A DNA stretch of 64,000 nucleotides, taken from the NCBI RefSeq assembly GCF_009914755.1, contig NC_060927.1, one strand, 5' to 3'. The position numbers and the translations under genes are program-made. The DNA is from the human T2T-CHM13v2.0 reference genome, Homo sapiens. Positions 1 through 64,000 of the stretch are shown here, one piece after another. How positions within the stretch are numbered: the stretch's first letter is position 1; each line of letters starts with the position of its first letter. Under the pieces are notes generated by a model. It was not told the origin of the DNA and ran no database searches. It saw nothing but the letters and a program-made list of their open reading frames with translations.

Positions 1-1381
<1,381 letters not shown>

Positions 1382-2249
1382 TTTGCTCCCTGTACTATTC
1401 CTAACAGTGTATAACTATTGAGTGAAAAAAGTGAGTTTCTACCTGTTGCCTAAAATGATACAAAATCTACATTTGTATTTGCTCATATATACAAAATTAA
1501 CTCTGTAAATATAAGAAATTATATTTGTATTTTATAATATTTATATTAAATTACACATAATTATAATATTTATTGGGGAGCTGGACAGATGGGGTACAAA
1601 ACTAGGAAAAAGACTTCTCCCCATATACCTTTCTTCACTTTCCAGTGTTCTAGGTTTGTGAATATGTTGTCCCTTTGAAATACAAAATTACCTGAGAATA
1701 AATTCAACCAAAGAAAGATGTACAAAGGCATTCTGTATAGAATAAAAGAATTGCAACAAAATTTTTTTATATATTAATATATGTAAATACTACTTTTGTG
1801 CATTGGAGGACTATATAAATATCATAAAGATATCAATACTTTCCCAATCAATACACAGATTCAGTACAATTCCAAATGTGATTTGGAAGACTCAAAATCG
1901 TAACGATATTAGTTATCAAATTTATCTACATAATCAGTGTAGTTTTTAAAAACAGATGATTTGCAGAATTGGACAAGCTGATTCTAAAATTTATTCTGAT
2001 ATGCGAAGGGCCAGGAATAGTCAAGACACTCACAAAAACAAAGAATGAAGAGGACGGATTTGCTGTACCAGCTATCAGTACTAATTATGGAGTTAAACAA
2101 GTTAAAATACTCATGTTTTATAACAATCATGGTAACTGCCTTAAAATGATGATTGTTCAGAAAGTCAGTTTAATTTAGATACTAAGGATATTGAGGTTAT
2201 GTAACATTTGAGCAAGTGCTAGAACCAAAACTCAAGAAATACAATTACA

Positions 2250-2710
2250 GTCATGTACAGTGGCTCACACCTGTAATCCCAGCACTGTGGGAGGCCAAGG
2301 TGGGCGAATCACTTCAGCCTAGGAATTCGAGACCAGCCTGGGCAACATGGCGAAACCCCATCTTCACAAAATATACAAAAAATTAGCCAGGCACGGAGGT
2401 GCATACCTGTAGTTTTTATATATTAATATATGTAAATACTACTTTTTGTGCATTGGAGGACTATATAAATATCATAAAGATATCAGTAATTTCTCAATCA
2501 ATACACAGATTCAGTACAATTCCAAATGTGATTTGGAAGACTCAAAATCATAACAATATCAGTTCTCCTCAAATTAGTCCCAGCTACCCAGGAGGCTGAG
2601 GTGGGAGAATGATCTGAGCCCAGGAGGTCGAGGCTGCCGTGAGCCATGATCATGCTATCACACTCCAGCCTGGGCAACAGAGTGAGACCCTGTCTCAAAA
2701 CAAACAAAGA
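2250..2710 (+). mobile_element. AluJ-like element carrying a ~160 bp internal non-Alu insertion
   Basis: The Alu right arm is split at CCTGTAGT|CCCAGCTAC. Confidence 0.85.
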
Positions 2711-3350
2711 AATACAATGACATAACCTCCTTAATTACTTATAACTTACCAGTATTTATTTAGAACTCTCAGAGTATGACACTAAATGACTAATTCATAA
2801 CTTATCACTATCTATTCCATAATATTCTTTTTAAAAAACCACATTAATGGAATATTAAATTTTGGCTTGTTGAATTCAGTAGCACTTCCATATTGCACCT
2901 TTAGATATAATAAGTCAAATTCTGCCTTCACAAATGCCCATAGTCAGTTAAAAGCTGTATTTGCACAAAGTTGTGCTTTATTTAAACTGAAATGGAGCTT
3001 TCCATGGAAAGAACCAATGGTCTCCTCTTGCCTAAAGGAGTAAAGGATGGCAGCAACCTTGGGAGTACCTTAGGGACTTTCAGTCCATTGACTTTAAAAT
3101 ATGGCCTTCAAACCACCTACATTCTAAAGGAAAAGAGGCACTGGGAGGAAGGAAGGAGGGAGACAGGGTAAGATAGAAAGAGGCTGAGTAACACTGACAA
3201 ATTCTCTCCCCAAGAGGTAAAATTTATCCTAAGTTCCTCAGGCGTGCTCTAAGGCGCAAAATCAAAAAACTTTTATAGGATATTAATACTTGTCAGCCAG
3301 AGTATGTCAGAACATGTCAAACAGCAACAGAGTTAATCAGACAGTCTCAC

Positions 3351-3458
3351 CTGGGTGGCTACAAGATAGATCAGCTCCCCAAGGGTTGGTAAAAGGCACT
3401 GTTTTAATTTGCTGTTCCTGAAGTTTTCCCTAATTAATTCAGTTAAGAGAACAATTGC
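3351..3458 (-). CDS. ULK4: ULK4 coding exon (probably exon 18), 108 nt, AIVLLTELIRENFRNSKLKQCLLPTLGELIYLVATQ
   Basis: Minus strand reads ttttgtctttgcag|GCAATTGTT...GCCACCCAG|gtgaga. Phase 0/0, 36 codons with no stop, helical HEAT/ARM-like sequence. Confidence 0.95.
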
Positions 3459-3687
3459 CTGCAAAGACAAAAAAAAAAAAAGTAAATTATTTCAAATGTA
3501 TCTCTCAGTTCTTAAACCTATATGTAAAAAGCAGGATACCCTGTAAAAGTCACCATTTTTAAGAACTATTTTCCAAATTATTTTCAAAATATGGGCCTTA
3601 TATTCCTGAAAATACAGTAACTCTCCCAGATGAAGTTTAGAAATATATTCAGTAAAATAAACACATATAGCCCTTTTCAGTTTATAA

Positions 3688-3959
3688 TTTTTTTTTTAAC
3701 CCAGGCTGGAGTGCAGTGGCATAATCTTGGTTAACTACAACCTCTGCCTCCTGGGTTCAAGAGATTCTTGTGCCTCAACCTCCCGAGTAGCTGGGATTAC
3801 AAGCGCACGCCACCAAGTCCGGCTAATTTTTGTATTCTTAGTAGAGACGGGGTTTTGCCATGTTGGCCAGGCTGATCTCAAACTCCTGGCCTCAAGATCC
3901 ACCCACCTCGACCTCCCAAAGTGCTGGGATTACAGGAGTGAGTCAGTGCACCTGACTCA
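3688..3959 (-). mobile_element. Alu
   Basis: Alu consensus with TSD CTTTTCAGTTTATAA at 3673-3687 and 3960-3974. Confidence 0.9.
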
Positions 3960-5051
3960 CTTTTCAGTTTATAAAGCACTTCCACCGTATCACTAATCCT
4001 GAGAGGCAATTAATTGCTGCCCTATCTTTAAAGAGTAAATAGAGGCTGAGAGAGGTTCCAGCAACTGGCCCCAAGCCATCCAGTTCACTTGGACAGCCAG
4101 GATCCTAAAACGAATTTTACCATGCCACGTCCCTGGTATGCTCCGGCACAACACAGTTTAAAAAGTTCTTATATTGCATTAAACTTTTACATGATTCCTT
4201 AAAAAATCAGAGCCTGAGAATGTTATACTAAAGTTGTAATATAATGTACGCTGAAACTCGACAGCATGTTTTATCAGATCTAGTTAATGTCCTAGGAGTC
4301 ATGCTAAGAAAATCACATACACTCATTGCCAGAGTTCATACACCAGAACACAGGTTAATCAAATCATAGTGCGACCATGATTAGGACAGAACAGTTTCGG
4401 AATGACATACAGAATGGCTCCACTCTGAGAAGGAAAAAAATGTATATAAAATAGTGTGGAAGCACTACTCTCAATGTGACTCAAAGTGTGGTGCACAGAC
4501 AAGACTATTTCTTACCATTGACAAAGACGTTAGTTTAAAAACTGAAAGTGCTTAAAAACTTCAAAGCAATTTGACAATTCCACAACATCCAAGCATGCAA
4601 TCACTGGTCTCATTTTGCAAATAAGAGTATGAAAAAGTTGGAGATGCAGGTGGGACAGCTGCACAGTAGTCATGCACTGTAGGAGTACTTGTTAATGTGC
4701 GATTTAACAGCTTTACTGAGGTATAACTTATATAAAATCAATGCATATATTTAAAGTGTACAAATAGACACATTTGGCATATGTATACACCTGTGAAATC
4801 ATCACTGCAATCAAGATAACAAAAGCCCTCCAGTGTTTCCTCCATGTCCTTTTGTAATCCCTCTTTCCTACTTACTTCTTTCCTCTCCTCCCCAGAAAGC
4901 CATCAATTTACTTTCTGTCATTAGCATGTATTTTCTAAATTTTATGTTGATCATATACTATATTAGATCATACACTATATATTCTTTTTTGTCTGGCTTC
5001 TTTCAGCATAATGCATTTGAGATTCATCCATGTTGCTGCATATATCAATAA

Positions 5052-5347
5052 CTTTTTTTTTTTTTTTCCAGACAGAGTCTCACTCTGTCACCCAGGCTGG
5101 AATGCAGTCGCACGATCTCAGCTCACTGCAACCTCTGCCTCCTGAGTTCAAGTGATTCTCCTGCCTCAGCCTGAGTAGTTGGGATTACAGGTACACACCA
5201 CCATGGCCAGCTGATTTTTGTATTTTTAGTAGAGACTGGGTTTCGCCATGTTGGCCCGGGTAGTTTCGAACTCCTGACTTCAAGTGATCCACCCACCTCA
5301 GCCTCCCAAAGTGCTGGGATTACAGGTACGAGCCACTGTGTCCAGCC
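5052..5347 (-). mobile_element. AluS inside an old L1 fragment
   Basis: Alu consensus with poly-T. Confidence 0.9.
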
Positions 5348-6555
5348 AGTTCATTCCTTCTTATTGCTGAACGTATTCTATTGTATGGATGTACCAAACG
5401 TGTAACTCTCACCACTCACTGCCTTACACATAATACATCATCTAGATGAAGTGGGTGAGGAAGAAAAAGGAACCATGTAGCTTCACATCAGTCCTTGCAG
5501 CAGGTCACTTCTACACAGTCTTCCTTTTCCTTTGACCTTTGCTGATCATCTACTACACTGAATCATCTGAAACTGCCAGTGTTTAGCAATTTTTTACCTA
5601 CAAAAACAGCAAACTGTCACCAGCACACTACTCTAAAAGAGAAAGAAAATGACGAAAGAAGAAACCTTGAAATAATCAGAGAGGAAGCAAGAACACAGTA
5701 GGCCAAAATATAGGTAAATACAATAGGATTTCTTACTGCTATTAAGTTTTCTAAATTATCTTTCGTAGTTGAGCAAAAATTGTAAAAATGTCTGATTGGG
5801 TTCTAAAGACATTTAGAGAATACATTCAAGATAATTATATAAAAATGAGAGAGGGTAAAGGGATGAAAAGGAGGGTACATTTTCTACACTTCAACTAGTA
5901 AAACGGTGACACCAGTAGACTGTTTTATGTATGTATGTATATAATACATACAGCAATCACTAAAAAGAATCCATACAAAGAGATATACTTAAAAGCACTA
6001 CAGAAAAAGTCCAAATGGAGTGGTAAAAAAAAATGTTCAGTAAACCACAGGAAGGTAATAAAAAGAAAATGGAAATGAAAAACACTGAGAACAAACAGAA
6101 AACAAAAATAAAATTACAGACTTAGGATCAAACACATCAATAATTACACTAAATCTAAGTCAATAAATCAATAAATTCATACCAATCCTAAATGTGTATC
6201 ACTCAACAAAAGAGCTGCCAAATATGTGAAGCAAAAACTGATCGAACTTGGACGATAAACAGACATCCACAATTACAGTTGTGAACTTCAACACCCCCCT
6301 CTCATGCACAGAAAGACAAATACTGCATCATCTTCCTCATATGTGAAATCCAAAAAAGTGAAATTTATAGACATGGAGAGTAGAACAGTGCTTACCTGAA
6401 GCTGGGGGTGGAGTGGGGAATAGGGAGATGTTGATCAAAGGGTACAAACCTTCAGTTAGACAGGAGGAACAAGTTTTCAAGATCTATTGCACAGCACGGT
6501 GACCATAGTTCATAATAACACTTATTTCACAATTGCTGAAAGAGTAGATTTTACG

Positions 6556-6843
<288 letters not shown>

Positions 6844-7633
6844 TTACATGTTCTCACTACAAAAAATACTAAATATGTGAAGTAATAGATATAACATATA
6901 TAATATATACATATAATATATACATTGTATATAATAATATACAATTATTTGCTAATTAAATTTTTTATTTCTAAATTTTAAAAAATGATAAAACTATATA
7001 GAAAATGAGCAGACATCAAAATAATAAAGGAATACTACGAACAACTGTATATATATAAATTTCACCACATAGAAAAAATGGACCAACTCCTCAAAAAAAA
7101 CTAACTATCACAACTCACCCAATATGAAACAGATAATTATTTGCAAATGACATGATTGTCAACACAGAAAGTCCCAAAGAGTCTAAAGAAAAAAACTCCC
7201 TAGAACTAGTGAGTTCTGCAAGGTCACAGGATACAATGTTAACATTCAAAATACAACTGTACTCCTATATATTGGCAATAAACACATGGAAACTGAAATT
7301 TAAAACACCATTTACAATCCCCCCCAAAAAAACAATACTCAGGTAAAAATCTAACAAAACAGGTACAGGATTTGTATGCTGAAACTACACAATGCTATTT
7401 AAAAAAATCAAAGAACATCTAAATAAATGGAGTAATAGACTATGTTCATAGATAGGAAGACTCAACGTAGTGGAAAATGTCAAATTCTCCCCATATTAAT
7501 GGACAGATCTAATCAAATTCCTACCAAAATCCTGAAACAATTCTTTATAGATATCAAAATTATTATAAAAGTTATATGGAAAGGCAAAAGAATTAGAACA
7601 GCCAAAACAATTTTGAAAAAGGAAGAAAATGTG

Positions 7634-9815
7634 GGCCAGGCACAGTGACTCAGTCCTGTAATACCAACACTTTGGGAGGCCAATACGGGAGGATGGCTTG
7701 AGTTCAGGTGTTTGAGACCAACCTGGACAACAAAGCAAGACCCTGTCTCTACAAAAATAATTTTAAAAAAAGAGTTAGCCAGGCATGGTGGTGCATGCTT
7801 AGAGTCCTAGCTACTCAAGAGACTAAGGTGGCTCTCCTTCTCCCTCTCCCTTGCCCTCTCCCTCTCCCTCTCCCCCTTTCTTTCTTCAGTCTCCCTCTGT
7901 TGCCGAGGCTGGACTGTACTGCCGTGGTCTCAGCTCGCTGCAGCCTCCCTGCCCCAGGCTCCGATGGTTCTCCTGCCTCGGCCTGCCGAGTGCCTGCGAT
8001 TGCAGGCGCGCGCCGCCACACCTGACTGGTTTTTGTATTTTTGGAGGAGACAGGGTTTTGCCCTGTTGACCAGGCTGGTCTCCGGCTCCTGACCTCGAGT
8101 GGTCTGCCCACCTCGGCCTCCCGGGGTGCTGGGATTGCAGACGGAGTCTCGCTCACTCAATGCTCAGTGTTGCCCAGGCTGGAGTGCAGTGGTGTGATCT
8201 CAGATCGCCACAACCTCCACCTTCCAGCCGCCTGCCTTGGCCTCCCAAAGTGCTAAGATTACAGCCTCTGCCCGGCTGCCACTCCATCTGGGAAGTGGGG
8301 AGCGTCTCTGCCTAGCCACCCATTGTCTGGGATGTGGGGAGCCCCTCTGCCTGGCTGCCCCATCTGGGAAGTGAGGAGCGCCTCTGCCCTGCCACCACCC
8401 TGTCTGGGATGTGAGGAGCGCCTCTGCCCGGCCACCCCGTCTGGGAAGTGAGGAGCGCCTCTGCCCTGCTACCACCCCGTCTGGGATGTGAGGAGCGCCT
8501 CTGCCCGGCCGCCCCGTCTGGGAAGTGAGGAGCGCCTCTGCCTGGCCGCCCATCATCTGGGATGTGAGAAGCGCCTCTGCCCAGCCGCCACCCGTCTGGG
8601 AGGTGAGGAGCGCCTCTGCTCGGCCGCCACCCCGTCTGGGATGTCAGCTGCCCCGACTGGGAGGTGAGGAGCGCCTCTGCCCGGCCGCCCCGCCTGGGAG
8701 GTGGGGAGCACCTCTGCCCAGCCGCCCTTCATCTGGGAGGTGGGGAGCGCCTCTGCCTGGCCGCCCCGTCTGGGAAGTGGGCGCCTCTGCCCGGCCGCCC
8801 CGTCTGGGAGGTGAGGGGCGTCTCTGTCCGGCCACCCCGCCTGGGAAGTGAGGAGCGCCTCTGCCCGGCTGCCCTTCGTGTGGGAGGTAGAGAGCGCCTG
8901 TGCCCGGCCGCCCCGTCTGGGAAGTGGGCACCTCTGCCCGGCCGCCCCGTCTGGGAGGTGAGGGGCGTCTCTGCCCGGCTGCCCCACCTGGGAAGTGAGA
9001 AGCACCTCTGCCCAGCCGCCCTTCGTCTGGGAGGTGGGGAGCACCTCTGCCCGGCAGCCCCATCTGGGAAGTGAGGAGTGCCTCTGCCAGGCCGCCCCAT
9101 CTGGGAAGTGTACCCAACATCTCCAAAGAGACAGCGACCATCGAGAACGGGCCATGATGACGATGGCGGTTTTGTCGAAAAGAAAAGGGGAAATGTGGGG
9201 AAAAGAAAGAGAGATCAGATTGTTACTGTGTCTGTGTAGAAAGAAGTTGACATAGGAGATACCATTTTGTTCTGTACTAAGAAAAATTCTTCTGCCTTGG
9301 GATGCTGTTAATCTGTAACCTTACCCCCAACCCCGTGCTCTCTGAAACAAGTGCTGTGTCAACTCAGGGTTAAATGGATTAAGGGTGGTGCAAGATATGC
9401 TTTGTTAAACAGATGCTTGAAGGCAGCATGCTCATTAAGAGTCATCACCACTCCCTAATCTCAAGCACCCAGGGACACAAACACTGCCAAAGGCCACAGG
9501 GACCTCTGCCTAGGAAAACCAGAGACCTTTGTTCACGTGTTTATATGCTGACCTTCTCTCCACTATTATCCTATGACCCTGCCACATCCCCCTCTCTGAG
9601 AAAACCCAAGAATGATCAATAAATACAAAAAAAAAAAAAAGAAAATAACGCTGCAATGAACATGTAAAAAAAAAAATAAAAAAAAAGAAGACTAAGGTGG
9701 GAGGACTGCTTGAGTCCCGAAGTTCAAGGTTGCAGTGAGCTATGATCAAGCCACTGTACTGCAGCCTGGGCAACAGAGTGAAACCCCCATATAAAAAGGG
9801 AAAAAAGAAAAAAAA
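7634..9815 (+). mobile_element. AluJ split by the SVA (7634-7831 and 9689-9815)
   Basis: The Alu right arm resumes at GACTAAGGTGGGAGGACTGCTTGAG after the SVA. Confidence 0.85.
7832..9688 (+). mobile_element. Full-length SVA (older, A/B-like), antisense to ULK4
   Basis: Has a CCCTCT hexamer head, an Alu-like domain, a GC-rich VNTR (~8270-9110), SINE-R, AATAAA and poly-A. TSD AGACTAAGGTGG at 7820-7831 and 9689-9700. Confidence 0.95.
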
Positions 9816-9881
9816 TGGTTGCAATTATTCTACCTGGTTTCAAGACTTATACAGCTACAGTAATGAAAACTGTTTGGAAAT

Positions 9882-10294
9882 TGATATAGTTTGGATATTC
9901 ATCCCCTCCAAATCTCATGTTGAAATCTGATCCCCAGTGTTGGACGTGGGGCCTTGTGGTAGGTATTTGTATGATGGGGCAGATCCCTCATGAATGGCTT
10001 AATGCCATTCTTGTGGGATTGAGTGAGTTCTCACTCTTAGTTCTCAGGAGATCTGGCTGTTAAAAAGAATCTGGCACCTCCCTCCTCTCTCTTTCCTTCT
10101 CTCCGACCATGGGATGTCTACTCCCCTTCACCTTCTGCCATGAGTGGAAACAGCCTGAAGCCCTCACCAGAAGCAGATGCTGGCACCATGCTTCTTCTAT
10201 AGCCTGCAGAACCGTGAGCCAAATAAACCTCTTTTCTTTATAAATTATCCTGCCTCAGGTATTCCTTTACAACAAAGCAAAACAGGCTAACACA
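9882..10294. mobile_element. MaLR solo LTR (MST-type)
   Basis: TGATATAGTTTGGATATT...CCAAATCTCATGTTGAAAT...GCTAACACA, with TG...CA ends. Confidence 0.85.
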
Positions 10295-10830
10295 GGCATT
10301 ACTGGTGGGATAGGCACATAGATCAATGGAACCAAACAGAATTCAGAAATAGCTCCACACAAGAATAGCCAAGAGATTTTTGACAAAGGTGCAAAGGCAG
10401 TCCAATGGAGAAAAGTCAACTTTTTCAATAAATAGTGCTGAAGCCATCAGGCATCCATAGGAAAGCAAAAAGTGAACCTTGACCTAAGTCTGGTACTTGA
10501 CACAAAAAATTAACTCAAAATGGATCACAGACTTAAATGTAAAACATAAAACTATAAACCTTCTAGAAGAAAATATAGGATAACGTCTTCAGGATCTAGT
10601 ACTAGGTTAAAAAGTACACTTGACACCAAAAGCACAGAGACATTGTACCAAAGAGAATATGCAGCCACCAAATAAGCACATAAAAAGATGTTCAACATCA
10701 TTGGCAACTAGGGAAATATAAATTAAAACCAAAATAAGATATCACTACACACTCATCAGAATGGTAAAAATAAAAAATAGTGACAACACCAAAAGCTGCC
10801 AAGGATGATGAGAAACAGAATCACTCATAC

Positions 10831-12216
10831 TGTGTCCGGAATTGGTGGGTTCTTGGTCTCACTGACTTCAAGAATGAAGCTGCGGACCCTCGCGGTGAGT
10901 GTTACAGTTCTTAAAGGCGGTGTGTCGGGAGTTTGTTCCTTCTGATGTTCGGATGTATTTGGAGTTTCCTCCTTCTGGTGGGGTTCGTGGTTTCACTAGC
11001 TCAGGAGTGAAGCTGCGGACCTTCATGGTGAGTGTTACAGCTCTTAAGGCAGTGCTCTGGAGTTGTTCCTTCCTCCCGGTGGGTTCCTGGTCTCCCTGGC
11101 TTCAGGAGTGAAGCTGCAGACCTTCGTGGTGAGTGTTACAGCTCATAAAGGCAGTGTGGACCCAAAGAGTGAGCAGCAGCAAGATTTATTGCAAAGAGCA
11201 AAAGAACAAAGCTTCCACAGTGTGGAAGGGGACCCGAGTGGGTTGCCACTGCTGGCTCGGGCAGCCTGCTTTTATTCTCTTATCTGGCCCCACCCACATC
11301 CTGCTGATTGGTAGAGCCGAGTGGTCTGTTTTGGCAGGGCACTGACTGGTGCGTTTACAATCCCTGAGCTAGACACAAAGGTTCTCCACGTCCCCACTAG
11401 ATTAGCTAGATACAGAGTGTCTGCACAAAGGTTCTCCAAGTCCCCACCAGAGTAGCTAGATACAGAGTGTCCATTGGTGCATTCACAAACCCTGAGTTAG
11501 ACACAGGGTGCTGATTGGTGTACTTACAATCCCTTAGCTAGACATAAAGGTTCTGCAAGTCCCCACCAGACTCGGGAGCACCGCTGGCTTCACCCAGTGG
11601 ATCCCCCACCGGGGCCGCAGGTGGAGCTGCCTGCCAGTCCCGTGCCCTGTGCCCACACTCCTCAGCCCTTGGGTGGTTGATGGGACTGGGCAGCATGGAG
11701 CAGGGGGCGGCGCTCGCTGGGGAGACTCGGGCTGCACAGGAGCCCGCGGAGGGGGTGGGAGGCTCAGGCATGGTGGGCTGCAGGTCCCGAGCCCTGCCCC
11801 ATGGGAAGGCAGCTAAGGCCGGGCGAGAAATCGAGCGCAGCGCCGGTGGGCCGGCACTGCTGAGGGACCCAGCACACCCTCCGCAGCCGCTGGCCCAGGT
11901 GCTAAGCTCCTCATTGCCCGGGGCCGGCAGGGCCAGCCGGCCTGAGTGCAGGGCGCGCCAAGCCCATGCCCACCCAGAACTCCAGCTGGCCCGCAAGCAC
12001 CCCACACAGCCCCGGTTGCCGCTCGCGCCTCTCCCTCCACATCTCCCTGCAAGCTGAGGGAGCCGGCTCCAGCCTTGGCCAGCCCAGAAAGGAGTTCCCA
12101 CAGTGCAGCAGCAGGCTGAAGGGCTCCTCAAGTGCCGCCAAAGTGGGAGCCCAGGCAGAGGAGGCGCCAAGAGCGAGCGAGGGCTGTGAGGGCTGCCAGC
12201 ACGCTGTCACCTCTCA
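10831..12216 (-). mobile_element. LTR12 (LTR12C-like, ERV9) solo LTR, same orientation as ULK4
   Basis: Minus strand reads TGAGAGGTGACAGCGTGCTGGC...CCAATTCCGGACACA. Perfect 4-bp TSD ATAC at 10827-10830 and 12217-12220, with a CpG-rich U3. Confidence 0.95.
11185..11560 (-). promoter_or_regulatory. LTR12 enhancer/promoter core: CCAAT and GATA repeats, TATA-like AATAAA (~11270), R-region poly(A) signal (11185-11190)
   Basis: CCAAT boxes (ATTGG on +) near 11307, 11473 and 11514, repeated GCTAGATACAG units, and known ERV9 LTR architecture. Confidence 0.6.
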
Positions 12217-12443
12217 ATACGTTGCTGGTGAGAATGTAAAACACTACAGTCACTCGGAAAACTTTGGAGGTTTTTCTAAAAAAAAAAAAAAAAAAAACAG
12301 CAACTAAATATGCAATTACCACAGGACCCAGCAATTGCACTCCTGAGCATTTATCCAAGAGAAAGGAAGGCTGTTGTCCACACAAACATCTGTAAATGGA
12401 TGTTTATAGCAATTTTATTTGTAATTGTCAAAACTGGAAATGA

Positions 12444-12750
<307 letters not shown>

Positions 12751-14001
12751 ACCCAGATATCTTTCAATGGGTAAGTGGTTAAATAAACTGTGATTCAACC
12801 ACACCACAGAATACTTCACAGCAATAAAAATGAACAAACAACTGATACATCCAACAACCTAGATGAATTTCCAGAAAATTACACCAAATGAAAAAAGCCA
12901 ACCACCAACCACAAAAGGTTACAAACCATATGACTATTTATACAACATTCTCAAAATGACAAAAATATATAAATGGAAAACAGATTGGCTTCGGGGGTGG
13001 AGGGCAGCACACACAGCAGGGTAAGAGGATAGGGTCATAAAAAGGGAATATGAGGGATCCTTGCAGTGATGAAACTCTTCTTTTCCTTAACTGTTTCAAT
13101 GTCAATATTCTGGTTGTAAAATTGTATTATACTTTTTTAAGACATTATCATGAAGGAAAACTGGATGAAGTATACACAGGATCTCTCTATTATTTCTTAC
13201 AGAGAGAAACTATTATTATTCTATATTATTTGTAATATAGTTTTGATATTTGTCCCCCCCAAATCTCATGTTGAAATTTGATCCCCAATGTTGGATCACA
13301 ACTGGGCATGAATCCACAATTATCTCAAAACAAAAAGTTTAATTTAAAAAACTGTCAACCTCATATTAAATTCAAAACCCAGATCTGGCTTTCTGCTTCA
13401 CAAAGTTAGTGGCAGGGATTTACAGCATTTCTCCATTTTATAATCCACTAGTATTTTGTGTCAGCAAGCGTCACTGGAAATTTAAAACATTTTAATGCTA
13501 CAGACCCTTAAAGTGATAAAACTGTCTGGACTGCCTCCAGCATAATAGAAATTGCTTTAGAACTCAATGTCTTGTAAATAGACACACATCATATAATTTA
13601 TTCCAGTAATGCCACAGCAACCTCACATCTCACTTGCAAAAGTTAACTTTGGATAGCATTAAAAAGTACTCAACAGATAATGGTTCTCCTCAAGGTTATT
13701 TGTATAGATTTTCCATTTGCTGTATTACAAATTTAAAGAAATAATAATAAAAAGAAAAATATAAGAATAAAGAACAAATATAACACATAAAAGACAAACA
13801 CCAAGGGTAAAAAATGTATCTGTTGACCTAGGTACAATGGCAGTTGAAAATGCCAATACTAAATGAATAAGGTAAAATAGATTTAGCTCTTCAAACTCAG
13901 AAATCCAAGGAATATGTGGATATTGTTATTATGCATGTTTTCCTCTAGTCTTTAAAAATCCTCCTGGCCTTCTAACATTGAAATTACTGTTAAAAATCCT
14001 A

Positions 14002-14346
<345 letters not shown>

Positions 14347-15859
14347 TCAAGTATCATGCTATTATTGTGTGCATTTTTTGAAAACCATACATGAAGGAAA
14401 ATGGGTTTTTTGGTGTTATTTCTAATACCGTTATGCTTTGAGGCATATCTATACCATCACTGGTTCTATTAACCTAACAGAAACTATTCTTGGGCAACCA
14501 CAGGCATGACTGGTTGGCTGAATACTGCAAATAGTAATTTAAGACTGTACTGCCATTTTCCACACTACTTCTTTGAAATCAAAACCTATTTTATAACAAG
14601 TATGACTGGGTGGAGCCAGGCCTTTTTGGCTTTGTCTGAAGTCATCTGATAGATATGAAAAGGTGAAATGTGCTTCAATCTCATATGCCCTGGACTGCAA
14701 CTCTTAAGAAAAATACAGGAAGATGATGAATTAGGAAGCTAATTCTAATAAATGTGGAAGTTCTGCAGTTATACAACTAATATTCTAATACTTGCAAAGA
14801 CATAATTTGCTTGCTCTTGACTCTCAAAATATAGTTGTTAAACTTCCATGTTAGTGGATATACAATTACAGTTACAAAAAGAAACTGAATTAATCTCCTG
14901 ACTCAGAAAATATCAGGCATTTCCTATTATGGTCAGTGTTTTACTAGACCAAAGGGACGTTTTAAAACCCTACTTAACTACTCCAATGGGAGATACAGTA
15001 GTAATTACAACAACAACACAACTTTTAAAATATTTCGGTATTCTTCCCTAACCCCTGAAATAAGAGGCATTCCACAATCCCAAATGAAGAGGGAATTCTA
15101 TTTGATACCACTTTGCCCTTTGTTCTAAGTGGTTTCTTAGAACACTACTTTCAATGACACAAACAGAGCTAGGGCACATAAAATAAGAACACTGTAAACC
15201 TCATAATCCCCACTCCTTTTTTAATCCATGTTCTATTTTATTTGTATTAAATCTTAGATTCCTTTGGATGCTGTGTATTTGATTAAGCCTTCGCAAGTAA
15301 AATCACATCTGTCTACCTGAAACTTCAAACTCTTGGTTTCACAAGTGTTGGTTAAAAAAGAAAATGGACATACTGAACAGATAAGGGAAGGCCAATAATG
15401 CCAGGGGAGACAGATAATGAAACTGAAGAGAATAAAATTCTGTTCTGTAATTAATAACTCTGAAAATGTCCTTGCAAGGTTGTCTATAGGAAGATCTCTG
15501 GTGACATCTGCACCAAAATCAAAGTTTTAACATTATCTCTAATTCTCTGCATGTTAATTGGCTAAATGCATTCAAACTGGCATCTGTAATTGGCATCTAA
15601 CTCCTAAAGCTAAATCAAGGAGAAGCAAGGACTGCTATCTTGTCACTTCCCTGTTAAGGCCTAAATGTAAACAAACAACCTGTAACTGGTAGATTCCTTC
15701 TCTTAAAGATAATAAACTGTCAGGAAAAGCAAGTAAAGTGCATAAGTAGATTTCTCATACAGTCTTTCAGTCATTTAAAAAGTTTGGAGATACTAGGTAA
15801 ACAAACTTTACAAACTTCCTGGATTTTTTTAATTAGATGTCAACAAATGTCAACTACAA

Positions 15860-16670
15860 AAGAAATCTGCCATTTTTTGGTCACCAGTCATCCAGCCCCT
15901 CTTCTTAACACCACTCAACTTCCTTTTGAGGAAATACCTTTCCTGCACTGTGCCTGGTCTGTAGAATGGCAAATCAGACATTCTGCCCCTCAAATACAAA
16001 ACCTGAAAGGGTCCCAGGCTCTCTTCAGAAACACCTTTCCTCCTACAGTCTGGTACAGTCAAGGGCAGAGCCACAACCTAAGTTGCAGCCAGCAAGGCTC
16101 TTGCTCAGGAATCTGAATCTGGACATAGAGTGAAGGAACAGCTGACGTTCACTTTTTCCTTCTAGCAGTATCCCCAAACAGGACTCCAAGAGAGTCCAGG
16201 TCCAGAAACCCTCAGGAGCTGCCAGGTCCAGCTGCCAGGAATAGCAGACTATTCCAATCTTCTCTTGGAGCCTTTGACCTTGTTCATTTTCCTCTAATAA
16301 ATACCCTTTATGCCTAAGTTAGGCAGAATCAACCTTAAAAAGTAATAGATAGTGCTGTCCAGTTTCCTGCCCTTCCTTGACACAAAAACATTTCCCAGCC
16401 CCCTTAGAGTCAGGCAGGGCCATGTGACTAGTTCTGGCCAATTAACTGAAAGTGGAAATGATGTATGTATTCCTATGTGCAATTTTCCATACTCTCTTCC
16501 TCTGCCTCAGTAAACTGTAAGGCACTATGCTGGATAGAAACGCCACAGAAAATGAAAGCAGCCTGGAGTGCTGAGGTTAGCTGCCCACAAAAGCCACCTA
16601 GGCCTGCAGCAACCCTCTGAGATTTTGATGGTTTTTGTTACCGTAACATAAGCTAGCCTATCCTGACTGA
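15860..16670. mobile_element. Degenerate old MaLR/ERVL LTR fragments (MLT1-like)
   Basis: Motifs such as TTTCCCAGCCCCCTTAGAGTCAGGCAGGGCCATGTGACTAGTTCTGGCCAAT and AGCTAGCCTATCCTGACTGACA. Confidence 0.55.
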
Positions 16671-17294
16671 CAGATAACCCTAATCATTCAATTCAAAAAC
16701 ATCACTCTAGCTAGAGGTAGTCATGAAGGACTTGTATTACTTTAAAAGAATTGCTAATAAAGCAGTAAACTATTGCATCCATATCTTAGGGTAGAGAAGC
16801 ATTTGTATAGCAGCTAAGATCTGTACCAACATTTACGTCATGAATCTGACACCAGGGTTGCAAAACACCAACCACTAGAGAAGCAGCACATGAACCACAG
16901 ACTGTATACAACATTCTGGAAAAGGCAACGCCATGAAGACGGTAAAAAGGTCAATGGCTGCCAGGGGTTAGGGGAAAGGAAAAATAAAAAATAGGCAGAG
17001 CACAGGGGCTTCGTAGGGTAGTGAAAATACTCTGTATTATACTATAATGGTAGATAGATGTTTTAATACATTCTTCTCAACCCAAAGAAATTTATAACAC
17101 CAAGAGCAAAGCATAATGTAAACTACAGACTTTGGGTGACAATAATGTGTCAATGTAGGTTTATCGACTAGAACAAATGAACCACTTTGGTGCAGGATGT
17201 TAATAGGGAAGGCTGTACATGTGTGAGGGCAGGGGTATATGAGATGTCTTTGTGCCTTTCTCTCAATTTTGATGTAAACCTAAAACTACATTTT

Positions 17295-19782
<2,488 letters not shown>

Positions 19783-20586
19783 AAAACTACTCTTTAAAAA
19801 AAATTTGTTTTCATTTTAAAAAGTATACTGATCAATCTTGCCATGCAGACTAAGTCAAGAAATTAGGTATCGAATTGCAATAAATCTGTAATAAATCTAT
19901 AGTTCAAAATTAATTACTCAATTAAAATTACTTTTTCCATTTCTGGTGAATAGCAGACAAAATCTTCTGCATATTACTCCTACTGAAAGGAACAAAAAAT
20001 GCTGGATAAAATATCTTTATAAAATGCATACTTAAATTTGCAAGACGTTAAGAAAACCTCAAAGACCAAAAATAGAAAAGAAGAAAACTGAAGAAAAGGG
20101 GGAAACAGAGAAAACAGGACAACAGAGAGATAGAGAAAGAACAACAGAGAACAAATAGAAACAACAGAGAGAATCAGAATACTTTAACCCCAGGTGGATG
20201 GGGGGAGATGTGCTAAACTCTTGGTGACCTCGAAATGACCTTTTGAAATGGAACAAGGGACAACCCTCAGCTCCTGCCCATAGTGTAGTATCAAATAGGA
20301 GACCATTAATATTAAGTTGGTAACTCAAGGATATATGAATAAGAAATGAACCAGCCTGCAACAGAGTCTGGCAAGAAATGTTGAGACCTTGATACTAAAA
20401 GAAGCAGTGGTGAAAAAAATCTCCCCTGAGAATCAAATCAAGTCTCAAAAGCAGGTCTGCAGCTCACATTCACAATGACTCACCTGGGAGACCAGAGATT
20501 CAAACACCTGGGAGTCTGCTAGGCTGGAAAACTGAAACACTGCCTCTAATGAAGTCAAAATGCTACAATTTCCCCAGCATACTCTG

Positions 20587-20775
20587 GAGCAGTGGTTCTT
20601 AAATTTTAGGGTGCATCAGAATCACTGAAGAGTCTGTAAAAACATAGATTGCAAAACCCCTTCCTCAGAGTTTCTCATTTAGTAGATCTGGGGTAAGGCC
20701 TGAGAATTTGCATTTCTAACAGGTTGCCAATTAATGCTCATGCTGCTGGTCTAGGAGCACACTTTGAGAACTGCT
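20587..20775. mobile_element. MER5A-like hAT DNA transposon
   Basis: CAGTGGTTCTTAAA...GCATCAGAATCAC...CACACTTTGAGAACTGCT. Confidence 0.75.
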
Positions 20776-20908
20776 ACTGTGGTACTCAATATTGCCTGCA
20801 CATGAGAATCACCCATATAGCTTTAAAGACTAGAGACACTTCCATCCACCCCCAGAGATATGGATTAAATGATATGGGGTACAGCCTGGGCATAAGAACT
20901 TATTTAAA

Positions 20909-21639
20909 TGTTAAAATAGAGAGCATTAAGACTGACAGAACAGACTCCTCATGGCAATAAGATGCTAAATCATAAACAAGACCTAAGGCCATGCTAGGCA
21001 AGGGTTAGATCACGTACCCTACACTTAAAGAATAAACTATGTTCTAACTGCCACAGGATTTTTTGTTTTTCTCGAGCAGCTAAATAAGCACTGGCCTCAA
21101 GACAGGCACTACTGAAACAACTGCAGCCCACTGACAGCCAGATGCTGACTAACTCAAAACCTCCCCTATTCACAAGCCAAAGCAACAGTTTTGATTGGAC
21201 GAGAGACTGATTTCAGTAACTTTCTCCTGATAAGAGATCATGGACCATGGACTGGTTCTGGCCGGTTTACAGAGGCTGTGTAGTGAGTGCCTTCCCATCT
21301 TCTGCTTCACCTAGGGCCTAATTGTAATGCACTTAAATGTTAAGTCTCCACCCCAAAGTGAACATGGGCTGCATGTAACATGCATGTTTACTTTCCACAC
21401 ATGCATGTGACCCCCCTTCATGAATATTCACAGCTTATCCTATAATCATTAAACATGTATACTTAGCCAACTCATTTGGCATAAATTCCTGTTCCATTCT
21501 TCCCTCCCTCGAAGTGCCTGCTTTCAGTTTCTGCCAGAGGCCACACTTCCCAGCCTGTCAAGATAGCCAACCTGCAGGCTGCATAAGAAATCAACCTTTC
21601 CTCTTCAAATTTAGGAGCCTCGGGATTCTTCAGTTAACA
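20909..21639 (+). mobile_element. ERV1-class solo LTR (MER4 group, subfamily uncertain)
   Basis: TG...CA bounded ~730 bp element with typical MER4-group LTR motifs. Confidence 0.6.
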
Positions 21640-21734
21640 CCAACATGCCATCAATGTTGAGAACCACTGCCAGAGAGGACAGAATCTAAAAGCTCTGGAA
21701 ATTGAAAACACTGGAATGACTCAACAAAGTACAG

Positions 21735-22430
21735 CCTGCTCAGCCACCCCTTAAACCATCCCTCTTACGTGACCCTGGGAGACTGTCTTAATGAAGGGGA
21801 CACCAGCATCTTTGAAGAGCTCTAAGGTGGCTATCCTTATAGGCCAGAGATGACAGTGAGAAATACTAACAATGGAATTTGGTTCTCTGACCACAGTGGA
21901 AATCATGAGATCTGGGATTAGTAAAGGCCAGTAGCAGCCCTTATCTGCACAGACAAGGTGGGCAAAACTGCCACAGTGAGTCAAAGGGCAATGTGGTGAT
22001 CAGAATATTCTGACCCACAAGAATCAACGGTAAATTGAGCATCAGGTGTCTGTCTCCTAAGTTGATGCTTGATATTTAATAAGAAAATTTCTAGATTTAC
22101 TGAGCAGAAACCTAACTCAAGTCCCATAAAGAATTCACAGCTTCTTACCCAGATCCCAGATCTAACCTGCTTCATAGACCTAGAGCTCCCCAAGTAACCT
22201 AGAGAGAGGTTCCTTGAAACCCTTGCAAAGTGGCCATAGTTCCAAAACACTTTCCTTCCCCAGGGAGTCTTCAGCATTTATCATGTGACTGAGCACTGAA
22301 GAAATGGAATTACCCAGACCCTTTCAAGTGCCACCACAGTCCAATACTCAAGAACTTACCTAGATCAGGTGCTACCTGGAGTCTTAGCCCAAATCCATCT
22401 CACATCTGTTCAGTGGGCCTATACACCCAT
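21735..22430 (+). mobile_element. Degenerate ERVL/MaLR internal fragment
   Basis: Resembles MaLR-int sequence (GGGGCACCAGCATCTTTGAAGAGCTC, CCCAGATCCCAGATCTAACC). Confidence 0.5.
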
Positions 22431-24002
22431 CCTTGGCTTAAAAAAAAAAAAAAAAAAAAAAAAAACTATCGGGATCACAAGAGATAACAATGCATACGTC
22501 ATCTCAGAGATATATCACAGAATCGGCCTCTGAATTCCCCCTTTTAATCTACCCACCAAGCAACTGCATGGCAGTGGCTAAAAGAGGAAGGTGCAAAAAA
22601 AGACTGGCAGTCAGCAGAGGCCTCCCCATTCTGAAACCTACCTATGATAACAGTAACAATGCTCTGCGTCTTCTTACCAATATAGGGTACCTTGACCACG
22701 ACTCTTAGCAACTATACTGGAAAGAGAAACATACCCGTTTTCTAATCTCACAGCTGCCCTCTGGAAACCACAAACAAAACCTGATGAATATGGAGGGAGA
22801 AACCATTCCAGGCAGAGAAAACCAAGCCAGAGGCATATAATCCAGGTACTGCCACACTGTTGTGGCAGGTCCCCACTTCTGTATCTAATGTAAGCATCTA
22901 CTGCAGTGTGGATGATACATACATTTATCAAGGGTTATATGACACACATTTTGAAACAGAACCACAACTATGCCTCCTATATGAATGTTTTCTTAAGAAG
23001 CCAAGTTACTATTGCCCTGTAATTAAAATTGGGTCCTTTAGATACCGTAATAACTTAAGTTATGGCATAGAGAACTCCAATATTACAATGTTGAGCTTGC
23101 TAAATATAACTAGTATTATTTACTTGTTACTATACTATTAAAAGTCATATCTTCAACACTCCTCAAATAGTAGAAATACAAAGGAAGCTCACTTTAAATT
23201 GCATTTTTCTGCTTCAGGGATCAGCTCTGATTAGTTGTGTTTTATGCAATTCTTTCCATCTCTAATTCTGTTTCCATGTTTCTTTCATCTAGTAGAAAAT
23301 TAAATGTGATGCTTTGCTAGGTTCCCAAGGATTACTAACTTACACTACATTCAAATATGTTAGTCTCATACCTGCTGCCCTAAAAAATACAGCAAAGGTA
23401 CATTCATAGCCTAGGTAAAACGAGCACCAAAATTAAGTCATAGCAGCAAACATAGAAGCTAAAAATTGTTCTATGAGACGTCAGATAAGAAATTAAATGA
23501 ATTCCATCATTTTAAGAAATTAGAAAGCATGTCTTTAAAGAATTCTTTGATGTGAGATGTTTAATTTGTATGCAAAAGTGATTCAAATGTGGCAGTTCCC
23601 CAAATGATATGTACTTCAGCATCACAGCTTAATATAAGAAACAAATCCAGAATGTTTCACTTCATTCCACACAAAAATGTGATTATTATTCAACTCTTGC
23701 TTTATCATTTTCAACAAATTTGCCTCTCCTACTGTCCAAAAAGTAACAAAAAAAGAAGTCTATTTAGCTGTCAGATACAAGGGTAAATTCACTGAAATTA
23801 ACAATATGGAGGATTTAAATGATATGTCTAAGCTTGGGGCTACAAAGAAGCAAGAAATAATCAAACACTGTGTCTGATGTAAAATATGGCAACCTATGGC
23901 CCCTCAAAATATACAGTGTACAAAACAACTAAGAAAACTACACCAAAGCAGGAATGGGATACAAAGTACTCCATGAGGACACATTAATAAATAAATAAAT
24001 AA

Positions 24003-24133
24003 ATATATATATATATATATATGTATGTATATATATATGTGTATATATATACACATATATATATATGTGTATATATATACACATATATATATATGTGTAT
24101 ATATATACACATATATATATATGTATATATATG
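24003..24133. repeat. Compound (TA)n/(TG)/(CA) microsatellite
   Basis: Seen directly; ~28-nt higher-order unit ATATATATATATGTGTATATATATACAC. Confidence 0.95.
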
Positions 24134-24189
24134 TAAGCTCAACTTCAGCTTCAAATCCAACAGGATAGTCTTTCCAGAAAAGCATCTAA

Positions 24190-24420
24190 GAGTTCAAGAC
24201 CAGACTCAGCAACATGGTGAAACCCCATTTCTACAAAAAATAAAAAAATTAGCCAGGCGTAGTGGTGCACCCCTGTGGTCCCAGCTACTTGGGAGGCTAT
24301 GGTGGGTAGACTGCTTGAGCCAGAAGGGAGGCAGAAGTTGCAGTGAGCCCAGACTGCCCAACTGCACCACAGCCTGGGTGACAGAGTGAGACCTTGTATA
24401 AAACAAAACAAAACAAAAGA
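24190..24420 (+). mobile_element. 5'-truncated Alu
   Basis: Starts mid left arm and ends in an (AAAAC)n tail. Confidence 0.85.
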
Positions 24421-24814
24421 CTAAGCCAATTAGTCTTCTAATTGCTTCTCTTCACTTCTCACAGCTTTTCTTCCTTTGCTTTCCTATTAGACTGGATAAA
24501 CTAGGTCCTGGGTAAAAGACTCAGAAACACAGGGCTTTGTGCAAGAGGGTTTGTAAGTGGCCACTCTCTCCCTCAAAGAGATCCAACCCCTCTCTTGACT
24601 GAAACTCAGCTATCTTCTGGAGAACAGCATAAACTAGGCTGACTAACTTCTTTCACCAAGAATTCTCCAGCACAAACCTGGTTTCTGTAGAGCCCTATTC
24701 TCTTTCCCTAGAGGGCCAGCTTTCCCCATCTCTGAGATGACACTTCATATCTCCTCCTCTACTCAAATCCCTTGGGTACTCATTATTCTCTTTCTAATGA
24801 ATGATATTTCCAAT

Positions 24815-32050
<7,236 letters not shown>

Positions 32051-32474
32051 TTATTCTCTTTCTCACGGTGACCTTGCTGTACCCCAGAGTCAGAAGCCAC
32101 TATATATTAGATAGCTCATTCAAGGCTGGGTGTGGTGTTTCATGCCTATAATCCCAGCACTTTGGGAGGCCAAAGCAAGCAGGTTGCTTGAGTCCAGGAG
32201 CTCAAGAAGATAAATCATCCAACACTAAATCTTATCCACTTCATTTACATTTATTCATCTTTTCTTCCTGTTATAGTGGATAGTGTCCCTTCCTTCTCTG
32301 ATCTAAGACCAATTACCCTAGGTCATTCCCTTCCACTCATTTTAAGAACTATCTACCCTCAGTTGGCCTTTCTCCAACCTCTATCTTCAATGCCCAGATT
32401 CCCCCCAGGATTAATCTTTTCCATTAGCCCTTACATATGCCTCACACTCAGAGCCAAACTTTTTCTAAGACTTA

Positions 32475-32795
<321 letters not shown>

Positions 32796-33821
32796 CCTTA
32801 TCTAGATGTAGATTCACCACTTGTTCACTTCTAGTTTTCTATACAATCACCCCAATCTGGCTCCCATCTCAAATTTTTCTTTGTGAGTCACTAATAACCC
32901 TATCTTACCAGATCCAATAGAAATGTCTATTTTCAACTTATGTAACTCAAAAGTAAAAAAGATGACCATTTTCTCCTTCACAGAACACACACCTCTCTTT
33001 CCCTCCATTAGCAACTTTCTGGAGTTTCTACTTAACCGTTGCTCCTTCTCAGTCTCCTTTATTACTTCAACTTCCTCTCTTTAATATCCTTGGCCCATCG
33101 GAAAGTTCCACAAAGACAGGGACAACACCTGTTTTGCTTATTTGCCTCCAGGGCCTACCCAATTACTTGGCTCAAAGAAGGTGCTCATTAAATATTTGTT
33201 GACTGGATACCAAAAAATTTTTTTAAATAAATTTAAAAAACCCTCAATTCATACCTAACTCCCTATACAAAATTAACTAAAATTTTATTGTAGGTTAAAA
33301 TACAAAACTCAAAACTACAAAAATTTTAGAAACACACACGAGAAAAACTCTGTGACCTTGCATAAAAAGACTTAAGACAACAAAAGAACCATTCGTAAAA
33401 GAAAAAATTGGCAAGTTGGACTTCATCAAAATTAAGAATGTTTTAAAGATACCATAAAATAAAAAGACAAGCCACAGAGAAAATATTGCCAACCATATGT
33501 TGGATAAAGAACTTGTATCCAGAATATTTTAAAAACTCAGATACAGATGTTTACACAGACAAGAACAGACAGATGATAGGGAGATAACAGTCAAAACTCA
33601 GTAACAAAACAACTTCAAACAATTTTAGACATGATTTCCCTCAATTGAGTTGGTCCACACCCATTCAGCCTCATCTACCACCACATGCAAGCTATATGTA
33701 CATCGTAAGACCTCCACTATGCTGTTATCGTTCATGCTGTGTTGCTTGTCTTGTACCTTCTCATAAAGCTAAGTAGACCTGATGTTGACTGAATATAATT
33801 AAGTATCAATATATATTAATG

Positions 33822-34157
33822 CAGCAGTCCCCAACCTTTTTGGAACTGGAGATCAGTTTTGTGGAAGACAATTTTTCCATGGACCAGGGTTAGGGGGATG
33901 GTTTTGGGATGAAACTGTACTGCCTCAGATTATCAGGCATTAGATTTTCATAAAGTGTGCACAACCTACATCCCTCGCATGCGCAGTTCACAATAGGGTT
34001 CACGCTCCTATGAGCATCTAATGCCACTGCTGATCTGACAGGAGGCAGAGCTCAGGCAGTAATGCTCACTGGCCCACCACTCACCTCCTGCTGTGCAGCC
34101 CGGTTCCTAACAGGCCATAAACCAGTCCTGGTCCACAGCCCGGTTTGGGGACCCCTG
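33822..34157. mobile_element. MER1B (hAT-Charlie) DNA transposon
   Basis: TIRs CAGCAGTCCCCAACC / GTTTGGGGACCCCTG and a perfect 8-bp TSD TATTAATG at 33814-33821 and 34158-34165. Confidence 0.9.
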
Positions 34158-35971
34158 TATTAATGTATCTACTATAATATGCGCTTGTGTATGTGTGATT
34201 CACAGCATATGTGTGTTGAATTCATCAGGGAAGTCATCTAAGCCTGGAACTGTTATCATTATTAAAAACTGGAAGGTTTTTAATAATGTACTAACAGATA
34301 TAGGGCTCCCCAAATTTTTCTATCAGTTCCAGAAAGTTCTGTTATTCAAGCACTTTTTCCATTTGTCAAGTATGAAATTATTCAGATTATCCCCTTAGTA
34401 TCTTTTAACATACATTAGACTCATATTGCTATCTCCCAGTCTTGACGTTAGTAATTTGTATTTTCTCTTTACTTTCTTTTGATCAATCTAGCTAGAGATT
34501 TAAAAATCTTATGCAATTTATCAATATGAACTATTGGTTTGGTTTCATCTCTTTTATTCTTTTCTACCTCTGGGAACACAGGACATCAATTTTTTATCTA
34601 TTGTTACTTATCGAGTTCATTGAGTTCAGCTCTTACTTTTATTATTTCCTTTATTTGAATTGCATTGGGTTTAATTTACTCTCCTTTTTCTAGCTTCTTA
34701 AACTGGAACTTAAAACATTCTTGATTTCTAATACAGTGGCTCCCAAAGAATAGTCCCTAAACCAGCAGCATCAAAAGCCACAAGGGCACTTACCGGAAAT
34801 GCGAATTACTGTGCCCCACTCAAAATCTACAGAGTGAGAAACTTTGGAGGTGGGGTCTGACAATCTGTGTGTTTTGTTGTTTTGGGGGGGCAAGGTGTCA
34901 CCCAGGCTGGAGTGCAGTGACAAGATTCTGGCTCACTGCTAACTCCGCCTCACAGATTTAAGCGATTCTCATGCCTCAGCCTCCCAAGTAGCTGGGATTA
35001 CCGGTGTGTACCACCATGCCCAGATAATTTTTGTACTTTCAGTAGACAGGGTTTCTACTAAACCACCCTTGGCCAGGCTGGTCTCAAGCTCCTGGCCTCA
35101 AGTGATCTGCCCGCCTCAACCTCCCAAAGTGCTGGGATTACAGGCATGAGTCACCACGCCCAGCCTGACAATCTGTGTTTTAGTAAACCTTCCAGGCAAT
35201 TGTGATGCACAGAGTCTTCAGAACTACTGCTCTAATCTGAGCATTTCAAGTTATGAATTATTTCACTCTTACACCCAATTTAGCAGCATCACAAATGTGG
35301 TGATGTGTTGGGTTCCCCTTATTACTCAGCTTTAAATATTTTCTAAAAATTTGTGAGATTTTATTGACCCATGAGTTACAAGCATTTTTCTTAATTTCCT
35401 GACATTTGGGGGATTTTCTAGATTTCCTCTTGTTAGACATTTCTAATTTAATTCCATCATGGTCAGAGAACATATTATAAATAATTTCAATACTTTGTTA
35501 TAAAGAGATGTTTTATGGCCAAGAATATGGTCTGTTTTAGTGACTATTCAGTATGCTTTCAAAATAAAGGTATTGTATAATCGTGGGAATTAGCATTCTA
35601 TAAATGTTATTTCAATTTCATTAATATCATTCAAATCTTCCATGTTCTCACATAATTTTTATCTACTTATTTTAAAAATATCCAACAATAATGAATTTGT
35701 CATTATCAAATTCTTTTAGTTCTGTCAATTTTTCTTTCATATATTTTAAAGTAGTCTCATTTCACACAGACAAATTAAGGATTGTTAATGCTTCCTAATG
35801 AACTGAAATTTTCATTATTATGAACTGTTTTTATCTCTAGTAATACTCCCTTAATTTCTACTGTTATTAATATAGCTACTTAAGCTTTCTTGTTACTAGT
35901 GTTTCCATGGTATATCTTGTAAGTCTAACTTCCCATTTAAAGTATGTCTCATATAAACTGTATATAGCTAG

Positions 35972-36142
<171 letters not shown>

Positions 36143-36488
36143 TAATTTTTTTTGTATTTTTTTTTTAGTAGAGACAGGTTTCATCATGTTGGTCAGAGTG
36201 ATCTTGAACTTCCGACCTCAAGTGATCCACTCGCCTTGGCCTCCCTGTATGCTGGGATTACAGGTGTGAGCCACTGGACCAGCTAGGTCTTTTTTTTCCC
36301 CCCCAATATGACAATCTCTGCCTTTTGATGGGAATATTTAGGCTACTCATATTTAATACAGTTATTAATATGGTGAGGTTTAAGTCTATCATCTTGTCAT
36401 TTGCTTTCTATTTGCCCCATTTTATCTTTCTTCCTTTATTCCTCCTTTCCTGACTTATTATTCCTGATTAGATGGTAATTTAGTTTTT

Positions 36489-36584
36489 AAGACTAGTCAA
36501 GTGAAGCAGTGGGAGTGGAGAAGAAACAAATCTGTAACTAGTTACAATCAATTAGTTGTAAACACCATGGCACTATGATTAGCC
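36489..36584 (-). pseudogene. Y3 RNA (RNY3) retropseudogene
   Basis: The reverse complement GGCTAATCATAGTGCCATGGTGTTTACAACTAATTGATTGTAACTAGTTACAGATTTG...CTCCACTCCCACTGCTTCACTTGACTAGTCTT resembles full-length hY3 and is followed by a short A tail. Confidence 0.88.
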
Positions 36585-38317
36585 AAGTATTCCTTTTTAT
36601 CTCTTCTATTCACTATTTAGTAATTACTCTTGTTTTTCAGGGTTTTTTTTTTAACTGGATAGTCTTCCAATTATAATAGCATGCATAAATTATCAGAAGT
36701 AACCCTGAATCAACATTATATTATTTCACATATGTGTAAGAACATATACAATATTAGCTCATAATATTATATTATGGGCTATACAGGGCACCATGGCTCG
36801 TGCCTATAATCCCGGCACTTTGGGAAGCTAAGGCGGATGAATCACCTGAGGCCAGGAGTTCAAGACCAGCCTGGCCAACATGATGAAACCCCATCTCTAC
36901 TAAAAAATAAAATAAAAAAATTAGCCGGGCATGGTGGCACACACCTGTAATCCCAGTTACTCGGGAGGTTGAGGCATGAGAATCACTTGAACCCAGGAGG
37001 TAGAGGTGCAATGAGCCAAGATTATGCCACTGCACTCCAGCCTGGGTGACCGGGTGAGACTCTGTCCAAAAAAACACTCACATATACAATATATACATAA
37101 AACATAATATACACATAAAATATAGGGATACAATAAAATCCACATTAAACACTTCCGCATGTGTTCCTCCAACCCTTTGTACAACTGCTGTCATATATTT
37201 TGCTTCTACTTATGTTATAAAACACACATTTTTCTGGCCTTAATAGATTTAACAAGTTATGAAAAATTGTTTATTTTCCAACATATTTACCACTATAGTA
37301 CTCTTCAATTATTCTTGTAAACCCAGGTTTATATTTGCTCATTTAACTTTAACAAGAAAAACTCACTTTAACATTTCTAGTCAAATTCTCTCAGTTTGGA
37401 GACTAATTTACTCATTTTTTTCCTTATTTCCCTTTTATTGTTGACAGTATTTTCACAAAATACAGAATTCTGGGATAGCAGATTTTTTTCTTTGAACACT
37501 TTAAAAATATTGTTCCACTGTCTAATGGCATCTATGGTTTCCAAGGAGAAGTCAGCACGCATTCATATAACTGTTTCCCAGCATGGAATATATAGGATTT
37601 CTCTAATTGCTTTTAGGACTTTTCTCTTTAGTTTTGATATTCAGCAGTTTGACCATGATGAGCCTAGATGTAGTCCTCTTTAGATTATCTTGGTCAGGGT
37701 TCGGTGTGATTCTTGGAATGTGAGCTGACATTATCATCAATTTGGAAACATTTTCAACAATTATCCCTTCAAATATTCCTTCTATCTCATTCTTTCATCT
37801 CCTTCTGAGAGTCAAATCATGTGACTGTTAGATAATTTTATGTAATATTATTCCACAAAGTCTCAGACACTGTGTTCTGTTTTCTTCATTCTTTTTGCTT
37901 TGTGTGTCAGTTTGAGTCATTTCTATTAAACAGACCTATAATTCACTGATTCTGTCTTCTATTATGTTCTGACTGTGACGTCCATCCAATAAGTGTTTTT
38001 GAACTTTTATTGTGAAATAATTATAAACTCACAGGGAATAGAAAAAGCAGTACAGAGAAGTCCCATATGTCCTTCCTCTAGTTTCCCATAATGGTAACAT
38101 CTTACATAATTATAGAACAATATTAAAGCCAAAAGTCTGCCATTGGTACAATGTGTATATATAATTCTACATCACTTTACCACGTGTAGATTCACACAAC
38201 TACCACTGCAATCAAAAAACAGAACCAATCAATCATGAGGAAGATCTCCCTCATACAATCCTTATGCACTCAAACTCTCCCTCTTCTTCTAATATCCCTA
38301 ACCCCTGGCAACCACTG

Positions 38318-38668
38318 TGATATAGTTTGGCTCTGTGTCCCCACCCAAATCTCACCCTGAATCGTAATAATCCCCACATGTCAAGGGTGGGACCAGGTGG
38401 AGGTAACTGAATCATGGGGGTGGTTTCCCTCATGCTATTCTCATAACAGTGAGTTCTCACAAGATCTGATGGTTTTATAAGGGGCTTCTCCCTTCACTCA
38501 GCACTCATTCTCTCCTCCCGCCATGTAAAGAGGTGCCTTCTGCCATGATTTTAAGTTTCCTGAGGCCTCCCCAGCCATGTGGAACTGCAAGTCAATTAAA
38601 TCTCTTTTCCCTATAAATTACCAAGTCTTGGGTATTTCTTCATATCAGCATAAGAATGAACTAATACA
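38318..38668. mobile_element. THE1-type MaLR solo LTR
   Basis: TGATATAGTTTGGCTCTGTGTCCCCACCCAAATCTCA...CTAATACA, with a 5-bp TSD CACTG/TACTG (1 mismatch). Confidence 0.88.
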
Positions 38669-40361
38669 TACTGATCTGTTTTCTCACACTGTAATTTCAA
38701 GAATGGTATATTAATATGACACTTCATTCATCATAATGCCCTTGAAAGCCAACCAAGTTGTTGGGTATCAATAGTTCATTTCTCTTACTAAGTAGTATTC
38801 TAAGTATGAACATAAGATTTCATACTTCTGAAAAAAAGCTCAAAGTAAATATGTAATATGTATATTCATATGGATATGTAATATGGAGTTAAAATATGGT
38901 AAGCAAATGTTTAGTTTACCAAATGGCCAAAATGTTTCCAGAGTAGTTGCATGATTTTGCACTCCCATCAGCAATATACAGAGCTAGTTTTTCAGCATCC
39001 TTGACAGCACTTGGTGCTGCCACTATTATATTGCTTTAATAGGTGTATAGTTGCAGAATTAGTTTGCTTTTCTCTAACGGATAATAATGACAAGTATATT
39101 CTCAGGTACTCATCTACTATTCATATAGCCTCTTTGGTAAAACGTTTCTCATGTCTTTTGCCCATTTTCTAATCGAATATTTTTTGCTGTTGAGGTTTGA
39201 GACATACTCCAGATATGAGTCCTTCGTCAGATATGTAGCTTGTAAATATTTTCTCCATGTGTCTAGCTTGTCTTTTTCATCATCTTAACAGGGTCTTTGG
39301 TGGAGCCAATGTTTTTAATTTTGATGAAGTCCAATTTATTAACTTTTTTTCTTTTATAGATGATGCTCTTGGTGTTATGTCTAAAATCTCTTTATCTAAG
39401 TCAGGGTCACCAACAGTTTCTCCTCTGAGCTTTCAGGACAATATATAATAAAGACTCTGGATAACCTTATTTTCCTCTACAGAGTACTGAGTTGTGTTCT
39501 GGCAAGTAGCGTCTGTCCAGTCACCTCAATCCTGTGAAGGCTTCTTTTTGCTTTTGTTAGTACCAGTCTTTTCTTGTTTTTCCTTTAGCCCTAGGATATA
39601 GCCCTTAGTCCCGGTACAGGACGCTCAGTCCTAAGGTGTGGCATGGCCCTTCTCAAATTTCAATGGAAAGTTAAAGGTGTTTACCAAGCCCCTCTTTACT
39701 TGGTGAGACTTCACCTCCAAACTCTTATCTCCCTAGCACTGAGCAACTGCTGGAATTTCTGCTCAATGCTTTAACCTCCCAGCTGCTGCTTTCTGCTGGG
39801 TTCCACAGGGTGTCGTTCAGCACATGCACAGCTTCAAAGTTAGCCAATGACTGTAAAGGAACTTGTACACATATTTTGTGACTCTGCTCTTACTATGATT
39901 TTTCCCTACTCATTTGCACCACCCTTTCCCAGCAGGGCCAAATTCCAACCTCAGTTCCTTGCCCCAGGAAGAAGTCACTTTCTGCCTAAACTCTATGCCC
40001 TTGGTGTGAACTTAGCACATCTGCAGAAGGATAAGCCAGTTAAACGTACAGCTCAGCCAGGTCCACTTCCCTTCTTTCAGGTAGTGTGTTGCCTCCAGCT
40101 TCTACCTACTTTTGTTTTTATATTCCATCCAGATGCATTATTATTATTATTGGCAAGAGGGTAAGCCCAATACAGCTCCTCGACAATTATCAGAACCACG
40201 AGCCCAGGCCTGGTTTTTATGTTAATTTCCCAGTTTGGGAGAAGTATAAATTCACACCCCGATACATGAATAAAATTGAAAAAAAAAACTGCAGTTGAAA
40301 AATTATATGTAAGACTTTTTTTCCCTATTTCTAGAGCTGAAGATAAAAATCAACAAACTTC

Positions 40362-48440
<8,079 letters not shown>

Positions 48441-48954
48441 TAAGATGCTTATAGGGTCTGCAACCACAATTTTTCCTGTTCACTGAGAGTAAACCTAATA
48501 GAGAATTTAGGATTCATCTTACACTTGAAATTTTGTTACTGATTATTGAAAAATTATCTACAAGCACCCAATTGTGAGTTTTACAGAAACCTGGTCTCAA
48601 GAGTTATGAACCAAAGATTCACTCCACGGGGTTCCCAGATCCCCTAAAATCATGTGCTAGGTGTTGACTTTATTTTTCTGGAGAGACTATAATGGTTTTC
48701 ATTCATCTTATTCATCTCAAATGGTAAAAATCACCAGTGGAATGGAGCCACACATCCTGTAGCAGAAACTTCTAAAAAAAAAAAAAAAACAGGAAAAAGA
48801 TGAAACATGGTACCATGTACCTGCTCAGCCTCCACAGATCCTGCTTTTGGAAACTGAAACATAAATTCTTAAAACTTGCACAACTTTTTTTCTGGTGCTT
48901 GAATGACCTCTAGTGGCTACTTAAATTATCACAGCCAATTGCTCACAGCAGGAA

Positions 48955-49001
48955 TTAGGTTGGTGCAAAAGTAATTACAGTTTTTGCCATTAAAAGTAAT
49001 G
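48955..49001. mobile_element. Truncated MADE1 (Hsmar1-derived MITE), one TIR plus spacer
   Basis: TTAGGTTGGTGCAAAAGTAATTACAGTTTTTGCCATTAAAAGTAATG; the second TIR is missing. Confidence 0.85.
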
Positions 49002-49266
49002 AAATAAAGAACTAAAAAGTGTTGAGAAATAACAAAATTAAGATGGCATCACAAAGGAGCGCCTAGCTCAATTTCAAGTTATTATACAAGCTCTCTATTA
49101 TCCAACCAAATGTAGTTCACAATACAGTGTAATTCAAAATAGTTCACCAGATAGTTCAGTACACGCCATTTTTTTTAATCAAATAAGTATGATTTTCCCT
49201 AAATTCTTGCATTTCGAACTAATAAAGCATCAGCAAATACCCATGAAGAGAACAGTACTGGAATAA

Positions 49267-49620
49267 AAGATACAAGAACCTCGGGAATTAACATCCACCC
49301 TTTCCTCTCAGTTGAGGCAGCACCAGGAATACAATGTCAACAAAGTACAACAACTGGAGTAAGAGAAATACTTTGAGAATATAAACTGGCCACAGAACTC
49401 AACCTGAGTGAGAACAGGTAACAAATATGGTTCAGGAACTGCTGGGCCAAACTCTCCAAGTGGGAGTACAGCAGCAGCAACAGCAAGTACCAGTAGAATG
49501 GTCACATCACCCAGGGTGACCAACAGGTCCCAGGTTACTTCACATGCCCTCTGCCCAGCCCCTTGACAATTCCTGCAGCAGCAAAACACACCATCTTCCA
49601 GGCACTGCCACACGGAGTCC
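49267..49620 (+). pseudogene. Decayed processed pseudogene of a TPRX-like (PRD-class/ETCHbox) homeobox gene
   Basis: Manual translation gives IQEP...LRQHQEYNVNKVQQLE*EKYFEN, then after a frameshift KLATELNLSENR*QIWFRNCWAKLSK, then QQQQQQVP and PLTIPAAAKHTIF. These blocks are colinear with TPRX1 as recalled. Confidence 0.75.
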
Positions 49621-49639
49621 CAAGAATGCTGATACAGTT

Positions 49640-49830
49640 TTATTTATTTTGAAATATTTGTCAGTATCTATACATACACAAGGCACTGTCTAGGCACTGG
49701 AGTGGAGTGTTGAACAAGACAGTTCAAAATCCCGATTCCAATGGAGCTTGTAGTCTAGTGTGGAAAGAGAAATAAATACATAAAATGCCAGGTGGTGATA
49801 CATGCTGTGAAAAAGATAAAGTAGAACAAT
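49640..49830 (-). mobile_element. L2 3' end fragment
   Basis: Minus strand CTAGACTACAAGCTCCAT...GTCTTGTTCA...CCAGTGCCTAGACAGTGCC resembles the L2 3' terminus. Confidence 0.75.
49668..49754 (-). CDS. ULK4: L2-derived alternative terminal exon of ULK4, coding part TTSSIGIGILNCLVQHSTPVPRQCLVYV*
   Basis: Acceptor tttctctttccacactag|ACT is in phase 0 with the 51331 donor. It gives 28 codons plus TAG, with overlapping AATAAA signals at 49639-49648. The sequence resembles an L2 3' end. Confidence 0.7.
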   Translation of the reverse strand, partial: TTSSIGIGILNCLVQHSTPVPRQCLVYV

Positions 49831-50619
49831 GGGGTTTGGAAATTACAGGGTGGCCGTAGTATTCTTTTCTATAAGTTGATCATCTCAATTCAGACTAGCT
49901 TTTCTTCAAGCACTCAATAGCCATAGTGGCTGGTGGCTACTATACTGGATAGTTCAACAAATCTGAAACTATCATCCATGCCTTTTTAGTTCATAATCTT
50001 TATCCTCTTTCTTTCTGAATCCTAAGAGAATTCATCCAACTGATCTTCAAATTCACTAACTCAGCTTCCTAAAGTATCCATCCTACTTATTACTTATTAC
50101 TGCAACTACTGAATCATTTAATTCAACAGTCATATTTCACATATTCAGAGGCTCCTTCTTCACAGCTCCTGAGCAACCAATGCCTGCTCTGACGATGCAG
50201 GAACATCCTCTAAAATCTTGGCACTTTGTCTTGGACTTTAAGTTCTCTCCCATCTCCTACAGCTACTCCATCTCATTGGAGACCTTTTGCTCTGAGCCAT
50301 CAGAAGGAACCCCCGTTTTTGAGATCCTAAGCCTTCTCATCTTCCTGGTAATACTGCCCTAGATGCTCAATCTTTCAGACAAAAATCTACCTGACACATC
50401 TCTGAGAACCAAGCTGGGTACCATCAGTAATCATATAGGTCACAATTCATTTTTTTAGGCCCCCCAAAAAAGGAAAAATTTAGACTTTGTGGCATTTTAC
50501 TAGTAACTCAGAGATCCAGCAGTTTGCAGGAAATAGAGATGGAATTGTAAGCAAGGGAAATACAGTGAAATTAAATTAATCTCCACCCAGACACTATAAG
50601 GCCAGCTGGGATACTATCC

Positions 50620-50758
50620 CAGCAATTGGCTGCTGCAGTGAACAGCACAGAGAGAAAATGTTCCAATTCCTCTTAAGGCTCCAAATACCAGTTGGCTACT
50701 ACAGTGGACAAGACAGACATAGAAATTTTTCCAATTTTTCTTAAAGCCCCAAATACCA
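50620..50758 (+). repeat. Old ~70 bp tandem duplication
   Basis: TTGGCTGCTGCAGTGAAC...TTCCAATTCCTCTTAAGGCTCCAAATACCA is followed by TTGGCTACTACAGTGGAC...TTCCAATTTTTCTTAAAGCCCCAAATACCA. Confidence 0.75.
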
Positions 50759-51330
50759 CACAACCAGCTTCAACTCTACAAAATCCCCTCTCCTTACCCC
50801 TTTTTTACTTCCTTCAGGAGCTCTTGCTGTTTCCCCTAAAAGCCTTGGTTCTTTTCACCTATGCTGACTCTTGAGCCTCTCCCAGTTCAAGGGATAAAAC
50901 TCCATTACCAATTAAGTGTAACATACGTTAACGGAATAGGTAGAAAGTAATCTTTCATACGAAAACACTACATTCAAGGTGAAAGGCCAAAATAATTTGA
51001 ATTTTGAATTGTAAGCTATGCTTTAACTAGGAAATACATTAGTCTGTTGGACAGACTATAAGAAAACTAGAAATGAAAAAAGCCTTATTCAAAAACAAAT
51101 GAAATAATGATGAGTAGAGTTCATAAGCCTTGTTAACTCTGCTGTGCCATTTTAATGATGGACTACATTGTATATGTGCTGCTATGTTTAAGCCTAAAGG
51201 TCTGTTGAGGTAACAGTTTTAGAACGATTGCCACAATCCCACAGGTCGGTGAAAGCTGCAGGTTCCAAATTACAGAATCAAGAACAGTATTTCTTGACAT
51301 TCATCACATTTAAGTAATAAAAGACATTAC

Positions 51331-51409
51331 CTCAACAACAGGTGTATTTTCCTGGAGCTCAGTTGTGTGCGAAGCCAGTAAACCAATCACGTGAGCAACC
51401 TTGGCCCGT
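51331..51409 (-). CDS. ULK4: ULK4 coding exon (probably exon 17), 79 nt, RAKVAHVIGLLASHTTELQENTPVVE
   Basis: Minus strand reads ttctctccatttacag|ACGGGCCAAG...GTTGTTGAG|gtaatg. The frame is continuous with both flanking exons. Confidence 0.95.
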
Positions 51410-52414
51410 CTGTAAATGGAGAGAAAACAGGCTCTGAAAAGAAGAGTCGGGGACCGAGGAAACTAATCCCAGCTAGTTACATTATGCAATGATGAGCATT
51501 AGATATAAGACTGAGAAATAAAAATTGAATGTGACAGGTCAGGCCCACACTCCCACATGTACACAGCCCAGAGAAACTCTCCCTCGTATACTTAGGGAGA
51601 CACGAACCGTAATGTCCGCTGCAATACTGCAACAGCGACAAAATTTAAACAAGTTGTGGTTTAATAGTAAAACGAAAAATAAAAATTTTAAAAATCTTTA
51701 ACCAGAGAAAAGAGCAAAACAGTAATTAATCCTTTTATTGCTGAGTACAGAGGCATTTGGCTAAAGGTCTCTTTTCTACTTGTTAGTAGATCAATGAGTT
51801 TCTATGTAAGTAGTAAATAATATCTGAACAGTAACATATCTGTATGTATTCAGTGTAAAAGAAATTTTTACAATCAAGTTTTTAAATATTGTTATTTGCA
51901 TAAACACTAGTTTTAATGAGGTGTTCCTTTAGTATCCAGCAGAAAACTGAAGTGGATAAATTACTATTAAATGACATTCAATGTGATTTGAAAAGGTATT
52001 TCATGCAGAGAAATTAGTTTTGATGAGTTTTTTTCTAATTAAAACAAATGGTGAGTTGATGAAAACTGCACTCTTATTTAGTGATGTCTGCATGTTGTCT
52101 AGGATAATCAGTATGTACCTTAGTCAGCTTTTATTTTTTACCATCTTAAAATAAACCTATGTGGTACCCATGGAGGAAAACAAATCAGACTCAGAGAAGT
52201 ACTACAGGGAAAATGTCTGCGTTATCACAACTCTAACATACAGAAATAATCCTTATAAATTTCAACACTTCTTAAATTGCCCATTAAAATCTCTTAACCT
52301 ACACAAATTAAAGAAGTCCTAGGCAATTGTAGAATTAGCATCCCACCTGTGAATAAAAAGATTATACTTTAAAAGTAGTCATTTTGAAAAATATCTGTAG
52401 GACAATTGGAAAAG

Positions 52415-55570
<3,156 letters not shown>

Positions 55571-56947
55571 ATAATAATAAAATAAATAAATAAGGAAAAG
55601 AAACAAAAGAAAGAATAAAAGGGAAAGGTAAAGAAAGCATCCATAAATCATAATCATGTAACACAGATCTAAACTTATGAGACATTCTCTGTCTTTAATG
55701 ATTGCAGACTAAACACTTGACACTCACTTTTCTGATCCCTCTAGAGTCTCTAAAATACAAGTTCTTTTTATTAAATGATAACTGATAACTAGAAACAAAA
55801 AGGAAGGCTAAAAGTGGACTAGAAAGTTTGAGAAAATCTCAGATGACATGCATAGATAGAATTAAGACTGACAGAGAACCAACAAGGGAATCCTCTATCT
55901 AAGAATCACAGGTAGACAGACATTCCCAAGGAAGCCTCAAGGACTTGGAACAAACTAAGACAGAAAGCAAGAATGAGCCACAGGACAATCATCAGATTAC
56001 AAGTGCACAAGGAACAATTGTGTCCTTGTACAAGGAACAGTTTAGTCAGTCAGGTCCTGCCTCTTTTCCATCACCCTTCCTTGGTACACAGAATAAACCC
56101 TGCAGCCCTGGCCTCCGGGGTAAACGTGGAAAATTGTTCCTACAGTGAGCAATCCACCTTGGGGTGGGACATAGGTGTGGCTGTGGGAAGCAGAGACTGT
56201 GGTCCTCCAGATACTGAAACAGGGAAGGGGTTAAATGAGGAAAGCCAACTCCACTCCAAAGAAAAACCCACCCTGGCAATTGCAGAGGCCTCCAGCCTGC
56301 CTACCTGATCTTCAGCCAGCTGGAATTCCAAATTAAAGTCAACCAGTCAGCAGGCCCCACCTACCCACATACCAACCCTTTATTTAAAGGAGAGGCTATT
56401 GGAGAAAGAGACTTAGGCAAGCATAAAGGAAACTCACATTGCCAACTTCTATACCAATCAATTTAATCATTTATTCATAATATAAACTAAGAACCAGAGA
56501 TCACCAGGCATTTGAGAAATAAACAGCATTAAAAAGCAGGACCATGATGAAAAAGTGACCTACAAGTTCAAGAGGTAAGAATACAATGTTTATAATCCTA
56601 ATTTTGTTCCCTTTTTTTCAAAGTCCAGGTTCCAGGCTTATATTATATAATCCTAATGTTTAACCTTTAATATTAATAACAATATTTAATTCTAAATTCT
56701 GCCCCAAGAAGAGAATTTTTATAATCCTAATATTTATCTCAAATTCAGAAGTATATGATACACCAAATATATGCAGCTAGGAAAAGGGACCAATCAGACA
56801 AAAAGAAAATGAACAAAACCTTTCAAATATGATTGTTGAAATTAAAAAATTAACTGGAAATCCTAAATAATAAAATGAGTGGGGATAAATACCAAGCTTG
56901 AGAGCTCAAAGATAAAGTCAAGGAAGAGCAATAAAAGAAGAGAATTT

Positions 56948-57700
56948 GCATGGACACAAAGAGGGAACAACAGACACCGGGGCCTATTTCAGGGTGGAGG
57001 GTGGGAGGAGGGAGAGGATCAGAAACAATAACAATTGGTACTTACTAAGCTTAGTACCTGGGTGACCAAATAATCTGTACAAGAAACCCCCATGAGTTTA
57101 CCTATATAACAAATCTGTATTATGTACCCCTGAACCTAAAACAAAAGTATAAGAAAGAGAGTTTGGCAGTTCTTCAAAAGGTTGAACACAGAGTTATCAT
57201 TTTATCCAGCAATCTCACTACTGTAAGAGAAATAAAAACGTATGTTCACACAAAACCTTGTAGACAAATGTTCAGCGCACCATTATTCATAATAGCCAAA
57301 TGTGGAAACAACCCCAAATGTCCATCAAGACCACATAAGCAAAATGTGGTATAGCCACACAAGGATTATTCAGCTATAAAAAGAATGAAGTATTCACACA
57401 TTCCACAATACAGATGAACCTTGAAAACATTATGCCAAATGACAGAAGCTAGACACAAAAGGCCACATACTGTATGATTCCATTTATATGAAATATCAAA
57501 AATAGGCAAATCAGCCAACAGGAAGTAGATGAGTGGTTGCCAGGGGTTGGAGAAGAATGGGTACTGGGTTTCGCTGGGTGAGAAAAATGTTCTGAAATTA
57601 GATAATGGCAATGGTTGAACAACTTTCAATATACTAACACCTACTGAACTGTACACATTAAAATGGTGAATTTTATGGTATGTGAATTATACCTCAATAA
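56948..57700 (+). mobile_element. L1 3'-end fragments (L1PA-type 56948-57150, L1MB-type 57160-57700)
   Basis: Typical L1 3'UTR motifs: CATGGACACAAAGAGGGAACAACAGACAC and ATGAACCTTGAAAACATTATGC. Confidence 0.75.
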
Positions 57701-57852
57701 ACAAGAGAAAGTGAGAAAGCAAAAGAAAATTTAAAAGAAAAGTCAAGAGAGACAAACTCCCACACCCATCCTGTAGGGGTTTCAGGAACAGAAAAAGGAT
57801 GAAATAGGAAGAAATCTAAGAAATAATATAAAAGCTAAAGGAGGGATGAAGA

Positions 57853-58140
57853 GGCTAGGCATTGTGGCTCACACCTGTAATCCCGGCACTTTGGGAGGCC
57901 AAGGCAGGTGGATCACTTGAGGTCAGGAGTTTGAGACCAGCCTGGCCAACATGGTGAAAACCCATCTCTACTAAAAATACAAAAATTAGCTGGGCATGGT
58001 GGTGCACACCTGTAATCCCAGCTACTCGGGAGGCTGAGGCAGGAGAATCCTTGAACCCGGGAGGTGGAGGTTGCAGTGAGCCAAGATCGCGCCACTGCAC
58101 TCCAGCCTGGGCGACAGAGCAAGACTCTGTCTCAAAATAA
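57853..58140 (+). mobile_element. AluS whose tail runs into the VNTR
   Basis: Alu consensus. Confidence 0.9.
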
Positions 58141-58154
58141 ACAGAAAGAAAAGA

Positions 58155-59345
58155 AGGGAAGGAAGGGACAGGAGGGACGGGAGGGAAGGAAGGGACAGGA
58201 GGGACGGGAGGGACGGGAGGGACAGGAGGGACAGGAGGGACGGGATGGGGGAAGGAAGGGATGGGAGGGGGGAAGGAAGGGACAGAAGGGGGGAAGGAAG
58301 GGATGCGGGGAAGAAAGGGACAGAAGGGGGAAGGAAGGGACAGGAGGGGGAAGGAAGGGACAGGAGGGGGAAGGAAGGGACAGGAGGGGGAAAGAAGGGA
58401 CGGGAGGGGGAAGGAAGGGACAGGAGGGGGAAAGAAGGGACGGGAGGGGGAAAGAAGGGACGGGAGGGGGAAAGAAGGGACGGGAGGGGGAAGGAAGGGA
58501 CGGGAGGGGGAAAGAAGGGACGGGAGGGGGAAAGAAGGGACGGGAGGGGGAAAGAAGGGACGGGAGGGGGAAGGAAGGGACGGGAGGGGGAAAGAAGGGA
58601 CGGGAGGGGGAAAGAAGGGACGGGAGGGGGAAAGAAGGGACGGGAGGGGGAAAGAAGGGACGGGAGGGGGAAAGAAGGGACGGGAGGGGGGAAGGAAGGG
58701 ACGGGAGGGGGAAGGAAGGGACGGGAGCGGGGAAGGAAGGGACAGGAGGGGGAAAGAAGGGACGGGAGGGGGAAAGAAGGGACGGGAGGGGGAAAGAAGG
58801 GACGGGAGGGGGAAAGAAGGGACGGGAGGGGGAAGGAAGGGACGGGAGGGGGAAAGAAGGGACGGGAGGGGGAAAGAAGGGACGGGAGGGGGAAAGAAGG
58901 GACGGGAGGGGGAAAGAAGGGACGGGAGGGGGAAAGAAGGGACGGGAGGGGGGAAGGAAGGGACAGGAGGGGGAAGGAAGGGACAGGAGGGGGAAAGAAG
59001 GGACGGGAGGGGGAAGGAAGGGACGGGAGGGGGAAGGAAGGGACGGGAGGGGGAAAGAAGGGACGGGAGGGGGAAAGAAGGGACGGGAGGGGGAAAGAAG
59101 GGACGGGAGGGGGAAGGAAGGGACAGGAGGGGGAAGGAAGGGACAGGAGGGGGAAAGAAGGGACGGGAGGGGGAAAGAAGGGACGGGAGGGGGAAGGAAG
59201 GGACGGGAGGGGGAAGGAAGGGACGGGAGCGGGGAAGGAAGGGACGGGAGCGGGGAAGGAAGGGACGGGAGCGGGGAAGGAAGGGACGGGACAAGACGGG
59301 ACTGGAGGGAGGGAGGGAGGGAGGGAGGCAGGCAGGCAGGCAGGA
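58155..59345 (+). repeat. G-rich minisatellite, 20-bp unit C(G/A)GGAGGGGGAA(A/G)GAAGGGA, roughly 48 regular copies, flanked by shorter precursor units and (GGGA)n(GGCA)n
   Basis: Exact 20-nt periodicity visible from ~58321 to ~59290. Confidence 0.97.
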
Positions 59346-59435
59346 AGGAGCAAATTAGTAAAAAGAGATTCCTAGAGACAATCTAGTAAAATTTACAGGC
59401 CTGAAATAAAAAGAAAAGCTAACTCAAACAAGTCA

Positions 59436-59901
<466 letters not shown>

Positions 59902-60531
59902 CTAATCAACCAAGAGAAGAACTACAGCAAAGAAACAGGAAAACTATGTTTTTAATTAAAAAATTTATGATGGATGAGCATTTACTTTACCTTATTCAAG
60001 TATAAAACTCTTATTTGAAAAATAGAAAAATTCCTCCTAAATTCATATCTCAAAAAGGCACTTGCCACAGTAAAAAGCAACCTATGTAATGAGAGAAGAT
60101 ATTTGCAATCATTTATCTGACAAGGGGTTAATATCTAGAATATATAAAAAATACCTACAACTCAACAACATAAAACTCAGTTCAAAAATTGGCAAATGAC
60201 TTGACTAGATCTTTCTCCAAAGAAGATATACAAATAGCCAACAATCACACGAAAAGATGTTCAACATCACTAGTCACAAAATACAAATCAAAACTGTAAG
60301 ATACTACTTCACACCCATCAGGATAGCTGTTAGCAAAAAACAAAAACAGAAAACACTAATGTTCACAGCAGCATTGTTCACAATAGCCAAAAGATATAAA
60401 CAAGCCAGTGCCCAACAACAGATGAAAAGATAAACAAAATGTAGTATATGCATACAACGGAATATTATTCAGCCTTAAAAAGGAATGAAATGCTGACACA
60501 TGTTAGTTATAACATGGATGAACCTTGCAAA

Positions 60532-61031
60532 TGAAACCAGCCCAATTGTCCTATAGAACTGATGTTTACAGTCTTTTAAAATAAACGTAGAAATTGACCC
60601 TCCCAGTCTTAAAACTTGAGGAAGTTACATTTGTCTTATCTGAGTTCCTTTCTTGGGAAACCAACCATCAGGCCTCCCAGATAGTTATCAAGGAACTGAA
60701 ACTTACCAAATCACCATATCTGGACCATAAGACACCAGACCCCCTCACCCATTACAATTGCCTAACCAACTACCTGCTTCCTGTTGACCAATTCCTCTTC
60801 CTCACCCTTCCTTGATTCCTGTTTTCCCATACATGGTTATATTTCTTCCCTGCTAAATACATCCCTGGTTTTAGTCAGTTGAGGAGACAAATTTGAGACT
60901 GATCTCCCATCTCCTTAGCTGCAGCACCCAATTGAAGCCTTCTTCCCTAGCAACACTCATTGTCTCCGTGATTGGCTTTCTGTGCTGTGAGCAACAGGAC
61001 TTAAACCAAACCCCTTGATATTTCAGTAGCA
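60532..61031 (+). mobile_element. ERV1-class solo LTR (LTR26-like) inside an L1MB 3' fragment (60055-61300)
   Basis: TGAAACCAGCCCAATTGTCCTATAGAACTGATG...TTTCAGTAGCA, with L1 3'UTR sequence on both sides. Confidence 0.65.
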
Positions 61032-62539
61032 ATATGAGGTACTCACCATAAGCAAATTCACAAAGATAGAATAAGTAGAGTATAGGTTACCAGGACTGGG
61101 GAAGGAAAGGGGAAGTTACTGTTTAATGGGTAAAGAGCTTCTGTTTAAGATGATGAAAAAGTTTTGGAAATGAATAGTGGTGATGGTTATACAACAATGA
61201 GAATGAACTAAATGCCATTATATACATAAAAATGGCTAAAATGGAATATTTTAAATTATGCATAATTTACAATTAACAAATTTTTTAAATTACAGTATTA
61301 CACTATTACTATATGTGAATTATACCTCAAAGTTGACTGGCAAGGATAAAAGGATATACAATTTGATAAATACTCAATGTTGGAAGTTCTAACAAAAGGC
61401 ATTTTAAACACATTGACTAGGATTATATATTGATACAATTTTTTTAAGAGTATTTCAGCAATTTTTCAGAAGTCACAAAAATATTTACTGCCTTCTATCC
61501 ATCTGTTCTAATTCTACAAATCTTCCCTAAAGAGAAAAAGAAAAAGCAGGCACAAAGATTTATTCTCAAAAATGTTCATCAAAATATTATTTACAACATT
61601 ATAATACTATCCAAAAATAGTAAATAAAATGATCAGATATTCACAACATATAAAAAGTTTATCTTAAGTATTATGTATTTTATTTTTAAATGTTAATAAT
61701 AACATTTACAATACGTAATATATATGTTACAGGGGAAAACAAACATAAAATTATATCATGTGATTCTAATTTTTTATATACAAAACAAAACTAAAGAATA
61801 AATATATCTACGTCAATAATAATTATCTCCCAGACTAAGTTAAGGACCCTTTATCATATGCTGTCAAGGTAATATAACCTGAGGTCAGAGAAAACGTCGC
61901 TGGAAGTGGCTTTGAATGGAGAAAGAATAAAAGAGGATTCCTACCAGAGAACTTGTCTACCTCAGTATCACTTTATTCAAATTAAAACTGTTTTACAATC
62001 AAACTTCAATTTTTAAAAGTGGGGGAAAAAAACAGTATGTGTGAATTTTGGTATCCAAGGGGATACTAAAACCAATCTCCGGGCTGATACAGAAGGATGA
62101 CTGTACTTGGAAATGATCTGGAATGTCTGTTTTAAAATGTCAGCAGGGGGCACCCCATTCAAGGATATAACACATTTTAAATAAAGGTGTTTAAATAAGT
62201 ATTTCATTGATTCATTTTTAATGAGCATACCATGAGCCTTCTCAAAGTATTAAATACTCAACCATTACCTAAAAATCCTATTTTTTATTACCAGATTTTA
62301 CTTTGGGAGAGTAACATTAGAAGATGTATAGTAAGAACTACCCTTATTATTAAGCATTTTCTAAACTTCTATTGGTTCACCCATATTTCACCAACATAGA
62401 AGAATAATTATTATCATACCAGTGCCACAATCCACAAAATCCTTTCGCCTCCATTTTTTCATGTGCCTGTCCTAACAATCATGAGATAAGCAAGCTTGAT
62501 GATAATAACTACAACTTCTACAACCCCAACCCCATTGTA

Positions 62540-62750
62540 AATGAAATACCCACTAAGAATCAGGCACTATACAAGGTATCTCATATATTTACCTCATTCA
62601 AAGTTGAATAATTACCAAAAATCTATGAAGCAGTTATCCCATCCCAATTTTACAGATGAGGAAACTGAGGCTCAGCAATTAAAGTACTTGGCCCAGAAAG
62701 CTGATCTTTGATCCACACCCAGGTCTGTCTGAATCCTAAACCTATGCCAT
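62540..62750. mobile_element. MIR
   Basis: Core TTTTACAGATGAGGAAACTGAGGCTCAG. Confidence 0.8.
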
Positions 62751-63089
62751 TTCCTTGTCCCACCCACAGTCCCCAGGAAGCAGAGATTGAGAAAAAGATA
62801 ATCATTTGGCCAAGTCTTATTGGCAAACAGAACCCAGAGCCTTCTAACACTTGATCTACTGTGCTCTCCACCTGGTATGTTGCTTCTGTAAAAAGCAAGG
62901 ACACTTCCTTCCATCGGGAGTTTATAAATCATAATCCCATTAGATTGTAAATAACATCTAGGGAAGCTATGTGCTACATGAGGGAAAGATAAGGGTGGCC
63001 AAGGGAAACTTCGAGGAAGTATAACTAAATTAATACACAGGGATCAGGGTTTAAGTATTTTATAATCAATACTCAAAACAGTAACAGTT

Positions 63090-63225
63090 AGCCAGGCACA
63101 GTGGCTCACACCTGTAATCCTAACACTTTGGGAGTCAAAGATGGGAGAATCACTTGAGCCCAGGAGTTCAAAACCAGCCTGTGCAACATAGTGAGAGACC
63201 TTGTCTCTAAGAAAATAAAAAAACA
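63090..63225 (+). mobile_element. Alu left monomer (FLAM-like)
   Basis: Single Alu arm with an A-rich tail. Confidence 0.85.
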
Positions 63226-63479
63226 ATAACAGTTAATAAAGTTTCCAGGAGTACCTTAGATAATCCCAGAATTGTATTTGTAATATTAGGAGAAGGGCTA
63301 TTTTTAATATTCTAAAATTTATCATTGGAATGCCCATAAAAATTGCCTATGAGTAGAGTCATCATTACATCAGAATAATTTATGATAATTATTTAGGACT
63401 CTGCTTTTGATAAATATGTGCTCTGTAACTACTTAATAAAGTCATGAAAAATAATTTTTAAAATATAAATGTTACTTAC

Positions 63480-63526
63480 ATATCCCAGTTTGGAGCTATC
63501 CGCAAATGCTGGATTAGCAATTGGAA
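63480..63526 (-). CDS. ULK4: ULK4 coding exon (probably exon 16), 47 nt, FQLLIQHLRIAPNWD(I)
   Basis: Minus strand reads ttcttattctag|TTCCAATTGCTA...TGGGATAT|gtaagtaac. The translation matches the ULK4 protein as recalled, and the phase-2 end joins the next exon (AT+A = Ile). Confidence 0.95.
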
Positions 63527-64000
63527 CTAGAATAAGAAATTTAAGTGTAAAGAAAAGAAAAAATTAAAATGTTTAAGTCACAAAACACAGAAAATGACAG
63601 CAAAGTTAACAGCTCAGGACTTTATACAAAGGAAATTTACACTGTACACCAAAAATGGTATTTACTAAATTACAAAGGCACTAGTATACGAATAAGATTA
63701 AAATAAAAACTAAGAACAGTATTTTTAGTTTCTCCTACCACTTTATATTCGCTAAATGACTGCCCTTACCTGATAGACACACACCAACTATCAAAAAAAG
63801 TAACCTTAATACTATCCTGGAAGCAAATGAACTTAAATTTTTTCAAGCCAATTCCCAAATGAGGGACCACTATAGAAAACACCTCCGAACCACTGTAATT
63901 CCTCTCTGAGGATGACTTCAAAAACTCTGCCAATCGATGCTTAAACATGAGCCAAAAGAAACAAAAACCAAAAAAACTCTGACAAATTCCCTTGAGCTTA

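What the first reader, a model, noticed from the sequence alone, without database searches (positions are those of the whole stretch)
49267..49620. Hidden relic of a TPRX-like (ETCHbox) homeobox retrocopy in the ULK4 intron
Seen: the + strand frame from 49270 reads IQEPRELTSTLSSQLRQHQEYNVNKVQQLE*EKYFEN. After a frameshift and a ~10-codon loss, the frame from 49383 reads KLATELNLSENR*QIWFRNCWAKLSK, then QQQQQQVP (~49468-49491) and PLTIPAAAKHTIF (49560-49598). Recalled TPRX1 has MQDP...RRQRQERTVYTESQQKVLEFYFQ...LAEMLSLREQQLQVWFKNRRAKLAR..LQQQPQRVP...PSGILPAAEPTIC, so several blocks match in order, including non-homeodomain ones. Lesions are simple: NRRAK to NCWAK is two CpG transitions, both stops sit at Leu positions (TTA to TAA), and ATG became ATA. 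The PRD-class intron between homeodomain codons 46 and 47 is absent, implying retrotransposition. Inference: it is an old copy of an embryo/germline-expressed TPRX mRNA, or of a lost paralogue. Residue 50 is Arg (AGG), as in ARGFX, but one change from Lys. I do not recall a homeobox pseudogene annotated here.
Basis: partly seen in the sequence, partly recalled or inferred. Interest (0 to 1): 0.85.

Follow-up and report, generated by a model that had tools for sequence, protein, structure and literature searches.

The report
Decayed TPRX homeobox retrocopy in ULK4
A roughly 390-base stretch inside a ULK4 intron is the dead, badly eroded copy of a spliced messenger RNA from the embryo-expressed TPRX homeobox gene family; it is an ordinary kind of genomic fossil that the gene tables and catalogues I could read do not list.

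Summary
Window 49239-49629 (+ strand, antisense to ULK4) is an old processed pseudogene of a TPRX-family (ETCHbox, PRD-class) homeobox gene.

- **Homeodomain:** its second half is far beyond chance. No null chunk of 1399 reached its score, and Pfam Homeodomain gives 23.2 bits.
- **Match to TPRX1:** the spliced human TPRX1 coding sequence aligns to 49398-49596 (E 3.7e-9; next window hit E 0.2). The alignment crosses the codon 46/47 exon junction without a gap and runs 140 bases past the homeobox.
- **Siblings:** two unlinked, equally decayed relics (chr11:74.36 Mb and chr10:111.2 Mb in T2T) share the 5' leader, start codon, homeobox and a post-homeobox motif.
- **Tree:** a homeobox DNA tree puts all of them with TPRX1/TPRX2/TPRXL (aLRT 99.5, UFBoot 95). 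AU tests do not reject the other placements.
- **Damage:** Four chr15 duplicates share this damage.
- **Missing:** no 3' half, poly(A) tail or tetrapeptide repeats.
- **Untested:** PARGFX sequences and other mammals' genomes were not available.

This is a new member of a known kind and is most likely functionless.

The parts
49239..49269 (+). Stretch derived from the 5' untranslated leader of the parent mRNA
   Evidence: DNA homology with the chr11 relic begins at 49239. The five-way alignment with TPRX1 exon 1 and TPRXL shows a shared leader just before the start codon.
49270..49272 (+). Disabled start codon (ATA)
   Evidence: It aligns with ATG in TPRX1, TPRXL and the chr11 relic, followed by CAA GA in those three and in the relic itself; the chr10 relic reads AGG CAA AAA there. 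The four chr15 copies have the same ATA.
49270..49314 (+). Coding remnant ahead of the homeodomain (IQEPRELTSTLSSQL). It spans the place of the parental exon 1/exon 2 junction with no intron.
   Evidence: TPRX1 exon 1 and exon 2 lie about 830 bases apart in the genome. The relic versus the chr10 relic is 70% identical over 111 columns from 49274.
49315..49380 (+). First part of the homeobox (about homeodomain residues 0-22) in the frame of 49270. It has a TAA stop at 49360-49362 at the Leu16 position and a one-codon deletion.
   Evidence: There is DNA homology to the chr11 and chr10 relics. The direct match to human TPRX1 is only marginal.
49380..49381 (+). Junction of a 28-base deletion that removes about homeodomain residues 23-32 and shifts the frame
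   Evidence: MAFFT alignment of 14 homeobox DNAs. The chr15 copies share the same gap.
49383..49460 (+). Second part of the homeobox (homeodomain 33-58) in the frame of 49272. Features: TAA stop at 49419-49421; the place of the codon 46/47 intron at 49424|49425 is uninterrupted; AGG (Arg50) at 49434-49436; TGC TGG at 49440-49445 in place of Arg-Arg.
   Evidence: Pfam 23.2 bits. 0 of 1399 null chunks reach its score. The blastn alignment to spliced TPRX1 is ungapped across the junction.
49469..49492 (+). Short glutamine run followed by Val-Pro, in the frame of 49271
   Evidence: It aligns with the Gln-rich stretch just after the TPRX1 homeodomain. Tandem Repeats Finder reports a 6-base period at 49468-49486.
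49524..49629 (+). Post-homeodomain region with the conserved TPRX motif (PLTIPAAAKHTIF at 49560-49598). Detectable homology ends here.
   Evidence: Post-homeobox-only DNA queries of TPRX2 (E 0.003), TPRX1 (E 0.021) and the chr11 relic (E 0.022) each have their best window hit here. ARGFX, LEUTX, DPRX and OTX1 have no hit here, and DMBX1 has only a 13-base minus-strand match at E 7.7. The spacing from Trp48 to the motif is 53 codons, against 57 in TPRX1 (counted).

Best explanation
Window 49239-49629 is an ancient processed pseudogene. A spliced mRNA of a TPRX-family homeobox gene (one of the eutherian ETCHbox genes derived from CRX and expressed in the early embryo and germ line) was reverse-transcribed and inserted, antisense, into an intron of ULK4.

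Only the 5' leader, the start codon, the short N-terminus, the homeobox and about 55 codons after it can still be recognised. It has since decayed neutrally:
- the start codon became ATA;
- two TAA stops arose;
- there is one 3-base and one 28-base deletion inside the homeobox;
- there are at least two more frameshifts after it;
- every aligned parental CpG has been lost.

Later the whole intron segment, relic included, was copied to chromosome 15 by segmental duplication. It most likely does nothing today.

Shown here: homology, colinearity, absence of both introns, the lesions, the copies, and the lack of extra conservation. Inferred: reverse transcription by LINE-1 machinery, germ-line or early-embryo expression of the parent at that time, great age, and lack of function.
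For: 1. Homeodomain signal: Pfam PF00046 at 23.2 bits for 49383-49466; all 59 PDB hits are homeodomains; 0 of 1399 null chunks reach the score of the second half.
2. Spliced TPRX1 coding sequence versus the whole window: 49398-49596, 61.7% of 209 columns, E 3.7e-9, next best hit E 0.2. The alignment crosses the exon 2/3 junction without a gap. TPRX2 gives two colinear hits (E 1.6e-6 and 0.004).
3. Post-homeobox-only queries hit the relic for TPRX1, TPRX2 and the chr11 relic, and more weakly for CRX. ARGFX, LEUTX, DPRX and OTX1 do not hit it, and DMBX1 gives only a 13-base minus-strand match at E 7.7.
4. Two unlinked sibling relics exist. The chr11 one has Pfam Homeodomain at 36.5 bits, and its best genome-wide relative is TPRXL (E 4.3e-4). 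The relic is 63-67% identical to it over 49239-49490 plus 49527-49587, and 70% identical to the chr10 relic over 49274-49379. Flanks are not shared.
5. The five-way 5' alignment shows a shared start-codon context and no intron 1.
6. ML tree of 16 homeobox DNAs: the clade TPRX1/2 + TPRXL + all relics has aLRT 99.5 and UFBoot 95; with 14 sequences it has 99.7 and 97.
7. Decay: 0 of 18 TPRX1 CpGs survive, and 10 of them are TG or CA in the relic. GC is 0.52 against 0.70 in the parent. No sense-strand open frame exceeds 57 codons.
8. The chr3 and chr15 copies are 90-91% identical in the relic and 91-93% in the flanks, so there is no sign of constraint.
Against: - No poly(A) remnant was found: no A-run of 7 or more from 49467 to 51500. 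Target-site duplications were not looked for.
- No remnant of the TPRX C-terminal domain lies downstream. No tetrapeptide-repeat array was found.
- Human TPRX1 and TPRXL 5' queries give no DNA hit on the relic's first half, and the protein-level match there is marginal. That half is tied to TPRX only through the sibling relics.
- Homeodomain-only protein scores are nearly equal for TPRX1 (64), TPRXL (65), CRX (65), DMBX1 (63) and ARGFX (61).
- AU tests do not reject grouping the relics with CRX/OTX, ARGFX, LEUTX or DPRX (p 0.11-0.23, delta lnL 10-15).
- PARGFX, which is lost in human, could not be included.
- Age could not be measured, because no other mammalian genome was available.
Confidence: 0.88

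Rival explanations
1. It is a retrocopy of a different or now-lost ETCHbox or CRX-derived paralogue (for example PARGFX, or one of the 'ghost' CRX duplicates), not of the TPRX1/TPRX2 lineage.
For: - The three relics share states that human TPRX1/2/L lack: Lys at homeodomain position 18, Glu at position 15 as in CRX, and His at position 2 as in the ARGFX-type arm.
- In the ML tree the relics fall outside TPRX1/2 + TPRXL and together form a sister group to it, but that grouping is weakly supported (aLRT 59.5, UFBoot 39).
- AU tests do not reject other placements.
- Maeso 2016 reports a retroposed PARGFX copy in primates and ghost CRX duplicates (passages read).
Against: - The clade with the TPRX genes has aLRT 99.5 and UFBoot 95.
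- Post-homeobox DNA similarity is seen with TPRX1/2 and not with ARGFX or LEUTX.
- The Pro41 found in CRX, OTX, ARGFX and DMBX1 is absent from TPRX and from all three relics. The chr11 relic has Tyr8 as TPRX does.
- His2 and the varied residue at position 5 fit CpG decay of Arg codons.
Confidence: 0.08
2. It is a DNA-level secondary copy of another intronless TPRX relic, made by segmental duplication or transposition, rather than its own retrotransposition event.
For: The same stretch was demonstrably copied at DNA level to chr15. No poly(A) tail marks an independent insertion, and target-site duplications were not looked for.
Against: Similarity to the chr11 and chr10 relics is confined to the mRNA-derived part. 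Queries from the flanks (49100-49268, 48850-49100, 49640-49900) hit only the chr15 copies among about 330 kb of fetched human DNA that included both siblings.
Confidence: 0.03
3. It is a chance resemblance in AT-rich intron DNA.
For: The N- and C-terminal blocks are individually marginal against human TPRX proteins.
Against: - 0 of 1399 null chunks reach the score of the homeodomain second half.
- blastn to spliced TPRX1 gives E 3.7e-9.
- There are three colinear DNA matches to an independent chr11 relic.
- Pfam is at the cut-off.
Confidence: 0.005
4. The relic has been co-opted, for example as a regulatory element or as part of a non-coding transcript within ULK4.
For: None was found. The position inside a large, brain-expressed gene leaves room for it.
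Against: The hub's table lists no RefSeq functional element or transcript here. The relic is no better conserved between chr3 and chr15 than its flanks.
Confidence: 0.03

Closest known systems
TPRXL (3p25.1), the known retrotransposed TPRX1-derived locus on the same chromosome
   Same: It is intronless and has the same order of parts: leader, ATG-CAA-GA start, short N-terminus, homeobox, then a Gln-rich stretch. It aligns to the relic at 68-69% identity over 49398-49504. It falls in the same clade in the tree.
   Different: - TPRXL keeps an open 139-codon frame and a full homeodomain at 68.9 bits.
- It is much closer to TPRX1 (58% amino-acid identity over exon 2, E 1.2e-12 genome-wide).
- The relic is far more diverged, broken, truncated and 28 Mb away, and the same search does not find it.
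TPRX1 and TPRX2 (19q13), the functional parents of the family
   Same: The relic shows colinear DNA similarity from homeodomain residue ~39 to the LPAAEP-type motif. It has the same start context. Spacing to the motif is similar.
   Different: - The parents have introns after the first coding exon and between homeodomain codons 46 and 47.
- They have long Pro-rich tetrapeptide repeats and a C-terminal domain.
- The relic has none of these.
Other ETCHbox processed pseudogenes (DPRXP1-7, ARGFXP1/2, TPRX1P1/2, and the LEUTX and PARGFX retrocopies)
   Same: They arose by the same process from the same class of parent. Lewin 2021 states that ETCHbox genes frequently spawn dispersed retrocopies, and its Table S3b lists the chromosomes of the human ones.
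   Different: - The listed human TPRX retrocopies are on chromosomes 3 and 10 only, given as chromosome numbers.
- Holland 2007 places them at 3p25.1 and 10q22.3, the latter without a homeobox.
- None is listed at 3p22, 11q13 (other than PHOX2A), 10q25 or 15q13.
Sibling relics found here: chr11:74,364,7xx (-) and chr10:111,226,3xx (-) in T2T-CHM13
   Same: They are equally decayed, intronless TPRX-like copies sharing leader, start codon, homeobox and post-homeobox motif with the relic.
   Different: - They lie on different chromosomes and their flanks are unrelated.
- The chr11 copy keeps a full-length homeobox with two compensating frameshifts.
- Both siblings read AKY after the homeodomain, where the relic and TPRX1 read AKL.

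Membership tests
Homeodomain (Pfam PF00046) | Score at or above the curated cut-off of 22.9 bits | tested here: met
   The 28-residue piece 49383-49466 scores 23.2 bits, E 6.2e-5. The whole 117-residue frame scores 20.1 bits, below the cut-off. Only profile positions 32-54 of 57 are matched, so this is a fragment.
Homeodomain (Pfam PF00046) | Intact 60-residue domain with the helix-3 motif WF.NRR.K | tested here: not met
   The helix-3 motif reads WFRNCWAK. There are two stops and a 28-base deletion removing about residues 23-32. It is a relic of a homeobox, not a working one.
PRD class, OTX/CRX-derived ETCHbox group | Parents carry an intron between homeodomain codons 46 and 47; residue 50 is Lys; they group with CRX/OTX in trees | tested here: met
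   The intron position was verified in TPRX1, TPRX2, CRX, ARGFX, LEUTX, DPRX, OTX1 and DMBX1 from the genome. The relic groups inside this set. Residue 50 is AGG (Arg), one change from the AAG of TPRX and the chr11 relic.
TPRX family | Groups with TPRX1/TPRX2/TPRXL rather than the other ETCHbox families | tested here: met
   The clade has aLRT 99.5 and UFBoot 95 with 16 sequences. AU tests do not reject the alternatives (p 0.11-0.23), and PARGFX is missing, so support is good but not decisive.
TPRX family | Sequence outside the homeodomain: the MQDP-type start and the post-homeodomain Gln-rich stretch and LPAAEP-type motif at the right spacing | tested here: met
   Start context. Post-homeobox DNA hits are seen with TPRX1/2, not with ARGFX, LEUTX, DPRX or OTX1, and for DMBX1 only as a 13-base chance-level match. 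Spacing is 53 codons against 57. Each block is weak on its own.
TPRX family | Tetrapeptide (Pro-rich) repeat region and C-terminal domain | tested here: not met
   No 12-base-period array lies in 49200-50400. There is no match to the last 95 residues of TPRX1/2 near the relic. Either this part was lost or it was never copied; the repeats may also postdate the insertion.
Processed pseudogene (retrocopy) | Parental introns absent | tested here: met
   Both junctions (exon 1/2 and homeodomain codon 46/47) are uninterrupted.
Processed pseudogene (retrocopy) | Poly(A) tail and target-site duplications | tested here: not met
   No A-run of 7 or more lies downstream to 51500. Duplications were not searched for. 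The 3' half of the mRNA is missing, so these marks may be lost.
Processed pseudogene (retrocopy) | Unlinked to the parent; reading frame disabled | tested here: met
   The relic is on chr3 and the parents are on chr19. ATA start, two stops and several frameshifts. The longest sense open frame is 57 codons.
PARGFX / ARGFX | ARGFX-type homeodomain (Phe8, Pro41, WFRNRRFK) and an OTX-type domain after it | tested here: not met
   ARGFX lies far from the relics in the tree. There is no post-homeobox similarity. The relics lack Pro41. PARGFX itself could not be tested, because no sequence was available.

The most novel reading that the evidence does not exclude
The ULK4 relic and its chr11 and chr10 siblings may be three independent retro-fossils of an early eutherian TPRX gene, or of a TPRX paralogue since lost. 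They would have been frozen soon after the family split from CRX and before TPRXL was made. Together they would preserve states intermediate between CRX and modern TPRX (Glu15, Lys18), letting the ancestral protein of a very fast-evolving embryonic transcription factor be inferred. They would also show that the gene was already transcribed in germ-line or totipotent cells at that time.
Probability: 0.3. Interest if true: 0.55.

Novelty: new member of a known kind. Interest (0 to 1): 0.33.

Why it matters
ETCHbox genes evolve so fast that their early history is hard to read from living genes. Old retrocopies are dated snapshots of the mRNA, including the very short first coding exon, which the published surveys say they could often identify only through retrocopies (Maeso 2016 and Lewin 2021, passages).

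This relic and the two siblings found with it are missed by an ordinary protein search with human TPRX1 exon 2: none of them is among the 53 matches at E<=1. They are absent from the lists I could read. They would therefore add up to seven homeobox-derived loci (three insertions plus four chr15 duplicates) to the human catalogue. They also provide an older outgroup for reconstructing the TPRX ancestor.

Otherwise it is an ordinary, functionless processed pseudogene, with no sign of any effect on ULK4.

Tried and rejected
- **Chr13 locus (L016):** it was raised by the genome protein search (E 0.72) and shares an 18-residue look-alike with 49497-49550. It shows no DNA similarity to the relic, TPRX1 or the siblings, so it is chance.
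- **Chr19:51.46 Mb and chr22 hits:** the first shows no homeobox reading in any of the six frames and the second is DUX4-like.
- **Misreading of the chr15 copies:** I first read them as restoring an Arg codon at homeodomain position 2. That was wrong: they have GAC (Asp) where chr3 has CAC.
- **Interspersed repeat next to the relic:** I suspected from memory that 49650-49890 is an old repeat that might mark the 3' boundary. The genome search found only the chr15 copies. A sensitive blastn against about 330 kb of human DNA found no other copy. I make no such claim.
- **Whole-genome Pfam Homeodomain search:** it listed only the 150 best of 1256 candidates (HOX, DUX4 and similar), so it could not locate ETCHbox genes. 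A degenerate helix-3 pattern did.
- **Protein database search for non-human TPRX relatives with the TPRXL frame:** 13 candidates, none at E<=1e-5. No other species could be brought in.
- **Frameshift-aware alignment at strict penalties (11/1/12):** it does not link the N-terminal block to the rest. It does so only at 8/1/8, where nulls were run.
- **The search of earlier findings:** not open.

Full report
**What is there.** The window is T2T-CHM13 chr3:41,850,001-41,914,000, inside ULK4, which runs on the minus strand.
- The frame of 49270 reads IQEPRELTSTLSSQLRQHQEYNVNKVQQLE*EKYFEN.
- The frame of 49272 reads KLATELNLSENR*QIWFRNCWAKLSK from 49383.
- A short Gln run plus Val-Pro sits at 49469-49492 in the frame of 49271.
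- PLTIPAAAKHTIF sits at 49560-49598, again in the frame of 49272.

**Is it more than chance?**
- Pfam Homeodomain matches the 49272 frame at E 5.7e-4 and 20.1 bits. It matches the 28-residue piece alone at 23.2 bits, just over the 22.9 cut-off.
- All 59 PDB chains found at E<=10 are homeodomains.
- I wrote a local protein-to-DNA aligner that allows frameshifts and ran it, at penalties 8/1/8, over all 212 non-overlapping 600-base chunks of the window on both strands. The relic chunk is first for TPRX1 (82; next 61), TPRX2 (99; next 78) and TPRXL (83; next 53).
- Block by block, the homeodomain second half scores 58, with 0 of 1399 null chunks as high (Gumbel P 3.5e-7).
- The N-terminal block is marginal: 12 of 684 null chunks are as good for TPRXL and 27 of 684 for TPRX1.
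- The C-terminal block is also marginal: 28 of 616 for TPRX2 and 166 of 616 for TPRX1.

**Getting real comparison sequences.** No reference proteins could be typed, so I located the genes in the window's own genome.
- A Pfam search of the genome listed only the top 150 of 1256 candidates.
- A degenerate helix-3 DNA pattern gave 94 hits against 53 for the reversed control. Among the hits were TPRX1, CRX, TPRX2, LEUTX and DPRX on chr19, ARGFX and TPRXL on chr3, and OTX1, OTX2 and DMBX1 (gene names assigned by me from position and sequence).
- I fetched these loci and read the exons by tblastn with the intronless TPRXL frame.
- In TPRX1, the homeobox is split between codons 46 and 47 by about 520 bases. 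A short first coding exon lies about 830 bases upstream of exon 2.

**DNA-level colinearity with spliced TPRX.**
- The spliced TPRX1 coding sequence, searched against the whole window, aligns to 49398-49596. Identity is 61.7% over 209 columns and E is 3.7e-9. The next window hit has E 0.2.
- The alignment passes the exon 2/3 junction (relic 49424|49425) without a gap and continues about 140 bases past the homeobox.
- TPRX2 gives two colinear hits (E 1.6e-6 and 0.004). CRX gives only the homeobox (E 2e-4) plus a weak 36-base hit.
- With post-homeobox-only queries, the best window hit lies inside 49469-49596 for TPRX1 (E 0.021), TPRX2 (0.003), CRX (0.058) and the chr11 relic (0.022). ARGFX, LEUTX, DPRX and OTX1 have no hit there, and DMBX1 has only a 13-base minus-strand match at E 7.7.
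- From Trp48 to the motif is 53 codons in the relic and 57 in TPRX1.
- Against this, 5'-only queries from TPRX1 and TPRXL give no hit on the relic's first half.

**Sibling relics.**
- A genome-wide search with the relic's frame raised chr11:74,364,735-74,364,821 (-) at E 1.05.
- Read out, this locus holds a full-length intronless homeobox. Pfam gives it 36.5 bits. It has two compensating frameshifts.
- Its best genome-wide relative is TPRXL (E 4.3e-4). Next is a further relic at chr10:111,226,308-111,226,490 (-), at E 0.01.
- The ULK4 relic matches the chr11 relic in three colinear DNA segments: 49239-49414 (E 1.9e-6), 49383-49490 (E 1.3e-8) and 49527-49587 (E 0.038).
- It matches the chr10 relic at 70% identity over 49274-49379 (E 1.2e-7).
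- The flanks are unrelated: queries from 48850-49268 and 49640-49900 hit only the chr15 copies.
- A five-way alignment of the 5' ends shows the start context. The relic has AAG ATA CAA GAA CCT, the chr11 relic AGG ATG CAA GAA GCA, the chr10 relic AGG AGG CAA AAA CTT, and TPRXL and TPRX1 AGG ATG CAA GAC CCT.
- So the relic contains leader, start codon, exon 1, exon 2 and exon 3 sequence in one piece. That is the mark of a spliced mRNA.

**Family.**
- Homeodomain-only protein scores do not discriminate: TPRX1 64, TPRXL 65, CRX 65, DMBX1 63, ARGFX 61, OTX1 60, DPRX 50.
- An ML tree (HKY+F+G4) of homeobox DNA puts TPRX1/2, TPRXL and all relics in one clade. Support is aLRT 99.7 and UFBoot 97 with 14 sequences, and 99.5 and 95 with 16, including LEUTX and OTX2.
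- The relics fall outside TPRX1/2 + TPRXL. Their own grouping is weak (59.5/39).
- AU tests favour the TPRX placement (p 0.92) but do not reject CRX/OTX, ARGFX, LEUTX or DPRX (p 0.11-0.23; delta lnL 10-15).
- PARGFX, which is lost in human, could not be obtained. The protein database search returned nothing.

**Lesions**:
- ATA in place of ATG;
- TAA at 49360-49362, at the Leu16 position;
- a one-codon deletion near homeodomain positions 8-11;
- a single 28-base deletion at 49380|49381, which explains both the frameshift and the loss of about ten codons;
- TAA at 49419-49421 (position 45: Leu in TPRX1, Val in TPRXL and the chr11 relic);
- TGC TGG in place of two Arg codons, a CpG transition from the CGC CGG seen in TPRXL;
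- at least two further frame changes after the homeodomain.

Arg50 (AGG) is one step from the AAG of TPRX and the chr11 relic, and the chr10 relic has ATG, so it is probably a later change. Of 18 CpGs in the aligned TPRX1 sequence, none survives and 10 are TG or CA. GC is 0.52 against 0.70 in the parent. No sense-strand open frame exceeds 57 codons.

**What is missing.**
- There is no match to the TPRX C-terminal domain downstream.
- There is no 12-base-period repeat.
- There is no A-run of 7 or more up to 51500.

**Copies.** Four chr15 loci (27.92, 28.39, 28.45 and 30.20 Mb) carry the same stretch at 89-90% identity. They share ATA, both stops, the 28-base deletion and AGG, so the damage predates that segmental duplication. 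Identity is 90-91% in the relic and 91-93% in the flanks, so nothing suggests constraint. From memory, these are the ULK4 pseudogene copies of 15q13; I did not check this.

**Literature.**
- Holland et al. 2007 (PMC2211742; passages and the PRD table read) list the Tprx family at 19q13.32 (two loci), 10q22.3 (two loci without a homeobox) and 3p25.1. '3p22', '10q25' and '15q13' occur 0 times, and 11q13 occurs only for PHOX2A.
- Zhong and Holland 2011 (PMC3141429; passages) give the same five loci.
- Lewin et al. 2021 (PMC8208926; passages and spreadsheet Tables S3a and S3b) list human TPRX retrocopies on chromosomes 3 and 10, PARGFX on 10 and 17, and none on 11 or 15. Only chromosome numbers are given, so '3' is ambiguous.
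- Maeso et al. 2016 (PMC4904359; passages and one spreadsheet) give no coordinates.
- The PDF supplements of both papers could not be read.
- A full-text search for TPRX together with ULK4 found 0 papers.
- The hub's RefSeq table has no entry here.
- A protein search of the genome with human TPRX1 exon 2 returns TPRX1, TPRX2 and TPRXL. It does not return the relic or its siblings among 53 matches at E<=1. That explains how they could be overlooked.

**Verdict.** This is a real, old, dead processed pseudogene of the TPRX family, a new member of a well-known kind. It has modest value as a molecular fossil, and more so taken together with its two siblings.

Noticed in passing
L017 (G000:C11:74363235-74366321), about 1292-1750, minus strand: A second decayed, intronless TPRX-like retrocopy lies on chr11 (T2T 74.36 Mb). 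It has a full-length homeobox (Pfam 36.5 bits), an intact ATG, two TGA stops and two compensating frameshifts. It is not at any locus listed in Holland 2007 or on a chromosome listed for TPRX in Lewin 2021 Table S3b.
   Followed up: partly
L044 (G000:C10:111224808-111227990), about 1500-1720, minus strand: A third TPRX-like relic lies on chr10 (T2T 111.2 Mb). It has several frameshifts, reads ESQQ as in TPRX1, and has WFMNQQAK in helix 3. It may or may not be one of the chr10 retrocopies (TPRX or PARGFX) that Lewin 2021 lists by chromosome number only.
   Followed up: partly
G000:C15:27921120-27921621, 28391568-28392069, 28454280-28454797, 30204968-30205469: There are four chr15 copies of this part of the ULK4 intron at 89-94% identity. 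One of them (28.45 Mb) carries private insertions. Each holds its own copy of the homeobox relic.
   Followed up: partly
L028 (G000:C17:33093000-33100999), about 3700-4050, minus strand: The chr17 ARGFX-like copy has about 120 bases inserted exactly between homeodomain codons 46 and 47. This looks like a retained or degenerate intron rather than a clean retrocopy.
   Followed up: no
window 48950-49000: This short stretch reminded me, from memory only, of a mariner-type miniature inverted-repeat element. I did not test this.
   Followed up: no
window 49528-49563: A 36-base, 75% match to the region of CRX after its homeodomain is the best window hit of that query (E 0.058). It is either chance or a trace of the CRX ancestry of TPRX.
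   Followed up: no
G000:C6:37952154, C20:1074599, C18:12436392 (pattern hits; loci L032-L034): These are helix-3-like WFKN.RAK pattern hits outside the genes I recognised. CRX exon 2 found no homeodomain first half in them. Possible further homeobox relics were not examined.
   Followed up: no
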